NCBI GenBank assembly: GCA_963828465.1 | Contig: CAWHEU010000021.1 | Coordinates: 1 to 64,000 of the forward strand | DNA length: 64,000 bases | DNA from: an uncultured Acidobacteriota bacterium | GTDB taxonomy: Bacteria > Actinomycetota > Acidimicrobiia > Spongiisociales > ZC4RG35 | Direction: 5' to 3' | In this document: piece by piece, positions 1 through 64,000 of the stretch | Position numbering within the stretch: position 1 is the first letter of the stretch | Layout of the letters: every line of letters starts with the position of its first letter | Translations under genes and position numbers: made by a program | Notes under the pieces: generated by a model | Seen by the model: only the letters and a program-made list of their open reading frames with translations | Database searches by the model: none | What the model was told of the DNA's origin: nothing

Positions 1-2
1 GA

Positions 3-941
3 CCGGCTCTGATACTCCTCCTTCTGATAGGCGTCATCGCGATGACCACTCCGCTCTTCCTGACGCCGCGGAACATCGGCAACGTCCTGGCGCAAACCGC
101 CGTGATTGCCGTCCTGTCCCTAGGGATGCTCCTGGTAATCGTGACACGAGGGATCGACCTCTCCGTGGGATCCACGTTGGCCCTCGCCACCGTTACCGGC
201 GCTCTCGTATTTCAAGCCGGCAACTCGAGCTTTCTGGTCATCGCCGCCATGATTGGCGCAGGTCTTCTGGTCGGTCTGGTCAATGGCGTGCTCTTTGTGA
301 AGGGCCGAATCCCGCACCCATTCATTGTCACTCTCGCCACCCTCACGCTGGTGCGCGGAGTGGCGTTGTGGCTCTCTGACGGCAGGCCCATCCAAGATAT
401 GCCATCCATCGTCCAGGTCGTCGGTGGGGACTCGATCTTCGGCTGGCTCCCGATTTCCTTTTTTGTCGTCGTCGGCGTCGCAATCGCGGTTTGGCTGCTG
501 ACGACTCGCGTTGTGTGGGGCCGCTGGATCTACGCAGTTGGTGGCAATCCGGAGGCAGCCCACCGGACGGCGATCCCGGCATCGACGATTCTCATCTCGG
601 TCTATGTCTTCAGCGGGCTTACCGCAGGGATCGCCGGCTTTCTCACCGTGGGAAGGACCAACGCCGGTGCGCCAACATTTGGCGCCCTGGCGGAGCTCGA
701 CGCCATCGCTGCAGTGATCATCGGCGGCGCCAGCTTTCTAGGGGGACGGGGAGGGGTGAGTCACGCTCTCGTTGGGGCGCTGATGATCGGCGTGATCAGA
801 AACGCCATGAACCTGGCCAATCTGGACTCCTTCTTTCAGCTGATTGTCCTCGGGATCGTGATCATCGTGGCGGTCGAGTCCGACGTGTTGCGCGGGCATC
901 TGGAGAACAAGCTTCGTCTGGCACAGGCGGCACGAGCATGA
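3..941 (+). CDS. Monosaccharide ABC transporter permease (RbsC-like), 5' end runs off the window
   Basis: Hydrophobic; GIDLSVGS, GRWIYAVGGN and ELDAIAAVIIGGAS motifs; frame open upstream of ATG 42. Confidence 0.92.
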   Translation, partial: PALILLLLIGVIAMTTPLFLTPRNIGNVLAQTAVIAVLSLGMLLVIVTRGIDLSVGSTLALATVTGALVFQAGNSSFLVIAAMIGAGLLVGLVNGVLFVKGRIPHPFIVTLATLTLVRGVALWLSDGRPIQDMPSIVQVVGGDSIFGWLPISFFVVVGVAIAVWLLTTRVVWGRWIYAVGGNPEAAHRTAIPASTILISVYVFSGLTAGIAGFLTVGRTNAGAPTFGALAELDAIAAVIIGGASFLGGRGGVSHALVGALMIGVIRNAMNLANLDSFFQLIVLGIVIIVAVESDVLRGHLENKLRLAQAARA

Positions 942-1702
942 CGCCCGGTTCTTCGATCCCGTTTCTCTCCGTGAGGAGCGGCACCAAACGCTTTGGCGGA
1001 GTCCTCGCCCTGGACGAGGTGGATATCGACGTTTTCGCAGGAGAGGTGTTGGCTGTCCTCGGGGACAACGGGGCCGGAAAGTCGACCCTTATCAAGTGCA
1101 TGAGCGGCGTACACCGCCTCGACTCTGGAGTGATCGAGGTCGATGGCCACCCAGTGCAAATTCACAGTCCATCCGACGCCCGGGCCCTCGGCATCGAGGC
1201 GGTGTATCAGGACCTGGCCCTCTTCGACAACCTGAGCCCGTCGGCCAACTTCTACGCAGGGCGGGAGTTGGCCGGTCCGCGGTGGCTGCCGGCGGGGATG
1301 CGACTGCTGGAGAGGAAGACAATGAACCAGAACACGCAGGACGTGCTCAATCGCCTCCAGGTCACACTCCCGGACCTCGACACCCCCGTCGGGCTGATGT
1401 CGGGCGGTCAACGCCAAGCGGTGGCGGTGGCGAGAGCGACTGCTTTCACCTCTCGATTGGTCATCCTGGACGAGCCGACCGCAGCCCTCGGGCTACGCGA
1501 AGCGGCACGAGTCCTCGACCTCATCAAGCGCCTGCGAAGCGACCAAAAGGCAGTTGTGGTCATCTCCCATGCTATGGACCACGTCATGGAGGTAGCCGAC
1601 AGGGCGATAGTGATGAGGCGCGGTCGCAAGGTGGGCGAATTGATCCCATCGGAAGAGTCGCGGGAGCAGATCGTTTCGCTGATCGTTGGAGGTGACGGTT
1701 GA
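938..1702 (+). CDS. Sugar ABC transporter ATP-binding protein (single domain)
   Basis: ATGA overlap with permease stop; GDNGAGKS Walker A, MSGGQRQ, LDEPT. Confidence 0.93.
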   Translation: MTPGSSIPFLSVRSGTKRFGGVLALDEVDIDVFAGEVLAVLGDNGAGKSTLIKCMSGVHRLDSGVIEVDGHPVQIHSPSDARALGIEAVYQDLALFDNLSPSANFYAGRELAGPRWLPAGMRLLERKTMNQNTQDVLNRLQVTLPDLDTPVGLMSGGQRQAVAVARATAFTSRLVILDEPTAALGLREAARVLDLIKRLRSDQKAVVVISHAMDHVMEVADRAIVMRRGRKVGELIPSEESREQIVSLIVGGDG

Positions 1703-1795
1703 CAACTTGACCGCTACACCCAGACCGGGCCGACCTGGGTGGCGGCATCGGTGCTGAGGGAACGAACCACCCAAGGACAATGGAGGAGAATCAAC

Positions 1796-2812
1796 TTGAG
1801 AGCGAAGAAGAGCACTCAATGGCTCTTGGCCTTTGTGATTGCGTTGCTTGTAGCCGCCTGCGGAGGCGGTGAAGGCGAAAGTGCCACCACAACTGGAGCT
1901 GCTGAGCCCACAACGACCGACGCGCCGGCTACCACCGCCGCGCCGGACACGACCACCGCAGGCGAGAGCTACAAGCTCGGGCTGATCACCAAATTCCCCG
2001 TCGACTTTTTCTTCGTCATCGAAGACGCAGCAAAAGCCTGGGCAGAAGGCCAACCCGATGTCGAGCTTATCACCGCCATGGGCGAGTCCGGATCTGACGA
2101 CGAGGGAGTGATCGCCCACATCGAGTCGATGGTTGCCCAAGGCGTCGACGGCATCGCACTGACGCCTACGGGAGAAGCGGTGACCCCCGCTCTCGATGCG
2201 GCAGTCGAGGCTGGAGTCGAAATCGTCCTCATCGACAACGACCTGCCCGATTGGGATGGCAAGTCAGCCGTGGTAGCCACCGACAACTACCAGGGCGGGG
2301 TACTCGCCGGAGAGTGGCTGGCCGAGAACCTCGAACCCGGGTCCACCCTCGGCGTGCTCGAGGGAGTCGCTGGAGTGCCAGCGCTCGACGACCGTGTCCT
2401 GGGAATGATCGAAGGTCTCGGCGACGCCGAGGTCACGATCGTCTCACAGACTCCAACCGACTGTGATCAGGTGAAGGGCGTGGCCGCCGCTGAGGACCTG
2501 CTGACAGCGAACCCGGATGTAACTGCAATCTACGGCGCTTGCGGCCCGCCCATCCTCGGAGCGCTGGAAGCTATCGACAACGCCGGCATCGCCCCTGAGG
2601 ACATCGTCGTCGTCGGATTCGACGCCTCGCCCGACGAGGTGGCGGCAATCCTCGACGGTAGGCAGGACGCCTCAGTCGCCCAGTTCCCGGCGAAGATGGG
2701 AGAACTCGGCATGGCGACTCTCTACCAGGTGGTCACCGGAGGTGTCGCCGAGGCCAACGTCGACACTGGGACCGCCATCGTCACCATCGACAACGCAGCG
2801 GACTTCGAGTAG
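1796..2812 (+). CDS. Sugar ABC transporter substrate-binding lipoprotein
   Basis: GGAGGAG RBS then TTG at 1796; lipobox LVAAC, Thr/Ala linker, VATDNYQGG and VVGFD motifs. Confidence 0.9.
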   Translation: MRAKKSTQWLLAFVIALLVAACGGGEGESATTTGAAEPTTTDAPATTAAPDTTTAGESYKLGLITKFPVDFFFVIEDAAKAWAEGQPDVELITAMGESGSDDEGVIAHIESMVAQGVDGIALTPTGEAVTPALDAAVEAGVEIVLIDNDLPDWDGKSAVVATDNYQGGVLAGEWLAENLEPGSTLGVLEGVAGVPALDDRVLGMIEGLGDAEVTIVSQTPTDCDQVKGVAAAEDLLTANPDVTAIYGACGPPILGALEAIDNAGIAPEDIVVVGFDASPDEVAAILDGRQDASVAQFPAKMGELGMATLYQVVTGGVAEANVDTGTAIVTIDNAADFE

Positions 2813-2832
2813 GCCCTAGGGGCCGCCGTTCT

Positions 2833-2856
2833 GGGGGCTCGCCTCGGCGGGCCCCC
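2833..2856 (+). terminator. GC-rich hairpin after the binding-protein gene (terminator or mRNA stabiliser)
   Basis: GGGGGCTCGCC-TC-GGCGGGCCCCC inverted repeat. Confidence 0.5.
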
Positions 2857-2901
2857 AACGGGCCATGTTTGCGTTGATGACGCTCAATCGAAGGAACTGT
2901 G

Positions 2902-4228
2902 ATGCGTACAACGATCGTCGGTCTAACGACGAGAGATATTCGATTCCCTACGTCGCGTGCGCTGGACGGTTCAGACGCGATGAATGAGGCACCTGATTAC
3001 TCGGCGGCATATGTGATCCTGGAAACGGACACTCCCGGGCTGACCGGCCACGGCATGACCTTCACCACCGGTCGTGGCAACGAGCTGTGCGTAGCCGCCA
3101 TCGAGGCGCTGGCACCGCGCGTCGTGGGGCGCAGTCTCGAAACGCTCACGGCTGACTTGGGTGCTTTCTGGACATCGCTGGTGGATGACGGACAGCTGCG
3201 TTGGGTCGGACCCGAGAAGGGCGTTATCCATCTGGCTACGGCCGCGGTCGTGAATGCGGTGTGGGACCTCATTGCCAAAATGGAAGGCAAGTCACTCTGG
3301 GGGCTGCTCGCAGACATGTCGCCCGAGGAGTTGGTCAGATGCATTCCGTTTCGCTACATCAGCGACGCCCTATCCCCCGATGATGCTCTTGTGATCCTGA
3401 AGGATGGACTTCAGGGGAGAGACGAGCGAGTCGAGAGCATGCCGCACTCGTGGCTACCCGGCCTACACGACGTCCGCTGGGTGGCTGGGGTATTCCGATC
3501 TCAAAGTCCGAGAGCTCTGCGAAGAAGGAATGGCCCGTGGCTGGCGTCACTTCAAGCTGAAGGTCGGTCGTGACCTGGAGGAGGACATTCGGAGGGCCGC
3601 GTTGGTTCGCGAGGTCATCGGCACCGAGCATGCGCTCATGTTGGACGCCAATCAGGTGTGGGGCGTGGACGAGGCGATCGATTGGATGAGTGAGCTGGCT
3701 GAATTTCGACCACTGTGGATCGAGGAGCCGACCAGCCCTGACGACATCCTCGGCCACGCCCGGATCGCACGGGCTCTGGAGCCCATGGGCATTGGGGTTG
3801 CCACAGGCGAGCACTGTCACAACCGCGTGATGTTCAAGCAGCTCTTTCAGAGCAACGCGATCCGGTTTGCGCAGATCGATCCGTGCCGCCTTGGGGGGGT
3901 CAATGAGGCGCTCGCCGTGATGCTGATGGCCGCAAAGTTCGGCGTCGCCGTGTGTCCGCATGCTGGAGGTGTGGGATTGTGCGAGTACGTCCAGCATCTT
4001 TCGATCTTCGACTACCTAGCCGTCAGCACGACCACTGAGGGACGCGTGGCGGAGTACGTCGACCACCTGCACGAACATTTCGTGGACCCGGCTGTCGTGC
4101 GAGATGGCCACTATGTGGCCCCCACGGCTCCGGGCACGAGCATCACCATGCACCCGTCCACGATCGACGCCTACACGTATCCGTCGGGCAAGGAGTGGAC
4201 CAGGCCTCTGGTCGAGGAAGGGCGCTGA
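2902..4228 (+). CDS. fucD: L-fuconate/L-galactonate dehydratase (enolase superfamily, FucD/ENOSF1-like); frameshift near 3440
   Basis: DIRFPTS-DGSDAMN-PDYSAAY, LRWVGPEKGVIHLA, then in the next frame YPAYTTSAGWLGY, FKLKVG, WIEEPTSPDD, CPHAGGVGLCE, EYVDHLHEHF. Confidence 0.88.
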
Positions 4229-4265
4229 GCGTGAGCTCGGGCGACACGACGAGGGCGCCAATATC

Positions 4266-5114
4266 GTGACGACCGTCGTCGACGCCCACCAGCACTTCTG
4301 GGATCCCGGGGTGGCCGACTATCCCTGGATGACTGGGAACTACGAACGGCTGCGAAGGCCGTTCGGCCCCACCGATCTCGCCCCCCTCCTCGAAGCGACG
4401 GGCGTGAGTGGAACCGTCGTCGTCCAAGCCCGCCAGGTAGTCGACGAGACGGTCTCGTTGCTCGAGACGGCAGCCGACACCGAGTGGGTCTTGGGAGTCG
4501 TGGGATGGGTGGATCTCACCACCCCGGATGTCCCCGAGACCATCGATGAGATCCTCGACGGGCCGGGCGGGAGGAGGCTCGTGGGGATTCGCCATCTGGT
4601 CCACGATGAGCCTGACCCCGATTGGCTGTTACGTGACGACGTCATGCGGGGCCTGGCCGCCGTTGCGAGGGCGGGCCTGACCTATGACTTGCTCGTAAGG
4701 ACCCGGGAGTTGCCGGCCGCGATCGAGATGGCCGAGCAACTCCCTGAGCTTCGCCTGGTGGTGGACCACCTCGCCAAGCCGCCCGTCTCAACGAGGCAAG
4801 TCGAACCCTGGGCCGTAGCAATAGGACAAATCGCGCGCTTTCCCAATGTCACATGCAAGGTGTCTGGCCTCGTTACCGAGGCGGACTGGTCGTCATGGAC
4901 CGCAGCGGACCTGACGCCTTACATAGCGGGAGCCGTGGACTTGTTCGGAGTAGACCGACTGATGTGGGGATCGGACTGGCCGGTCTGCACCCTTGCCGCC
5001 TCGTACTCAGATGTCCGTGACGTCTCCGTCCGGATTCTTTCCGATCTGGTCGGGGATGATCTCGACCGGGTTCTCGGGGGATGCGCCATCGAGACCTACC
5101 GGCTCGACCTATAG
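4266..5114 (+). CDS. Amidohydrolase-2 sugar lactonase (L-fucono-1,5-lactonase-like)
   Basis: DAHQHFW, VVGWVDL, DHLAKP, KVSGLVTEA, MWGSDWPVC. Confidence 0.88.
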   Translation: MTTVVDAHQHFWDPGVADYPWMTGNYERLRRPFGPTDLAPLLEATGVSGTVVVQARQVVDETVSLLETAADTEWVLGVVGWVDLTTPDVPETIDEILDGPGGRRLVGIRHLVHDEPDPDWLLRDDVMRGLAAVARAGLTYDLLVRTRELPAAIEMAEQLPELRLVVDHLAKPPVSTRQVEPWAVAIGQIARFPNVTCKVSGLVTEADWSSWTAADLTPYIAGAVDLFGVDRLMWGSDWPVCTLAASYSDVRDVSVRILSDLVGDDLDRVLGGCAIETYRLDL

Positions 5115-5120
5115 AGGCCG

Positions 5121-6218
5121 TCAACGCACAACACGAGCGCTTCGAGCAGCGACTGCGCCCAGCACCTCACGGCTAGTCACCATCGATGTATCGCCTGGCG
5201 TTGTCATGGTCAACGCACCGTGAGCGGCACCTACTTCCACAGCCTCCTCCGGCGGCCTGCCATCGAGAAAGGCCCAGATCATCCCGCTGGCGAAACCGTC
5301 GCCTCCACCAACCCGGTCATAGATCTCGAGATCCGGGCGCACCCGCGCCTCGTGAAATGCGCCATCGGCGTACAGAATCGCACCCCAATCGTTGAATCCA
5401 GCCGTCCTGGCGTTCCGAAGGGTGGTAGCGACCACCCTGAGATGGGGAAACTCATCGATTACCTGCCCGATCATTGCCTTGAAGGCCGATGGGTCGAGAT
5501 TGGTGATCTCCTCATCGAGGTCGGGCACCGCGAAACCGAATGCTGCGGTGAAATCCTCCTCATTGCCGATCATCACGTCGACATGGGGTGCCAGCGCACG
5601 GTTCACCTCCATAGCCCTCCCCTGCCCGCCCCGGGCCTTCCACAACGAGGGGCGGTAATTGAGGTCGTAGGAGACGATGGTGTCCGCCCGTCGGGCCGCC
5701 TCCATGGCCTCCAACGCGACGGCGGCAGTCGACTCGGAAAGTGCGGCGAAGATGCCGCCGGTGTGAAGCCATCGGACCCCGACTTTTTCGAAAATCCGGG
5801 CCCAGTCGACGTCTCCTGGCTTCAACTGAGAGGCGGCGCTGTTCGCCCGATCGGACACTCCCAGTGCGGGCCGAATCCCGAATCCCTTCTCTGTGAAGTT
5901 GAGCCCCACTCTTGCGTCGAGTCCGATTCCGTCGTGGGGCACCCATTTGACTTGGGAGAGATCCACCCCTCCGGTCATCATGAGGTCCTCGATCAGGTGA
6001 CCCACCTCATTGTCGACCAGGGCGGTGACCACCGACGTACGCATTCCGAAGACCTTGCTCAGGGCTCGGGCCACGTTGTACTCGCCGCCACCTTCACTCA
6101 CCCTGAAGTGTCTCGTCGTCCGGATTCGACCCCATTCTGGGTCGAAGCGAAGCATGACCTCGCCAAGAGCGAGACAGTCCCATCTGCACGAGTCGGCTGG
6201 CTTCGGCCGCATATCCAT
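5121..6218 (-). CDS. kdgK: 2-keto-3-deoxygluconate kinase (PfkB family)
   Basis: LGEVMLRFDP, GGGEYNVA, SYDLNYRPSLW, DRVGGGDGFASG. Confidence 0.88.
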   Translation of the reverse strand: MDMRPKPADSCRWDCLALGEVMLRFDPEWGRIRTTRHFRVSEGGGEYNVARALSKVFGMRTSVVTALVDNEVGHLIEDLMMTGGVDLSQVKWVPHDGIGLDARVGLNFTEKGFGIRPALGVSDRANSAASQLKPGDVDWARIFEKVGVRWLHTGGIFAALSESTAAVALEAMEAARRADTIVSYDLNYRPSLWKARGGQGRAMEVNRALAPHVDVMIGNEEDFTAAFGFAVPDLDEEITNLDPSAFKAMIGQVIDEFPHLRVVATTLRNARTAGFNDWGAILYADGAFHEARVRPDLEIYDRVGGGDGFASGMIWAFLDGRPPEEAVEVGAAHGALTMTTPGDTSMVTSREVLGAVAARSARVVR

Positions 6219-6222
6219 TAGG

Positions 6223-6927
6223 TCAGCGCCTCGCCTCAGCTACGGCCCCCACGGTCGTCTCGATGAGTGAACGAAGGCCGTCCATATCCGGTGCCTCGAC
6301 GAGTCGCTTGGGGAGCAGCTTCGACCCCATCCCCACGGCAGGAGCACCGGCCTGGTACCACGACCGCAGTGACTCCACCGTTGGCTCCACCCCGCCGGTT
6401 GGTATCGCCTGCACCCACGGACACGGAGCGCGTACTGCCTCGAGGAAGCCCGGTCCACCGATCGAGCTTGCTGGAAAAAGCTTGACGAAATCGCAACCGA
6501 AGCGATACGCGTCCAGTATCTCGGTGATCGTCGCGCACCCGGGCACGTAGGGGATGTTGCGAAGGTGACATGCGCCGGCGACCTCCCGAGAGAAGCTCGG
6601 CGCGAAGACGAAGTTGACCCCGAGATCGATCACGTGGGCCGCCGTCGCCGCGTCGACGATCGATCCGGCGCCGACGATGAGCTCTGGAAGGCTGTCCCGG
6701 CTCTGTGCGATCAACGCGGCCAGGACGTCGACCGCTCCATCCCCGCGGTTGGTGAACTCGAGCGTGCTTAGCCCACCCGCCACCAAGGTGGTTGCCACCT
6801 CGCGTGTCACATCGACATCAGGGTCGTAGAACACCGGGACGACACCGTCGTGGACGATGGCGTCGAGGATTTCGATCCTTGTTCGACGGGTCACCTGGGC
6901 GCTCCTTCCGAGAAACGGCGGCGACAT
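6223..6927 (-). CDS. eda: KDPG/KHG aldolase
   Basis: LEFTNRG, VGAGSI, PGCATITEI, VKLFPA, PTGGV. Confidence 0.88.
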   Translation of the reverse strand: MSPPFLGRSAQVTRRTRIEILDAIVHDGVVPVFYDPDVDVTREVATTLVAGGLSTLEFTNRGDGAVDVLAALIAQSRDSLPELIVGAGSIVDAATAAHVIDLGVNFVFAPSFSREVAGACHLRNIPYVPGCATITEILDAYRFGCDFVKLFPASSIGGPGFLEAVRAPCPWVQAIPTGGVEPTVESLRSWYQAGAPAVGMGSKLLPKRLVEAPDMDGLRSLIETTVGAVAEARR

Positions 6928-6950
6928 GCGGATCGCAGTATATTGAAGCT

Positions 6951-6969
6951 TTCACAGCATGCTGTTGAA
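6951..6969. promoter_or_regulatory. Palindromic operator in the 47-bp divergent eda/dehydrogenase gap, likely for the IclR regulator
   Basis: Perfect ACAGCATGCTGT at 6954-6965 inside TTCACAGCATGCTGTTGAA. Confidence 0.55.
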
Positions 6970-6974
6970 CTGAC

Positions 6975-7997
6975 ATGACATACCTTGCCATCGACTACCA
7001 CGGAGACGGCGTCTTCAAGCCTCGCTCCTACGAGCCTGTCGGCCCAGGGCCGGACGAGGTCGGCATCTCAGTGGCCTTCACCGGAATATGCGGCACCGAC
7101 CTCAAGATCGCCCACGGAGAGATGGATCACCGAGTCAGCGCGCCATGGCCCATCGGCCACGAGATGTCCGGCACTATCGGATCACTGGGCCGGGACGTGA
7201 CGGGCTGGCAGCTGGGGGACAAGGTCACCGTCATGCCGCTCGAGTGGTGCGGCCGCTGCTCGGCATGCAGGCGAGGCCACAATCACGTGTGCCAGAACCT
7301 CGTCTTCATAGGAATCGACTCCCCGGGCTCCCTACAACAGCGTTGGAACGTCCCCGCCCGGCTGCTTGTCCCGGTCCCAGATGATCTCTCGCTGGAGCAG
7401 GCCGCCTTGGCCGAGCCCACCGCCGTGGCAGTCCACGACGTTCGACGCGCTGGAGTGAAAACTGGCGACCAGGTCGTCGTTATCGGCGGCGGTCCCATCG
7501 GGATGCTGATTGGGCTCGTGGCGCTCCACGAGGGAGCTGAAGTGCTGTTATCCGAGGTCTCACCGTTTCGACGGGAGATCGCCTCCGCCCTCGGCCTTCG
7601 CACCATCGACCCGGTCAACGAGGATCTGCACGAAGCTGTGTTGACCTGGTCTGAAGGAAAGGGAGCCGATGTGGCTTTCGAGGTCTCAGGCTCCGCGCCT
7701 GGTGTGCGCGCCCTCACCGATGTGCTCTGCGTTCGCGGGCGGGGGGTAGTGGTAGCCATCCACACCCAGCCGACCCCAGTAGACCTGATGGCGGCATTCT
7801 GGAAAGAGCTCGACATCCGAGGTGCCCGGGTTTACCAACGACAGGACTTCGAGTCGGGAGTGGCCCTCCTCGCAAAGGGAGTCATTCCGGCCGAGTCATT
7901 CATCACCCAGATCGTGACCCTCTCGAATCTCGAAGGTGCGATCGAACAGCTCGCCTCTGGTGGAGAGACGGTCAAAGTGTTGATCGACTCACGATGA
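6975..7997 (+). CDS. Zn-dependent sugar-acid dehydrogenase (MDR family)
   Basis: GICGTD, GHEMSG, CGRCSAC..C structural Zn site, GGGPIG. Confidence 0.88.
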   Translation: MTYLAIDYHGDGVFKPRSYEPVGPGPDEVGISVAFTGICGTDLKIAHGEMDHRVSAPWPIGHEMSGTIGSLGRDVTGWQLGDKVTVMPLEWCGRCSACRRGHNHVCQNLVFIGIDSPGSLQQRWNVPARLLVPVPDDLSLEQAALAEPTAVAVHDVRRAGVKTGDQVVVIGGGPIGMLIGLVALHEGAEVLLSEVSPFRREIASALGLRTIDPVNEDLHEAVLTWSEGKGADVAFEVSGSAPGVRALTDVLCVRGRGVVVAIHTQPTPVDLMAAFWKELDIRGARVYQRQDFESGVALLAKGVIPAESFITQIVTLSNLEGAIEQLASGGETVKVLIDSR

Positions 7998-8746
7998 CAT
8001 CGCAAGGCCCAGGCACCCCAGCTCCGGCGGTCCTTCGGGCGGCAGCCGTCCTCGACACGATCTCCCGCCACTCGGAGGAGCCGGTCCGTGCCTCCGACCT
8101 CGCACGTGAAACGGGGATCCCCAACTCGTCAGTGACCAACATTCTTGCCGCTCTCGTGGAGACAAACTTCGTCCGACGCATTGGGCCTGGGTACCTGATT
8201 GGTCCGGCCGTCGTCGAGTTCGCGGCTTCCTTTCTCCGAAGCGATGACCCAGTGCAACGCTTTCGAGGCTTCGTCCCTTCGATGAAATTCCTCTCAGCGG
8301 AGACCTCTCAGCTGGGGACGCTCGTCGATGATGGTGTTCTTTTCCTGGCCCGCCACGACGGGACCCAGCCGATCGCACTCACGTCGTCAATTGGCAAACG
8401 TCTTCCCGCCTCGTGTACCGCAATCGGGAAAGCCTTGCTATCGCAGTTAGCAAGCAACGAGATCGAAACGATGCTGACCGATCCGCTGCCTCAGCTGACT
8501 CAGCGCTCACATCACTCGTTGAAGTCCCTGCTCGGAGATCTCGACGAGATCCGCGAGCGTGGCTACGCCATCGACGACGAAGAAGCGGCACCCAACGTTG
8601 TCTGTCTCGGCGTCGCGATCGATGTGCCTGAGGGCGAACCCCGGTACGCAATCAGTACGACTCTATTCAAGGAGCGTGTGACACCCGAGTTCCGTGAGCG
8701 TCTCGTTGCCGACCTGACGTCCGTCGCCTCCTACCTGGCCAAATAG
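7994..8746 (+). CDS. IclR family transcriptional regulator
   Basis: N-terminal HTH, LPASCTAIGKALL, IRERGYAIDDEE. Confidence 0.92.
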   Translation: MTSQGPGTPAPAVLRAAAVLDTISRHSEEPVRASDLARETGIPNSSVTNILAALVETNFVRRIGPGYLIGPAVVEFAASFLRSDDPVQRFRGFVPSMKFLSAETSQLGTLVDDGVLFLARHDGTQPIALTSSIGKRLPASCTAIGKALLSQLASNEIETMLTDPLPQLTQRSHHSLKSLLGDLDEIRERGYAIDDEEAAPNVVCLGVAIDVPEGEPRYAISTTLFKERVTPEFRERLVADLTSVASYLAK

Positions 8747-8760
8747 CGGCAACATCACCC

Positions 8761-9525
8761 ATGGCCTACAGCATTGACCTGAGTGGCAAGACGGCACTTG
8801 TGACCGGTGCAAGACGGGGGCTTGGCAAGGCAATGGCCGTTGCGCTCGCCGAGGCCGGTGCCGATGTGATCGGAGTATCAGCCTCACAGGAAGAAGCCGG
8901 CTCAGACGTCCAGCGGCTCGTCGAGAAAGCTGGACGAAGGTTCATCGGTCATGGGTGTGATCTCTCGGACCGCGACTCGGTCCACGAGCTCCTGGTTCGG
9001 CTGGCTGAAGAGCAGCGGCAAGTGGACATCCTGGTCAACAATGCAGGCACCATTCGCCGAGACCCAGCAGTTGACCAAAGCGACCAAGACTGGGACCACG
9101 TCATCGAGGTCAATTTGAATGCTCCCTTCATCCTCGCCCGCGGGCTCGGCGAGCGGATGCTTGAACGGCGATCGGGGAAAATCATCTTCACCGCGTCCCT
9201 TCTCAGCTTCCAAGGTGGCATCACCGTTCCCGGCTACACCGCCTCGAAAAGTGCCATCGCCGGACTCACTCGAGCCCTGGCCAACGAGTGGGCCGGCCAC
9301 GGCGTGAACGTCAACACGATCGCCCCCGGCTACATGGACACCGACAACACGGAAGCCCTCCGGAACGACCCGATCCGGTCCCGGACCATCCTGGAGAGGA
9401 TTCCTGCAGGTCGTTGGGGCAAAGCCGAAGACGTGGCGGGCGCCGTCGTCTTCCTTGCGTCGAGTTCGGCCGACTACATCCATGGCACCGTCCTGACAGT
9501 CGACGGAGGATGGATGGGCCGTTGA
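8761..9525 (+). CDS. kduD: 2-deoxy-D-gluconate 3-dehydrogenase / 2,5-diketo-3-deoxygluconate reductase (SDR)
   Basis: TGARRGLG, NNAGTIRR, ASLLSFQGGITVPGYTASK, VDGGWMGR. Confidence 0.88.
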   Translation: MAYSIDLSGKTALVTGARRGLGKAMAVALAEAGADVIGVSASQEEAGSDVQRLVEKAGRRFIGHGCDLSDRDSVHELLVRLAEEQRQVDILVNNAGTIRRDPAVDQSDQDWDHVIEVNLNAPFILARGLGERMLERRSGKIIFTASLLSFQGGITVPGYTASKSAIAGLTRALANEWAGHGVNVNTIAPGYMDTDNTEALRNDPIRSRTILERIPAGRWGKAEDVAGAVVFLASSSADYIHGTVLTVDGGWMGR

Positions 9526-9652
9526 AGACTTTCGGCGCGGGAACTCACTCAGCTCGGAACGACTGTCAGCGCAGCCAGGCATTCTGGGTGGTTAGTCATC
9601 GAGCCGGTTATGAGAGGTCGAAGTAGGCGCCGGTGTTTCGGCGATTGCGTCG

Positions 9653-9726
9653 TGGAGCTGACGGGATTTGAACCCGTGGCCCCCTCGTTGCGAACGAGGT
9701 GCTCTGCCAGGCTGAGCTACAGCCCC
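9653..9726 (-). tRNA. tRNA-Ala (anticodon CGC); CCA not encoded
   Basis: Reverse complement GGGGCTGTAGCTCAGCCTGGCAGAGCACCTCGTT-CGC-AACGAGGGGGCCACGGGTTCAAATCCCGTCAGCTCCA; G3:U70 pair. Confidence 0.97.
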
Positions 9727-9759
9727 CTGCGGGAAGTGAATTGTACTAAGGGGTGATTC

Positions 9760-10380
9760 TCAGGCCAGATCGTTCAGTTTGCCCAGGTCGTCCCGCAAGC
9801 GCTCCTGGACCACGGTGGCGGTGAGGTCCGAACGGGAGCGTTCGACCAGGGCGCGGGATACGTCGGTGGTGCGGCGAAGGCCGTTGGTCATACCGTCCGG
9901 GTAGTCCATCTCGGCGAGGAGGTCCACGATCTCGTCCATCGCGTCGAGAGTGGTCTGGGCCTGCTCGACGTCTCCCGCCCGGAGCAGATCGAGGAGCCGG
10001 CGGCGCAACTCCCCCACCGCCTCCCCCAGACCGTGAAGGAAGGGCACCGGGTCGATCCCGAGCTCGCCGAAGCTGGGGACCGGATCACCCCGGAACAAGG
10101 CTTCCGTGATCCGGGCCTCCGCATACTCCTTGGCGGCATCGGAGATGAAGCCGGCATGAAGGATGTCCGGGTGGTCGGCAAGGGCAGTTGTGATGTCCGC
10201 CAGGATCGTCCCCGCCTCAGAGATGAGCTCGGCCGCCTGGTCCCACTCGCCCCGATGAAGGGCGCGGATTCCGTTGGCCGACGACCGGATCACCTTCCTC
10301 GAGCCGGTGATTCCCTTCTCACGCGCCACGAACCGGGCGTCGAGAACGACTCGGGCGTCGTCGGCGAAATCGAGATCCAT
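9760..10380 (-). CDS. Translin/TRAX family protein (archaeal-type, COG2178-like)
   Basis: All-helical; RE..I..SRKVIRSS, KEYAEA, GLGEAVGELRR, LRRTTD motifs. Confidence 0.8.
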   Translation of the reverse strand: MDLDFADDARVVLDARFVAREKGITGSRKVIRSSANGIRALHRGEWDQAAELISEAGTILADITTALADHPDILHAGFISDAAKEYAEARITEALFRGDPVPSFGELGIDPVPFLHGLGEAVGELRRRLLDLLRAGDVEQAQTTLDAMDEIVDLLAEMDYPDGMTNGLRRTTDVSRALVERSRSDLTATVVQERLRDDLGKLNDLA

Positions 10381-10383
10381 CGC

Positions 10384-10824
10384 CTACTGGGCGATGACTT
10401 TGATCTGCGGCTCGTCCCACTCGGCGGGACGCTCGGAGACATGGGTGACTTTGAGCCGCCATTGACGCTGCTGCTTCATCTGGGCCAGGGCAGCTACATA
10501 CAGGGCGATCAGCGAATCGATGAAGAGATGCACCAGCAGCAGAGCCAGCGAGTTCTGCCAAAGGGCCAGCCCGGCGGTGAGCAGGGCCAGGAAACCGAGC
10601 ACCGCGAAGGTGCGGCGACGACGGAGACGGATGACGTCGCGCTGACCCACGGCCTTCCTGTCCATCGGCCGCTTCTGGACATCGGCCATCAGATGGCTCC
10701 AGCGGTCGAATTCCTCGGTCGAGTTCTTGGGTGCGTTTTGTCGGTCGCCGAACACCGAGGGCAGGAGATACACACTCCACACAGCGGCTATCAGCAGGAG
10801 GCCGACTATGACGCTTGTTGACAT
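10384..10824 (-). CDS. Short SepX/GlpR-like membrane protein
   Basis: N-terminal TM ending AVWSVYLLP, RRRR followed by two TMs; position between moeA/moaC and tRNA-Ala(CGC). Confidence 0.6.
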   Translation of the reverse strand: MSTSVIVGLLLIAAVWSVYLLPSVFGDRQNAPKNSTEEFDRWSHLMADVQKRPMDRKAVGQRDVIRLRRRRTFAVLGFLALLTAGLALWQNSLALLLVHLFIDSLIALYVAALAQMKQQRQWRLKVTHVSERPAEWDEPQIKVIAQ

Positions 10825-10884
10825 TTGGCTTACGACTCCGTCCACGGATGAGCGTAGTTGCCAGGACCCTGCCCGATCAACGAC

Positions 10885-11364
10885 TCAACCTCGTTCCCAC
10901 TTGCCGGACCTTCCACCTGACTTGGTCAGCAACCTGACCGTCTCGATCGTGACGTCGCGCTCAACGCCTTTCACCATGTCATAGATGGTCAACGAGGCCA
11001 CAGCGACGGCTGTCATTGCTTCCATCTCGACACCGGTCCGATCGAAGGTTCGCACGCTAGCAAGGACCCGAACACCACGCCCACTCGGCTCCAGGGTCAC
11101 GTCCACCCCGGTCAGCGAGATCGGATGACAGAGCGGGATGAGCTCGGAGGTGCGTTTGGCCGCCATGATCCCGGCGATCCGAGCCACCGCGGCGGCATCC
11201 CCTTTGGGCAGATCACCGGCGAAAAACCGCTTCGCGAGGTCGGGGGACATGACGACGAAGCCCTCCGCCACCGCCTCACGGTCGGTGACTTGCTTTCCCC
11301 CGACGTCGACCATGTGAACCTCGCCCGCCTCATTGAGGTGGCTCAGCTCCCGCTCATCACCCAT
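10885..11364 (-). CDS. moaC: Cyclic pyranopterin monophosphate synthase
   Basis: LSHL..GEVHMVDV, LIPLCHP, TGVEMEA, IYDMVK, KSGGRSG. Confidence 0.95.
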   Translation of the reverse strand: MGDERELSHLNEAGEVHMVDVGGKQVTDREAVAEGFVVMSPDLAKRFFAGDLPKGDAAAVARIAGIMAAKRTSELIPLCHPISLTGVDVTLEPSGRGVRVLASVRTFDRTGVEMEAMTAVAVASLTIYDMVKGVERDVTIETVRLLTKSGGRSGKWERG

Positions 11365-12584
11365 TGGTCCACTCCCTCGACTCGGGCCACTTGAACATCT
11401 CAACGGTGACTGGCTCGCCTCGCTCGACAACCGCTGTCCCACGAGGCACGACGGCGAACCCATCGGCCGCCGCGGCGGCCGAGAGCACATTGGAGGCCTG
11501 ACCACCCGATTTCACCACGGTGGGCGAGCCCTGTTCGAGTCCTTCCACGAAGACGCGGACGAAGACCGTCTTCTGGGGATCGGTCTCGAGAGTTTCCCCC
11601 GCGCTGGCCACCAATTGGGGCCGGAGGATGGAGCGGGCACCCTGCATCTTGAGCAACGCCGGCCGGGTGAACTGTTCGAAGGAGACCAGGACCGAGACCG
11701 GGTTGCCAGGCAGCCCGAAGAAGAGCGCATCGCCGATATGACCAAAGGCGAAGGGCTTGGCCGGCTGAATCGCCACCTGCCAGAAGCCGACATCGGCGTC
11801 GCCCTGCAGCACCATCTTGGTCACGTCGTAGTCACCCATCGATACCCCGCCGGTGGAGACGACGACATCGGCCTCGGAGGCTCGGGTGAGTGCGTCCCGC
11901 AAGACATCGGGACGTCGGGGATGATGCCCAGATCCACCGGCTCCACGCCCGCATCCTCGAGAAGCGAGAGCAGCATCGGCCGATTTGAGTCCCGGATGGC
12001 CCCCGGCTCCAGACCTGCCGCCTCGGGAGGAGTCAGCTCGTCACCGGTCGACATGAACGCAACCCGAGGCCTTCATGAACACCTCGCGGGTGCCCGACTC
12101 CGATGGTGGCGAGAACACCGATGTGCATCGGGGTGAGACGCGTCCCTGCGGTGAACACCACCTGGCCCTCAGGGACGTCTCCACCGGCCGGGCGGACTGA
12201 CGTGCCTGATTCCACCGTCGTGGAGATGGTCACCTTCGAGCCTTCGGTCGACGTGTCCTCGACCCTGGCGACGGTGTCAGCTCCGGGAGGCATCGGGGCG
12301 CCCGTCATGATCTTGATCGCCTGGCCCGGCCCTACCTCGATATCTGTGCTCGAACCGGCCGGCAGGTCGCCTATCACCTCGAGGACCGACCCGGCGGCGG
12401 AGACATCGGCGGCACGCACCGCGAACCCGTCCATCGCCGAGTTGGCGAACGGCGGCACGTTCTCCGGGGCAACAACATCCGTGGCGAGGACACGACCGTG
12501 CCCCTGCCAGATCGGAACCTGCTCGACTCCGAGGAGGCCGACCGAGGAAAGCACCTCGGACCGGGCCTCCTCCAGCGGCTTCAT
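11357..12584 (-). CDS. moeA: Molybdopterin molybdotransferase / gephyrin-like protein; frameshifts near 12060-12100 and 11910
   Basis: PPFANSAMDGFA, IMTGAPMP, STGDEL, IRDSN, STGGVSMGDYD, GLPGNPVS spread across three frames. Confidence 0.9.
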
Positions 12585-13393
12585 CCGCTCCGCTCCTTGA
12601 GCCACGAGCTGAACTCCTGCCCGAACTCGTGCTCACCCAACTCCACCGACGCCTCGAGCAGGCCGATCGGCGTCCCCACATCGAGGAGATCTTCCTCGGC
12701 CACGTAACCCCGGAGGCGTCCGCGGACGCCCAACTCGTTGATGGCGTCGGTCAGCTGGATCTCGCCACCGTGCCCAGGCTCGAGACCACCCAGGATCTCG
12801 AAGACCTCGGGAGTGAACAGATAACGCCCTACCAGCCCGAGGCGAGAGGGTGCGTTGGCCGGCCCCGGCTTCTCAACGGCGCCGGCCAGATCGAGGTATC
12901 GATCCTCGAGCTCGGATGCCGGGACCACGACGCCGTACTTGCTGAGGAATTCCTCGGTCAGCTCGCGGAGACACATCACCGACGCCGAACCGTCACGACT
13001 TCCCGCGTCCAGACTGGCCAGCACATCATGACCCGGCCTCACGATGTTGTCGGAGAGAAGGCAGAAAAACGGACGCCCTCCCACCATGTGGGCTGCCTCG
13101 TTCACCGCATGTCCCAGGCCGAGTGGCTCCTCCTGAACCACCGGACGCAGCTGGATGTCCTCGAGACCGGGCAGCGGGCCCTCGATGTTGAAATGCTGGG
13201 CGAGGAGATGGCCGGCGTCGAGGTCGACGACCACGACCGCCTCCTTTGCTCCCGCCCGAGCCGCCTCTTCGACCGAGTACTGGATGGCGGGGCGATCGAT
13301 CACGGTCAGCAGCGCCTTGGGGACCACCCGGGTCGCCGGTCGCATCCGGGTGCCACGGCCGGCTGCGGGGATGACGGCTACTTCGATGCTCAT
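12581..13393 (-). CDS. galU: UTP-glucose-1-phosphate uridylyltransferase
   Basis: AVIPAAGRGTRMRPAT..PKALL, QEEPLGLGHAV, VEKP, GGEIQLTDA. Confidence 0.92.
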   Translation of the reverse strand: MSIEVAVIPAAGRGTRMRPATRVVPKALLTVIDRPAIQYSVEEAARAGAKEAVVVVDLDAGHLLAQHFNIEGPLPGLEDIQLRPVVQEEPLGLGHAVNEAAHMVGGRPFFCLLSDNIVRPGHDVLASLDAGSRDGSASVMCLRELTEEFLSKYGVVVPASELEDRYLDLAGAVEKPGPANAPSRLGLVGRYLFTPEVFEILGGLEPGHGGEIQLTDAINELGVRGRLRGYVAEEDLLDVGTPIGLLEASVELGEHEFGQEFSSWLKERSG

Positions 13394-13996
13394 GTCGGGA
13401 CCTTCTCTTCGCTGCCAGAGACCATGCGTTTGATGTTTCCACGATGCCGCCAGACCACCAACGCGATGATCAAGGCGACCCACACCAGCGACAGCCCGGT
13501 GACACCCTGCCAGATCAGTAGTGGGACGGTGATGACGACGATCACCATCGAGCCGATGGAGGCCGTCTTGGTGAGCCAGAAGATAAGGAACCAAGTTGCG
13601 ATCTCGATCACGGCGACGATCGGGACTGTGAATAGGAGGACACCACCGCCGGTCGCCACGCCCTTGCCGCCTTTGAAGCGATGGAAGATCGGGTAGCAAT
13701 GGCCCACGACCGCGGCAAGGCCGGCGAGGAATGCCCAATGCACCGCCGGATCGGGCGAGCCAGAATGCCACCCATCCCATGGCTGCTCCGATCGTCCCCT
13801 TCAGCGTGTCCCCGATGAAGACCATGGCGGCAGGCACCCGTCCCATGGTGCGGAGAACGTTCGACATGCCAGGATTGCCGCTCCCCTCCTGGTGGATGTC
13901 AACGCCGTACATCCGCCCGACGATCACGGCGAAGTCGATGCTCCCCACCAGGTAGGCGGCGACGATCGCCAGCGGCAGGGCAACAGCAGGCGACAT
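13390..13996 (-). CDS. plsY: Glycerol-3-phosphate acyltransferase; frameshift near 13745
   Basis: AYLVGSI, GSGNPGMSN, DTLKG, then GHCYPIF..FKGGKGVAT, RHRGNIKR. Confidence 0.92.
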
Positions 13997-14017
13997 GGGG
14001 GCCGATCATATTGCAGA

Positions 14018-14044
14018 GGAATGGAAGACCCACTGTCCCGGTTG
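14018..14044 (+). promoter_or_regulatory. SigR/SigH-type ECF promoter for the zinc-ribbon gene
   Basis: Exact GGAAT-N18-GTTG, about 40 bp upstream of ATG 14086. Confidence 0.7.
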
Positions 14045-14085
14045 TAGAATTCGCCCCCACCCCACCAAGCGGTCAGAAGTCGGTC

Positions 14086-14409
14086 ATGCCTACCTACGAG
14101 TACACCTGTAAGCGATGCGGCGAGAACATCGAAGTCTTTCAATCGTTCTCGGAAAAGCCGCTGCGCAAGCACCAGGAATGCGGTGGGGAACTGCAGAAGG
14201 TCTTCCACGCCCGCGGCGTCGTGTTCAAGGGATCCGGCTTCTACTCGACCGACTCCCGGTCATCCACATCTGCCAAGAAGTCCGAGCCGGCCAAGAAGGG
14301 CGACTCCTCCAAGAGCGACTCCTCCAAGACCGACTCCTCCAAGAAGAGCGAGTCAGCGACGACAGGGTCGTCGACGGCGTCTTCGGGTAGTTCGTCTACC
14401 TCAGATTGA
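14086..14409 (+). CDS. FmdB-family zinc-ribbon protein (Rv0991c/Ruc-like) with disordered Ser/Lys tail
   Basis: MPTYEYTCKRCG, HQECGG, VVFKGSGFYSTDSR. Confidence 0.9.
   Translation: MPTYEYTCKRCGENIEVFQSFSEKPLRKHQECGGELQKVFHARGVVFKGSGFYSTDSRSSTSAKKSEPAKKGDSSKSDSSKTDSSKKSESATTGSSTASSGSSSTSD
14301..14344 (+). repeat. Three 15-bp tandem repeats coding DSSK(S/T)
   Basis: CGACTCCTCCAAGA at 14301, 14316 and 14331. Confidence 0.8.
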
Positions 14410-14418
14410 CCTGTCTGG

Positions 14419-14571
14419 TCAGTTCCGCTCGCTGACGAGATACCAGACGCCAAAGGTCAGGGCTACCACGAACACCAAGATCAGCGTCGATCGAACCCAG
14501 TGGATCTCCGCGACTGCGGTCTCTTCGGCCTTCTTCTTGTTGTTCTTCTTGTTCTTCTTCTTGTCGCCCAT
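14419..14571 (-). CDS. 50-aa single-pass membrane microprotein (absent from the ORF track)
   Basis: AGGAG RBS 6 nt before ATG; MGDKKKNKKNNKKKAEETAVAEIHWVRSTLILVFVVALTFGVWYLVSERN. Confidence 0.6.
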   Translation of the reverse strand: MGDKKKNKKNNKKKAEETAVAEIHWVRSTLILVFVVALTFGVWYLVSERN

Positions 14572-14680
14572 TGTCATCTCCTGGTGAGGCGGCTTAAGGA
14601 GGGGTGGACCCCAACCCGTGGAAGATCAGTGGCCTCCGATGATGCACGAATCGTGGGTCCACGCACCTCTCTCCGGCCAC

Positions 14681-15494
14681 CTACCCGTCGGTGGCTTCGT
14701 CGAAACCATCGGACACGAGAGGCTCTTTGGACCGACCCAGGGTGATCAACCCGATGGCGATGGCCGATCCCGTCACGGCCATGAGCACGACGATGACTCT
14801 GAGCAGCCAGGTCGTGGCAGACAAGGACGATGCGGTGCTCTCGACCACGCTCTGAGCCTGATCGAGCGTGGCGCGGTACGAGTCGATGAGGGTTTGACTC
14901 GACTCCAGTCTCGACTCTCAGGGCGTCGAACGCCTCCGCCGTGGCGGCTGCATCCTCGGCGAACTGCTCCGAGACAGGAACCAAGGCCCGGATCGCCTCC
15001 GCTTGTGCGGTCAGTTGGGGAGGTATGGCCTCGAGCGCGTCCTGCGCCGCCATCAACGAGGCGTCGAATGGCTGCTCAGGGTCGTAGTCCACGCCGAGGA
15101 AGGACAACGCGTTCAGAGTGCCATCGATGACCCCCGCAGTCTGTATGGCAGCAGGCATCGTGTCGAGCAGAGTCTCGATGCTCGCCTGCAACTCACCATC
15201 GAGGAAGTCGGCGACGTCATCCAATTCCCCGGATGCGGTCAGGACAGCGTCTGACGCTGCGGCGATGCTGGCGGCAGCGGCGCCGATGCCCTCATCGACC
15301 TCGACCGACACCGATTCCAGGACGTTGAGCGTCTCCTCCACGGCGCCGAGGGCAGACTCCGAGACCGCCACCGACTGGGTTAGATAGTCGGACAAGTTGT
15401 TCACCATCAAGAGGCCGAGGACCAGCCCGACGATGCTGCCGACGAGGGCCACGACTCCGCTGACGGCCAGGGTCTTCCTCGTCGTATCCGTCAC
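14681..15494 (-). CDS. Hypothetical membrane protein, TM - long acidic helical domain - TM; frameshift near 14905
   Basis: N-terminal TM, Ala/Glu-rich helices, C-terminal TM (WLLRVIVVLMAV) in another frame. Confidence 0.6.
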
Positions 15495-15544
15495 CAGGAC
15501 CAACCTACTTCCCGGAACCTCCCGCACGCCGTACGTTCGGACAG

Positions 15545-16063
15545 GTGATCTGGCTGCAATCGCCACCGTGGGCGCGTTGGGCGGTCGCCCTCCTCATCGC
15601 ATCGGTGGCTCTTTGGGTCGAGTTCCGTCCCGAGCCCACGACAACCCACCCGTTTGCCACCGTGGACATCACGGCCGGGATGGTGGTCGACAAGTCCAAC
15701 ACCGAGATCCGGCAAGTGCCCCTCGGGACCTTCACTCCCGTCGAGCTCGAGCAGGTGGCAATCGACTCCATCCTGTCCGGCGATCCGGTGCTGGCGTCGA
15801 GCATTGGCGAGTCGGGCCAAGCGGTTCCTTCCGGGTGGTGGAGTCTGGAGATGCCCCTGCCCCATGGGGCAAGCCGTGGAGACTCTGCACGGATCGTGCT
15901 CCTCGACACCGAAGTCGTTGCTTCCGGCGTAGTGGTCGAGGACCCGGATGAGGATCCACTCGGCTCCGGGCTGGGTCTCGTCGCCGTCGAGTCTGAGCTC
16001 GCAGCCGAAGTGGCACGAGCTGCCGGGGAGGGACGGGCTGTAGTCATGATTGCCCCGCCCTGA
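15545..16063 (+). CDS. SAF-domain protein (Rv0990c/CpaB-like)
   Basis: N-terminal TM, ATVDITAG SAF-like segment; synteny with the zinc-ribbon gene and galU. Confidence 0.55.
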   Translation: MIWLQSPPWARWAVALLIASVALWVEFRPEPTTTHPFATVDITAGMVVDKSNTEIRQVPLGTFTPVELEQVAIDSILSGDPVLASSIGESGQAVPSGWWSLEMPLPHGASRGDSARIVLLDTEVVASGVVVEDPDEDPLGSGLGLVAVESELAAEVARAAGEGRAVVMIAPP

Positions 16064-16079
16064 GCATTACCGTGCCGCC

Positions 16080-16853
16080 GTGCTCGCCGCCGTCATCTGG
16101 GGACTCATCCAGGGTCTCACCGAGTTCCTTCCCGTCTCCTCGTCGGGCCATCTGATCATCATCCCTGCGTTCCTCAGCGAGATGGGAATCGATGTCCCGG
16201 TGCCTTCGCTTGCCGTCTCAACGGTGATCCATCTCGGGACCCTGGCTGCGGTGTTGATCTACTACAGACGCGAGGTGATCGCTGTACTCCGTTTTCGGAC
16301 CAACCCAGAAGGGCGAAAACTGGCCCTGCTGGTCGGGATCGGCACCATCCCGGCCCTCATCGGCCTGCCATTGGCCGACGAGATCGAGGGCATGCAGCAA
16401 TCCGTGGCGGCGGTGGGGTGGCAGATCGTTGCGACCGGCGTGATCCTCGTGATCGGCCAGCGTGTCGCCACGGGGGTGAGGAGGCTGATGGAGGGACGGA
16501 TCCCAGATGCGGTGGTCGTGGGGTTGTCTCAGGCGATCGCACTCATCCCCGGCATCTCGCGTTCCGGGGTCACCATCGCCGCCGGCAACCTGAGGAAGTT
16601 CGAGCCGGCGGAGGCCGCCCGCTTCTCCTTCCTTTTGGGCATCCCGGCGATCGCCGGCGCCGGCTTCAGCCAACTCTTCGCCCTCCCTGACCAAGGAGGG
16701 TTCACCCTCGAGTTGGCGGTGGCGATGGTGGTGGCGGGCGTGTCGGGATATCTGGCCATCGCCTTCATGATGAAGTCGATCAACCGCATCGGGCTGTACC
16801 CCTTCGCCATCTATTGCTTTGTGATCGGCCTCGCAACTGTGATCTTTTTCTGA
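16080..16853 (+). CDS. uppP: Undecaprenyl-diphosphatase
   Basis: GLIQGLTEFLPVSSSGH, PGISRSG, ARFSFLL. Confidence 0.95.
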   Translation: MLAAVIWGLIQGLTEFLPVSSSGHLIIIPAFLSEMGIDVPVPSLAVSTVIHLGTLAAVLIYYRREVIAVLRFRTNPEGRKLALLVGIGTIPALIGLPLADEIEGMQQSVAAVGWQIVATGVILVIGQRVATGVRRLMEGRIPDAVVVGLSQAIALIPGISRSGVTIAAGNLRKFEPAEAARFSFLLGIPAIAGAGFSQLFALPDQGGFTLELAVAMVVAGVSGYLAIAFMMKSINRIGLYPFAIYCFVIGLATVIFF

Positions 16854-16885
16854 GCAGGTAGCCTCAAAATCCAGGAGGAACACCG

Positions 16886-17380
16886 ATGACCCACGCCCTC
16901 ATCCAGGAGTCGATCGACAAGCGACAGCATGTTCGTGACCTCCTGGCGCAGACCCCGGACGACTATGTGGCAGTGCGCGAGCTGTGGAAGTCGCACTCCC
17001 TCGCCGAGGATGCCAGGGACATTGCTGGGCTGATGGCCACGCTCACCGACGACTGCGTCTACGAGCTGGTGCAGACCGGGCATCGTTGGGAGGGAAAGGA
17101 GGGGGCGACCCGTTTCTATGTCGAGCTGCTATCGGCGTTCCCCGACATCGATTTCGCCCTGACCAGCATCGTGATCGGGCCGCAGGGGGTCTGCGAGGAG
17201 GCGGTGGTGAACGGCACTTTCTCCACATCGTGGCTCGGCATGGAGCCGACGGGCGAGAAGATGGTGTGGCGCAACGTGATCTTCTTCCCCTGGGAGCCCG
17301 ATGCCCAACTCTTCACCGGAGAGCGGGTCTACTCCTTCTTCCCCGATCTGCCCACGGACGACCTCCCGACGGGGATGTAG
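16886..17380 (+). CDS. SnoaL/NTF2-like ester cyclase family protein
   Basis: AGGAGG RBS; H..AED..D...LMATL, FYVELLSAFPD, PTG. Confidence 0.75.
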   Translation: MTHALIQESIDKRQHVRDLLAQTPDDYVAVRELWKSHSLAEDARDIAGLMATLTDDCVYELVQTGHRWEGKEGATRFYVELLSAFPDIDFALTSIVIGPQGVCEEAVVNGTFSTSWLGMEPTGEKMVWRNVIFFPWEPDAQLFTGERVYSFFPDLPTDDLPTGM

Positions 17381-17396
17381 ACGGGCGGGGTTTCGC

Positions 17397-18146
17397 TCAG
17401 AGGACGGTGTCGAGCCCGAGGTGGACACCAGGGGCGAGATCGCCGACCCCGCGGATGGCGATGAGGGCGCCGGAGGCGAAGGACTCGTAGCTGGTGGAGA
17501 GGTGCTCGATAGACAGCACCTCGCCGAGATTGGACAGAACCACCTCTTGCTGGGAGATGAGACCAGGGAGACGGACGGCATGGACGCGCACCCCCTCAAC
17601 ATCCGCCCCTCGAGCTCCCTCGACCAGCTCCGCCGAATCCCGAGCAGACACGCCACCGCCCCCGGCCACACCCATGGCGGTGGCCAGCGCCGTACCCGAC
17701 GGTGCGTCAGGCTTGGTCGAGTGATGACGCTCGATGATCTCCACCGCCTCGAAATGTGACGCCGCCTCGGCGGCGTACCTCATCATGAGCACCGCGCCAA
17801 TCGAGAAGTTGGGGACCACCAGCGCGGCCGCGCCATCCGTCCCCCAGATCCCTCGCAGCTGCTCCAGGCGCTCGGGGGTGAAGCCAGAAGTGCCTACAAC
17901 CGCCGCGAGACCCTTATCGCGCCAGGCCTTAAGGTTGTCGAGGACCACATCGGGATGGGCCGTCTCCACCACTACTTCGGCATCCACCTCGGAGCGTGCC
18001 CCCGTGACCGTCACGCCGTGCATTTCGGCCCCGGCCCGATTCGGGTTGTACAGGGCTGTCAGCTCGAGATCGTCGGAGGCGGCGATCGCGTCGGCGATCG
18101 GTGTCGCCAGCTTGCCGCCGGCGCCTGAGATGGCGACCCGAATCAT
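17397..18146 (-). CDS. dapB: 4-hydroxy-tetrahydrodipicolinate reductase
   Basis: ISGAGGKL, VVGTSGF, PNFSIG, EIIERHHSTKPDAPSGTA. Confidence 0.95.
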   Translation of the reverse strand: MIRVAISGAGGKLATPIADAIAASDDLELTALYNPNRAGAEMHGVTVTGARSEVDAEVVVETAHPDVVLDNLKAWRDKGLAAVVGTSGFTPERLEQLRGIWGTDGAAALVVPNFSIGAVLMMRYAAEAASHFEAVEIIERHHSTKPDAPSGTALATAMGVAGGGGVSARDSAELVEGARGADVEGVRVHAVRLPGLISQQEVVLSNLGEVLSIEHLSTSYESFASGALIAIRGVGDLAPGVHLGLDTVL

Positions 18147-18165
18147 GACCTCACGATAGGGGGGT

Positions 18166-19476
18166 TCAGCCGAGAGCCTCCACCAGCGACTCGTCGAAGA
18201 CCTCGAGCGTCTTGGCCACGTCCTCATCGGTGTGGGCGGCACAGACGAACCACGGCTCCAGCGCATCCGGGCAGGGCATCACACCGCGCCGGATCATCGC
18301 GAAGAGGACCTCCTCGTAGAGCGGTTCGTTGTGCTTGGAGGTCTCCCTGAACTCGTTGAGATCTCCCTCACCGATGAACACTGAGAACATCGCCGGGTGC
18401 CCGGTCGCCTTGCCTTCGACCCCACGATCGGCCAGCACCTTCTCGATACCTTCCATGAGGCTCCGCCCGACCTTCTCGATCCTGGCGTGAGGCTCACCGG
18501 TGGCGAGCTTGTCGATGGTCGCCGCGGCGGCGGCCACGCCGATGCCGTTGCCCGAGTAGGTCCCGGCCTGAGCGATCCCCGAGGACCGCCAGCCATCGGC
18601 AACCTTGTCGGTCATGGCGATAGCAGCCACGGGGTAGCCGTTGCCCATTGCCTTGGCGTAGGTGCCTATGTCCGGCCGCACCCCGAAACACTCGCAAGCG
18701 CCTCCGAAAGCGACCCGGAACCCGGTCTTGACCTCGTCGAAGATCAGCAACGACCCGTTGTCATCACAGAGCTTCCTCAACCCCTCGAGAAAACCGGGCA
18801 GGGGCATGATCCCGAAAGCGTTGCCGAGCATCGGTTCGACGATCACCGCCGCGATCCGCTGGCCCTCGTCTCTAAAGGCCCGCTCCGCCAACTCCAGGTC
18901 GTTGAAGGGCAGGGTCCGGACCAGCGACCTGATGGCCTCCGGTATGCCCGAGCTCGATTGGAGGGCGATGGGCCGGAAGCGAGACCCGAGGCCCTCAACC
19001 GGGACACCGGCCGTAGAGAAGAGCACGTAGTCGTGCATCCCGTGGTACTGGCCCTCGAACTTGATCACCACGTCGCGCCCGGTCAGCCCACGGGCGAGCC
19101 GGATGGCGTGCATCGTCGCCTCGGTGCCGGTGTTGGTGAAGCGCATGGAGTCGGGCCACTCCAAAGCCGCCATCACCTTCTCAGCCGCCTCGACTTCGCG
19201 ACGCTGGGTCATGGCGAAGCTGGTCGCCTCGCCGGCTGTGTCCACAACCGCCTGCCAGACATCCGGGTCGCCATGACCGAGGATGACCGGCCCGAAGCCG
19301 CACTGGTAGTCGATGTAGTGCTTGCCGTCCATGTCGACGAGGTGCCCCGCCTCGCCGTGGTCGATGACCAGGGTGTCGTCGGGCCCCCAGTACCGGAACT
19401 GACTCGACACCCCATTGACCAGCACCTTGCGCGCCCGCTCGTACCACTGCCTGGTCTGATCTCCTTGGAGGCTCAC
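18166..19476 (-). CDS. Class III aminotransferase, GSA-aminomutase-like
   Basis: GPVILGH, RFTNTGTEAT, KFEGQYHG, LIFDEVKTGFR, AKAMGNG. Confidence 0.85.
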   Translation of the reverse strand: MSLQGDQTRQWYERARKVLVNGVSSQFRYWGPDDTLVIDHGEAGHLVDMDGKHYIDYQCGFGPVILGHGDPDVWQAVVDTAGEATSFAMTQRREVEAAEKVMAALEWPDSMRFTNTGTEATMHAIRLARGLTGRDVVIKFEGQYHGMHDYVLFSTAGVPVEGLGSRFRPIALQSSSGIPEAIRSLVRTLPFNDLELAERAFRDEGQRIAAVIVEPMLGNAFGIMPLPGFLEGLRKLCDDNGSLLIFDEVKTGFRVAFGGACECFGVRPDIGTYAKAMGNGYPVAAIAMTDKVADGWRSSGIAQAGTYSGNGIGVAAAAATIDKLATGEPHARIEKVGRSLMEGIEKVLADRGVEGKATGHPAMFSVFIGEGDLNEFRETSKHNEPLYEEVLFAMIRRGVMPCPDALEPWFVCAAHTDEDVAKTLEVFDESLVEALG

Positions 19477-19534
19477 CGGGCCATGCTACTGAACCGCCAT
19501 TCAGCCCGGCCCGGATTCGGGTTACCGTTGCGGA

Positions 19535-20974
19535 ATGGCGAAAGACCTCGAGCTTTTCATTGCAGGTGAGTGGACAGAGGGGACCGGCGAAGACCACTAC
19601 GAGGTCCATTCCCCCTCCACGGGCGAGCACCTGTACAACGTGCCGAAGGCCTCTCCGGCCGACATCGACCGTGCCGTGGCGGCGGCACGGGAGGCGACCG
19701 AGGAGATGCGGCATTGGACCGCTTTCGAGCGGGCTGATCTCTGCCTTCGTATCTACGACTTGTGGCAAGGCAAGGTCGACGAAGTTGCCCGCATCCTGTC
19801 AATGGAGCAAGGCAAGCCATTTGAGGCAGAGGCCAAAGACGACATCGCCGAGTCCGGTGACTACTTCCAGATCGCCGCCGAAGACGTCAAGCGTCTCAAA
19901 GGCGAGCTGATCCCCACCACCAGCCGGCATCGGCGCATGTTCACGGTCCGCCGCCCGGTCGGGGTCTGGGTGGCGATCACGCCCTGGAACTTCCCGGTGA
20001 TGATTCCCATGGAGTACGTCGGGCCCGGTCTCGCCACAGGGAACGCTGTCATCGTCAAACCTCCAGAGTTCACCTCCTGGGCCTTGCTCGAGATGGCCAA
20101 GGTCTTCGAAGAGGCCGGAGCACCGAAGGGTGCCATTCAGGTTATCCCCGGCGGCGGGGACATCGGCACGCACTTGGTGACTCACGACGGGGTGGACGCG
20201 GTTGGTTTCACAGGCTCGTCCACCACAGGCAAGAAAATCGTCTCGGTCATGGGCCTCAAGCGCTCGATCATGGAGATGTCAGGCAACGGACCGACCGTGG
20301 TCACCGCAGACGCCGATGTGCTCAAGGCCGCGGAGGCGGCTGTCTACGGGGCGTACTACAACGCCGGGCAGGTGTGCGTCGCCACGGAACGGGTGATCGT
20401 CCTCGACGAGGTGCACGATGAGTTCGTGGAGGCGTCGCTCAAGGCCGCCGAGAACGTGCGGCTCGGCGACCCATTCGATGAGGCCACCAACATGGGCCCC
20501 CTTAACAACGAGCCGACGGCCGCCAAGATGGACCGCCACATCGCCGACGCCGTCAACAAAGGCGCCGAGTTGTTGATGGGCGGAAGGAGGGCGTCAGGTT
20601 TTCCCACCGACCTCTATTACGACTTCACCATCCTCGACAGGGTGCCCGAGGCATCGGAGGTGGCGCAGGAGGAGTCGTTCGGACCAGTGCTCCCCATCCT
20701 CAGCGCACGTGACGACGAGGAGGCTGTCGGGGTGGCCAACCGGACGCACCTCGGTCTGCAGGCTGCGGTGTTCACCAACGATCTGACCAAGGCGTTCTGG
20801 TATGCCGATCGGATCCGGTCGGGCACGGTGGTAGTCAACGACTCCACCGATTTCTGGGAGACCTTCCAGCCCTTCGGCGGCGCGGCGGGCACGGACACCG
20901 GTTGGGGGCGCCAGCGGATCGACGAGTTCACCGATCTTCAGACCGTGGTGTTCGTGCTGCGAGAGGAGGAGTAG
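19535..20974 (+). CDS. NAD(P)-dependent aldehyde dehydrogenase
   Basis: ITPWNFP, FTGSS, MEMSGN, NAGQVC, EESFGP. Confidence 0.93.
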   Translation: MAKDLELFIAGEWTEGTGEDHYEVHSPSTGEHLYNVPKASPADIDRAVAAAREATEEMRHWTAFERADLCLRIYDLWQGKVDEVARILSMEQGKPFEAEAKDDIAESGDYFQIAAEDVKRLKGELIPTTSRHRRMFTVRRPVGVWVAITPWNFPVMIPMEYVGPGLATGNAVIVKPPEFTSWALLEMAKVFEEAGAPKGAIQVIPGGGDIGTHLVTHDGVDAVGFTGSSTTGKKIVSVMGLKRSIMEMSGNGPTVVTADADVLKAAEAAVYGAYYNAGQVCVATERVIVLDEVHDEFVEASLKAAENVRLGDPFDEATNMGPLNNEPTAAKMDRHIADAVNKGAELLMGGRRASGFPTDLYYDFTILDRVPEASEVAQEESFGPVLPILSARDDEEAVGVANRTHLGLQAAVFTNDLTKAFWYADRIRSGTVVVNDSTDFWETFQPFGGAAGTDTGWGRQRIDEFTDLQTVVFVLREEE

Positions 20975-20978
20975 CTCG

Positions 20979-21209
20979 CTACTCCCTCATCGTCATCGCC
21001 ATGCCGGCGAAGCCACCACCGAAGGCGCCGAGCAGAATCCCGGGGAGCAACGCCGTCAGCATCGACACGAGGATGTCCTGGTCGGTGATGAGCCAGATCC
21101 CAATGGTCAGCGCGACCAGCGTCACCGGGACGCCGATCATGATTCCCCGGATGATGGCGGGGCCCATCGGGTCGGTATCAGTGCTCTCGTGCTCAGCCAC
21201 CGCGCCCAT
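20979..21209 (-). CDS. Small two-TM membrane protein
   Basis: 76 aa with two hydrophobic helices; fills the gap between convergent genes. Confidence 0.6.
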   Translation of the reverse strand: MGAVAEHESTDTDPMGPAIIRGIMIGVPVTLVALTIGIWLITDQDILVSMLTALLPGILLGAFGGGFAGMAMTMRE

Positions 21210-21220
21210 GATGCCAGAGG

Positions 21221-22489
21221 TCAGCCGACGATTGTCGGCTCGGGGCGCGTGTCGGTGTCGGCTCGCAAGCCCATGCGTCGCACCGCCACGACGAACGGCA
21301 GCCTGATCGCGTAGAGGATGCCGGCCACCACATAGGCGGTCCCGAATGAGTACACATCAGCGACCCGGCCCAGTGCAGGTTGGGCCACCACTCCGCCGGC
21401 GCTTCCCATCAGCGAATTGAACGAGAGCACCGTCGCCCGTTGCTCCGAGGGAATGCAGGCATTCATATACGCCTGCTGCATCGGGCTCGAGAGGGAGGCG
21501 ACCACGGAGAGAAGCGTCAACAGCACTATCGCCACCCAGAATCCGACCGGGATCTCGAGCATTTCGGCCAGCCCCACGCCCACCAGGGCAATGCTCCCGA
21601 CGACGACTTCGAGGATGATGACCGCGGTTCGGGTCTCGACCAGCCCTCGGACGAATTTCACCGAAGCGCCGCCGGCCATCTGGGCGACGGCGAACACTGC
21701 GGCGGCTATCCCAGCCAGATAGGTCGCATTCGGGTCACCGAACAGCTCGAGCAGGTAGGGCTGAAATGCGTAGAAGGCCCAAATGCTCACCCCGGCTGCG
21801 AACGGTGCGCCGAACATGAACATGCGGATGGGAGGATTGCCGAACCCATGTTTGATCGACGCCCGCAGGATGCCGCGAACCTGCTCACCCACCGCCACTC
21901 CCTTGGTCGGCTGATACCCGATGTCGTGCATCCAAAGCCAGGCTGCTCCGATCACGGCAAGTAGGAGCAGCGAGCGGAGTGCGTAGGGAATTCCCAGATT
22001 GACCTGCCCCAGGAACCCGCCACCAACCGTGCCGACCAACATTGCGGCGCCGGCGACGACCTGCCCCCGGCCGAACACCGTCTCGATCCCACCTTCGTAC
22101 CCGGTGGCATGGAGGGCGTCGACCAGCCAGGCCTCGGTGGCGCCGGAAAAGAAGGTGAACCCCAGCCCGATCAACACCGAGACCAGGATCCACCATCCGA
22201 TGGGCGCCTCGAGGTACCAGAGCCCCAGGTAGGCAGCCGTTGTCACGAGAAGCGTCGCCGCACCGAGGATGAACGAGGTTCGCCTGCCGAATGTGTCGGC
22301 GATCACTCCAGTGGGTACCTCGAATATCACCATGCCGGCGGTGTATCCGGCATTGGCGACAAACGCCTCGGTGATGCTGAGCCCAGCATCGAGCAGGAAG
22401 AGGGTGTTGATCCCCCAGATCAGGGAAGCGGCGAGCGTCTGGAGAAGGAGGAGGATCAGATAGGTCCGTTGCACGCGCTCTGGCGTCAT
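21221..22489 (-). CDS. MFS transporter
   Basis: About 12 TMs; FEVPTGVIADTFGRR, SGATEAWLVD. Confidence 0.92.
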   Translation of the reverse strand: MTPERVQRTYLILLLLQTLAASLIWGINTLFLLDAGLSITEAFVANAGYTAGMVIFEVPTGVIADTFGRRTSFILGAATLLVTTAAYLGLWYLEAPIGWWILVSVLIGLGFTFFSGATEAWLVDALHATGYEGGIETVFGRGQVVAGAAMLVGTVGGGFLGQVNLGIPYALRSLLLLAVIGAAWLWMHDIGYQPTKGVAVGEQVRGILRASIKHGFGNPPIRMFMFGAPFAAGVSIWAFYAFQPYLLELFGDPNATYLAGIAAAVFAVAQMAGGASVKFVRGLVETRTAVIILEVVVGSIALVGVGLAEMLEIPVGFWVAIVLLTLLSVVASLSSPMQQAYMNACIPSEQRATVLSFNSLMGSAGGVVAQPALGRVADVYSFGTAYVVAGILYAIRLPFVVAVRRMGLRADTDTRPEPTIVG

Positions 22490-22528
22490 AGCTCACCGAG
22501 GGGGTCTGGCAGTTAGCGTAACGATCCG

Positions 22529-23536
22529 ATGTACACCCCCTACGAACAACGAAAGGGCGAGATTCCTTTCGCCTCCGCCGAATACATCTCCTTCGCCTCA
22601 CGGAACTCGTTCCTGGGTGTCCCCGCGGTCACGATGGACGATCTCGGAGACGGGTCTGTGGTCATCCTCGGTGCCCCCTTCGACTGGGGCACGACCTATC
22701 GGCCCGGTGCGCGCTTCGGGCCCCAGGCGATACGCAACGCCGACTACGGGGCAATGGACGGTTACCGGCCGCACCTTCCCACCGGCCTCGACCCGTTTGA
22801 GACTTTGGGAGTGGTCGACGTGGGGGACGTCTACGTCCGACCGGGTGAGTTGGAGATCTCCATCGGACGGATCGCCGACGCCGTCGAGCTTGTGTCCGCC
22901 GCCGGGAAAGTGCCGATCATCCTCGGAGGGGACCACACGATCACATGGCCCGACGCTCTCGGGGTGGCCCGGGTGCACGGTTTCGGCGAGATCGCCCTCA
23001 TTCATTTTGACGCCCACGCCGACACCGGATTCACCCAGAACGGCTCCCTGTACGGGCACGGCACGCCCATGCGACGGTTGATCGACTCCGGAGCAGTGCC
23101 CGGCCACCGGTTCGTCCAGATCGGCCTGCGTGGCTACTGGCCTGAGCCTGAGGTGATGCAGTGGATGCGTGAGCAGAAAATGCGGTCGTTCCTCATGAAC
23201 GAAATCGTCGAACGGGGTCTCACCGATGTCGTCGACGAGGCCGTGGCCTACTCGCTGGAGGGTGGGGCAAAGGGTGTCTTCATCAGCGTCGACATCGACG
23301 TGGTCGATCCAGGTCTGGCCCCTGGCACCGGAACCCCAGAGCCCGGCGGGCTCGGCTCGCGTGAGCTCCTCGACACAGTGCGGCGACTCTCCCGCGACCT
23401 CAATGTCCTCGGCGCGGACATCGTCGAGGTGTCTCCGCCGTATGACGGACCCGGAGAGCAGACCTCCTATCTGGCGAATCGGGTAGTGCTCGAGGTCTTG
23501 AACGGGATGGCGGAGCGAAAGGTCGCTACTGCTTGA
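22529..23536 (+). CDS. speB: Agmatinase / ureohydrolase
   Basis: RPGARFGP, GGDHTIT, DAHAD, SVDIDVVDP..APGTGTP. Confidence 0.9.
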   Translation: MYTPYEQRKGEIPFASAEYISFASRNSFLGVPAVTMDDLGDGSVVILGAPFDWGTTYRPGARFGPQAIRNADYGAMDGYRPHLPTGLDPFETLGVVDVGDVYVRPGELEISIGRIADAVELVSAAGKVPIILGGDHTITWPDALGVARVHGFGEIALIHFDAHADTGFTQNGSLYGHGTPMRRLIDSGAVPGHRFVQIGLRGYWPEPEVMQWMREQKMRSFLMNEIVERGLTDVVDEAVAYSLEGGAKGVFISVDIDVVDPGLAPGTGTPEPGGLGSRELLDTVRRLSRDLNVLGADIVEVSPPYDGPGEQTSYLANRVVLEVLNGMAERKVATA

Positions 23537-23966
23537 TCAGCTCGATGCTCATCGGATAGTGATAGAGCTCTCCGCGAGAGGCCGCCAATGAGGCCATCAG
23601 GGCGAAGATCAGCTCGAGGATGATCAGGACGAAGAGGAAGATGAAGATCGGGATCGCTACGACGAGCCCGATCACGGTGATCGCAAAGATGACACCGATG
23701 ATTCCCCCCACGATGAAATAGATCAGCAGCGAGAGCTGGAAGTTGAGGGCACCGCGGGCGTGGGGCTCGACAGCCGGGTCATCACGCTTGATCAGCCAGA
23801 CCACCAACGGCCCGACCAGTGAGGGGATGCCGATGACCTGGACAAACGCCGAGGCATGGGCCAGCACCTGCCACATCTGTTGCTCACTGTTCCTCGCTGG
23901 AGGCTGAGCCTGGGGCTGAGGCTGGATCGAGGCTGAGGGTGGAGGTGGCGTCGCCGCTTGCTCCAT
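23526..23966 (-). CDS. DUF4870 membrane protein
   Basis: LAHAS, GPLVVWL, HARGALNFQLS, YHYP. Confidence 0.8.
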   Translation of the reverse strand: MEQAATPPPPSASIQPQPQAQPPARNSEQQMWQVLAHASAFVQVIGIPSLVGPLVVWLIKRDDPAVEPHARGALNFQLSLLIYFIVGGIIGVIFAITVIGLVVAIPIFIFLFVLIILELIFALMASLAASRGELYHYPMSIELIKQ

Positions 23967-24026
23967 CGGAGGCTCCACGGGGGCTTCGTGGGTCCTGCTC
24001 GGCGGGATCCGTGGGCGGACGTTGAG

Positions 24027-24668
24027 TCATGGGTCAATCGTAGGCGTCGATGCGGACCTGTTCTCCCAGACGATCAGTGTGGCCCATCCGTCGTCGGCTT
24101 CGTCCTCGAGATAGTTCTCGAGCAGGCCACGCACTTCGAAGCCATGTGAGAGCTGGAAGGTGAGAGTCGGGTCGCGGAGTTCGCCGGCGACGACGCGACT
24201 CACGTACTCGTCGATGGGCATCGTCCCCTTGTGCTGGAAGTACCCGGGGAGCGACCCACCGGCGATGATGCCCCGCTTGCCATCCCGGATCACCAGGCCC
24301 TTTCGTCTCTCGTACAACATGCCCCCAATCCCACGGCCCCGATACTCGGGGAGGACGGTGATGTCGGTCCCGTAGTACCAGTCGCCGTCCGGGTCGTGGT
24401 TGGCGCACTGGTGCTCGCCGGTTATCCCGGCGATGTCGTGCTGGGGGTGGTCGAAGTCGAAGTCGAGGTAGATCCCGGCGCCCATGCCGACGGGTCGGCC
24501 ATCGGCCAGGGCGACGAAATAGCCCTCCGGGAACACCTCGGCGTAGGCGAGGATGTCCTCCTTCGACAACAGGTCGTAGGGGTTGGCCATTGGGAAGCAG
24601 GTGAGCTCGATGTGCTCCAGGTCAGCCGCCATGCCCGCCTCGAGGTTGACGATCGTCACCTCGCTCAC
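24027..24668 (-). CDS. GNAT N-acetyltransferase
   Basis: VFPEGYFVA, HDPDGDWYYG, YRGRGIG, DPTLTFQL; GTGA overlap with upstream gene. Confidence 0.8.
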   Translation of the reverse strand: MSEVTIVNLEAGMAADLEHIELTCFPMANPYDLLSKEDILAYAEVFPEGYFVALADGRPVGMGAGIYLDFDFDHPQHDIAGITGEHQCANHDPDGDWYYGTDITVLPEYRGRGIGGMLYERRKGLVIRDGKRGIIAGGSLPGYFQHKGTMPIDEYVSRVVAGELRDPTLTFQLSHGFEVRGLLENYLEDEADDGWATLIVWENRSASTPTIDP

Positions 24669-25698
24669 AGACGGAACGACTCCCACGGGTTGTCGCCCGG
24701 GATCCCCCACACCGAGTCGAGCCTCTTCTCCCGGGGCCGGATCACGACGGCGCCACACGTGGCCACATCAGTTGAGCGACGAGGCGCGGCGAGCTATCGA
24801 CGGGTCCGAGAAGAAGCCGTCCAGATCTTGTGCGAGCTCCGTTCCCCGCTCCAGTCTCTCGTCGCTGCCGGCCACGTGCTCGGGGGTGCCGCTCCCCTTC
24901 TTCGAGGCTCGTCCCGAGATCCAGACAGTGGTTGGTGTGCACGAACGGCGTCTCGGTCACGCGGGTCACCTCGATCGTCCCCGGCATGGCCTCGATGTTC
25001 GCCCCGGCACCCTCCGGGCCGATAACGAGGTAGTTGTGGCCACCGGCCAGATCCGCCGTGGCGACCGCATCGATGGCCGCATCGAGGTCGGTCTGCTCGA
25101 GAACCTTGCGAACAACGAAAGGCCAGGTCACACCTGGTTTTCCGATGGAGGTGAGGTTGTTGATGCCGATTCCGATCCCGGCCTCGTTCATCCCGATCTG
25201 CCCGAGACACCCCGCGGTGGTCTGGACCACAGCAGCCGGGCCCGACACCGGGTCCAGTTTCAGCATCAATACGTACTCGCCTGCAGTGGCATGCATGTCC
25301 CAGGTTTGAGCGAATATCCCGTTCTCCGGGTCGATGACAGCGGTGCAGTCGTCCTCGATGGGTGCCCACCCGTCGTGGGCCCGAACCAGGTCGACGAGGT
25401 CGGTGAAGCCCCCGACCACCACCGCCTCTGCGGGCGTGATCCCAGCCGCCTCGGCCAGGGCCAGCATCTCCTCGTACAGGGATGGCGAGTAGTCGTGGTG
25501 ATGGACCAGGGTCTGGTCAGCCAGGGCCAGGACCGTCTCTGCCCCGGCGGAGCGCCCTGCCCAACCTGCGTCACCGGAGAGACCAAGTCGCTCGTCGAGA
25601 TACTCCCGGATCATCGCCTTGCACTCGGTGCCGTGGATGCGCCCGAAGTCGGCGGAGTCGCCGTAGATCTCGAGCACCCTGAGCGGCCCGCTGTTCAT
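24665..25698 (-). CDS. Peptidase C45 / acyl-CoA:amine acyltransferase-like Ntn hydrolase; C-terminal frameshifts
   Basis: D-CT autoprocessing site, AQTWD, IGMNEAG..INNL, HTNH; tail VATCGAVVI in another frame. Confidence 0.8.
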
Positions 25699-25736
25699 CC
25701 TCGCAACGGTAACGGACACCCTCCGCTCACCCCAGC

Positions 25737-25762
25737 GGAACCGAACCGCTGACCCGCTCGTC
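25737..25762 (+). promoter_or_regulatory. Possible ECF sigma promoter for the DUF4349 gene
   Basis: GGAACC-N16-CGTC 40 bp upstream of the start. Confidence 0.4.
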
Positions 25763-25802
25763 CAACCGCCAAGCCCCGAAGGGGCGCCAAGAGGAGAAAC
25801 CA

Positions 25803-26754
25803 ATGAGACGAGTGGCATTGATTCTGGCAATGGGAGTGGCCATCGCTGCTTGCAGCGGTGACGATCAGGCCGCCCAAACCACATCGGTCGGGGAGGCGGC
25901 CGATCGGAGCGAGTTCGCCTCCGGGGAGGAAGGAGTGACCACCACGGCCGGCGCGGAGGCCACCATCCCACCAGGCGATGGCGCGATCGCGGTCGACCTC
26001 GAGGTGGCACAGGATCGCAAGGTGATCCGGCAGGCCCAGATGCAGCTCGAGGCCGACGATACGAGGGCGGCTATCGACCGGATCATCGCCTTGGCCGAGG
26101 CATCGGGTGGTTTCGTCGCCGATGCCACGGTGCACCCGGTGGAGGGTGAAGACGACCAGCCTGCTGCGAATCTGACACTCCGTGTCCCGGCCGCCGAGCT
26201 CACACAGGTGATGACCTCGATCAAGGGCTCGGTGGAGAAGGTGGTCTCGGAGTCACAGGGCGCCCAGGACGTGACCGGGGAGTACATCGACCTGGAGGCG
26301 CGACTCGACCAATCTCGAGGCCCTCGAAGTCGAGCTTCGCGCGCTCCTGACCGAGGTGAGACAGCAGCCCGATGCCGACCCGGACGAGTTGCTCCGTGTC
26401 TACAACGAAGTCTCGAACGTTCGGGGCCAGATCGAGCAAATCCAGGGACAGCTGAATTATCTCGACGATGTCGTCGATCTGGCGACGCTGACCATCGGTC
26501 TCACCCCGACCCCGGCCGTGGTCCCCATCGTGGAGGACACCTGGGAGCCTGTCGAGGTGGCGCGGGACGCTTTGCGCAACCTGGTCGTCGGTCTTCAGGG
26601 TGTGGCGGACTGGGGCATCCACTTCGCTCTCTTCACCCTGCCGATGCTGCTCCTGGTGCTCGGGGTGCCGACTCTGATCGGTCTGATCGGCTACCGGCAG
26701 TGGAAGAAGCGTCGCCCGCCGGCAGCACAGAGCCCGGTGCCAAGCCAGACCTGA
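25803..26754 (+). CDS. DUF4349 lipoprotein; frameshift near 26310
   Basis: Lipobox IAAC, RKVIR, LTLRVP, DVTGEYIDLEARL, coiled coil, C-terminal TM. Confidence 0.8.
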
Positions 26755-26770
26755 GCGACGCGGATCATTC

Positions 26771-26809
26771 GGCGTGAAGATCCGGCCCTATGGGTCGGAT
26801 CTTCACGCC
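26771..26809. terminator. 18-bp stem hairpin between convergent genes (bidirectional terminator)
   Basis: GGCGTGAAGATCCGGCCC-TAT-GGGTCGGATCTTCACGCC. Confidence 0.75.
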
Positions 26810-26823
26810 AGAAGGGGGAGTTC

Positions 26824-27954
26824 TCAGCCCTTCGCCGTGGCGAAGTAGTCGGTGAAGTTGATCTCGTAGTCCCCGGTGTCCTCGATGATCTCCAGACCTT
26901 CCGCCTCGAAGGTCGGTGCGTAGAAATCGATCACCTCTTGATCCACGAACTCCGCCGCCGCCTCGTTGGGAGTCCCGTAGTAGTTCCAGTTGGTGAGGGT
27001 TGCCCCGTTTTCCGCGTCGAGAACGTAGTTCATGAAGGTGAACGCGGTGCACGGGTGCTCGGCGTTGGCCGGCACCGTCATGTTGTCGATCCAGAGTGTC
27101 GCCCCTTCCTCCGGTAGGACGTACTCGAAATCGTCCGGGTTATCCGCTCCGCCGATCCCGACGATCATGTTGCCCGAGTATCCGTGTGACACGGCGACCT
27201 CGCCGGCCACGAGTGCCTCGTCGTACTGGTCCGAGTCGAATGTGGCGATGCCGCCCATACCGGCAGAGATGAGGTCGGATGCCTCCTGGAGATGAGCCAG
27301 GTCGGTGTCATTCAGCGAATAACCCAGGTTCTTCAAGGCCGCCCCCATCGCTTCCCTCGGGTCGTTGAGCACCGAGACCCCGCCGGGAAAGTCTGCCGTC
27401 AGTTCTGGATCGAAGAGGAGGTCCCAGCTGCGGGGGAAGTCCTCGCCGACCACCGAGACATTGACCCCGAGACCGGTGGTGCCGTACTGATAGGCCGCGG
27501 AGTACTCGGGTCCCGGGTCGTAGGGCAACTCGGTGAACTGGGCAGCCAGATTCGCCATATTGGGGACGGCCGTGGTGTTGACCGGGGCGAGGAGACCGGT
27601 ATCGATCATGATGCCAACCATGTAGTCGGAAGGGACTATCAGGTCGTAGACCGCGCCAGCCTGCATCTGGGCGAGCAGGGCCTCGTTGGACTCGTAGAAG
27701 TCTTCGACGACATCGACGCTGTACTGCTCCTCGAAGGCGGTGACCAGATCGGGGTCCATGTACTCGGACCAGTTGTAGAAGTTGAGATCCCCGTCCACTT
27801 CGTCGAGAGCGCAGTCGGCGCCGGTGGCCCCTGCGGGCGATTCGCCCCCTTCGGCCGTGGTGCCGTCTGACCCCCCGCCCTCGTCACCTCCGCAAGCCGC
27901 CACCAGCAGTGCAAGCACCATGATTGAGGCGAAGAGCCTCGCCATCCGTCGCAT
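26824..27954 (-). CDS. potD: Spermidine/putrescine ABC substrate-binding lipoprotein
   Basis: LNFYNWSEY, YESNE, YDLIVPSDYMV, PEEGATLWIDN. Confidence 0.92.
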   Translation of the reverse strand: MRRMARLFASIMVLALLVAACGGDEGGGSDGTTAEGGESPAGATGADCALDEVDGDLNFYNWSEYMDPDLVTAFEEQYSVDVVEDFYESNEALLAQMQAGAVYDLIVPSDYMVGIMIDTGLLAPVNTTAVPNMANLAAQFTELPYDPGPEYSAAYQYGTTGLGVNVSVVGEDFPRSWDLLFDPELTADFPGGVSVLNDPREAMGAALKNLGYSLNDTDLAHLQEASDLISAGMGGIATFDSDQYDEALVAGEVAVSHGYSGNMIVGIGGADNPDDFEYVLPEEGATLWIDNMTVPANAEHPCTAFTFMNYVLDAENGATLTNWNYYGTPNEAAAEFVDQEVIDFYAPTFEAEGLEIIEDTGDYEINFTDYFATAKG

Positions 27955-28030
27955 GGATCCTCCCGGGATTCCGCCTTGTGGTCGACACCTTATCCACGCC
28001 GCAGCGCTTGGCGAGGCAGTCGGGATCCAA

Positions 28031-28912
28031 TCAATTGGCGCTGATCTCCTCGAGGAGAGCTTCGGGATCGGCCAGCCTCTGGCCTCTCGCCTCGGCGCCG
28101 CGCTGGAACCCGAGCGAGATCCCGACCAGCACCATCGAGGCCACCAGCATGACTGTGCTGACCGCGTTGATCAATGGGGTGACGCCTCGTCGCACCAGAC
28201 CGAAGACGTAGACGGGGAGAGTCGTCGACCCCGCTCCAGAGACGAACTGGGTGACCACCACATCATCGAGGGAAAGGGTCAGTGCCAGAAGAGCCCCACC
28301 CGCCACCCCGGGGGCGATCAAAGGGAGGGTCACCTTACGAAACGCCTGCCAGCGGTTGGCGTACAGGTCGGCCGCGGCCTCCTCGAGGGAGCTATCGAGC
28401 TGGGAGAGGCGAGCGCGGACGACGATGGCGACGAATGAGATGCAGAAGGCGATGTGAGAGAGGGTGATGGTGAGAAGTCCGGCAGACAGATTGATTCCCA
28501 GCGCGTCGTCGAGCATTCCAAAGGCTTGGAAGAAGAAGATGAGCAGCATCACGGCCATGGTGACGTCGGGGATGATGATCGGCAGATAGGCGATGCCGTC
28601 CAGTGTCCCCCTGCCCCGGAACCGGTATCGCTCCAGGGCGATGGCCAGCATCGTGCCCAACACCGTCGACACGATGGTGGCGAAGAAGGCCACGATGAGG
28701 GAGTTGCGCAAAGCGCCCATCACCCGCTCGTCCTGGAACATCTCCCCATACCAGCGCAGCGACGGCTCGGTCCAGATCCCGACGTTGGCGTTGTCGTTGA
28801 AGGAGAAGACGATGAGGAGGACGATCGGGGCATAGAAGAAGAGGTAGACCACCCAGGCGTTGAGAGCGAGGAGCCGATCGACCCAACCCCGGGGGCGGGT
28901 TCCCTCGTTCAC
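28031..28912 (-). CDS. potC: Polyamine ABC permease
   Basis: FFYAPI..FSFN, LEEAAADL, LSLDD. Confidence 0.92.
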   Translation of the reverse strand: MNEGTRPRGWVDRLLALNAWVVYLFFYAPIVLLIVFSFNDNANVGIWTEPSLRWYGEMFQDERVMGALRNSLIVAFFATIVSTVLGTMLAIALERYRFRGRGTLDGIAYLPIIIPDVTMAVMLLIFFFQAFGMLDDALGINLSAGLLTITLSHIAFCISFVAIVVRARLSQLDSSLEEAAADLYANRWQAFRKVTLPLIAPGVAGGALLALTLSLDDVVVTQFVSGAGSTTLPVYVFGLVRRGVTPLINAVSTVMLVASMVLVGISLGFQRGAEARGQRLADPEALLEEISAN

Positions 28913-29814
28913 AACGTCCTCGCCCCGGCCCGGAAGTAGAAGAGCGTCGCCAGCAGCATCACGAACATGACTGCGAACGAGAGCGCGGAGCCGAAGGGCC
29001 AGTTGCGGGCGGCCAGGAACTGGCTGACGATGTAATCACCCATCAGCACCGTCCTCGCCCCACCGAGGAGCGCCGGCGTGACGTACGCCCCGAGCGAAGG
29101 GATGAACACGAGGATCGACCCGGCCACCACGCCAGGCATCGAGAGAGGGAGAGTGACCTTGCGAAATGCGGTCCAACCATCGGCGTAGAGATCTCGCGCT
29201 GCCTCGACGAGCCGCCAGTCCATCCGCTCCAGGGCGGCATAGAGGGGAAGGACCATGAACGGCATGAAGCCGTACACGAGCCCGATCAGCACTGCAACGT
29301 TGGTGAACAGGAGGCGGAACGGCTCACCGCCGAGCAACACGCTCAACTGGGAGAGAGGTCCCTCCGAGCCGAGAAGGACCCGCCAGGCGTAGGTCCTGAC
29401 CAGGAAGTTCGACCAGAACGGGATCATCACCAGGATGAGGAGGATGTTTCGCACTCGCGGCGTCCGGGTGGCGATGTAGAACGCGAACGGGTAGCAGACG
29501 ATCAGGCAGATCACCGTGGTGAGGGCGGCCAGGATCAGTGACCTGAGGAATATCTCCAGGACCTCGGTGGAGAACAGCCGTTTGTAGGACTCCAGGTTCC
29601 AGTCTTCGAGCACCGTCTGCCCGGTGGCATCTCGGGTGGCGAACGAATAGACGAACACCAGACCGAGGGGAATGACAAAGAGCAATACCAGATAGATGAA
29701 CGAGGGGAGGGCGATGAGGAATCCCCGCCTCGCCTCTGCTTTCCCCGCCGCATGCTCCAGCTCAGGCGTGACCGGGGCGGTCACCTCGGGATCGGTGACG
29801 GGCGGCGCTGCCAT
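28909..29814 (-). CDS. potB: Polyamine ABC permease
   Basis: PFWSNFLVRTYAW, LVEAARDL, RNWPFGSA. Confidence 0.92.
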   Translation of the reverse strand: MAAPPVTDPEVTAPVTPELEHAAGKAEARRGFLIALPSFIYLVLLFVIPLGLVFVYSFATRDATGQTVLEDWNLESYKRLFSTEVLEIFLRSLILAALTTVICLIVCYPFAFYIATRTPRVRNILLILVMIPFWSNFLVRTYAWRVLLGSEGPLSQLSVLLGGEPFRLLFTNVAVLIGLVYGFMPFMVLPLYAALERMDWRLVEAARDLYADGWTAFRKVTLPLSMPGVVAGSILVFIPSLGAYVTPALLGGARTVLMGDYIVSQFLAARNWPFGSALSFAVMFVMLLATLFYFRAGARTL

Positions 29815-30890
29815 CAGGATGTCACCAGGTTGGCGGCCTCCGGGCTCCAGGCCAGATACGCCTCCTCGCCCACCTCGTAAAGCTCGACCCCGGGACGATT
29901 CTCCTCCTTGACCTCGATCTCGGTCCCGATGCCGGCATCCACGTCGTAGAAGTGGACGTCGCCGAAGTAGAGCCTCCGGGAGACCTTGACCCGGACCCGG
30001 TTGTAGCCGGCCGGGATCTCCTCGTCGAGGTCGTAGAGCGCAAGCCGCTCCGGCCGCAGAGCGAGGGTGATCTGAGTCTCCGAGCCGGTGGTGCCTCCCG
30101 GCAACTCGATCTCGGCACCGCTGGAGAGACGGGCTCCGCCCGACCCGTTCATCGTGACATCGATGAGGTTGATATCACCGATGAAGTCGGCCACGAACCT
30201 CGAAGTCGGATGCTCGTAGATCTCTTCTGACCGGCCCACCTGAAGGAGGCTTCCCTCATTCATGACCCCGATCCGATCGGACATGGTCAAAGCCTCTTCT
30301 TGGTCGTGAGTGACGTAGATGAAGGTGATGCCGACCCTGCCCTGCAGGTCCTTGAGCTCCACCTGCATCGCCTGTCTCAGCTTGAGATCGAGGGCTCCGA
30401 GGGGCTCGTCGAGAAGCAGGACTTCAGGCTCGTTGACCAGGGCCCGGGCTAGGGCCACCCGCTGTTGCATGCCACCGGAGAGCTGGCTGGGTCGAGCGTC
30501 GGCGCGTTGGGAGAGCTGGACCTGGTCGAGAACTCGAGCCACCCGTCGCTGGACCTCTGACTTCTCGACCTTCGTCATGTTCAGCCCGAACGCGACATTC
30601 TCGGCCACCGACATGTGGGGGAATAGCGCATATGACTGGAAGACAGTGTTGACCTGCCGCTGGTTCGGAGGCTTCAGCCCCATCTCCTTGCCGTGGATGC
30701 GGATGCTTCCCTCAGTTGGGAACTCGAAGCCGGCAATCATCCGGAGAGTGGTCGTCTTGCCACACCCGGACGGCCCGAGCAGGGAGAAGAACTCTCCGTC
30801 CTCGATGGTCAGATCGAGCCCGTTCACCGCAACGACCTCGTCCCCGAATCGTTTGGTGACGCCTGTCAACTCGACCGCGGGGTTCGCCAT
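29814..30890 (-). CDS. potA: Polyamine ABC ATP-binding protein
   Basis: GPSGCGKTT, NTVFQSYALFPH, LSGGMQQR, TOBE-like tail. Confidence 0.93.
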   Translation of the reverse strand: MANPAVELTGVTKRFGDEVVAVNGLDLTIEDGEFFSLLGPSGCGKTTTLRMIAGFEFPTEGSIRIHGKEMGLKPPNQRQVNTVFQSYALFPHMSVAENVAFGLNMTKVEKSEVQRRVARVLDQVQLSQRADARPSQLSGGMQQRVALARALVNEPEVLLLDEPLGALDLKLRQAMQVELKDLQGRVGITFIYVTHDQEEALTMSDRIGVMNEGSLLQVGRSEEIYEHPTSRFVADFIGDINLIDVTMNGSGGARLSSGAEIELPGGTTGSETQITLALRPERLALYDLDEEIPAGYNRVRVKVSRRLYFGDVHFYDVDAGIGTEIEVKEENRPGVELYEVGEEAYLAWSPEAANLVTS

Positions 30891-32506
30891 CAGACCTCCT
30901 CGTACACCACCCGTCCGCCAACCACGGTCATCGCCACGGTTGCATCCCGGATATGCCCACTCGCCATCGGATCGCGGTCTATGACCGCCAGGTCGGCGAG
31001 CATACCGACAGCCAGGGTCCCGCTGACGTCCTCACGATGGTTCACGTAGGCGGATCCTGAAGTGAATCCGGCCAGCGCATCGAGGAAGGTGATCCTCTCG
31101 TTCTCATTGAGAGGTCCGGCGTCTGGCTCGTCGTGATTCGATCTCGTCACGGCCGCGTCGATCTGATCCATGACATCGGCTGTCGAGACGCCCCAGTCGG
31201 AGCCCATGGCGAGAGTGGCGCCGGCGCGGAGGAGGCTTCCGAACGGGTACTGCCACCGGGATCGCTCCTCCCCGAGATACGGCTTCGTCAGCACGCGCTG
31301 GTCCTCGCCATCCTGAGCCCAGAGCGCCTGTGCGTTGGCGACCACGCCGAGCCGGCGGAAACGAGGGATGTCGTCGGGGTGAACCACCTGGATATGGCAG
31401 ATGGTGTGGCGGGTTCCCACCCAGCCGTTGGTGAGGCGAGCAGCCTCCACGGCGTCCAACCCGCTTCGTACGGCTCCGTCCCCGATGGCGTGGAAATGAC
31501 AGGAGAATCCTCGGCTGTCGAGCTCGACCACGATCTCACGAAGCAGGTCCGGCTCGAGGAAGTCGATGCCCGTGTTGCCGGTGGGATGCCCCGCCCCGTC
31601 GAGGTAGCTCTCCAGCATCGAGCCGGTGAAGTTCTCCACAACGCCGTCGAGCATGAGCTTCACCGTTGTAGGCAGGTAACGGCCAAGGGGCTGGGACCGC
31701 ATCCGCTCTAGATCCTCGATCTGCTCCATCCCTTTTCGTGGGCTCCACCACAAGGCGCCGACCGCGGTCCCGATCAGCTCGTCGCTTGCGGCCAACGCCC
31801 GATAGGCGCGGTGGGTCTCCTCGTCGATATGGGCGTCCTGCCAGGCTGTGATCCCCTTGGTGAGCAGATATGCCTGCCCGGCCAGCAACCCGGCACGCAC
31901 ATCCTCGTCGGTGTCCTCCGGTGCCATGCGCTCCACGAGCCAGGCGGCGCCTTCATGCAGTGTGCCTTGGGGTTGGTTGTCCCCGTTCCGCTCGATACGC
32001 CCGTCTGTTGGATCGGGTGTCGACGCGTCGACCCCGCTCAGAGACAGGGCGAGCGAGTTTGCCCATGCGCCATGCCCATCGGCGTTGTAGACGAGGACCG
32101 GACGGTCGGGAACAACGGCGTCGAGAGCCTCCTTGGGAGGGCATCCACGTGGGAACCAGGTCTGATGCCAGCCACCGCCGAGGATCCATTCCGTTTCCGG
32201 GTGATCAGTCGCATACCGGGCGACGTATGCGATGGCGTCCTCGGCACTGGCACACCCCTCGAACGAGCACCGGAGGAGGTCGAGACCACTGCTCCCGGGA
32301 TGGCAATGAGCATCCTGAAATCCAGGACTGAGCATCCGGCCGGCGAGATCGACCACTCGTGTCGTCGGACCAATCGATTCGGAGACAGTGGCTTCATCTC
32401 CCACGGCAGTTATCCGCTCCCCGGTGACGGCAAGGGCCCTCACGAACGAACGCGCCGGCCCGGCGGTGAAGACTGGCCCGTTGACGAAGACGAGGTCGGC
32501 CGGCAT
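30890..32506 (-). CDS. Amidohydrolase-3 (YtcJ-like) metal-dependent hydrolase
   Basis: PGFQDAHCH, KLMLDG, FHAIGD, RHTICH, GSDW, LADLAV. Confidence 0.88.
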   Translation of the reverse strand: MPADLVFVNGPVFTAGPARSFVRALAVTGERITAVGDEATVSESIGPTTRVVDLAGRMLSPGFQDAHCHPGSSGLDLLRCSFEGCASAEDAIAYVARYATDHPETEWILGGGWHQTWFPRGCPPKEALDAVVPDRPVLVYNADGHGAWANSLALSLSGVDASTPDPTDGRIERNGDNQPQGTLHEGAAWLVERMAPEDTDEDVRAGLLAGQAYLLTKGITAWQDAHIDEETHRAYRALAASDELIGTAVGALWWSPRKGMEQIEDLERMRSQPLGRYLPTTVKLMLDGVVENFTGSMLESYLDGAGHPTGNTGIDFLEPDLLREIVVELDSRGFSCHFHAIGDGAVRSGLDAVEAARLTNGWVGTRHTICHIQVVHPDDIPRFRRLGVVANAQALWAQDGEDQRVLTKPYLGEERSRWQYPFGSLLRAGATLAMGSDWGVSTADVMDQIDAAVTRSNHDEPDAGPLNENERITFLDALAGFTSGSAYVNHREDVSGTLAVGMLADLAVIDRDPMASGHIRDATVAMTVVGGRVVYEEV

Positions 32507-32552
32507 GGCGCGGCAGAGTACCCACGGTTTGCCACCGCTACCCTCGTCGCCC

Positions 32553-33791
32553 ATGTCCTCCTTCTGGCACCCGTTCGCGGAGATGAGCAAGGTGCAGCAC
32601 GCGCCGTTCATCGTCGATCGCGGTGAAGGGATCTACGTCTACGACGAGTCAGGCCGGCGCTATCTCGATGCCGCCGCCTCCCTCTGGTACATGAACGTCG
32701 GCTACGGCCGGACGGAGATCATCGACGCCATGGCGGAGCAGATGCGCAAGCTGCCCGCGTTTCATGCCTTCATCGACTACGGGACCAGGCCCGCAATCGA
32801 CCTGGCGGACCGGATCGCGTCGGTCTCCCCGGACCCCGGCTCGAAGGTCTTCTTCGGATCGGGCGGATCGGATGCCGTCGACACCGCGGCCAAGATGACC
32901 CGGCGCTATTTCAATGCGATCGGCCAGCCCGAGCGCACCGTCTTCATCTCCAGGGAATGGGCCTACCACGGCATGCATCCCTATGGCACGTCGCTGGGCG
33001 GGATGGAGCCCAATCGCGCCGGATACGGCGGCGACCTGGTGACCGACATCGTGATCGTCCCCCACGACGATGCCGAAGCCGTGGAGAAGGCGATAGACCA
33101 TGCCGGTGCCGACCGAATCGCCGGAATCTTCGTCGAGCCCGTCATTGGAGCGGGTGGAGTCCGCCCGGTCGAGGAGTCGTACTTCGGGGCAGTCCAGGAA
33201 CTGGTCCGCAATGCCGGTGGGCTCTACGTCTCGGACGAAGTCATCACCGGCTTCGGGCGGGTCGGGGACTGGTTTGCTGCCAACAAGTACGGTCTGGAGC
33301 CTGACCTGATCACGTTCGCCAAAGGCGTCACATGCGGGTACGCCCCTCTGGGTGGGGTGATCGCGTCTCCGAAGGTTGCCGCTCCGTTCTTCGACACGCC
33401 CGGACTCATGTTCCGCCACGGCTACACGTACTCGGGCCACACCACGGCCTGTGTTGCCGGCCTGGTCGTGATGGACATCCTGGAGCGGGAGGGACTCCTC
33501 GCTCGTGCCGCCGAGCTCGAAGACGAGCTCTATCAGGTCCTGCTCCCCCTCGAGGAGCTTCCGGTAGTCGATCATGTCCGACGGGGAGTAGGCGCGCTGG
33601 CGGCAGTTCAGATGGCTGTCGGTGAGGACGAGACACTCCCGTACAGGGCCGCCGCGTCATGCCGCGAAGCGGGTGTCCTGACCCGGGCGGTCGGGGGTGG
33701 CGGGCTTCAGGTATCGCCGCCGCTCATCATGACCCCGGATCAGGTGTCCGAGATGGCCTCACTCTTCCGGGTCGGCCTCGAGGCCATGTGA
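32553..33791 (+). CDS. Class III omega-amine/putrescine aminotransferase
   Basis: FWHPF, SGGSDA, AYHG, EPVIGAGG, DEVITGFGR, FAKGVT. Confidence 0.88.
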   Translation: MSSFWHPFAEMSKVQHAPFIVDRGEGIYVYDESGRRYLDAAASLWYMNVGYGRTEIIDAMAEQMRKLPAFHAFIDYGTRPAIDLADRIASVSPDPGSKVFFGSGGSDAVDTAAKMTRRYFNAIGQPERTVFISREWAYHGMHPYGTSLGGMEPNRAGYGGDLVTDIVIVPHDDAEAVEKAIDHAGADRIAGIFVEPVIGAGGVRPVEESYFGAVQELVRNAGGLYVSDEVITGFGRVGDWFAANKYGLEPDLITFAKGVTCGYAPLGGVIASPKVAAPFFDTPGLMFRHGYTYSGHTTACVAGLVVMDILEREGLLARAAELEDELYQVLLPLEELPVVDHVRRGVGALAAVQMAVGEDETLPYRAAASCREAGVLTRAVGGGGLQVSPPLIMTPDQVSEMASLFRVGLEAM

Positions 33792-35056
33792 AGCACACTC
33801 CCTTCTGGGTCGAGGAGCACCCCAGGCCGGAGAACATCACATCCGATCTCCCCGGTGAGGCCGACGTCCTGATCGTCGGGTCCGGCCTGACCGGGCTCAC
33901 CGCCGCGTTACGTCTGGCCCGTGGCGGAAGGTCGGTAGTCGTGGTCGACTCGGGGGAGATCGCTTCGGGAGCGTCGAGTGTCAACGGTGGCATGGTCTCG
34001 CCGGACATCAAGGCAGGGATCAGGGTCATCTTCGAGCAATTCGGCCCGGAGCTGGGACGGGAGATGTGGCAGGCGACCGTGCGCTCGGTCGACATCGTCT
34101 CCGATCTGGCCGCTGCCGAATCGATCGACGCGAAGGTCATGCGTGGCGGCATGGCTGCGCTCGGTGTTGGGACCGATTCACAGGCCAGGTTCGAGCAGAG
34201 CGTCTCCTGGTATCGGGAGCACGTCGGAGTCGACTGGGAGGTGCTCGGCCCGGGTCGGGTGGGGGAGGTGATCGGACACGGGCCGTTCACGACCGCCATC
34301 TTCGAGCCGGAGGGCTTCGGGATACAACCGGCCCGATTCGTCTTCGGTCTCGCCTCCCGTGCCGCCGCGGCCGGAGCCCGGCTCGTGTCCCATTGTGAGG
34401 CGACATCTTTCGAGAAGGACGGTCCCGGGTTCCTGGTGCTGACCACGAAAGGCCCGGTCCGGACTGGCGAGATCGTCCTCGCCACCAACGGATACACCAC
34501 CGATCGACCCTCCGCCGAGCTCGCCCGGCGCATCGTCCCCGTGGGGTCCTACATCGTGGTCACCGAGCCGATCGCCGATCGTGCCCGCGAGATCTTTCCG
34601 GGCGGGGCGATGACCTATACCAAGAAGCGGCTGCTCAACTACATGCGGCGCACCCCGGACGGTCGAATCCTGATCGGGGGAAGGCGAAACCTCCACACCG
34701 GGCTCGATCTGGACGAATCCGCCGCCGCCCTCCGAGGCCAGCTCATCGGATATTTCCCCCAGCTCGAAGACGTGCCCCTGACACATGTTTGGGGAGGCAA
34801 GCTCGCCGTCCCCTTCGACCTCGTGCCCCACATGGGCCAGGTCGACGGTGCCTGGTATGCCCTGGGTTACGCCGGTCACGGAGTGGGTCTGTCCACACTG
34901 ATGGGTCACGAGCTGGCCGGGATGCTCTTGGGTGAGGAGCCGCCGAGCGTCTTCACCAAGGTGCCCCACCCCACGCGGTTCTACTACCGGGGCAATCCCT
35001 GGTTCCTCACCCCGGCCTCGATCCTCTATAGGACGCTCGATCGTCTGAACCGATAG
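33788..35056 (+). CDS. FAD-dependent oxidoreductase, gamma-glutamylputrescine oxidase (PuuB)-like
   Basis: IVGSGLTG, GASSVNGG, LATNGYT, GYAGHGV. Confidence 0.8.
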   Translation: MKHTPFWVEEHPRPENITSDLPGEADVLIVGSGLTGLTAALRLARGGRSVVVVDSGEIASGASSVNGGMVSPDIKAGIRVIFEQFGPELGREMWQATVRSVDIVSDLAAAESIDAKVMRGGMAALGVGTDSQARFEQSVSWYREHVGVDWEVLGPGRVGEVIGHGPFTTAIFEPEGFGIQPARFVFGLASRAAAAGARLVSHCEATSFEKDGPGFLVLTTKGPVRTGEIVLATNGYTTDRPSAELARRIVPVGSYIVVTEPIADRAREIFPGGAMTYTKKRLLNYMRRTPDGRILIGGRRNLHTGLDLDESAAALRGQLIGYFPQLEDVPLTHVWGGKLAVPFDLVPHMGQVDGAWYALGYAGHGVGLSTLMGHELAGMLLGEEPPSVFTKVPHPTRFYYRGNPWFLTPASILYRTLDRLNR

Positions 35057-35065
35057 GCTCGGGGC

Positions 35066-35365
35066 ATGAGCTTCCCACAAGAGTCGACCGCATATCCCGA
35101 GGCCAGTCAGGCCTCCACCGCCCTCGTCCTGGGCATCGTTGGCCTGGTCTGTTGCCAGATCCTCGGCATCGTGGCCTGGATCATGGCCAACAACGAGTTG
35201 GAAGCGATCAAGGAAGGGCGCCGCAACCCGCAGAACGAAGGCACGGCTACCGCCGCACGGATCATCGGGATAATCGCCACGGTGCTTCTCGGGCTCGGGA
35301 TCATCGCGCTGATCGTCGGGATCATCGCCGGTGTGGCGCTGATCCCCTTGTCGGACGAGTTCTGG
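35066..35365 (+). CDS. DUF4190-like membrane protein (stop codon probably lost to an indel; end approximate)
   Basis: ALVLGIVGLVCC, GTATAARIIGII; a new RBS and ATG follow at 35375. Confidence 0.6.
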
Positions 35366-35374
35366 CGGGAGGAC

Positions 35375-35769
35375 ATGGTTCCGTTGACCAGGGCGTGGCG
35401 AGACCGACTCGTGTTGGCCGCCCCGTTGCGGTGCTCGGGCTCCTCGCCTCGATCAGGCCCCAAGGCGACGGTGTCACGATCTGCCCCTTCGCTCTATTCA
35501 CCGGGATGGCATGCCCGGGCTGTGGCATGACCCGGGCCGCCTCGTCCCTGATCCGGGGTGACCTGACCACCGCCCTCGGCTACCACCCCCTGGTGCCGTG
35601 GATCGCCCTGTTGTCGATCGGAGGATGGGCGTGGTTCCTGCTGCGTCGTTCGGGTCGGGTCGAACCCCTCCCGACGAGATGGGTGAACACCATCCTCATC
35701 GGCACCGGGGTCATGCTTCTTGGCGTATGGGCCGCCCGTCTTCTGAGTGGGACGCTGCCGCCGGTCTGA
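35375..35769 (+). CDS. DUF2752 membrane protein; frameshift near 35428
   Basis: CPFALFTGMACPGCGMTRA, YHPL; GGGAGG RBS. Confidence 0.78.
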
Positions 35770-36589
35770 CCCGCCGGCGAAATACGCGGAAGACGATCGC
35801 CGCAGCCATCGCGACCAGGCCGATGGTCAGCGGCACCATCCATTTCGAGTTTGCGAGGAGCGCGAAGCTCTCCCGGAACGGCGCCCTTCCGCCCTCCGGA
35901 TCGACAAGCCATGACCCAAGACGCAGCAGCACAGCGAACGAAAGCGCGCCGAGGGCGAAGCGGGTGAGCAGCGCCCTGAACGCTCGCATCCGATCCATCG
36001 ACATGACGATGTAGGCAGTTCCTGCAAAGAGCATGAGCAACGCGCCGAGCATCGCCGCTGTGCCGAGATTTGCCGCCAGTGGCGAGGACGCTCCAACGAA
36101 CGGCTGATCCGACGCGTCACGAATCACTAGCGGGTCGAGTCGGGCCAGGGCGGCTTCGACTTGCTCGTTGGTCACCGGCACACCGGCCTCGTTCAGCCCC
36201 GTCGTGATCTGGCCCGAAGCGGGGAGCAGGATGGCGGCAACATCGACCGTGCCACCACTCGGGTCGCCCGAGGCTGCCGCTTCCACACCCTCGGCCACGA
36301 GCTCCTCGAGGACCGGCCCTACCGACGGGTGGGCCAGCACCTGGTCGGCCGCGACCGAAGCGCCGACACCATCGACTCCGGCATTGACGAGCTCGGCCTC
36401 CAGCCATGTGGCAAGACGGTCCGACACCATGTCGCCTGCCGCCAGCGGACTGAGTGTGTCGGCCAGTTCATTGGTGTCGACCACGACCGCCCTGCCCCAG
36501 ATTCCGACCAGAAGCACGGTGGAGGCGAGGCCGAACACCCAACCCGCCACACCGATGGCAAAGCGTCTGCTGCGATTCCGGGAGCTCAA
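35711..36589 (-). CDS. Hypothetical membrane protein
   Basis: N-terminal TM, extracytoplasmic domain, three C-terminal TMs; coupled to the mrp stop. Confidence 0.6.
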   Translation of the reverse strand: MSSRNRSRRFAIGVAGWVFGLASTVLLVGIWGRAVVVDTNELADTLSPLAAGDMVSDRLATWLEAELVNAGVDGVGASVAADQVLAHPSVGPVLEELVAEGVEAAASGDPSGGTVDVAAILLPASGQITTGLNEAGVPVTNEQVEAALARLDPLVIRDASDQPFVGASSPLAANLGTAAMLGALLMLFAGTAYIVMSMDRMRAFRALLTRFALGALSFAVLLRLGSWLVDPEGGRAPFRESFALLANSKWMVPLTIGLVAMAAAIVFRVFRRRVRPAAASHSEDGRPIRQEA

Positions 36590-37665
36590 TTGATCACGAG
36601 CGCCGGGTTGGTCCTGATGCGGGGCCGCTTGTCGACGACCGCTTTGGCCAGGCCGTCGAACGCATCCGCTGCCTCGGACCCGGGAGCGGCGATCGAGACC
36701 GGATGCCCTTCGTCGGCGCCTCTCCCCATCGCCGGCAACAGCGGGATCTGAGCCATGAGGTCCACGCCCAACTCGGCGGCCAACGATGCACCGCCGCCGC
36801 TTCCAAACAACTCATAGCGCTTGTCGTCGTCCGCGGTGAACCACGACATGTTCTCCACCACGCCGATGACCTGCTGGTCGACCTCGGCTGCCATCAGGGC
36901 CGCACGCCGGGCCACCCTCTGTGCGGTTGGCTGTGGGGTGGTGACGAGCAGGACCTGGGCCCGGGGCAGGAACTGGGACATCGAGATGGCAATGTCACCG
37001 GTGCCAGGTGGCATGTCGACGATCAGGAAGTCGAGAGTGTCCCAGAACACGTCCTTGAGGAATTGCTCGATGGCCTTGTGCAGCATCGGGCCCCGCCAGA
37101 TCACCGCTTTGTCGTCACCGACGAAGTAGTCCATCGACATCACCTTCACCCCGTGGGCGGTGGGAGGCACGATCGCCTCGCCCACCATCACCGGGGGCTG
37201 CGTGACTCCGAGCATCCTCGGGATCGAAAAGCCCCAGATGTCACCGTCGACGATGCCGACACGGTGCCCGCCGCGTCGCAACGAGACCGCCAGGTTGGAG
37301 CTGACAGATGACTTACCCACTCCGCCCTTGCCGGAAGAGATCGCCAGCACTCTCGTCTGAGACCCGGGCTCGCCCAGCCCGGGCCCAGACTCGGCGCGCA
37401 ATTTGCCGATCCAATCGATCGCCATCTGCTCGGTCATGACCTCGACGGTCACGTCTGCGCCACGTCCGTAAGGCTCCAGCGCTTGTTGGAGACGCTCGTT
37501 CAGGATCTCGGGCGGGTTCGAATTGGGAAGCAGGAGGTCCACTTTCACCTTGCCGAGCTTCTTCTCGGCCGACTTGACGAGGCCGAGGCTGCCCAGCGTC
37601 CTGCCCACGAGAAGGGGGGATTCGATGGACGCGACCGCCTCGAAGATCTCGTCGTTGGAAGGCAT
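36586..37665 (-). CDS. mrp: Mrp/NBP35 Fe-S cluster carrier ATPase
   Basis: SSGKGGVGKS, WRGPML, DMPPGTGD, GVVENMS. Confidence 0.92.
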   Translation of the reverse strand: MPSNDEIFEAVASIESPLLVGRTLGSLGLVKSAEKKLGKVKVDLLLPNSNPPEILNERLQQALEPYGRGADVTVEVMTEQMAIDWIGKLRAESGPGLGEPGSQTRVLAISSGKGGVGKSSVSSNLAVSLRRGGHRVGIVDGDIWGFSIPRMLGVTQPPVMVGEAIVPPTAHGVKVMSMDYFVGDDKAVIWRGPMLHKAIEQFLKDVFWDTLDFLIVDMPPGTGDIAISMSQFLPRAQVLLVTTPQPTAQRVARRAALMAAEVDQQVIGVVENMSWFTADDDKRYELFGSGGGASLAAELGVDLMAQIPLLPAMGRGADEGHPVSIAAPGSEAADAFDGLAKAVVDKRPRIRTNPALVIN

Positions 37666-37733
37666 CGATTTCCCCTATGCCGGCAGTGGTTAGAAGGCCT
37701 GGCCACTATAGTTTTCGCCGGTTGGTACCCCCG

Positions 37734-38453
37734 ATGGACACCAAAACCCTCGAAGCGAGGATCTCCGATCTGACCGCAGCCTTGGGCGATCCCACCCGGA
37801 GGGCCATCTACATCGCGGTCAGGGAATCGGCCGAGCCGCTGACCACTTCCACTGTCGCCGAGTTGTTCGGGCTCCATCCCAATGTCGCCCGTCATCATCT
37901 GGACCTTCTGGCCGACGAGGGCTATCTGAGAGTCAGCCATCGTCGACCATCCGGCAAGGGCGGGCCCGGGGCCGGCCGCCCGGCCAAGTGCTACGAGGCG
38001 ACCACCAAGGAGGTCTCGGTCCACTTCGCCCCACGCCGGTTCGAGATGCTCGTCGAGATGCTGATCAGGGTGCTCGACCAGGTTGCGCCGGAGAATGTCG
38101 GCCAGGTGGCCGAATCGGTCGGGCGCGCCTATGGGGCGGAGTTGGCCGCCGAGATCGGAGTCCCCGATGAGCCCGGCTACGACGGGGCGGTTCAGGCGGT
38201 CGCCAAGGCCATGACCGGGCTCGGCTTCTCCGTCGACCCGGACGTGCAGGGCCAACAGCTCCTGACCACCCATTGCCCGTTCGGCGAGGCCGCCACCAGC
38301 CACCCCGAGGTCATCTGTTCACTCGACAAGGGCATCGTCGCCGGGATGTTCGGCGCCCTCTCCTATGACTGCAATCCGGTCATCATCCCCCACATCGATC
38401 TCGAGGACGACTGCGTGACCCGGGTCCCGGTGGAAATAGGTTTTAGGTCTTAA
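37734..38453 (+). CDS. SufR-like ArsR-type HTH regulator with C-terminal Cys ligands
   Basis: LGDPTRRAIY, ARHHLDLL, GRPAK, THCPF..EVICSLD..DDC. Confidence 0.75.
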   Translation: MDTKTLEARISDLTAALGDPTRRAIYIAVRESAEPLTTSTVAELFGLHPNVARHHLDLLADEGYLRVSHRRPSGKGGPGAGRPAKCYEATTKEVSVHFAPRRFEMLVEMLIRVLDQVAPENVGQVAESVGRAYGAELAAEIGVPDEPGYDGAVQAVAKAMTGLGFSVDPDVQGQQLLTTHCPFGEAATSHPEVICSLDKGIVAGMFGALSYDCNPVIIPHIDLEDDCVTRVPVEIGFRS

Positions 38454-38464
38454 GTTTTAGGTTC
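38437..38464. repeat. Four tandem AT-rich heptamers
   Basis: TAGGTTT TAGGTCT TAAGTTT TAGGTTC. Confidence 0.7.
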
Positions 38465-38535
38465 CGGGTAAGAGCGGCCAGCCTTTCGAGTCAGGCTTGG
38501 ACATCGGATTCCCGCCCCCTCGGTAACCTTCGAAC

Positions 38536-41269
<2,734 letters not shown>

Positions 41270-41315
41270 AGATCCGGAGGGACCCCTCCAGGGACGCCGC
41301 TTCCTGCTCAGCGGG

Positions 41316-41795
41316 GTGTTTGTCGGCGTCGTTGTCATCGGACTCGCGGTGGCCTGGGCCATCGGCGACCGCGGCGTGGTCGCCCAGGCCGGCGAACCGG
41401 CACCCGACTTCACCGTCGACGTCCTCGACGGGGGCACCTTCTCCCTCTCCGATCACATCGCTGACGACGGCAGACCCCTGATCATCAACCTCTGGGCCTC
41501 CTGGTGTGCCCCCTGCCGGAAGGAGATGCCGGATCTCTCTGCCTTTGCCGGGGAGCACCCCGAAATCGAGGTGGTGGGCGTCGCCGTCGAGGATTCGTTG
41601 GAGGAGGCGAGGACCTTCGCAGCCGAGATCGATCCGGAGTACGCCCTGGCCTACGGCGACGAGGCCTTCGAAGAGGCGTACCACAATTTCGGCCTGCCGG
41701 TCACCTACTTCCTCGACGCCGATGGCACGGTCACCGAGGTCTTCAACGGCATCCTGACGCCGGAGAGGCTCGAGGAGATCACTGCCGGCGTTTAG
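41316..41795 (+). CDS. TlpA/ResA membrane-anchored thiol-disulfide oxidoreductase (start may lie further upstream)
   Basis: APDF, INLWASWCAPCRKEMP, GLPVTYF. Confidence 0.9.
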   Translation: MFVGVVVIGLAVAWAIGDRGVVAQAGEPAPDFTVDVLDGGTFSLSDHIADDGRPLIINLWASWCAPCRKEMPDLSAFAGEHPEIEVVGVAVEDSLEEARTFAAEIDPEYALAYGDEAFEEAYHNFGLPVTYFLDADGTVTEVFNGILTPERLEEITAGV

Positions 41796-42463
41796 GCCGG
41801 CGCCGGGGCCGTTGCGAGCTGCTGCGCGTACTCGGCGTTGGGGCCCGCCACCAGCTCGGCAGTGACGATCAGGCGCTCCGTTGCCGAATACTTGGGATTG
41901 CAGGTGGTGAAAGTGAGCCAGGCCCCCGGCCTGCTATCGGTTACCCAGACGTCGGTTGGGGCGACAATGAACGACTCCCGGACCTCGTAGACGTGGGTCC
42001 CGATGCCGGTGTCGACCTCGACGCGGTCGCCGGGCACCAACAGGTCGAAGTCATGGAAGGGTCGGCCGTAGGTGGTCCGATGCCCTGAAATGACCGCGTT
42101 TCCGGGTTGTCCGGGAAGGGCCGTTCCCGGCATGTGGCCCGGGCCCTTGGCAAGGGTCGGTTTGGTCACGCCCTCGAAGACGACAGCCTCCAACCCGACC
42201 TTGGGGACCCGCAGCAGCGCGAACCCGACGCCGTCGCCAGGCACATCCTCCAGGACGTGCTCGACGACGACACCTTCCTCCTCGATTTCCTCGACTGCGG
42301 GGGTACCGACGTTCGCCATACGTCGCTCGAAAGTCGTCATCGCCTCCGTCTGGACCCGGGCGTTGAGGAGGTCCGTCCCATACAACTGCCAACCGAGGTA
42401 ACCGAAGAGGAAGATGCCGCTCCAGATGAGCGTCCACCCCAAGATCTGGACGTTCCGCCTCAT
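41792..42463 (-). CDS. Class E sortase
   Basis: N-terminal TM, GPGHMPGT..PG..GN..ISGHRTTYG, LTFTTCNP...R. Confidence 0.9.
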   Translation of the reverse strand: MRRNVQILGWTLIWSGIFLFGYLGWQLYGTDLLNARVQTEAMTTFERRMANVGTPAVEEIEEEGVVVEHVLEDVPGDGVGFALLRVPKVGLEAVVFEGVTKPTLAKGPGHMPGTALPGQPGNAVISGHRTTYGRPFHDFDLLVPGDRVEVDTGIGTHVYEVRESFIVAPTDVWVTDSRPGAWLTFTTCNPKYSATERLIVTAELVAGPNAEYAQQLATAPAPA

Positions 42464-43308
42464 TTCTCCCCCCGCAGGGGGGAGTCCGGCGAAGCCGGGA
42501 GGGGGGATTCTTGCTCCCCCCGCAGGGGGGAGTCCGGCACAGGATTCCCTTTCCAATGAGGATCGCGTTTCTCCTGGAACGCGGCGATCCCCTCGGCGGC
42601 ATCCTCGCTCATGGCAACTGCGGTGAGCCCCGTCTGCAGTCGGTCGAGCGCCGCGTCGAAGTCGAGGTCGGCCATGCCGTAATAGGCATCCCGACCGATC
42701 ATGAGAATGGCCGCGCTCTTCGACTGCAACGCGGCGACGACCTCGTCCACGACAAGATCCAGGTCGGCGCGGGGCACGACGCGGGACACCGCGCCAAGCC
42801 GCTGTGACTCGTGGGCGTCGATCACCCGACCGGTGAGCATCAGCTCGAGAGCAGACTTGCGGGGCATCACCCGGGCGAGGAGCGCCGAGATCATCATCGG
42901 CCACAGCCCTACCCCGATCTCGGGTGCGCCCAATTTGGCATCGTCAACGCAGATCGTCACGTCGCAGGCGACGGCGAGCCCGAATCCGCCGGCGAGTGCA
43001 TGGCCGTTGACCCTTGCCACAGTGGGCTTCCCGCCCCGGATGATGAGCCGGAACAGGTCGGCGAAGACTCCCCTGGCCTTGTGCAACCCGACAGGGTCGT
43101 CGACGAAAGAGCCCGACAGGTCGCCGCCGGCAGAGAATGCCTGGTCCCCGGCTCCGGTGTACACGAGGACGCGCACCGCAGGATCGTCGATTGCCCGTCT
43201 GGTCGTGGAGTGGAGTTCTTCCATCGTCTCCACCGAGAGCGGATTGCGGCGGGTGGGATCAGAGAGCGTGATAGTTGCTCGACCCTCACCCACTTCGTAC
43301 TCGACCAA
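42460..43308 (-). CDS. Enoyl-CoA hydratase/isomerase
   Basis: AFSAGGDL, NGHALAGGFGL, GAPE, EGIAAFQEKR; tail extended by the repeat. Confidence 0.9.
   Translation of the reverse strand: MVEYEVGEGRATITLSDPTRRNPLSVETMEELHSTTRRAIDDPAVRVLVYTGAGDQAFSAGGDLSGSFVDDPVGLHKARGVFADLFRLIIRGGKPTVARVNGHALAGGFGLAVACDVTICVDDAKLGAPEIGVGLWPMMISALLARVMPRKSALELMLTGRVIDAHESQRLGAVSRVVPRADLDLVVDEVVAALQSKSAAILMIGRDAYYGMADLDFDAALDRLQTGLTAVAMSEDAAEGIAAFQEKRDPHWKGNPVPDSPLRGEQESPLPASPDSPLRGEK
42466..42538. repeat. REP-like palindromic element, two identical 25-mers
   Basis: CTCCCCCCGCAGGGGGGAGTCCGGC at 42466-42490 and 42514-42538, with a CCGGC-GAA-GCCGG hairpin after copy 1. Confidence 0.85.
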
Positions 43309-43355
43309 TTCTCCGCCTTCGTCTGACTTGACACCCGGTATTACCGTCGTAGTAC

Positions 43356-43946
43356 ATGCTATGGCTGGCCATTGTCTTGTTCATCGCCTTGGCCATGGCG
43401 GTGCTGCGCGGGGGCCGTCTGACCAACCTGGGCGACATCGAGCTTCGGGCTTGGTGGCTCTTGCTGGTTGCCCTGGGCCTGCAGGTGGCGACCATCTGGC
43501 TGCCGGACTCGGATTGGGCAGAGGGTCTCGGGCTGGCCATGGTGCTGACCTCCTACGGGCTCCTCATGGCCCTGGTGGTGCTCAATCGCAACCGGACCGG
43601 GATGTGGCTCGCCGGTCTCGGGGTTCTGATGAACTTCACGGTGATCGCCGTCAACGGCGGGATGCCGGTGCTCGCCGAGGCGGCCGAGGTGGCTAGCGGG
43701 TTCACAGTCACCGTGCCTGATCTGTCCGGGTCGTTCAAGCACGTGATTCTCGACTCCGGTTCGAATCTCACCGCACTCGCCGATGTCATACCGCTCCGGA
43801 TAGGAGGGATCGGCCAGGTGATCAGCCTTGGTGATGTCTTCCTGGCGGTCGGCCTAGGCCGATTCCTGGAGCACGAGTTGCGCCGGCCACGTCGCTACTT
43901 CAAGCGCGGCGCCCACGCCCAGCCCGGGTCGGCGAGCAAGACCTGA
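43356..43946 (+). CDS. DUF5317 family membrane protein
   Basis: LRGGRL..L, LMNFTVIAVNGGMPV, LADVIP, VISLGDVFL. Confidence 0.8.
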   Translation: MLWLAIVLFIALAMAVLRGGRLTNLGDIELRAWWLLLVALGLQVATIWLPDSDWAEGLGLAMVLTSYGLLMALVVLNRNRTGMWLAGLGVLMNFTVIAVNGGMPVLAEAAEVASGFTVTVPDLSGSFKHVILDSGSNLTALADVIPLRIGGIGQVISLGDVFLAVGLGRFLEHELRRPRRYFKRGAHAQPGSASKT

Positions 43947-43958
43947 CCGATCAATTGG

Positions 43959-45203
43959 TCAGGTGCGGACGGGGGTCAGCACCCCCCGGCTCTCCAGCAG
44001 CCGGCGAAGGGATGCCACGACCTCCGGGTCGTAGTCGTAGGCGGCGCCGGTGTGGAGGACCTCTAGGGCCTGCAGGGGGGAGAGCCCCTCGAGATGCACC
44101 TGCCAGTCATAAGCGGCGGCGACCTTGATTATCCGCGACACGATCGAGACATCCGGGTCGGTTTGCTCGCCCGGCTTGCGATAGGGCTCGTACTGATGGC
44201 GCACGTGGGTCGCCACTCGGCTCAAGTACGGCGACTCGGCGATGATCTCCGAGCTCCAGCGTGCGAGGTCGGTATCGCTGTAACCCATTCGCAGTATCTG
44301 CGGCTCGTTGAGGCTGACGCGCCCGATGTCGTGCATCAGCCCGGCGTACTCCACGTCTTCCACCTGGACCGGGCCTAGCCCGATCTCCTTGGCGATGGCC
44401 GAGGCGAGCTCGGTGGTGCGGTCAGCGTGACCATCGACCCCGAGCCCGGAGACCTCGGGGATGCGAGCCAGCGCACGGATGGTCTGCTTGTAGGTCACCT
44501 TGGTCTGTTGGAACCGTTTGAAGGCGAGGTGGGCAAACGAGTAGGGAAGCAGGGCGATGGGGAGTGCCCACCAACCAATCGCCGGTAGTAGTTCGCCGAA
44601 CAGTGCACCCGTGAGAGCCAGTCCGAGGAAGACATTGAGATCGTGTATCAGGGAGCGGGCCAGATAGCTGCGGGACAGCTCACGCTTGCCCACGACGAGC
44701 ATGGAGCGGGCGAACACCTCGACCGCGATCCAGGCGAGGAGGGCCACGACGAACGGGACCAGGTCCGCCCAGCCTCCGTTCAACTCGGCAAACGGCCCCA
44801 CACGGAGGGCGGAGTACACGGTCGCATAGACGACATAACCGGCGAATCTCCGCACCAGAGTGGGCAGAAGGTCGGTGTGCTTCTCCCCACGTGAGTAACG
44901 GAGTGCCCAGACGATGGCAAGGCCCAGTCCATAAACGGCAATGCACCCGGCCAGGTCCACATCCTGTGTCGAGCCGAGCACGAAGGGCACGGCGGCAGCC
45001 ACCGCCAGACCCACCGTGAACCTGTTCCCCGTGTTGGAGGCCGCTACCCCGACCATCGAGGCCAGCACCAACGCCGTCACCGCAACCAGCAATTTGATCG
45101 GATCGGTCACAGCAATGGTGGCCGCATAGAGACCAACCCCGGCGATAACGAGGACATACAGCCAGGAGACGATGGAGAGGGCGCGTGGGCTCCAGCTAGC
45201 CAC
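43959..45203 (-). CDS. Multi-TM protein with degenerate HD-GYP-like domain
   Basis: About 7 TMs; GH..R and MHDIG retained, HHE..DG.GYP replaced by RHQYEPY; YDPEVV. Confidence 0.82.
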   Translation of the reverse strand: MASWSPRALSIVSWLYVLVIAGVGLYAATIAVTDPIKLLVAVTALVLASMVGVAASNTGNRFTVGLAVAAAVPFVLGSTQDVDLAGCIAVYGLGLAIVWALRYSRGEKHTDLLPTLVRRFAGYVVYATVYSALRVGPFAELNGGWADLVPFVVALLAWIAVEVFARSMLVVGKRELSRSYLARSLIHDLNVFLGLALTGALFGELLPAIGWWALPIALLPYSFAHLAFKRFQQTKVTYKQTIRALARIPEVSGLGVDGHADRTTELASAIAKEIGLGPVQVEDVEYAGLMHDIGRVSLNEPQILRMGYSDTDLARWSSEIIAESPYLSRVATHVRHQYEPYRKPGEQTDPDVSIVSRIIKVAAAYDWQVHLEGLSPLQALEVLHTGAAYDYDPEVVASLRRLLESRGVLTPVRT

Positions 45204-46587
45204 GAAGGGTCAACTCCGGCTCTTCGGCGAGACGACGGGCCATCTCCTCGTCGTTCACATGCGGGGCGCCCCAGCGACGACCGGTCTTGTTGAGCGCTCG
45301 CTCGAAAGCGTCGACCACCTCCGGGTGGAACTGGGCGCCAGAGTTGCGCCTCAACTCGGATATGGCGTATTGCTGTGAGAGTGCCATCCGATAGGACCGG
45401 GCCGAGGTCATCGCGTCGAATGCGTCGGCCGCGGCGACGATGCAAGCCTCGATCCGGGGAGGCTCACCCTGGCTGTGCCCGCTGCCGCCGTATCCACTCC
45501 CGTCGAAATTGCTGTGGTGGCCGGAGGCGATCTCGACCATGGGCTGGAGGAAGTCCACTTCGGCGAGGATCTCTTCGACGAGTTGAGCGTGGGCCTTCAT
45601 CTCGGCGTACTCGTCCTCGTCGAGCCGGCCCCTTTTCCGGATGAGCTCGGTGGGGACGGCCAGTTTGCCCAGATCGTGGATCAGGGCCGACCAGCGGAGA
45701 GTCTCGAGCTGGGTCCCACTGAAGCCCATCTCCTCGCCGATCATCTGTGAGAAGAACGCCACCCTTTCCGTGTGCCCTCTGGTGTACATGTCCTTGGCCT
45801 CGAGCGTCTTGACGAATCCGCGAATCGACCCGATGTGCGAATCACGCAATTGCGAGTAGGCGTAGAGGGACATGTGGCCAATGGCGTAGACGCCTACGAT
45901 GAAAACGATGATCGCTTCGCCGTCGGCGATGAGAAAAGCTGCGCCGATGAGCCCGCCGATGAGGCCCATGGCTACCTGACCGACAAACAGAGTCGGCATC
46001 TGGGACCAGGGCTCGAGATTGTCCCGGCCGAAAACGACCTTCACCGCATATCGAACCAGAACCGTCTGCACCGTGGCGTAGGCCAGGGCCGCGACCGCCG
46101 ACACGACCAGCACCCTGATCAGAGACCCGGCAGTGTCCGGGACGCCTTCGAGATATGTGTCGAGGATGAGGCCGCACACGGCGCCGGCAGTGACGATCTG
46201 CCCGAAGTTGGCCATCGGCTGGAACCAGCGCTTCTCTTTGAAGTCGAGCGGGGTGAACAGGGCGAGAGCACCCATCAGCGCCAGACCGAACATCGCGTCG
46301 GAATCGGGACGCATGGCCAGGATCACCCCGGCGCTCATCGCCACCATCACAGAGGCGGACTGCAGCATGCGATCGTTGACCTCGACCGCGAAGAACTCGA
46401 GCAGGACGAAGAGGACGGCGAATGGGGCCCAATACGCCCAGACCGGCATCTCGGAGTAGAAGAACGACCCGACGAGGGCGGCCAGACCCGCCAGCGAGTA
46501 GGGCACAGCGATCTTCAACCGGCGCTGCACCGTGGGTCGGAGACGACCGAACCATCCCCGCAACGGTTTTTTCCTACCAAGCCTCAT
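45196..46587 (-). CDS. Multi-TM HD-GYP cyclic-dinucleotide phosphodiesterase
   Basis: About 7-8 TMs; EAKDMYTRGHTERV, IHDLGK, HHSNFDGSGYG, ADAFDAMTSARSYR, GAQFHP. Confidence 0.9.
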   Translation of the reverse strand: MRLGRKKPLRGWFGRLRPTVQRRLKIAVPYSLAGLAALVGSFFYSEMPVWAYWAPFAVLFVLLEFFAVEVNDRMLQSASVMVAMSAGVILAMRPDSDAMFGLALMGALALFTPLDFKEKRWFQPMANFGQIVTAGAVCGLILDTYLEGVPDTAGSLIRVLVVSAVAALAYATVQTVLVRYAVKVVFGRDNLEPWSQMPTLFVGQVAMGLIGGLIGAAFLIADGEAIIVFIVGVYAIGHMSLYAYSQLRDSHIGSIRGFVKTLEAKDMYTRGHTERVAFFSQMIGEEMGFSGTQLETLRWSALIHDLGKLAVPTELIRKRGRLDEDEYAEMKAHAQLVEEILAEVDFLQPMVEIASGHHSNFDGSGYGGSGHSQGEPPRIEACIVAAADAFDAMTSARSYRMALSQQYAISELRRNSGAQFHPEVVDAFERALNKTGRRWGAPHVNDEEMARRLAEEPELTLRG

Positions 46588-46636
46588 TGAGCCCCTCGAC
46601 GACATGTGTGACCGTTTGGTGAGCCGGCGTCGGTTA

Positions 46637-46714
46637 TCAGCCGATCCGGGTGCCGGCGAGCACTAACTCCAGGCTCGCGACACATCTGTGATTACGGGCC
46701 AGAAATGCCTTCAT
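46637..46714 (-). CDS. Putative 25-aa peptide MKAFLARNHRCVASLELVLAGTRIG (absent from the ORF track)
   Basis: AGGTGA SD 9 nt before ATG; tandem TGA-TAA stops; lies between the promoter and the HD-GYP gene. Confidence 0.5.
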   Translation of the reverse strand: MKAFLARNHRCVASLELVLAGTRIG

Positions 46715-46839
46715 CAAGAACGCTCACCTGTTGGTGCCGTATTTCACCGGCGTTGTGTGCCGGTGTTGACGATCCGCTCCGCTGGGGTTGATGGGCGTCC
46801 AGTACAAGGCCGACGTCTGACGCCGGACTCACCGCTTTT

Positions 46840-46880
46840 CCCCGGCAAGTCTTGACGGGGAACCTTTAACATGTCAAAGG
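46840..46880 (-). promoter_or_regulatory. Sigma-70-type promoter for the peptide/HD-GYP transcript, overlapped by two palindromes
   Basis: Minus-strand TTGACA(46877-46872)-N18-AAGACT; palindromes CCCCGGCAAGTCTTGACGGGG and CCTTTAACATGTCAAAGG. Confidence 0.5.
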
Positions 46881-47055
46881 CCCCTGACTTCGCCCGCCAT
46901 TGGCCAGGCAGACGGGTCAGAGACCTCGGCTGCCCCACGTTTCCAATAATGCCTTCCAGCCCGCCGCAATCTAGAGCCTCTCGGTACCTTGAACAAGGGG
47001 AAATGCGGCGTGTTATCCCGATAGACCACTCCGGTTGGCTGTACGCTGGGAGGTC

Positions 47056-47676
47056 ATGGACCTAATCGCGCTCCAGGACAAGATCTGTCGCATCGACGGC
47101 GTCGAGGCGGCGAGGATCGTCGCCGGCAACGGCCATATCGAGGAAATACATGTCCTGGCCCGCCGAAACAAGCCGCCCAAGCAGGTCGTGAGAGACGTGC
47201 AGTCCCTGAGCCAGGCGCTGTTTGGCGAGGAGATCGACCGCCGGGTGGTCTCGGTCGTGCAGCTCGCCGACTCCGATCTCGATATGGGATTTCGTCCGGC
47301 GCTGGTCGACGTCAGTGAGACCCTCGACGGGTCCCGCGCAGTTGTTTCGGTGACATTGCGGTGGCAGAACGAGGTCTTCACCGGCTCGTCGAAGGGCGCC
47401 GCCGCGGTGACCACCCGATCTCGTCAGATCGCCGAGGCCACGCTCGAGGCCATCCGCCAGGCCATCCATCAGGAGGCGGCCCTCGCCGTCTCGTCGATGG
47501 ATATACCCGTGTTGGGGAGCCGCAAGGTGGCGGTGGCACAAATAGTCGTGGTCACCGAGGCGACCGAGCGACACCTCATCGGGTGCGCCTATGTCGAGGA
47601 CGAAGAATCGAGAGCGGTGGTCCGCTCAGTCCTCGATGCCCTCAATCGGGTGCTTCCCGACCTCAAGATATCCTGA
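47056..47676 (+). CDS. Conserved hypothetical protein (EEIHVL..PKQVVRDVQS motif; C-terminus resembles the LeuA regulatory fold)
   Basis: GGGAGG RBS; IEEIHVLA, PKQVVRDVQS, IDRRVVSVVQ, IAEATLEAI, AVVRSVLDALNR. Confidence 0.75.
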   Translation: MDLIALQDKICRIDGVEAARIVAGNGHIEEIHVLARRNKPPKQVVRDVQSLSQALFGEEIDRRVVSVVQLADSDLDMGFRPALVDVSETLDGSRAVVSVTLRWQNEVFTGSSKGAAAVTTRSRQIAEATLEAIRQAIHQEAALAVSSMDIPVLGSRKVAVAQIVVVTEATERHLIGCAYVEDEESRAVVRSVLDALNRVLPDLKIS

Positions 47677-49218
47677 CGCACGCGGTCTCCACCCCACATC
47701 ATTACTCCACGGATGCGGCCAAACGTGTGCTGATCGCTGGGGGCAATGCGGTGGACGCGGCGATCGCAGCCACCGCTACCCAGGGGGTCGTCGCACCGGA
47801 GACCTGCGGGGTCGGGGGTGATCTCTTCGCCATGGTTCACAGGCCGGGATGGGATGAGCCCCGTGCGCTCAATGCCTCCGGACGCGCCGGGTCCCATGCC
47901 GACCCCGGCCCCGTTCGGGACGTCAGGGTCATCCCGCGCGACCACCCGCTCTCCGTCACAGTGCCCGGTTGTGTCGACGGTTGGTCGGTCCTTTCTTCTG
48001 AGCTCGGCCGTCTCGCACTGAGTGAATGCGTCGCCCCGGCCATCGAGCTACGCCAGCGAGGGCTTCGAGGTCTCCACCGAGCAGGCTGGCGCCTTTCTCG
48101 ATCAGGCATCCTTCTACGCCGGGCAACGGGCGGTCCGAGAGTTCTATCCGGGTGGGGCAGCGGTCGTGCGAGGTGATGTCGTCAAGCGACCTGATCTCGC
48201 GGCCACTCTCCACGCTGTCGGCGAGCGAGGGCGAGATGCCTTCTATCTCGGGGATCCGGCCCAGGACATCGTCGAGGAATTGGGTGGCCTCATAACACAC
48301 GGCGACCTGGCCCGATCCCACGCCGACTGGGTGAGCCCGATCTCATGTGCGGTCGGGGACATGTTTGCCTGGACCCTCCCCCCCAACTCACAGGGCTATC
48401 TCGGCCCTGCCACGCTCGCGGTGTTCGAGATGCTGGGACCACCTTCGGACCCGGCCGACCCGGACTGGTGGCATCTGCTGATCGAGGCGTTTCGCTCGAT
48501 GGCCTGGGAGAGAGACGATCTCGTCGCCGATCCCGACCACGCACCCCTTCCCGGGCACCTCCTCCTCGATCCTGCCCGTTTGGGCCGAGCCGCCGACACG
48601 GTCGACCGAGCCGCAACGGGAGTCTGGCCCAGGAGAATGGGGTCCGAGTCGAGCACGGCGTACATGTGCATCGTCGACGACGAGGGCTTGGCCGTGTCCA
48701 TCATCCAGTCGAACTTCGAAGGGACAGGCTCCGCATTCGGCGCCGGCACGAGTGGGTTCTTGCTCCACAACCGGGGCAGCGGCTTCTCCCTGACTCCGGG
48801 ACATCCGAACGAGCTGCAGCCCGGGAAGCGCCCGCTGCACACCCTCTCTCCCACCCTCTGGACCCGCGATCGGGAGCCGACATGGGTGATCGGGACCCGA
48901 GGCGGCTCGGTGCAGCCTCAACTCGTGGCTCAGGTTGCGGCACGAGCCATCCTCGCCGGGAAGACCATCGAGGAGGCTCAGACCGCGCCGAGATGGGTGG
49001 TCCGGGAGTTCGGACCGTTCTCCGAGGCGCGTCTCCTGGTGGAGCCCGGTATCGCCGGGGCCACGCTCTCCAACCTGCGGTCGCGCGGGCACGTCATCGA
49101 AGAAGTGCCCGACCGCCAACCCGGTTGGGGGCCGGTGTCCATGATCAAAATCGACGGCAAGGACCGCACGACCCACCCGGACCCCCGCGTCGACACCACC
49201 AGCGCGATCGTTTTCTGA
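47673..49218 (+). CDS. ggt: Gamma-glutamyltransferase family protein; frameshift near 48050, start uncertain
   Basis: GGNAVDAAIA, GVGGDLF, SVTVPG, LPPNSQG, S-T nucleophile (STAYMC), LHNRG, KRPLHTL. Confidence 0.85.
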
Positions 49219-50236
49219 CTAACGCCTTCAGCTTGCCTATGACCTCGCGGAGGGCCTCCGGCTCGGCGTCCAGAGTGGGCCCGATCGTGTAGAAGCCGAT
49301 CCGCTGCACTCGATCGCCGTAGCGCTCCCGAATGGCGTCAGCCAACCGGTCGGCTGTCGCCGCCACCCCCACGGTGAGCACGGCATCATCCGGTACCAGC
49401 GCGGCCATCTCCTCCCACAGGCCGCGCTTCGACATCGCGTTGAGCTCTCCGCCGAAATCCCATCCCTCTGCCTCCAGCACCGGCAGGTATGAGGGGGTGG
49501 ATGCGTAGAACGCAATCTGCTGCCGGACCGGGCCCATCGCCTGCTCGACATCGGAATCCGTCGCTCCGGTCATGACGAAAACGGTCGTGGCCAGCTCCAC
49601 GTCGTCCAGCGTCCGGCCAGAGCCCGCTGCCCCGGCATCGATCCCGGGCAGGACCACCTCATCGAGATAGCGCACCGTGTGGAAGGGATGGACATGGAAC
49701 CCCGAACAGAGCTCACCGGCGAGTCGGCTCAGATATGGGCCAACTCCGGCGATGTAGACCGGCACATCCGGATTCGGGATGGGGCCCGGGTTGAAGAACG
49801 GTGTGATCAGGGAGAACTGGTAGTAATCACCCTCGAAGGAAAGCGGGCTCGAGTCTTGAAACGATTCCCAGATCGCTCGAAGGGCAAGGATGTACTCCCG
49901 CAGACGGGGAACCGGGCGATCCCAGGTCGACGAGAAGCGCCGGACGATGTGCGCTCTGACCTGTGTCCCGAGGCCGAGGATGAACCGGCCGCGCGACATC
50001 CGGGCGAGATCCCAGGCCGTCATCGCGGTGATCATCGGCGATCTCGGGAAGGCGACGGCGATCGCCGTGCCGAGGTCGAGCCCGGGCTCCGCCACTGAGG
50101 CAAGGGCCAATGGCAGGAAGGGGTCATACTGGGTCTCGGCGGTGAAGAAACCGTCATAGCCGAGCTTCGCCGCGCCCTCCGCCGCCTCCGGAGCGCCCTC
50201 AGGGGGGCTCGGTGGGTAGTAGAAGTCGACTTTCAT
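49145..50236 (-). CDS. LLM-class F420-dependent oxidoreductase (3' end uncertain)
   Basis: AETQYDPF, GTAIAVAFPRSP, GRFILGLGTQVRAH, AFYASTPSY. Confidence 0.85.
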   Translation of the reverse strand: MKVDFYYPPSPPEGAPEAAEGAAKLGYDGFFTAETQYDPFLPLALASVAEPGLDLGTAIAVAFPRSPMITAMTAWDLARMSRGRFILGLGTQVRAHIVRRFSSTWDRPVPRLREYILALRAIWESFQDSSPLSFEGDYYQFSLITPFFNPGPIPNPDVPVYIAGVGPYLSRLAGELCSGFHVHPFHTVRYLDEVVLPGIDAGAAGSGRTLDDVELATTVFVMTGATDSDVEQAMGPVRQQIAFYASTPSYLPVLEAEGWDFGGELNAMSKRGLWEEMAALVPDDAVLTVGVAATADRLADAIRERYGDRVQRIGFYTIGPTLDAEPEALREVIGKLKALVRKRSRWWCRRGGPGGSCGPCRRF

Positions 50237-50283
50237 CAGCCAGCCAGGGTAGGTCGGGCCACGGATGGGTACGATCACGACCG

Positions 50284-50604
50284 ATGAAGACACTGGCCAA
50301 AGTCGTGGGTGTCGTCGGCGCGGCGGCCGCCCTGGTGTGGGCGATGCGAGACCGATTCATCTCGGTCGCAGCGTCGCGCGAGCCGGAGCCGCCCGTCCTG
50401 CGGACCGCCGCTCCTGCTCCGACGGCTTCGGGGATCGACGCCATCGACGGGATCGGGCCTGTGTTCGCCAGCCGTCTGAAAGTCGCCGGGATCGACGATG
50501 TCTCCAAACTGGCCTCGGCGACTCCCGACACCATCGCCGAGGCAGCCGGCGTCAGCGGCGCTCGGGCCAGGACCTGGATCGAACAGGCCCGCTCGCTGGG
50601 CTGA
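50284..50604 (+). CDS. Membrane-anchored helix-hairpin-helix protein
   Basis: N-terminal TM, IDGIGPVFASRL..AGI, WIEQAR. Confidence 0.7.
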   Translation: MKTLAKVVGVVGAAAALVWAMRDRFISVAASREPEPPVLRTAAPAPTASGIDAIDGIGPVFASRLKVAGIDDVSKLASATPDTIAEAAGVSGARARTWIEQARSLG

Positions 50605-50605
50605 C

Positions 50606-51652
50606 GTGCCCTACCTTCACCAGCCGGAGGATCTCGGCAACCTTCTCGAGGGTGAGCCCTCCTTTCGAGTCGACCAGTTGCGCGACTGGCTCTACAGGAC
50701 GCCTGTGCTGAGCAGCACGGACATGACCAATCTCCCGGCCGAGGTGAGGAGGAGGCTGGAGCCCCTCTGGCCGTTCGATGTGGAAGCGGAGCAGTCCGCC
50801 GACGGCGGGACCACCCGCAAGTGGCTGTTTCGTGCCCCGGACGGAGCCGCCATCGAGGCCGTCCTCATGGGCTATCCGCGCCGGGCCACGTTGTGTATAT
50901 CGAGCCAGGCCGGTTGTGCCCTCGGCTGCACCTTCTGCGCCACTGGCCAGTTCGGGTTCGAGCGACATCTCGATGCGGGCGAGATCGTGGCTCAGGTGGC
51001 CTACGCGCAGGCTTTCCTCCGACAGATCGGGATGCCGGGCACCCCCGATCATCTGACGAACGTCGTCTTCATGGGAATGGGAGAGCCCCTGGCCAATTAC
51101 GACCGGGTCAGGGAGGCGATCCGCCGGATGATCGAGGTGATGGGCATGTCGGCGCGATCGATCACGGTGTCGACCGTCGGCATCGTGCCGGGAATACGAC
51201 GACTGACCGATGAGCCGTGGCCGGTTTCGCTGGCGGTGAGCCTCCACGCCGCCGACGACCAGCTGAGGAGCACGATTGTCCCGATCAATCGGCGCTACCC
51301 GCTTTCGGACCTCGAGGAAGCGGCCGCCGGGTACTTCGAGAAGAAGCGGCGCCGGCTCTCGATCGAGTGGACGATGATGGATGGCGTCAACGACACGACC
51401 GACCAGGCAATAAAGCTGGCTGCGATCGCCCGTCGGCTCCACGCCCACGTGAACTTGATCGCGCTCAATCCGACGCCGTTGACCAAGGAGACGGCATCCA
51501 GCGAGAGGGCCATCGACGCATTTGCCCGGGAACTGGGTCGGCGCGGGGTCAACGTGACCGTCCGCAACACGAGAGGCCGAAATATCGACGCCGCTTGTGG
51601 CCAATTACGCCTTCTCGCCGGCAAACCGGGCCTGAAACCCGTGTCTGACTGA
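50606..51652 (+). CDS. rlmN: 23S rRNA A2503 C2-methyltransferase (radical SAM)
   Basis: CISSQAGCALGCTFCATG, VFMGMGEP, SLHA, IDAACGQL. Confidence 0.95.
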   Translation: MPYLHQPEDLGNLLEGEPSFRVDQLRDWLYRTPVLSSTDMTNLPAEVRRRLEPLWPFDVEAEQSADGGTTRKWLFRAPDGAAIEAVLMGYPRRATLCISSQAGCALGCTFCATGQFGFERHLDAGEIVAQVAYAQAFLRQIGMPGTPDHLTNVVFMGMGEPLANYDRVREAIRRMIEVMGMSARSITVSTVGIVPGIRRLTDEPWPVSLAVSLHAADDQLRSTIVPINRRYPLSDLEEAAAGYFEKKRRRLSIEWTMMDGVNDTTDQAIKLAAIARRLHAHVNLIALNPTPLTKETASSERAIDAFARELGRRGVNVTVRNTRGRNIDAACGQLRLLAGKPGLKPVSD

Positions 51653-51738
51653 CGAAATCCCGTTTTGGTGGAAATTTCGCGATCTGCGGTTAGGGTGGAC
51701 CCGCGGACGGAACAGGGGCCTGAAGGAGTTGGACCTTC

Positions 51739-52884
51739 ATGCCAGTCAATCGACGCGCCCGCGCCATCGCTGTTGGCTCGGTTCTCGCCCTGACTGTGGC
51801 TCTATTTTCATTGGAGTACACCGTGAAGCGCGGAGACACCCTCAGCGAGATCGCACGTGACCACGACGTATCCCTATCCGATGTGATCGAGCTCAACGAG
51901 CTCTCGAATCCCGATTTGATTCGCCCAGGCCAGGTGATCCTCATCCCCGGTGTCGACGGCTCGGTGGAGCAGCTCCACGTGGTCAGCACAGGCGAGTCCT
52001 TGAACAAGATCGCCTCCATCTACGGCGCCACCGCCTCGGCGATCGCCGATGCAAACAGCATGGCCAATCCCGACCTGATCCGTCCGGGTCAGGAGATTCT
52101 CATACCCACCACCAGGAAGAAGTCACCGGGCTCAGGCACCCCGAGCGTCTCCGATGGCGAGAGCTCGTCGTCACGATCGGGTCGGTACCACATCGTTCAG
52201 AGTGGCGAGACCCTGGACTCGATTGCCGGGCAGTACTCGGGGCTTTCGCCCGATGTCATTGCCGACGCCAACGGGATCACCAACGGACAGGTCTACACCG
52301 GCACCCGGCTCTTCCTCGATGGCCCGGCCTTCGTAGGGACGGGGAGTGGGGGATCGGCCAGCTACGTGGTGAAGACGGGTGACCGTCTCGGCGACATCGC
52401 CGCCAGGCACGACACGAACATCTCGACGCTGGCCGACCTGAACGGGTTGTCCGACGTGAACATGATCAGGTCCGGCCAGACCCTCGCGGTACCGGGCGGG
52501 TCCAGCTGGGTTTGCCCGGTCGAGGGTGGCCGCTACTTCAACGACTGGGGCTTTCCCCGCGGCGGCTCACGGTTCCACGAAGGCAACGACATCTTCGCCG
52601 CAAAGGGCTCCCCGGTCAGGGCTCCGGTCTCGGGCACGGTCGAGGTCATCGAGGGCACCGTCGGTGGGCTCCAGTTCAATCTGTATGGAAGCGACGGGAT
52701 CGAGTATCTCGGCTCCCACCTGGACGCGGCAGGGGAAACCGGCGAGGTGAGTGCCGGGGACGTGATCGGCTACGTAGGGAGCTCGGGCAATGCGGCCGGG
52801 ACGACTCCCCACCTCCACTTCGGAATGTACGGGAAGGTGGGAGCGATGAACCCCCACCCGACGCTGGTCTCGAACGGCTGCTGA
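51739..52884 (+). CDS. Secreted four-LysM M23 peptidase (peptidoglycan endopeptidase)
   Basis: Four LysM repeats (YTVKRGDTL etc.), HEGND, SHL, PHLHF. Confidence 0.9.
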   Translation: MPVNRRARAIAVGSVLALTVALFSLEYTVKRGDTLSEIARDHDVSLSDVIELNELSNPDLIRPGQVILIPGVDGSVEQLHVVSTGESLNKIASIYGATASAIADANSMANPDLIRPGQEILIPTTRKKSPGSGTPSVSDGESSSSRSGRYHIVQSGETLDSIAGQYSGLSPDVIADANGITNGQVYTGTRLFLDGPAFVGTGSGGSASYVVKTGDRLGDIAARHDTNISTLADLNGLSDVNMIRSGQTLAVPGGSSWVCPVEGGRYFNDWGFPRGGSRFHEGNDIFAAKGSPVRAPVSGTVEVIEGTVGGLQFNLYGSDGIEYLGSHLDAAGETGEVSAGDVIGYVGSSGNAAGTTPHLHFGMYGKVGAMNPHPTLVSNGC

Positions 52885-52896
52885 CACGCAGGCAAC

Positions 52897-54555
52897 TCAG
52901 GCCATCACCTCGCGGAGATGATCGAGTCTGATCGCACCTGCCTCCAACAATCGTCGGTGAAAGTCCTTGCGGTCGAAGGAGGCACCGGCCTCCGTCATTG
53001 CCTGCTTCCGGATGTCGAGGATCTCCCGCTCCCCGACCTTGTACGAGATGGCCTGACCCGGCCAGCCGAGATACCTCAACACCTCCGACTCCGCCAGGTC
53101 TCTCGGCTGCCGGCCGATCTTCTCCATGTAATCCACGGCGAGGTCGTAGTTCCACACCTGACCCGCATGGAGAGGAGCGTCGTCCGGGATCCGCTTTTCC
53201 AGATGGGCCCCGATGTCCACCACGACCCTCGTTGACCTGAACAGCTGGCTGGCGAGCAGGCCCAATCGGTATTCCGGATTCTCGAAGAATCCGAGCTCCT
53301 CCATTAGCCGCTCGGCGTAGAGGGCCCATCCCTCTCCCGACCCCGGGTACCAGACGAACAACCGGTGAAACCGGGACAGTTTCTCTCGCTGCAGCACTGC
53401 GAGCCCGACCTGCAGGTGGTGACCGGGGAAGCCCTCGTGATAGGCAGTGGCGACCTCCTGCCAGTACGGGATCCGGGTTCTCTCGCCGAGGGCGTACCAG
53501 ATCGATCCGGGGCGTTCGAGATCCTCCGAGGGTGCCACGTACCACGCCCCGAGAGCGCCCCCCGAAGGAGCGAGATTCACCGTCACGTCGCACATCGGTG
53601 GCGGCACGTCGAAAGCCGACCCGTCCAGACGCTCGACTGCATGAGCCTGGATATCGCGGACGAAATCCGCAAATGCGCCATGATCGGGCGCCGAGCGACC
53701 AGGGTCGGTATCCAGCAGGTCGATCACTTCATCGATGTTCATATTGGGGTCGATCTCCGCCGCCGTGTCCTTCATCTCGCCGAGCAACCGGTGTACCTCG
53801 GACCATCCCCAGTCGTAGATCTCGTCCGGGTCGAGGTGCAACCCGAGGAAGCGCTCGGATTCCGCCGCATACCGGTCGAGACCGGCTGCATCGGAGGAGC
53901 TGGCTCGGGGCAGATAATCGGTCTCCAGCCAGTCTGCGAACCCGGCTGATGCGGACCTGGCCCGGGCGACGGCCGCCGCCACCTGATCCTCGTCGCCTCC
54001 GCCGGCTGCGGCGAGGGCAGGAAGCGCCGAGAAGCGCGACTCGGAGCCGGCAACCGAGCGCACCTGTTCGATGACGCTCAGCACCTGTCGTCGGGCCACC
54101 GTTTCCCCGCTCTCGAGCCCGACGAGGAGGCTGGCCCGATACCCATCCAGCATGTCGTCCCATGTCGAGAGTCGCACGGTCACGTTCTCCCACGCCTCGG
54201 GCCCGACCTTCGACACGATGTCGAAGGTGTCACGTGCAGTCTGAAACGGGCCGTAGATGTGGTTGAGATCCCGCTTCCAATGCCCGCTCTCGTAGAGGCG
54301 GCGCCCCGATTTCAGGTACCCACTCACGACACGTGCCGCGGTCGCCTGCACCGGGTCGGGGTGGTCGAGATGTGGCTCGAGATCCGCCACAGCCCTCGCC
54401 CTGAGCTCCTCTTTCGCCGCCTCACCGTCGGGCGAGAAGTCGTCCCACAGGTGATCGCGACCGGTAACGCCGGCCTCGGTGGCGGCGATCGGCGACAAGT
54501 CGGCATACGCCTCCGTCAAGCGATCGCAGATCTCGAAAGGTGTGGTCTCTGGCAT
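52897..54555 (-). CDS. DUF885 family putative metallopeptidase
   Basis: YHEGFPGHHLQ, EGWALYAE, RVVVDIG, PGQAISYKVG. Confidence 0.88.
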   Translation of the reverse strand: MPETTPFEICDRLTEAYADLSPIAATEAGVTGRDHLWDDFSPDGEAAKEELRARAVADLEPHLDHPDPVQATAARVVSGYLKSGRRLYESGHWKRDLNHIYGPFQTARDTFDIVSKVGPEAWENVTVRLSTWDDMLDGYRASLLVGLESGETVARRQVLSVIEQVRSVAGSESRFSALPALAAAGGGDEDQVAAAVARARSASAGFADWLETDYLPRASSSDAAGLDRYAAESERFLGLHLDPDEIYDWGWSEVHRLLGEMKDTAAEIDPNMNIDEVIDLLDTDPGRSAPDHGAFADFVRDIQAHAVERLDGSAFDVPPPMCDVTVNLAPSGGALGAWYVAPSEDLERPGSIWYALGERTRIPYWQEVATAYHEGFPGHHLQVGLAVLQREKLSRFHRLFVWYPGSGEGWALYAERLMEELGFFENPEYRLGLLASQLFRSTRVVVDIGAHLEKRIPDDAPLHAGQVWNYDLAVDYMEKIGRQPRDLAESEVLRYLGWPGQAISYKVGEREILDIRKQAMTEAGASFDRKDFHRRLLEAGAIRLDHLREVMA

Positions 54556-54597
54556 GCTCGGGTGAAGGAGCGTAGACCCCTGGATACCCTTCGACTG

Positions 54598-55644
54598 GTG
54601 GAAGAGGTCATCGAGGTCCGTCAGGACGAGCAATTCGATGTGCACCGCCTCACGGGCTGGATGGCCGGCAACGGGACGCTGCCCGATGGGTCTCCCAGGG
54701 TCCGTCAGTTCGCCGGTGGCAAGGCCAACCTCACATATCTTCTCGACTTCCCGGGCGGTGAGCAGCTCGTGCTGCGGAGGCCCCCCCTCGGCCCGGTCGC
54801 GGAAAGCTCCCACGACATGACACGGGAGTACACGGTCCTCTCCCGACTCTGGAACGGCTTCGACAAGGCGCCGCGGGCTATTGCGCTCTGTGAAGACCCA
54901 GACGTGATCGGTGCCCCATTCTTCCTGATGGAGCCCAAGCCCGGTGTCGTCATCCGGGACGTCGTCCCCGATGTCTTCGGTGGGGGCACGGACAAGGGGG
55001 CCAACCACAAGCTGTCAACCGTCGTGATCGACACCCTGGTCGAGCTCCACTCGGTTGACCCCGTCGAATGCGGGCTGGAAGACCTCGGGCATCCGGACGG
55101 GTTCCTGGAGAGGCAAGTCGAGGGATGGTGGCGTCGCTGGGAACGGGCCAAGGATGACGACGATCCGATTGCCGACGAAGTCGGCAGGTGGCTTCGGTCC
55201 GGTGTGCCGCAGTCGGGGCCCCCGACACTCATCCACAACGACTGGCGTCTGGACAATATGGCGGTGTCGCCGGCCGATCCGGGTGTCTGTGTGGCGGTCT
55301 ATGACTGGGACATGGCGACGAGGGGCGACCCTCTCGCCGACGTCGGAACGCTGATGGCGTCCTGGTACGACGAGGGAGAGGAGAAGTCGACCCTTGCGCC
55401 GATGCCCACCACCTCTCCCGGTTGGCTCGACAGGCGTGCAGCGCTCGACCGCTACGGAGAACGCTCCGGCAGGGACCTGGGCCAAGCCGACTGGTACGTC
55501 GTATTTGGGACCTGGAAGCTCGGGGTCGTCCTCCAGCAGATCTTCATCCGGTGGCTGAGGGGGCAGACCAAAGACCCCCGGTTCGAGCCGCTGGGAGAAG
55601 GCGCCCGGGCCTTGTTCCGCCTCGCAGCCCTCAGGATGCCCTGA
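54598..55644 (+). CDS. APH-family phosphotransferase (ACAD10/11 kinase-like)
   Basis: GGKANLTY, VLRRPP, HDMTREY, IHNDWRLDN, YDWDM..GDPLAD. Confidence 0.88.
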   Translation: MEEVIEVRQDEQFDVHRLTGWMAGNGTLPDGSPRVRQFAGGKANLTYLLDFPGGEQLVLRRPPLGPVAESSHDMTREYTVLSRLWNGFDKAPRAIALCEDPDVIGAPFFLMEPKPGVVIRDVVPDVFGGGTDKGANHKLSTVVIDTLVELHSVDPVECGLEDLGHPDGFLERQVEGWWRRWERAKDDDDPIADEVGRWLRSGVPQSGPPTLIHNDWRLDNMAVSPADPGVCVAVYDWDMATRGDPLADVGTLMASWYDEGEEKSTLAPMPTTSPGWLDRRAALDRYGERSGRDLGQADWYVVFGTWKLGVVLQQIFIRWLRGQTKDPRFEPLGEGARALFRLAALRMP

Positions 55645-55655
55645 ATTGCTTTCGA

Positions 55656-55700
55656 GTCAACTTGGGTTGACAACATCCCGGCTGTCAACCTAGGGTGACA
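55656..55700 (+). promoter_or_regulatory. Promoter with two GTCAAC-N4-G(T/G)TGAC operators
   Basis: GTCAACTTGGGTTGAC 55656-55671 and TGTCAACCTAGGGTGACA 55683-55700 overlap TTGACA-N18-TAGGGT; ATG 55704 would be leaderless. Confidence 0.78.
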
Positions 55701-55703
55701 GGT

Positions 55704-55904
55704 ATGACATTCCCGAAGGTCGCCGGCGCGGACAGCGCCGACCCTGCTCAGGGCCTGCAGGCCGTGGTTGTTCTCCGACGCACGACAGAGAGGCTGGAGG
55801 CGATTCACGTGGAAGCCGCCCGGGCCCATGGCTGGACCTGGCAGGAGATCGGCGATGCACTGGGCGTGTCAAGGCAGGCGGTACACAAGAAGTATGGGAG
55901 GTAG
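55704..55904 (+). CDS. Small HTH DNA-binding protein
   Basis: ARAHGWTWQEIGDALGVSRQAVHKKY. Confidence 0.85.
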   Translation: MTFPKVAGADSADPAQGLQAVVVLRRTTERLEAIHVEAARAHGWTWQEIGDALGVSRQAVHKKYGR

Positions 55905-55906
55905 CG

Positions 55907-56383
55907 GTGTTCGAGCGATTCACCAAGAACGCCAGGCTCGTGGTGACTCACGCCGTCGAAGAGGCGGAGAGCCGTGGCGATACACGCATTGGCACCGAGC
56001 ATCTCCTCATCGGGGTGGCCCGTTCACGATCCCTCGAGGGTGTGATGCCCGACGTCGAGTCCGTCCGGGCCGAGCTCGACCGGCTGGACCGGGAGGCGCT
56101 GGCATCGGTGGGCCTGGACCCGGAATTGATCGAGTTGGCCGGCCCGGCACGTCATAGGAAATCCGCGCATATCCCGTTCACGAGCGGGGCCAAGGACATC
56201 CTCAAGGGCGCTTTGCGTGCCGCGCTGGATCTGGGTCACCGACATATTGGTGTCGAGCACATCGCCATCGCCCTGACCGCGATCGAAGGCCCCGATCGCG
56301 CCACCGGAATGCTCCACGGTCTCGACCTCGATCCTGATGCCCTCCGAGCGGTCCTGCTTCGCCACGCGCGCCAGGCATCTTGA
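55907..56383 (+). CDS. Stand-alone Clp N-terminal (double Clp-N) domain protein
   Basis: MFERFT..AR..V..A.EEA, IGTEHLL, IPFT..AK..L, IGVEH; no AAA+ domain. Confidence 0.88.
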   Translation: MFERFTKNARLVVTHAVEEAESRGDTRIGTEHLLIGVARSRSLEGVMPDVESVRAELDRLDREALASVGLDPELIELAGPARHRKSAHIPFTSGAKDILKGALRAALDLGHRHIGVEHIAIALTAIEGPDRATGMLHGLDLDPDALRAVLLRHARQAS

Positions 56384-56451
56384 TGCGAACCTGAAATAGG
56401 CCAAATAGGGCGGCGGGCAATGGTCGTGCCGTTGTTAATTTGGTGACTGTT

Positions 56452-59445
56452 ATGAATTCAGGAGACCTCCCCCTAGGGACGGTCAGCTTTCTCTTCTCCG
56501 ACATCGAGGGCTCGACGAGGATGCTGCAAGAGCTCGGCGATGCCTTTCGGCCTGTCCTGGAACGCCATAACACGATCGTGCACGAGGCGGCTAACAGCCA
56601 TCGCGGCCGGATCGTCAAGAACGAGGGTGATGGCTTCTTCGTCGCCTTTCAGTCCGCACTCGACGCGGTCTCCGGCGCCGTGGAGATCCAGCGCCAGCTG
56701 GCGGCGGAGGACTGGGAGTCGCCGCAAGACGTGAGGGTGAGGATTGGAGTTCACACTGGTGAGGGCCGGCTGGGTGGCTCCGACTATGTCGGCATCGACG
56801 TCCATCGGGCAGCCCGCATCGGGGACAGCGGGCACGGCGGTCAGACCCTCGTCTCCGAGGCGACGGCCCGCCTTGTCGAATACAACCTCCCCGAGGACAC
56901 ACGCCTCGAGGATCTAGGAACCCATCGACTCCGCGACCTGACCCACGAGGAGCACATCTTCCAATTGAGTGTGGAGGGGCTCTCGACCGAGTTCCCACCA
57001 TTGCGCACCCTGACCTCTTCCAAGGGCAACCTTCCCATCAGGGACCTCACGCTGGTTGGCCGTCAACTCGAGAAGGACTCTGTTCTCGTGGCCCTGGAGG
57101 AGTCGCGGCTGGTGACGCTCACCGGGCCTGGTGGCGTGGGGAAGACGACACTGGCGCTGAAGGTGGCCGAAGAGCTCGCCTCCAGGTTCGAGGACGGCGT
57201 GTGGTTCGTCGAGGTCTCGAGGGTGGCGGACGACAACCTCCTGGCGGCGGCCGTTGCTCGCCAACTCCACATCACAGAGAGCCCGCTCCAATCGATCACC
57301 GACACGCTGATCTCCCGCCTGGCCAAGGCCCACTCGCTGTTGATCCTCGACGGGTGTGAGCACCTGATCGACGCCGTCGCCAAGCTGACCGACCAGCTGC
57401 TCCAGGGCACCGAGACATTGAAGATCCTGGCCACCACGCGGGAGTGGCTTTCGATCAGGGAGGAGCACCTGGTCCAGATCTCCCCGCTGGCAGTTCCAGG
57501 CCCCGAAATCAGGTCTTTGGATGGGATCGCCTCGTTTCACTCGGTCGAGCTATTCGTGAACCGGGCACGACTGGTGAATCCGAACTTCGAGCTTGGCCTG
57601 GCCAATGCGCAACAGGTCGCGGAGGTCTGCCGGCGCCTGGACGGAATCCCCCTCGCCATCGAGCTAGCTGCAGCACGGCTGAAGGTGTTGTCGGTGGGAC
57701 AGCTCGTCGAACGGCTTGATCAGCAGTTCGCCCTCCTTGCCGGGACGGCTCGAGACCTGCCACCTCATCAGCAGACACTCGAGACCACTCTCGACTGGAG
57801 CTATGACTTCCTCGGGGGTGCAGAACGCGCGCTGTTCACTCGACTTTCGGTGTTCAACGGTGGCTTCACCCTGGAAGCCGCCGAGAGCGTCTGCTCTGGA
57901 GGCCTCGTGGCGCGGGAGCATGTGATGAACCTCCTAGGACGACTGGTCGAGACGTCTCTCGTAATGGCAACGGAGACCGACCCGATCCGCTACCGCCTCC
58001 TCGAGCCGATCAGCCACTACGCCCGGATGAGGCTGGACGAGGCCGCCGAGCTCTCGACGCTCCGTGACCGCCATGCCGAGTTCTTCCTGGCCATGGCGGA
58101 GGAAGGCGACAGTGAGATCCTGGACAACGAGCAGAACGTGTGGGCCGATCGTCTGGAGCGTGACCGTTACAACCTGCGTGCGGCCCTCACCTGGCTGCAC
58201 GAATCGGGCCGGGCTCAGGATGCGATGGCCATGGCCGGTGCCCTGCGCTGGTTCTGGGTCATGAAACGGGAGGTCAGCGACGGCACGGAATGGCTCGAGC
58301 GCACGCTCGCTCATCGGGAAGGCGTCGATCCATCGATAGTCGCCCGGGCGCTGAATGGCGCGGGGCTCCTGGCCAGTCGCCGGCTCGCGTTCGACGAGTC
58401 ATACGACGCCCTGACCGAGGCAATGGAGATCTACCGTCAGCTCGGGGATCGACATGGCGAGGCGCGCCAGGCTTATCAGCTCATGGCGACGGCATGGCTA
58501 CGGGACGACCTGGAAGAGGCGAAGCGTCTTGCCCCTGAAGCCGAGCGCATCAACCGGGACGTCGGTGACACCTGGATGCTGGCCTGGACCCTCGCCGTCT
58601 GGGCAACCATGGCGCGCCTCCAAGGAGATCTGGAAGAGGCACGGGAGAAGATGACCGAGAGCCATGGACTGTTTCTCGCTCATTCCGGAGTCCTCGACGT
58701 GGGGTGGTCGGCCCTCAGGCTCGGCGCCGTGGCCCGCGACGAAGGCAACTACAACGAGGCCACAGACAGATACACCGAGGGTCGTGACCTCCTCGTCATC
58801 GCCGGCGACTCATTGGGGGTGGCTCATGCGGACGCCGGGTTGGGGGCGATGGCCTGGCTCGCCGGCGACCACGACTACGCGTTGGAGCTGTTCAAGTCGG
58901 TGCTCGAGGGATTCAGCCTCTATGAGGAGACGGCCAACAACCTCTTCGAGATGAAGACGATGATCCAATCGAACCCGACGACAGCCGAGCTACAGAGAGT
59001 CGTGGAGCAGAACCGAAACCGGGCCACGGTCGTCAATGACAGAGCCGGTGCGAGAGCAGCCCTCGGGGAGTATCTGTACCACATGGGCAAGACCGCACAC
59101 CGGCAGGGCCAGTTCGAACGGGCCCAGGATGCCCTGGTCGAGAGTCTGGTGCTGTCCGATGGCGCAGAGGACATGCGAGGTGTGGGCATAGCCATCGCAT
59201 CGCTCGCCGTCGGGGCCCATGCTCAGGGCCGCGACGTGGTCGCCGCCCGTCTCTTCGGGCTCGCCGACTTGGTCGCAAGCAAGCACCGCGTCGCAATCTG
59301 GCCGCCACCGGAGGAGCACGATTACGCCACCCAGGTGGCGTCCACCCAGGAGAGTCTGGGCAGCCAGGAGTTCGCCCACGCCACGGTGGCGGGTGAATCT
59401 CTCACCGTCGAGGGTGCGATCGCCCTGGTGCGCCGCGGGTCCTGA
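56452..59445 (+). CDS. Class III adenylate/guanylate cyclase - STAND ATPase - TPR protein
   Basis: FLFSDIEGST, EGDGFF, RIGVHTGE, VHRAARI; GPGGVGKT, LDGCEHL, LDGIPLAIELAAAR; helical repeats. Confidence 0.9.
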   Translation: MNSGDLPLGTVSFLFSDIEGSTRMLQELGDAFRPVLERHNTIVHEAANSHRGRIVKNEGDGFFVAFQSALDAVSGAVEIQRQLAAEDWESPQDVRVRIGVHTGEGRLGGSDYVGIDVHRAARIGDSGHGGQTLVSEATARLVEYNLPEDTRLEDLGTHRLRDLTHEEHIFQLSVEGLSTEFPPLRTLTSSKGNLPIRDLTLVGRQLEKDSVLVALEESRLVTLTGPGGVGKTTLALKVAEELASRFEDGVWFVEVSRVADDNLLAAAVARQLHITESPLQSITDTLISRLAKAHSLLILDGCEHLIDAVAKLTDQLLQGTETLKILATTREWLSIREEHLVQISPLAVPGPEIRSLDGIASFHSVELFVNRARLVNPNFELGLANAQQVAEVCRRLDGIPLAIELAAARLKVLSVGQLVERLDQQFALLAGTARDLPPHQQTLETTLDWSYDFLGGAERALFTRLSVFNGGFTLEAAESVCSGGLVAREHVMNLLGRLVETSLVMATETDPIRYRLLEPISHYARMRLDEAAELSTLRDRHAEFFLAMAEEGDSEILDNEQNVWADRLERDRYNLRAALTWLHESGRAQDAMAMAGALRWFWVMKREVSDGTEWLERTLAHREGVDPSIVARALNGAGLLASRRLAFDESYDALTEAMEIYRQLGDRHGEARQAYQLMATAWLRDDLEEAKRLAPEAERINRDVGDTWMLAWTLAVWATMARLQGDLEEAREKMTESHGLFLAHSGVLDVGWSALRLGAVARDEGNYNEATDRYTEGRDLLVIAGDSLGVAHADAGLGAMAWLAGDHDYALELFKSVLEGFSLYEETANNLFEMKTMIQSNPTTAELQRVVEQNRNRATVVNDRAGARAALGEYLYHMGKTAHRQGQFERAQDALVESLVLSDGAEDMRGVGIAIASLAVGAHAQGRDVVAARLFGLADLVASKHRVAIWPPPEEHDYATQVASTQESLGSQEFAHATVAGESLTVEGAIALVRRGS

Positions 59446-59471
59446 CAACGCATCAGGTATCGAGCCCATGC

Positions 59472-60041
59472 TCAGTAGTCGATGCCTCGTCTCGCCATGA
59501 CTCCCTGGTCGAAGACGTGCTTCACTTTCTTCATCTCGGTCACCGTGTCGGCCACCTCGATCAGGGCAATGGGGGCATCACGGCCGGTCAGAATGAGATT
59601 CAGCCGGCTGGGACGATTGGCGATCGCGCTCAGCACGTCGTCGATGTCGATCCAGCCCCAGTTGATGGGGTAGGTGACCTCGTCCAGGATCAACAGGTCA
59701 TACTCATCAGAGCCGATTCTGGTCTTGGCGCTGAGCCACGCCTCACTGGCTATCGCCTCGGATTCGTCGATGTCGTCAGAGTCCCACGTGAACCCATCGC
59801 CCAGGGCCCACCAGTCGATCCCCAGCCTCCGGCCCACATCCTCCTCACCGACCTTCCACTCCCCCGACTTGAGGAACTGGACGACACCTACCTTCCAGCC
59901 ACGGGCTACTGCCCGCAGTGCCGTGCCGAAGGCGGCAGTCGACTTCCCCTTGCCTTCGCCGGTGTTGACCAGGACGAGCGAGGGCAACCGCTTGTGCGCC
60001 GCCGGAGGTGACTCAGTCGGTGGGCTGGATTGATCGGTCAC
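59472..60041 (-). CDS. cobO: Cob(I)alamin adenosyltransferase
   Basis: NTGEGKGKSTAAFG, VQFLK, LDEVTY, LTGR, ADTVTEM, GIDY. Confidence 0.95.
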   Translation of the reverse strand: MTDQSSPPTESPPAAHKRLPSLVLVNTGEGKGKSTAAFGTALRAVARGWKVGVVQFLKSGEWKVGEEDVGRRLGIDWWALGDGFTWDSDDIDESEAIASEAWLSAKTRIGSDEYDLLILDEVTYPINWGWIDIDDVLSAIANRPSRLNLILTGRDAPIALIEVADTVTEMKKVKHVFDQGVMARRGIDY

Positions 60042-60789
60042 TCTGTCTCCGTGTGGGGATGACGGTCGGACCATCGCCATTGGTCACGACTCGGATCCCG
60101 GCACCGTAGCTGGGGATGAGAGTGCCCTCGGTCAGCACCTTCGAGGCAGTCCCTTCGGCAGCTACTTGCCCGTGGTCGAGGAGGACGAGGCGATCGGCGA
60201 ACCGGCCGGCCAAGGTCAGATCGTGGAGTGCCGTGACCACCGTCAGCCTTTCGTGGTGCCGCAGCTCATCGAGTATCTCGAGAACCTCCAGGGCATGACC
60301 GATGTCGAGGCTCGATGTCGGTTCGTCGAGCAGGAGAACGGGTGCCTCCTGAGCCAAGGCCCGGGCCAGGACAGCCCGCTGCGCCTCGCCCCCAGACAGG
60401 GTGGACAGGTTGCGATCGGACAGTTCGATCAGGTCGAGGCGCGATACCGCCCGTCCAACAGACTCCAGGTCGTGGCTTCGCTCCGATCCCACGTAGCCGA
60501 GGTGGGGGGTCCGGCCGAGGAGGACGTAGTTGGCAACGGTCATCTCGTCCGGCAGCAACGGTCGTTGTGGCATCCAGGCGATGTCGGCTCCCGCCCGGCG
60601 CTCACGGCCGCCCAGATCGACAGACCCTTGGTGGGGGACGATGCCGACGGCTGCCTTGAGAAGAGTCGACTTCCCGGCGCCGTTGGGCCCGATCAAGCCC
60701 ACCCATTCGCCATCGTCCACCGTGAGAGAGACCGGGCCGACGACGGTCACGCCGCTGAAGGAGACAACGACGTCGCGCCAGGAGATCAC
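60013..60789 (-). CDS. btuD: Cobalamin ABC transporter ATP-binding protein
   Basis: GPNGAGKS, LSGGEAQR, LDEPTSSLD, LHDL. Confidence 0.88.
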   Translation of the reverse strand: MISWRDVVVSFSGVTVVGPVSLTVDDGEWVGLIGPNGAGKSTLLKAAVGIVPHQGSVDLGGRERRAGADIAWMPQRPLLPDEMTVANYVLLGRTPHLGYVGSERSHDLESVGRAVSRLDLIELSDRNLSTLSGGEAQRAVLARALAQEAPVLLLDEPTSSLDIGHALEVLEILDELRHHERLTVVTALHDLTLAGRFADRLVLLDHGQVAAEGTASKVLTEGTLIPSYGAGIRVVTNGDGPTVIPTRRQSDRSIQPTD

Positions 60790-61829
60790 GAGGAACCCCG
60801 CATCGAGCGGAGGACGAGCAGGAAGAACGGAGCGCCCAGGAAGGCAGTGACAACACCGATGGGGAGCTCGGCCGGCGCCACCACGGTTCGCGCACCGAGG
60901 TCGGCGAGGATGAGAAACGAGGCGCCGTACACCAGGGAAAGCGGAATGATCACCCGGTAGCTCCAGCCGGTGAGCAGCCGGATGGTGTGGGGCACGATGA
61001 TCCCGACGAAGGCGATCAGGCCGCTGACACTGACGGCGGCTGCCGTGGCCAAGGTCGCGGCGAGGACGACCAGACGGCGGACGCGCATCACGTCGACGCC
61101 GAGGCCCGCAGCCTCTTCGTCGCCCAGGCCGAGCACATCGAGCAGGCGACGCATGAGGACAAGTACGGTCGCGGCCGCCAGAGCGTAGGGGATGAGGGTC
61201 CAAACCTCGCTCCAGCCAACTGTCACCAATCGCCCGAGAATCCAGGAGTACACCTCTCGCAAGGTCTCGTAGTTGCGCTGGAGCAGGAATGTCTGAACCG
61301 CCGTGGCGAACGCGGCAACGGCGACACCCGCCAGGATCAGAGTGGTGGTTGTCCTGCCACCAACGGTCCGACTGAGTGCATATGTTGCCCCCACCGCGGC
61401 GATGCCGCCCACGAAGGCCACCAACGGGATTGCAGCCGAGCCGGCACCAAGTCCGATCACGGCGGTCGCTCCGAGACCCGCCCCTGCGGCCACACCGAGC
61501 AAATAGGGGTCGGCTAGAGGATTCCGGAAAACACCCTGGTACCCCGCACCGGCAACGGCCAGGACCGCCCCGACCAGGCCGCCGATCACGACACGGGGCA
61601 TTCTCAGCTCGAAGAGGAGCCTGATCTCGACCTCGCTCAGCCCGTGCTCCACAGTCACGAACGGGAGTCGATCGGCAAGTGCCTTGATCACCTCCGCCGG
61701 TGAGAGGGCCACCGAACCAACCAGCACCCCGGCCAAGGCCGCCACGACCAGGATGGCCGCCGCCACCAACCACCGCCCGGCGCCAATTCGCGCCGGAGTG
61801 ACGGCGGGCGGGGACGGCACCTCGCTCAA
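60786..61829 (-). CDS. btuC: Cobalamin ABC transporter permease (FecCD family)
   Basis: LRMPR, QGVFRNPLADPYLLG, IAFVGIIVPH, ELPIGV. Confidence 0.88.
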   Translation of the reverse strand: MSEVPSPPAVTPARIGAGRWLVAAAILVVAALAGVLVGSVALSPAEVIKALADRLPFVTVEHGLSEVEIRLLFELRMPRVVIGGLVGAVLAVAGAGYQGVFRNPLADPYLLGVAAGAGLGATAVIGLGAGSAAIPLVAFVGGIAAVGATYALSRTVGGRTTTTLILAGVAVAAFATAVQTFLLQRNYETLREVYSWILGRLVTVGWSEVWTLIPYALAAATVLVLMRRLLDVLGLGDEEAAGLGVDVMRVRRLVVLAATLATAAAVSVSGLIAFVGIIVPHTIRLLTGWSYRVIIPLSLVYGASFLILADLGARTVVAPAELPIGVVTAFLGAPFFLLVLRSMRGSS

Positions 61830-62806
61830 GAAGCGGACACGATCCCTGTCACCGATTCGGCGATCAACCCCAGCAACTCGACAACACGCGGCCCCCAATT
61901 CGAAGCTAGATAGGCCTCCAACGGGACGATCGCATCGTTCTGAACCGCACTCATCTCAGCCCATCCCGGCCGCTCGCTGAGGCTTTCGGGTGTCACCCCA
62001 AAGTCGACATCAGCGAGATAGATGATGTCCGGGTCCTGGCTGACGATGTACTCGGAGGCGAGTTGCGGGAAGCCGGTGCCGTCGGTGTCCGCCTCGTCTG
62101 CGATGTTGGTCAAACCGAGCAGCCCGTAGATCTGGCCGAGGAAGCTGTTCGAGGACGCCGAAAACAAGGTGGCATCGACCTCGTGATAGAAAGTCACTCC
62201 CGCAGGAATGCTGGTCGTCGCCACGATCTCATCGATGTCCGCCTGCATTTGAGCTACCGCCTCCGCCGCCTCTCCGACATGTCCGGTCGCCGAGCCCAGG
62301 ACCTCCAATTGGGTGTATGAGTCGTCGAGGCTCAACGCTGTCGGGAGAAGGAGGGTCGGCACCCCGACCGCTTCGAGCCCCGACACGAGCTCACCGGGGT
62401 CGAACGAGATCACGACCAGGTCGGGCTCGTAACCCACTATGGCTTCGATGTTCGGGGTGAAACCGGAGAGGTCGGTGATCGGTGCCTCTGTCGGGTAGGT
62501 GGAGAACTCGTCCACGGCGACCACTTGCTCGCCGGCGCCGATGGCGAAGAGCATCTCCGTGCCTGTCGAGGACAGCGAGACGATGCTCTCCGGCATGGCC
62601 TCGATGGTGACCGCGCCGCTGGCATCGCTCACCTCCACCGGGAACCCTGCATCGGCGGCAGTCGTGGTCGGGTCGGGCTCTGCAGTGGTCGTCGGGTCGG
62701 ACGCCACCGTCGTAGTGGCGACCTCGCCGGTCGTGGTGGTGCTCCCACCCTCGGCCGAACACGCAACGATCGCCAGCAGGGTGAGGATCAGCATGATCCT
62801 TCGCAT
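61826..62806 (-). CDS. btuF: Cobalamin-binding lipoprotein
   Basis: Lipobox IVAC, IVSLS..TEMLFAIG, PNIEAI, GPR; downstream of a B12 riboswitch. Confidence 0.85.
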   Translation of the reverse strand: MRRIMLILTLLAIVACSAEGGSTTTTGEVATTTVASDPTTTAEPDPTTTAADAGFPVEVSDASGAVTIEAMPESIVSLSSTGTEMLFAIGAGEQVVAVDEFSTYPTEAPITDLSGFTPNIEAIVGYEPDLVVISFDPGELVSGLEAVGVPTLLLPTALSLDDSYTQLEVLGSATGHVGEAAEAVAQMQADIDEIVATTSIPAGVTFYHEVDATLFSASSNSFLGQIYGLLGLTNIADEADTDGTGFPQLASEYIVSQDPDIIYLADVDFGVTPESLSERPGWAEMSAVQNDAIVPLEAYLASNWGPRVVELLGLIAESVTGIVSAS

Positions 62807-62892
62807 ATGACACATCCTCCGTTATCGGAGGATGAAGAGGCCGGTGGCTTCCCTGAGCCCACGCTTCCGTCTTCATCCGAGACTTTCGTCGT

Positions 62893-62990
62893 GGCCCTGG
62901 AGATCAGGCGACCTGGCTCGTCCCCCGTGAGGGGGCTTCACAGTTGCGGGACAGCACCGGGGTCAAACCGGCTTCGCTGTCTCCGGGGCA
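62893..62990 (-). ncRNA. Cobalamin riboswitch (compact type)
   Basis: Minus strand GCGAAGCCGGTTTGACCCCGGTGCTGTCCCGCAACTGTGA...GAGCCAGGTCGCC, followed by an expression platform before the GGAGG RBS. Confidence 0.88.
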
Positions 62991-63003
62991 ACCCACCATA
63001 TGA

Positions 63004-63036
63004 CAGTGGGCCCGGCCAGCATAGCCGGGCCCACTG
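63004..63036 (-). terminator. 13-bp perfect hairpin downstream of htrA
   Basis: CAGTGGGCCCGGC-CAGCATA-GCCGGGCCCACTG. Confidence 0.65.
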
Positions 63037-63076
63037 GGAGGAGCCTCTGTCCCCCGTAGGGGGAATTTCTCTTCGA

Positions 63077-64000
63077 TCAGCCGAGGTCGGCTGGGCGTTC
63101 GCTCATGGTCACCGGGACCGTTACTTCGTTCCCGTCACGGACGACCACGAGATCGATGGTGTCGCCGGGCTGATGGGTCTGCACCTGAGCTGCGAGATCG
63201 CCGCCATCCTGAACCGGGGCGCCGTCGATGGAGATGACCAGGTCACCAACCTGGAGACCGGCCTCGTCGGCACCGGTGCCCGCAGTGACTTCGTCGATCA
63301 GGGCGCCGCCCTGACCCGACTCGACCACGCCGAGGGATACCCCGAGGTACGCGGTCTGGATCTCCTCACCGGCCACGAGACTCTCGGCAATGCCGTTTGC
63401 GATGTCGATCGGCACGGCGAACCCGACACCGTCGTTGGCGCCGGACAGGCTGAAGATCGAGACATTGATCCCGATCACCCGACCCTGACGGTCGACGAGC
63501 GGGCCACCGGAGTTGCCCGGGTTGATGGCGGCATCGGTCTGTAGAACTGCACGAGCGGAAGCCCCTTGCGGGATGGCCTGGTCGACAGCGGAGATGATTC
63601 CTGAGGTGACAGTGCCCTGTAGGCCCCACGGGCTGCCCACCGCGATTGCCATCTGGCCCACCTGCGGGGCGTCGTCGAGCGCCAGCTCGGCTGCGGGTAG
63701 GTCAGTCCCTTCGACCTGGATCACGGCCACATCCGCGCCAGCGGTGCCACCGAGGACGGTGCCCTCGACCTGCTCACCATCGGCGAAACGGACCGTGACG
63801 GTGTCTGCGCCCTCGACCACGTGGGCCGCAGTCAGGATCAAGCCGCTGGCGTCGTAGATGACACCGGAGCCAACGCCCTGGCCGGCCTGGATCTGGACCA
63901 CCGAGGGGAGGATGACCGCGGCGGCGTCGGCTACCGGCTCCTCGCCGGGGATCACATCAGCGGAGGCCTCTTGCTCATCGGACCCGGGCTCGGCCGTCTG
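63077..64000 (-). CDS. htrA: HtrA/DegP serine protease with PDZ domain, 5' end beyond the window
   Basis: GSGVI, TAAHVV, DVAVI, QTDAAINPGNSGGPL, C-terminal PDZ. Confidence 0.92.
   Translation of the reverse strand, partial: QTAEPGSDEQEASADVIPGEEPVADAAAVILPSVVQIQAGQGVGSGVIYDASGLILTAAHVVEGADTVTVRFADGEQVEGTVLGGTAGADVAVIQVEGTDLPAAELALDDAPQVGQMAIAVGSPWGLQGTVTSGIISAVDQAIPQGASARAVLQTDAAINPGNSGGPLVDRQGRVIGINVSIFSLSGANDGVGFAVPIDIANGIAESLVAGEEIQTAYLGVSLGVVESGQGGALIDEVTAGTGADEAGLQVGDLVISIDGAPVQDGGDLAAQVQTHQPGDTIDLVVVRDGNEVTVPVTMSERPADLG

Follow-up and report, generated by a model that had tools for sequence, protein, structure and literature searches.

We analyzed a 64,000-nt stretch of an Acidimicrobiia metagenome-assembled genome (the window), in which a DUF5317 gene on the plus strand faces an overlapping pair of multi-transmembrane HD-GYP genes on the minus strand, with a 25-codon small open reading frame (sORF) upstream of the pair and a divergent gene for a PKQVVRD protein (PKQ). 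The features of the locus are:

43356 to 43946, plus strand: DUF5317 membrane protein, 196 aa (open reading frame list; Pfam PF17248)
43959 to 45203, minus strand: HDB, the second HD-GYP protein, a degenerate multi-transmembrane paralogue, 414 aa (open reading frame list; Pfam HD_5)
45196 to 46605, minus strand: HDA, the first HD-GYP protein, a predicted multi-transmembrane phosphodiesterase, 469 aa (open reading frame list; Pfam HD_5)
46623 to 46657, minus strand: hairpin with GCCGGC arms over the final sORF codons and stop (sequence and fold)
46637 to 46714, minus strand: sORF of 25 codons plus stop, ATG start, member of a conserved family, MKAFLARNHRCVASLELVLAGTRIG
46724 to 46729, minus strand: Shine-Dalgarno-like AGGTGA, 9 nt upstream of the sORF ATG (sequence; the column is kept in leader alignments)
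46745 to 46765, minus strand: leader hairpin CACCGGC / GCCGGTG, directly 3′ of the AGCGG repeat (aligned leaders and fold)
46774 to 46783, minus strand: AGCGGAGCGG, two tandem AGCGG units (leader alignment)
46715 to 46961, minus strand: structured leader at the 5′ end of the transcript for sORF and HD-GYP (RNA-library contigs and fold; the 5′ limit is presumed)
46968 to 46996, minus strand: candidate promoter read by eye, −35 TTGTTC (46996-46991), 17 nt, −10 TAGATT (46973-46968)
47056 to 47676, plus strand: PKQ, 206 aa when started at ATG 47056 (alternative start at 47035)

The gene order described in the original prediction, with DUF5317 converging on HDA and an overlapping, degenerate HDB, the short ORF upstream and the PKQVVRD protein diverging, is present in full in the open reading frames and Pfam matches. 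The HDB start and HDA stop overlap by 8 nt, and starting the sORF at a TTG one codon upstream of its ATG gives 26 codons. Of the genes that flank the locus, those for enoyl-CoA hydratase and gamma-glutamyltransferase also keep their synteny within the order (14/20 loci).

HDA matched Pfam HD_5 at 1.9e-27 (96.5 bits) and HDB at 4.1e-10 (40.1 bits), against a cut-off of 27.2. The H, HD, H, HH, D residues are retained in HDA, where GYG replaces GYP, and in the consensus of 124 HDA-type sequences. The degeneracy claimed for the second protein is borne out by the loss of two His positions from both the HDB translation and the consensus of 62 HDB-type sequences. A Kyte-Doolittle scan gave seven hydrophobic segments for HDA and eight, partly overlapping, for HDB, and a Pfam search returned no family for the transmembrane domains. 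Known HD-GYP cyclic-dinucleotide phosphodiesterases include RpfG, PmGH, Bd1817 and V-cGAPs. HDA resembles such enzymes in scoring far above the HD_5 cut-off and in its ligand pattern, but its input is an N-terminal 7-8-helix domain of no Pfam family where those have REC or GAF, its GYP motif does not conserve the Pro, and a degenerate paralogue accompanies it. The substrate is presumably a cyclic dinucleotide, c-di-GMP or cGAMP, and HDA and HDB may form a heterodimer.

The same families are linked in other lineages, as the original prediction had anticipated, and their arrangement differs. Within Acidimicrobiia the order DUF5317(+)/HDB(−)/HDA(−)/PKQ(+) is kept, and DUF5317 adjoins both HD-GYP genes in 19/20 loci of relatives. 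An HD-GYP gene was present upstream of PKQ in all 69 of the PKQ-centered loci that extend into that region, and DUF5317 in 46 of the 55 with sufficient reach. In other Actinomycetota classes (GC 0.34-0.50), L151, L153, L154 and L156 have the genes on one strand in the order PKQ > HD-GYP (one or two) > DUF5317, and L157 has the arrangement of the window. In the 80 metagenome loci retrieved with a Bacillota-type PKQ, the genes all point the same way as a single operon in the order PKQ > sORF > HD-GYP (one or two) > DUF5317; HD-GYP was found in 47/47 of those with at least 1.8 kb downstream of PKQ, and where at least 4.2 kb follow, HD-GYP was found in 33/33 and DUF5317 in 31/33. DUF5317 and the sORF are tied, though not strictly: L092 and L209 have the sORF with DUF5317 not nearby, L097 and L101 have DUF5317 with the sORF and HDA absent, and the eight loci that lack both DUF5317 and the sORF belong to one clade and therefore represent one event. 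DUF5317 paralogues also occur without HD-GYP, in 20 of the best 30 loci, two of them in unpublished genomes (G159, G186).

The sORF, too, is conserved upstream of HD-GYP orthologues, in keeping with the prediction, and carries a coding signature. An HMM of the family matched 69/91 upstream regions, with all 70 matches in the sense orientation and 0 antisense, and among the metagenome loci the sORF was found on the sense strand in 48/51 and antisense in 0/51. In 51 loci an NTG start gives a length of precisely 29 codons, and stops fall at a single aligned position (TGA 25, TAA 12, TAG 11). Entropy at codon positions 1/2/3 is 1.10/0.72/1.56, so that the third varies most, and 68% of single-base codon differences are synonymous, versus 23% and 11% in shifted frames. 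Judged by these patterns, the sORF is a real coding gene, beyond chance.

Its products are hydrophobic micropeptides of 24-29 aa with the core L-x-A-G-x-A. They begin with a basic N-terminus, continue with some 17 hydrophobic residues and a Cys-free L-A-G-(G/S)-A that resembles a lipobox, and end in a short aromatic/basic tail. In variants, A-G-S-A-S or A-G-G-A leads into a brief conserved tail, for example FKIG or xFRW; A24 is conserved in 48/48 and G22 in 47/48. This amino-acid pattern of charge, hydrophobic core, A-G-x-A and tail is retained from GC 0.32 to 0.73 amid heavy synonymous turnover in which even the Ala-Gly codons change. The version in the window's genus is shorter by four residues and has a polar middle part; its frame is disrupted in L021 and L037, and it was not found in the relative L046. 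The micropeptide has no Pfam match. It is very probably translated and located in the membrane, and its apparent form, a short membrane helix, suits interaction with a partner inside the membrane no less than a role as a diffusible signal. The A-G-x-A might also be nothing more than a motif of small residues for helix packing.

DUF5317, the candidate partner, matched PF17248 at 1e-29 (103.9 bits; cut-off 25) and has five hydrophobic segments in a Kyte-Doolittle scan. Across 33 sequences N77, N93, N100-GG-MP, D143 and S157-x-G159-D160 are invariant. Comparison of its AF2 model (pLDDT 86.7) with 48,161 chains by VIA-align placed the signal peptidase II LspA at rank 3 (5dir_A, Z 5.6) and rank 8 (6ryp_A, Z 5.3). 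These are two of the PDB's three LspA sequences; the highest Z in the whole ranking was 5.8, and all these values lie below the tool's caution line of 8. Profile alignment with hhalign gave LspA a score of 30.7 (E 4.8e-4, probability 15-32%), compared with 13.5-17.3 for unrelated transmembrane profiles, 20.8 for reversed LspA and at most 16.4 in 30 column shuffles. It paired DVIP...SxGD of DUF5317 with DFxDF...FNxAD of LspA, both invariant Asp residues of each family. Against this likeness, DUF5317 has five helices instead of four and an extra insert, and 0/33 DUF5317 proteins matched Pfam Peptidase_A8 at E up to 10. An ordinary LspA is separately encoded in the same genome. We consider DUF5317 probably related to LspA, and because of this likeness the idea that it is a membrane peptidase gains unexpected support; it is a candidate LspA-like intramembrane aspartyl peptidase, with peptidase activity presumed.

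That DUF5317 cuts the micropeptide is possible but doubtful. LspA substrates need a Cys at +1. Like lipobox substrates, the micropeptide has a basic N-terminus, a hydrophobic core and, where the lipobox would lie, L-A-G, but it has G/S/A/T in place of the Cys and only 4-8 residues beyond it. The micropeptide might instead persist as a small, stable subunit, or DUF5317 might be no peptidase but a channel, a transporter or a sensor facing the lipids, the two passing a signal from the membrane or envelope on to the sensor domains of the HD-GYP proteins by an MgrB/PhoQ-like logic. The weak LspA scores would fit this, as would the small-residue packing motif A-G-G-A with interface residues at both helix ends, and some DUF5317 paralogues are fused to MFS transporters or adjoin membrane sensor kinases (MASE9-GAF). 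Two invariant Asp together with invariant Asn residues, in or near predicted membrane helices and colinear with the LspA motifs, are hard to reconcile with a passive partner, and we regard this alternative as unlikely.

Upstream of the sORF lies a leader in which AGCGRAGCG is invariant across lineages (56/56 aligned leaders) and occurs in 57/63 metagenome leaders; it has no family in Rfam. The hairpin that follows is conserved in position while its stem sequences vary by lineage (78 unique segments, mean z −1.96), and the fold of 46600-46960 has an MFE z of −3.9. In four of four soil metatranscriptome runs, contigs of depth 112-374 span 46599/46645 to 46878/46952, against 3-27 for those on HDA and PKQ, so that the leader and sORF are about ten-fold deeper than the flanking genes in contig depth, which is not a measure of expression. 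Upstream contig ends lie at 46948 and 46952, and downstream ends at 46645, 46646 and 46599 fall within or just past the hairpin at 46623-46657; adapter sequence occurs at 46948, 46952, 46645, 46599 and 46298 in constant orientation. The promoter was the weakest item of the original prediction: the TTGTTC-17 nt-TAGATT box lies 16-25 nt upstream of the contig ends 46948/46952 and its TAGATT is kept within the genus, but a sigma-70 scan of 43000-48000 returned 0 sites.

Such RNAs could alternatively be attenuated transcripts, with the sORF chiefly a cis-acting leader peptide whose translation melts the hairpin around the stop codon and adjusts read-through to the HD-GYP genes, the peptide itself having no function in trans. 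The hairpin over the sORF end, the contigs that stop there (one continues into HDA), the depth drop beyond and the long, structured, conserved leader all suit this account. Known leader peptides typically conserve only a few codons, and the amino-acid pattern kept here despite synonymous turnover speaks against a purely cis role, which we do not expect to hold; cis and trans roles could also coexist.

PKQ has no Pfam family and no hydrophobic segment in a Kyte-Doolittle scan. In its AF2 model (pLDDT 94.6) the C-domain resembles the LiCMS/LeuA regulatory domain (Z 9.2) and the N-domain the C-terminal domains of CDF transporters (Z 8.7), suggesting a cytoplasmic protein with two small domains of ligand-binding type. 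HutP and TRAP are RNA-binding attenuation proteins. As in those systems, the operon form runs from a regulator-like gene through an RNA with short repeats at 5-nt spacing, one of them displayed in a hairpin loop, to the regulated genes. PKQ, however, has the LeuA/LiCMS-like and CDF-like domains, and neither its sequence nor its fold was found to be related to HutP or TRAP. By analogy, PKQ and the AGCGG leader may be an attenuation pair, with PKQ a putative RNA-binding protein.

In agr quorum sensing, which comprises AgrD, AgrB and AgrC, RNAIII has a 26-aa ORF. The agr-type architecture of the original prediction stands in part: the locus supplies a peptide, a protein resembling a peptidase, a polytopic receptor and a small ORF on a short RNA that seems abundant by contig depth, but Pfam gives no relation to AgrB, AgrD or AgrC, a Cys that could form a thiolactone is not conserved, kinase and regulator are absent, and the predicted output is a phosphodiesterase. 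Under an Agr/Phr-like scheme, the sORF would encode a propeptide from which DUF5317 frees a 4-8-residue C-terminal peptide outside the cell, and the polytopic HD-GYP protein would sense cell density. The signal-peptide-like micropeptide (basic N-terminus, hydrophobic core, small residues, short conserved tail), the signal-peptidase likeness of DUF5317 and the high RNA contig depth are compatible with it. However, the conserved module has no exporter gene and no linked histidine kinase or regulator, and the tail, which has only 4-8 residues and is highly variable among close lineages, bears aromatic and basic residues of the kind usually found at membrane interfaces; we consider quorum sensing quite improbable. 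Plain conserved synteny is already disfavored and a very slight prospect: the synteny of the flanking genes within the order speaks for it, but outside the class flanks, order and strands change and the four families and sORF stay adjacent.

We favor the reading that the window holds one copy of a widespread, uncharacterized signaling module, and we estimate at roughly 45% the probability that it works as follows. Its core, PKQ, the AGCGG-repeat leader RNA, the 24-29-aa micropeptide, the membrane HD-GYP protein (often with a degenerate paralogue) and DUF5317, is with high probability a single functional unit. The operon would be transcribed with its long structured leader, which would gate expression and accumulate with the sORF as a short RNA. 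The sORF would yield a single-helix peptide in the membrane, where DUF5317, as a distant signal peptidase II relative, would bind it or cut it at A-G|(G/S). The peptide or its fragment would then act on the 7-8-helix sensor domains of HDA/HDB and so set hydrolysis of c-di-GMP or cGAMP. Control would be local and within the membrane (cis or autocrine), not agr-type quorum sensing. What is established is that the genes exist and stay linked through rearrangements, that the sORF is coding, that the leader motif is conserved and that the locus is represented in RNA libraries; the peptidase activity, the contact between peptide and enzyme, the pairing of HDA with HDB and the substrate are what we infer.

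MgrB, which acts on PhoQ, and SafA are small membrane proteins that tune sensors. Like these, and like the small membrane-associated proteins of C. difficile c-di-GMP-riboswitch genes (PMC13724677), the micropeptide is under 50 aa, probably membrane-embedded and encoded beside or together with signaling genes of the cyclic-dinucleotide world. It belongs to a different sequence family, and its gene has a constant place in an operon that also holds HD-GYP, DUF5317 and PKQ. The gene set is widely conserved and unstudied, and it appears to represent a new mode of bacterial second-messenger control.

Translation of the open reading frames (ORFs) together with Pfam searches showed that all of the genes named in the original prediction are present in the window, which comes from an Acidimicrobiia metagenome-assembled genome of 64% G+C. 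Together with the 5′ leader RNA that precedes the small ORF, they form the module analyzed here:

43356-43946, plus strand: DUF5317 gene (ORF, Pfam PF17248)
43959-45203, minus strand: HDB, the second, degenerate HD-GYP gene, 414 aa, multi-TM, weak HD_5 match (ORF, Pfam)
45196-46605, minus strand: HDA, the first HD-GYP gene, 469 aa, multi-TM HD_5 protein (ORF, Pfam)
46637-46714, minus strand: sORF, the small ORF upstream of HDA, 25 codons, with AGGTGA 9 nt ahead
47035/47056-47676, plus strand: PKQ, the divergent conserved PKQVVRD protein, 206/213 aa (ORF; Pfam and NCBIfam without match)

The HDA stop and the HDB start overlap by 8 nt, and a scan for sigma-70 promoters returned 0 sites. Hydropathy gave seven hydrophobic segments in HDA, eight partly overlapping ones in HDB, five in DUF5317 and none in PKQ. 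Both HD-GYP proteins match HD_5 (PF13487) above the cut-off of 27.2 bits, HDA with 96.5 and HDB with 40.1 bits. The metal-ligand pattern H...HD...H...HH...D is complete in HDA, both in the translation and in the consensus of 124 HDA-type sequences, while two His positions of this pattern are gone from the HDB translation and the HDB-type consensus, so that HDB is degenerate, as the original prediction had it. The GYP motif is absent from the HDA of the window, which carries GYG, and only DGxGY reaches consensus in this region among the 124 HDA-type sequences. Pfam searches with the TM domains of the HD-GYP proteins at E up to 10 gave nothing useful, and PADLOC defence profiles produced just weak generic HD matches to Cas3 models and none for DUF5317 or PKQ.

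Two neighboring genes are split. The gamma-glutamyltransferase gene (47361-49218, plus strand) lies in two overlapping ORFs (47361-48176 and 48022-49218) spanning Pfam positions 2-117 and 111-508, through either a frameshift or an indel in the assembly. An aconitase-like gene (38536-41269, plus strand) is likewise divided into 38536-40443 and 40082-41269, and the two splits together hint at assembly indel errors. HD-GYP matches are also fragmented in the 99%-identical locus L041. Between 41316 and 42904, a thioredoxin-like ORF with a WCAPC motif (41316-41795, plus strand) is convergent with a sortase-like ORF bearing TFTTC (41792-42904, minus strand), both as read from the translation only.

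We examined whether these genes are linked in other genomes. Within the order to which the window belongs, the complete block of six genes, with enoyl-CoA hydratase and gamma-glutamyltransferase as its flanks, is present in 14 of 20 loci, and DUF5317 adjoins both HD-GYP genes in 19 of the 20. Because the block is syntenic there including its flanks, linkage within the order alone is weak evidence. L035 (G030:C14) is alone among the relatives in lacking the HD-GYP pair and PKQ; its DUF5317 is broken by frameshifts into three parts, which lie between the usual hydratase and transferase flanks, and it looks as if the whole module is decaying together in that genome. When 185,579 species genomes were searched using an alignment of PKQ, this yielded 80 loci, all Acidimicrobiia-like, with an HD-GYP gene in 69/69 that reach upstream of PKQ and DUF5317 in 46/55 that reach far enough. 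Across sampled Actinomycetota, DUF5317 is present in 121 of 301 genomes (a tally that includes 9 unpublished genomes), and for 19 copies from other classes an HD-GYP gene was adjacent in seven, with PKQ as well in five. Four of these five, with a GC content of 0.34-0.50 (L151, L153, L154 and L156), carry a single co-directional operon in the order PKQ, one or two HD-GYP genes, DUF5317. The full module is also carried by L157, which lies in a closed actinobacterial genome of 3.2 Mb (G107) and is arranged as in the window. A Bacillota-type PKQ, from a family whose cluster members are named Desulfitobacteriaceae and Firmicutes, served as the seed for scanning metagenomes and gave 80 loci with a GC content of 0.32-0.68. 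Where 1.8 kb or more of sequence follows PKQ in these, an HD-GYP gene is present in 47/47; where 4.2 kb or more follows, HD-GYP is present in 33/33 and DUF5317 in 31/33, all on the same strand. The predicted linkage of DUF5317, HD-GYP and PKQ thus holds in other classes and in metagenomes, and since adjacency is kept while gene order and strands change, we take the module to be one functional unit.

DUF5317 itself is more widely distributed than the module. Among the 30 best-scoring loci, 20 have no HD-GYP gene within 1.5 kb (the unpublished genomes G159 and G186 account for two of the 20), and both Thermus thermophilus and Thermotoga maritima have DUF5317. It is fused to MFS transporters in L160:5986-8580, together with HEAT repeats, and in L169:7920-9722, and it lies beside MASE9-GAF-HisKA histidine kinases in L161 and L162, so that DUF5317 is a membrane module that is reused in settings other than the HD-GYP one.

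The original prediction also held that a small ORF would be conserved upstream of HD-GYP orthologues, and a profile search and codon statistics bear this out. In Acidimicrobiia outside the genus of the window, the sORF has 29 codons (e.g. MKAKVARFIAIASSLSALIVAGAASFKVG in L024 and MRTKMIRLMAVAASLAATLVAGGASFKVG in L030). An HMM built on it matched in 69 of 91 upstream regions; its hits were in sense frames in 70/70 cases and antisense in 0, each ending no more than 4 residues from the stop, and five further, more divergent copies were seen by eye. Counted from an NTG start, the sORF is exactly 29 codons long in 51 loci, which comprise 48 distinct sequences; in these, entropy by codon position was 1.10, 0.72 and 1.56, the third position being the most variable. 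Of the single-base codon differences, 68% were synonymous, compared with 23% and 11% when the frame was shifted. TGA, TAA and TAG all serve as stop codons at a single aligned position (25, 12 and 11 cases), Ala24 is invariant (48/48) and Gly22 is present in 47/48. Other classes and the metagenome loci have an sORF of 24-26 aa between PKQ and the first HD-GYP gene (e.g. MKRLMLVLASLAAVVLAGGASFRM in L222), found on the sense strand in 48 of 51 loci and antisense in 0/51. The peptides have a design in common, which starts with a basic N-terminus, continues with a hydrophobic stretch of about 17 residues and then L/V-A-G-(G/S/A/T)-A, and ends in an aromatic/basic tail of 3-6 residues.

The genus of the window has a derived sORF that is 4 residues shorter with a polar middle; the frame is disrupted in the relatives L021 and L037, and no sORF was found in L046. 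The copy in the window may thus be under relaxed constraint. One locus (L155:6192-6480) has two tandem copies of the sORF that encode the same 25-aa product and are separated by a run of N, which stands for withheld or unassembled bases. Searches of the sORF peptides against Pfam at E up to 10 returned nothing useful, and the ESM Atlas gave just unnamed clusters of 29-32 aa at 0.90-0.91, which serve as a lead only. Complex prediction with the L030 peptide (in its 32-aa TTG reading) and L030 DUF5317, both as alignments, scored 0.01 (mark 0.32), which is evidence neither way. Eight loci lacking both the sORF and DUF5317 were considered as evidence that the two are coupled; no PF17248 match was found anywhere in five genomes of this group (L108, L112, L113, L117 and L119). 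The eight loci form one clade (100/100 support) and so count as a single event, and L092 and L209 are counter-examples, for which reason this argument was rejected.

The leader contains the motif AGCGRAGCG, some 60-75 nt ahead of the start of the sORF. Aligned Acidimicrobiia-type leaders, including those of L151 (GC 0.34) and L157, have the motif without variation in 56/56 cases; it also occurs in 57 of 63 metagenome leaders and is retained in the clade that lost the sORF. The motif is followed by a hairpin whose stem differs by lineage (78 unique segments, mean z −1.96). In metagenome leaders a second AGCG unit lies 8-45 nt further on in 55/58, and it falls in a hairpin loop in 38 of 55 MFE folds. 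For 35 mixed leaders RNAalifold predicted 0 pairs, since two leader architectures were misaligned by 2 columns, and the folding results given here come from single-sequence folds. Rfam 15 returned no leader match at E up to 1 for the window or seven metagenome loci.

Contigs from four soil metatranscriptome runs span 46599/46645 to 46878/46952 at a depth of 112-374, compared with 3-27 for those on HDA and PKQ from the same runs; contig depths and contig ends are hints only, and the lack of RNA-contig cover at 46998-47058 should not be read as a gap. Adapter sequence was found at 46948, 46952, 46645, 46599 and 46298, always in identical orientation, which suggests discrete ends and a minus-strand RNA. 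The 361-nt stretch 46600-46960 folds with a z of −3.9. One base of the window, at 46836 within the leader, is missing in 4/4 RNA-library contigs, owing either to strain variation or to a single-base error in the assembly. In two runs, contigs of depth 332 and 379 match the leader only over the 40 nt at 46858-46897 and differ from it to either side; this stretch may be a conserved element of the leader that other organisms in the samples also have.

DUF5317 of the window matches PF17248 with 103.9 bits vs a cut-off of 25, as do 33/33 aligned members, and 12 residues are invariant among 33 diverse sequences (N77, G89, N93, N100, M103, P104, L141, D143, S157, G159, D160 and G166). Its AF2 model (pLDDT 86.7) found nothing in the PDB by Foldseek at E 0.001 or better, a PDB sequence-profile search gave 0 matches at E up to 10, NCBIfam has no model for it, and Peptidase_A8 (PF01252) matched 0/33 DUF5317 proteins at E up to 10. 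A structural search of 48,161 chains, with a top Z of just 5.8, placed two chains confirmed as the lipoprotein signal peptidase LspA at ranks 3 (5dir_A: Z 5.6, rmsd 2.9, 92 residues aligned, 21% identity) and 8 (6ryp_A: Z 5.3, rmsd 4.1, 94 aligned, 17% identity); the PDB has three LspA sequences in all. The two conserved Asp residues in the C-terminal motifs of LspA are catalytic. In an hhalign comparison with 23 actinobacterial LspA sequences, DVIP...SxGD pairs with DFxDF...FNxAD, which puts D143 and D160 on both invariant Asp residues, and a relaxed alignment is co-linear over the full length. The E value was 1.7e-3, or 4.8e-4 with 64 DUF5317 sequences, at a probability of only 15-32%; the real comparison reached 30.7 vs 13.5-17.3 for unrelated TM profiles, 20.8 for reversed LspA and at most 16.4 in 30 column shuffles. 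DUF5317 is probably related to LspA. The genome of the window has a separate, ordinary LspA elsewhere. The sORF peptide has L-A-G-(G/S) at the position of the LspA lipobox, but the Cys is missing.

The PKQ family comprises 1,562 clusters at 50% identity (E 1e-3 or better), and a significant Pfam domain was found in 0/58 members, with nothing from NCBIfam. Its AF2 model (pLDDT 94.6) has two domains. The C-domain resembles the Ile/Leu-binding regulatory domain of citramalate/isopropylmalate synthase (3f6g_B: Z 9.2, rmsd 3.1, 109 residues) and the N-domain the cytoplasmic C-terminal domains of CDF metal transporters (6vd9_A: Z 8.7), so that both are predicted to be small ligand-sensing folds.

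We conclude that the module is real, widespread and unstudied, which confirms the original observation of it. The proposed analogy with agr stands only at the level of parts. Pfam searches for AgrB-, AgrD- or AgrC-type proteins identified the membrane protein as DUF5317 only and gave nothing for three sORF peptides and the TM domains, and the output is a kinase in agr whereas that of the module is HD_5 by Pfam. Literature searches found no paper on DUF5317 by name, none joining HD-GYP with lipoprotein signal peptidase, only unrelated papers for the motif strings of the module and, in listings on HD-GYP with small proteins, nothing on the module. One speculative reading, to which we assign a probability of about 0.12, has three layers. 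PKQ would be a new family of ligand-sensing RNA-binding regulators that reads the AGCGG repeats of the leader, in a HutP/TRAP-like manner, and sets operon expression; the sORF product would be a free-standing signal peptide without a protein, cut at a Cys-less lipobox by a new signal-peptidase-II-like branch, DUF5317; and the fragment would be the ligand of a receptor of 7-8 helices with cyclic-dinucleotide hydrolysis as its output.

If this three-layer reading is true, it would describe a peptide-to-second-messenger pathway over several bacterial phyla, without a described parallel. If DUF5317 is a relative of signal peptidase II that cuts a peptide with a Cys-less lipobox, the known range of that protease class would widen. 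The module provides a first functional context for DUF5317 and for PKQ proteins, a family for which Pfam has no model, and it brings in a micropeptide family that is conserved and apparently unannotated, as well as a leader RNA motif absent from Rfam. To our knowledge, no other cyclic-dinucleotide phosphodiesterases are as poorly understood as the HD-GYP class, and little has been established about the inputs to its membrane-bound members; the module would make one such input testable.

Follow-up and report, generated by a model that had tools for sequence, protein, structure and literature searches.

The 25-codon frame that precedes a pair of HD-GYP-family genes in the window (the 64,000-nt stretch of DNA analysed here) is, as comparison with its relatives shows, the window's version of a short upstream open reading frame (uORF) that many Acidimicrobiia keep inside a long, folded leader. 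We consider it probable that this frame is a translated, cis-acting leader ORF lying within the structured leader, about 375 nt long, of the HD-GYP operon, and that it serves there as a translation-driven switch. The larger finding is, in our judgement, the leader RNA, more than the uORF that it holds. No paper in the literature that we searched tied HD-GYP genes to a uORF or to a leader RNA of this kind.

The HD-GYP locus and its upstream ORF

The uORF can be read directly on the minus strand at 46637..46714 as 25 codons followed by TGA (MKAFLARNHRCVASLELVLAGTRIG). It is preceded by a Shine-Dalgarno (SD) sequence, AGGTGA, at 46729-46724 and a 9-nt spacer (GCGTTCTTG), starts with ATG at 46714-46712 and ends with TGA at 46639-46637, directly followed by TAA at 46636-46634; in the list of open reading frames the same frame appears as 46637..46717, with a TTG one codon 5' of the ATG. 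From the uORF stop to the ATG of HD-GYP gene 1 at 46587 there are 49 nt in the window, and this gap measures 34-60 nt across the leaders compared here. The initial annotation had described this layout correctly (AGGTGA, 9 nt, ATG, then TGA TAA about 50 bp before the HD-GYP start), while its suspicion that the NHRC stretch might be distorted by indels was not borne out: two relatives (L001 and L026) encode exactly the 25-aa peptide of the window and a third (L072) differs by one residue, so that this stretch is no assembly artefact. The frame thus has its own SD and start codon on the same strand as the operon, within a 5' leader whose transcription start we infer, and its position and frame are conserved.

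Downstream, HD-GYP-family gene 1 (45196..46587, minus strand) matches PF13487 HD_5 with an E value of 1.9e-27 and has a membrane N-terminal half as judged by eye. An in-frame ATG at 46605 offers an alternative start, but the ATG at 46587 is the likely one because most close homologues are 463-464 aa long. HD-GYP-family gene 2 (43959..45203, minus strand; HD_5, E value 4.1e-10) starts within the end of gene 1, and both proteins have long membrane N-terminal halves by eye. The HD-GYP protein and 14 homologues were aligned and the alignment was used in a scan of one genome per GTDB species, which gave 115 relatives, 80 loci being retained; every relative is a metagenome-assembled genome, labelled Acidimicrobiia or Actinomycetota apart from a few. 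Gene 2 was matched in 79 of the 80 loci and adjoins gene 1 in 77 of these 79, the remaining two matches (24-25% identity) being gene 1 itself. A divergent gene for a 206-aa protein of no known family is found in 69/80 loci and a convergent DUF5317 gene downstream in 70/80, and the intergenic distance stays near 470 nt across loci. The region between the divergent genes is a place where operators are expected. The stretch between the -10 box and the HD-GYP start could be aligned for 70 leaders, including that of the window, and the whole alignment has 578 columns.

Taken alone, the uORF is at chance level: 108 ORFs of at least 20 aa overlap the 8 kb around it, in DNA of about 63% GC. Frame openness does not discriminate the uORF frame from others among the 70 aligned leaders in this GC-rich DNA, since stop-free segments over the uORF region were counted in 56 leaders for frame +0, 56 for -1, 47 for -2, 41 for +2, 33 for -0 and 5 for +1. 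What raises the uORF above chance is that its SD, start, frame and stop are conserved in relatives.

The leader intergenic region is conserved in blocks over about 375 nt in the 70 leaders. A putative 5' leader RNA of the HD-GYP operon would extend from the predicted transcription start up to the last base ahead of the HD-GYP start codon, at 46588..46961 on the minus strand (about 374 nt). Because a consensus promoter scan called no promoter in the window, we infer the leader promoter from conservation instead. The candidate lies at 46968..46996 on the minus strand, with a -35 element TTGTTC (46996-46991), a 17-nt spacer and a -10 element TAGATT (46973-46968). TAGATT is present in 70/70 leaders and TTGTnn in 69/70, and the spacer, though variable in sequence, has a length of exactly 17 nt in 70/70; transcription would accordingly start near 46961, as far as the position of these elements tells. 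No family match to the leader was found in an Rfam 15 scan of 46400-47200 with E values up to 10, in which the sole match, at 16.6 bits (E = 3), was a chance one within the divergent gene, to Actino-ugpB. No terminator-like site was found between the uORF and HD-GYP gene 1.

A covarying leader fold around the uORF

Helices were proposed from stacked complementary columns and from duplex folding of each sequence, and were then tested on the 70-leader alignment. The resulting model contains 54 pairs in nine helices, in which 89.1% of 3600 cells are paired, compared with 27.6-42.8% when the 3' partners are slid. Changes on both sides occur in 33/54 pairs compared with 17-23 when slid, a statistic that ignores kinship, and the cells with both-side changes number 173 compared with 31-71. 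None of 500 shuffles reached any of five helix measures, again with kinship left out of the statistic. G.U pairs are frequent, and the pairing is therefore that of an RNA read from the minus strand. Covariation in the alignment shows the leader to be a structured RNA with at least nine covarying helices.

These observations bear on the possibility that the uORF is a chance ORF, with conservation that comes from neighbouring promoter or operator DNA only. Such an origin would agree with the commonness of short ORFs noted above (108 of at least 20 aa in 8 kb) and with the location between divergent genes, where operators are expected, but compensatory changes that include G.U pairs fit only an RNA of the minus strand, the conservation spans about 375 nt, and selection at the codon level is seen in 31 species (below). 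We regard a chance ORF as very improbable.

Hairpin H1 (46907..46934, minus strand), in the 5' part of the leader, pairs GGCAG with CUGCC around an inner GGUC/GACC stem, with 96.2% of its cells paired and both-side changes in 4/5 pairs, including GC to AU in 21 sequences. Hairpin H3 (46838..46862, minus strand) pairs UUCCCCG with CGGGGAA and likewise has both-side changes in 4/5 pairs; in one relative (L048) it reads CCGTCGA...TCGACGG. The leader also keeps long invariant unpaired stretches, for example GGCGGGCGAAGUCAGGGG and AGCGGAGCGGA, and an 18-nt invariant leader block occurs once in the window.

The SD region of the uORF (46718..46729, minus strand; AGGUGAGCGUUC) doubles as the 3' strand of helix D. 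The SD segment GGUGAGCGUUC pairs with GGACGC-C-CAUC at 46800-46790, an anti-SD (46790..46800, minus strand; GGACGCCCAUC) that forms the 5' strand of the helix. AGGTGAGCG or AGGTGGACG is found in 55/70 leaders, with close variants in the others. The pairing of SD and anti-SD is present in nearly all leaders, with predicted duplex energies between -5.9 and -17.5 kcal/mol; 88.1% of the cells of helix D are paired, and 4/10 pairs have both-side changes. Helix D encloses the invariant stretch AGCGGAGCGGA and hairpin P (46745..46765, minus strand), which reads CACCGGC-ACACAAC-GCCGGUG, has a conserved loop and shows both-side changes in 7/7 pairs, the stem being CGTTGTC...GACAACG in L062, for instance.

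The stop of the uORF lies in a second, long-range element. On the 5' side, at 46808..46833 of the minus strand, stand strands B1 (GGUGAG) and B2 (CCGGCGUC), an internal loop, and strand C (GUCGGCC); on the 3' side, at 46618..46642 of the minus strand, strand C (GGCUGAU) is followed by B2 (GACGCCGG) and B1 (CUCACC). In helix C, GGCUGAU, which comprises the last Gly codon, the stop and one further base, pairs with GUCGGCC at 46814-46808, and helices B2 and B1 pair GACGCCGG and CUCACC with CCGGCGUC and GGUGAG at 46833-46819, with a 5-by-5 internal loop before C. Together C, B2 and B1 make an interrupted long-range helix of about 21 bp that closes the whole uORF-holding domain (165 nt). For each of the 67 different strand pairs that the 70 leaders contain, folding predicts this duplex, with energies between -27.5 and -46.5 kcal/mol; 92-96% of the cells of these three helices (numbers 5-7 of the model) are paired and 12/21 pairs have both-side changes, with whole-helix replacements in distant clades such as GGGCAAG/CUUGCCC and GGUAAA/UUUACC.

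The stop codon itself takes part in this covariation. Where its second base is A, the partner is U in 7/7 sequences, compared with 13/63 for TGA (Fisher's test 6.5e-5, which ignores kinship). In 57 sequences the T of the stop forms a G.U pair and in 7 an A-U pair; a G-C pair never occurs. Given that this T never becomes C, although a stronger pair would be possible, the stop is kept beyond what pairing needs. GGC-TGA of the uORF is accounted for by helix C alone.

In the window's own type of uORF a further hairpin lies within the coding frame (46650..46683, minus strand; GUGUCGCGAGC...GCUCGCCGGCAC), with the two most variable codons in its loop. RNAalifold gave -16.46 kcal/mol for the 15 distinct window-type uORFs, and in L004, L005 and L009 a change of TGT to TAT co-occurs, by eye, with a change of ACC to GTA. 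In this type the conserved codons make up stems, both in the internal hairpin and in the long-range helix.

Several other pairings were considered and set aside. Helix A, which would join GACAUGU (46875-46869) to ACAUGUC (46607-46601) before the HD-GYP SD, was dropped, with no both-side changes and a result no better than that of shuffles; its 3' partner is missing in whole clades. Hairpin H2 (CCUUU/AAAGG) was dropped as well, having no both-side changes and doing no better than shuffles, and both elements are complementary in most sequences. A naive ranking of column pairs by covariation mostly reflected changes at the level of clades and was not used. Applied to all 578 columns of the alignment, RNAalifold returned only 31 pairs, and its pairing of the uORF SD with AUCGGCU was not adopted on account of a G-G mismatch and the lack of both-side changes. 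Pairing of CUCACC with the uORF SD in place of helix B1 is possible, with no compensatory change in its support.

Selection on the peptide and on the RNA

An ATG-started ORF of 22-31 codons that ends at the same stop is present in 53/70 leaders. The aligned start codon is ATG in 61/70 and GTG in 4/70, at 8-18 nt from the SD, and the stop is kept in 70/70 (TGA in 63, TAG in 5, TAA in 2). Just before the stop, the last codon encodes Gly in 70/70 leaders (GGC in 64, GGT in 5, GGG in 1), the second-last is ATC in 70/70, and the third-last encodes Arg or Lys in 69/70 through seven different codons (CGG, CGA, CGT, AGA, AGG, AAG and AAA). The other 17 of the 70 leaders have no ATG-started ORF of the expected length that reaches the conserved stop: two of them have a GTG start, L003 has no start codon, four related ones (L014, L015, L023 and L071) carry a 19-codon ORF with an earlier TAG stop, L052 and L062 end at a duplicated earlier stop within a duplicated end segment, and in the others the uORF is out of frame. 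Some of these broken frames may be assembly errors.

The encoded peptides fall into types that differ in length by whole codons (25, 26, 27 and 29), and only the first few and the last three residues are common to all. The largest, of 29 aa (M[KR]xRLVRILAAAASLxALIAAGSAxx[RK]IG; 31 loci), has a basic N-terminus (M-K/R-x-R-L-V-R) followed by a hydrophobic, Ala-rich stretch of about 20 residues. The 25-aa type of the window comprises 18 sequences, with a core VASLELVLAG and variable codons for charged or polar residues, hydrophobicity having been judged by eye; the 26- and 27-aa types, such as MRVTRSKRREVTASWRHVATTNTKIG and MQARINGIRFATAHRRNSMRRGVRIG, are polar and basic. An attenuator that senses alanine was rejected, only one peptide type being Ala-rich. 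Exact uORF peptides gave no match for any of five queries in a collection of 15 billion proteins, from which the window's own peptide is absent. For the 29-aa type, a search with 44 aa of its open frame matched only five entries, named 'hypothetical protein', in a database with 5.8 billion clusters.

The two main types differ sharply in their substitution patterns, with pN and pS calculated as summed Nei-Gojobori estimates. For the 29-aa type (28 distinct sequences of 31 loci), pS was 0.415 and pN 0.120, a ratio of 0.29, compared with 1.54 and 2.36 in the shifted frames, and mean pairwise differences were 4.2, 3.0 and 10.3 at the first, second and third codon positions. In the same genomes (29 of 31) the HD-GYP1 gene had pS 0.570, pN 0.147 and a ratio of 0.26. 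The ratio of 0.29 and the codon-position differences together indicate that selection on the 29-aa peptide is about equal in strength to that on the HD-GYP protein; by these measures the sister-type peptide is under purifying selection. For the window type (15 distinct of 18), pS was 0.181, pN 0.205 and the ratio 1.13, with 1.31 and 0.73 in the shifted frames, compared with pS 0.525, pN 0.086 and a ratio of 0.16 for HD-GYP1 in these genomes (17 of 18). By the same measures the window-clade peptide is without purifying selection, and with these values in and out of frame the substitution pattern in this clade does not show translation. Synonymous sites of the window-type uORF show about a third of the change found at those of HD-GYP1 (pS 0.18 vs 0.53), which, combined with the absence of purifying selection on the peptide, points to a constraint at the RNA level. 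The hairpin within the window-type uORF accounts for the conservation seen in this clade.

Such a constraint is what would be expected if the leader were purely a cis-regulatory RNA, riboswitch-like or protein-binding, in which the window-clade ORF is untranslated and the SD, ATG and stop are no more than constrained nucleotides. The ratio of 1.13 and the low pS (0.18, compared with 0.53 in the neighbouring gene) agree with it, as do the placement of the invariant codons in the stem of the internal hairpin and in helices C and D, the covariation of stop-codon variants with their pairing partner, the broken or startless frames in some of the closest relatives (L003, L014, L015, L023 and L071) and the non-discriminating frame openness. 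However, the sister type shows purifying selection that is specific to the frame (0.29 vs 1.54 and 2.36), Arg or Lys is kept across switches between codon families, ATG is kept in 61/70 leaders at a fixed distance of 8-18 nt from the SD, the stop is never lost despite the availability of sense codons compatible with pairing, and the types differ in length by whole codons. We therefore hold a leader without translation to be unlikely, and prefer a translated leader ORF.

A different role for translation would be the production of a small trans-acting protein, membrane-bound or resembling a signal peptide, with the membrane domains of the HD-GYP proteins as its target, or else processed into a short C-terminal signal. 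The 29-aa type would suit this role with its basic N-terminus, its hydrophobic stretch and its conservation to the degree of the HD-GYP protein, and so would the long membrane N-terminal halves of both HD-GYP proteins (by eye) and the five calls of a 'hypothetical protein' in the database of 5.8 billion clusters. Yet the core of the window type is charged and not conserved, two further types are basic and polar, and only the first few and last three residues are shared, a pattern that fits a nascent-chain or translational role better. The lipobox has the form L-[AS]-[GA]-C, with Cys at +1, and the window's peptide reads LAG-T with no Cys, which speaks against a released signal and leaves it outside the lipoprotein signal peptides. 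A trans-acting product seems to us improbable, if less so than a chance ORF, and a translated leader ORF acting in cis remains the preferred reading.

These results divide the expectations of the initial annotation. It had noted a LAG motif that lacks the following Cys, and this was confirmed; the LAG codons are stem nucleotides. Its mostly hydrophobic core was not recovered, since the window-type peptide is not hydrophobic by eye; such a segment does occur in the 29-aa type. Neither of the functions that it proposed finds support in the window: for a propeptide that releases a C-terminal signal, the peptide is neither conserved nor hydrophobic and two other types are basic and polar, and for a membrane-embedded regulator, the core is charged or polar and pN/pS is 1.13. 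Its prediction of a conserved short ORF with dN/dS <1 upstream of related HD-GYP genes agrees with the family (53/70 leaders; 0.29 in the 29-aa type) and disagrees with the window's 25-aa type (1.13). Conservation at the RNA level only, which it had named as evidence against a peptide, was found in part, namely in the window type. Its coding hypothesis is thus upheld for the family; in the window's clade, with a pN/pS of 1.13, translation is not demonstrated.

A candidate switch and its relation to known leaders

Within the preferred reading of a translated leader ORF, initiation at the uORF would require the opening of helix D, and a ribosome at the uORF stop would have to melt helix C and, by its footprint, helix B. 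Translation of the uORF and the closed fold would then be mutually exclusive, and the operon would be switched by translation of the uORF. Such a switch could work through access to the HD-GYP start, 49 nt downstream, through access for Rho, through re-initiation or through mRNA stability. In a refolding of the 70 leaders in which the ribosome footprint at the uORF stop was kept from pairing, the HD-GYP SD had a mean unpaired probability of 0.35 vs 0.33, with no consistent shift at the SD or AUG, and no alternative fold reaching the HD-GYP start site was found in these leaders. As a more speculative guess, by analogy with SecM and with peptides that block termination, the invariant [R/K]-I-G could delay termination at the stop and so keep the ribosome on the helix. 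The peptide sequence in the window clade is unselected, so in that clade the act of translating would matter and the product would not.

A more elaborate arrangement is possible, which we put forward tentatively: a two-layer sensor, with which these large leader RNAs of Acidimicrobiia would constitute a new class, and in which an RNA subdomain gates the uORF, a peptide ending in [R/K]-I-G holds the ribosome, and the outcome sets two proteins of the c-di-GMP phosphodiesterase family. In the first layer, helix D, hairpin P and the invariant loops would make up a subdomain, either riboswitch-like or protein-binding, that gates initiation at the uORF. In the second, the nascent peptide would hold the ribosome on a stop codon built into the closing helix, and the held ribosome would reset the fold and thereby the output of the two proteins. 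The divergent 206-aa protein could be the protein partner or the ligand sensor of such a system.

If the reading of a translated leader ORF holds, the poorly studied Acidimicrobiia of soil and freshwater would possess an uncharacterised and widely conserved regulatory RNA (70 species-level genomes), and it would offer a handle on post-transcriptional control of the HD-GYP-family enzymes of c-di-GMP. It would also be a rare case in which selection on the peptide and on the RNA can be read on one ORF, with the balance between the two shifting between sister clades. The stop codon within a covarying helix is a clear and testable design. When a short ORF is noticed by eye in a long intergenic region, both a coding and a structural model should be tested on it.

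Leader ORFs of the TnaC, SpeFL and PepNL kind have 14-34 codons. The uORF resembles them in being short, in lying in the 5' leader of an operon and in having conserved last residues. The sections consulted of the reports on TnaC, SpeFL and PepNL describe leader ORFs with conserved last residues and a ribosome held at the stop (PMC8450073, PMC8429421, PMC11890864, 10.1101/604074). Unlike these, the uORF ends in [R/K]-I-G, whereas Pro or Arg precedes the stop there, and its stop lies inside a covarying long-range helix of a leader that is far larger and more structured; stalling is proposed here by analogy.

SecM is a long secreted protein encoded upstream of secA, and its arrest is relieved by pulling force. 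A chain of 25-29 aa, unlike SecM, would be unable to leave the exit tunnel before termination. As far as the consulted part of the source describes it, the RAG-P module of SecM consists of R163-A164-G165 with Gly in the P site and Arg163 essential (PMC10951299), and the uORF shares with it, on the basis of the same part, a basic residue two positions before Gly, in [R/K]-I-G (PMC10951299). A SecM-type RAG-P module is nevertheless absent, as the codon after R/K-x-G is a stop in 70/70 leaders and there is no Pro for the A site.

The leader resembles riboswitches in its place in the 5' UTR, its covarying helices, its invariant unpaired nucleotides and the sequestration of an SD in the helix that closes a subdomain. 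Unlike riboswitches, it is without a match in Rfam 15 and its closed domain holds an ORF that is probably translated. Parallels also come from short leaders in which a uORF and a fold interact, as with mgtQ, whose translation opens a structure that sequesters an RBS. According to the portion of the report consulted, translation of the uORF mgtQ before mgtB in Salmonella shifts overlapping alternative stem-loops and thereby controls the next gene (PMC8092293). The ilvB-II motif of Corynebacterium, in the consulted portion of its description, is a 'structured RNA motif' that was found to hold a conserved regulatory uORF (PMC10272879). The mgtQ and ilvB-II leaders are short, with two or three alternative hairpins, whereas the HD-GYP leader has at least nine helices, long unpaired stretches without variation, a domain of 165 nt and a closing helix of 21 bp.

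Variants of the upstream ORF among relatives

The 25-codon upstream ORF (uORF; 46637..46714, minus strand), which lies within the structured leader inferred for the HD-GYP operon and ends in [R/K]-I-G-stop, differed in layout among the relatives' orthologous loci. Four of these loci (L050, L052, L062, and L077) carried a tandem duplication of the uORF-end segment encoding ...[RK]IG-stop. In L052 and L062, the first duplicate copy terminated the uORF, and the second copy adjoined helix B, part of the long-range closing helix of the leader. A clade near that of the window (L003, L014, L015, L023, and L071) had 2 nt fewer inside the uORF stretch of the leader, and the resulting ORF had 19 codons and a TAG stop (...VR*); in L003, the uORF had no start codon. 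The ATCGGCTGA block was unbroken in all five members of this clade.

The leader palindrome and a mini-ORF at the HD-GYP start

An invariant block of the leader contained a near-perfect 18-nt palindrome, CCTTTGACATGTTAAAGG (46863-46880, minus strand), which includes a TTGACA hexamer. The covariation test of the leaders supported neither an RNA hairpin formed by this palindrome nor its pairing with ACAUGUC upstream of the HD-GYP Shine-Dalgarno sequence. The palindrome could represent a protein-binding site.

Near the downstream end of the leader, inspection by eye indicated that, in many loci, an ATG within the conserved CAACATGTC block (46601-46609 in the window, minus strand) starts a mini-ORF of 6-7 codons, whose TGA overlaps the HD-GYP start codon as ATGA. 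In the window, the equivalent ATG (46605), also read by eye, instead shares its frame with HD-GYP gene 1.

The HD-GYP pair and neighboring genes

A GYP motif is expected from the HD-GYP family name. HD-GYP protein 1 (45196-46587, minus strand) carried HHSNFDGSGYGG, and thus has GYG at the GYP position. HD-GYP protein 2 (43959-45203, minus strand) kept the HD motif without a recognizable GYP motif, and had a far weaker HD_5 match than protein 1. The pair may consist of one active and one degenerate enzyme. Convergent to the pair, a gene encoding a DUF5317 membrane protein (43356-43946, plus strand) was syntenic in 70 of the 80 loci.

On the other side of the leader, a divergent gene encoding a 206-aa protein (47056-47676, plus strand) was syntenic in 69/80 loci. 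This protein had no family match in Pfam or NCBIfam, and every one of its ESM Atlas neighbors was annotated as "hypothetical". At E 1e-5 and TMq 0.42, the top match of its AlphaFold2 model (pLDDT 84) was the LeuA/citramalate-synthase allosteric regulatory domain (TMt 0.55-0.60 against the matches 3f6g/3f6h); matches to tandem dsRNA-binding domains were weaker (E 2.5e-4 to 1e-3, TM 0.17-0.24). As a lead only, this protein is a candidate partner of the leader, one that may bind a ligand or RNA.

Elsewhere in the window, two long genes (38536-41269 and 47361-49218, both plus strand), putatively aconitase-like and gamma-glutamyltransferase-like from a by-eye reading of their translations, appeared to be broken into overlapping ORFs of differing frames, and the splitting of both is consistent with assembly indel errors.
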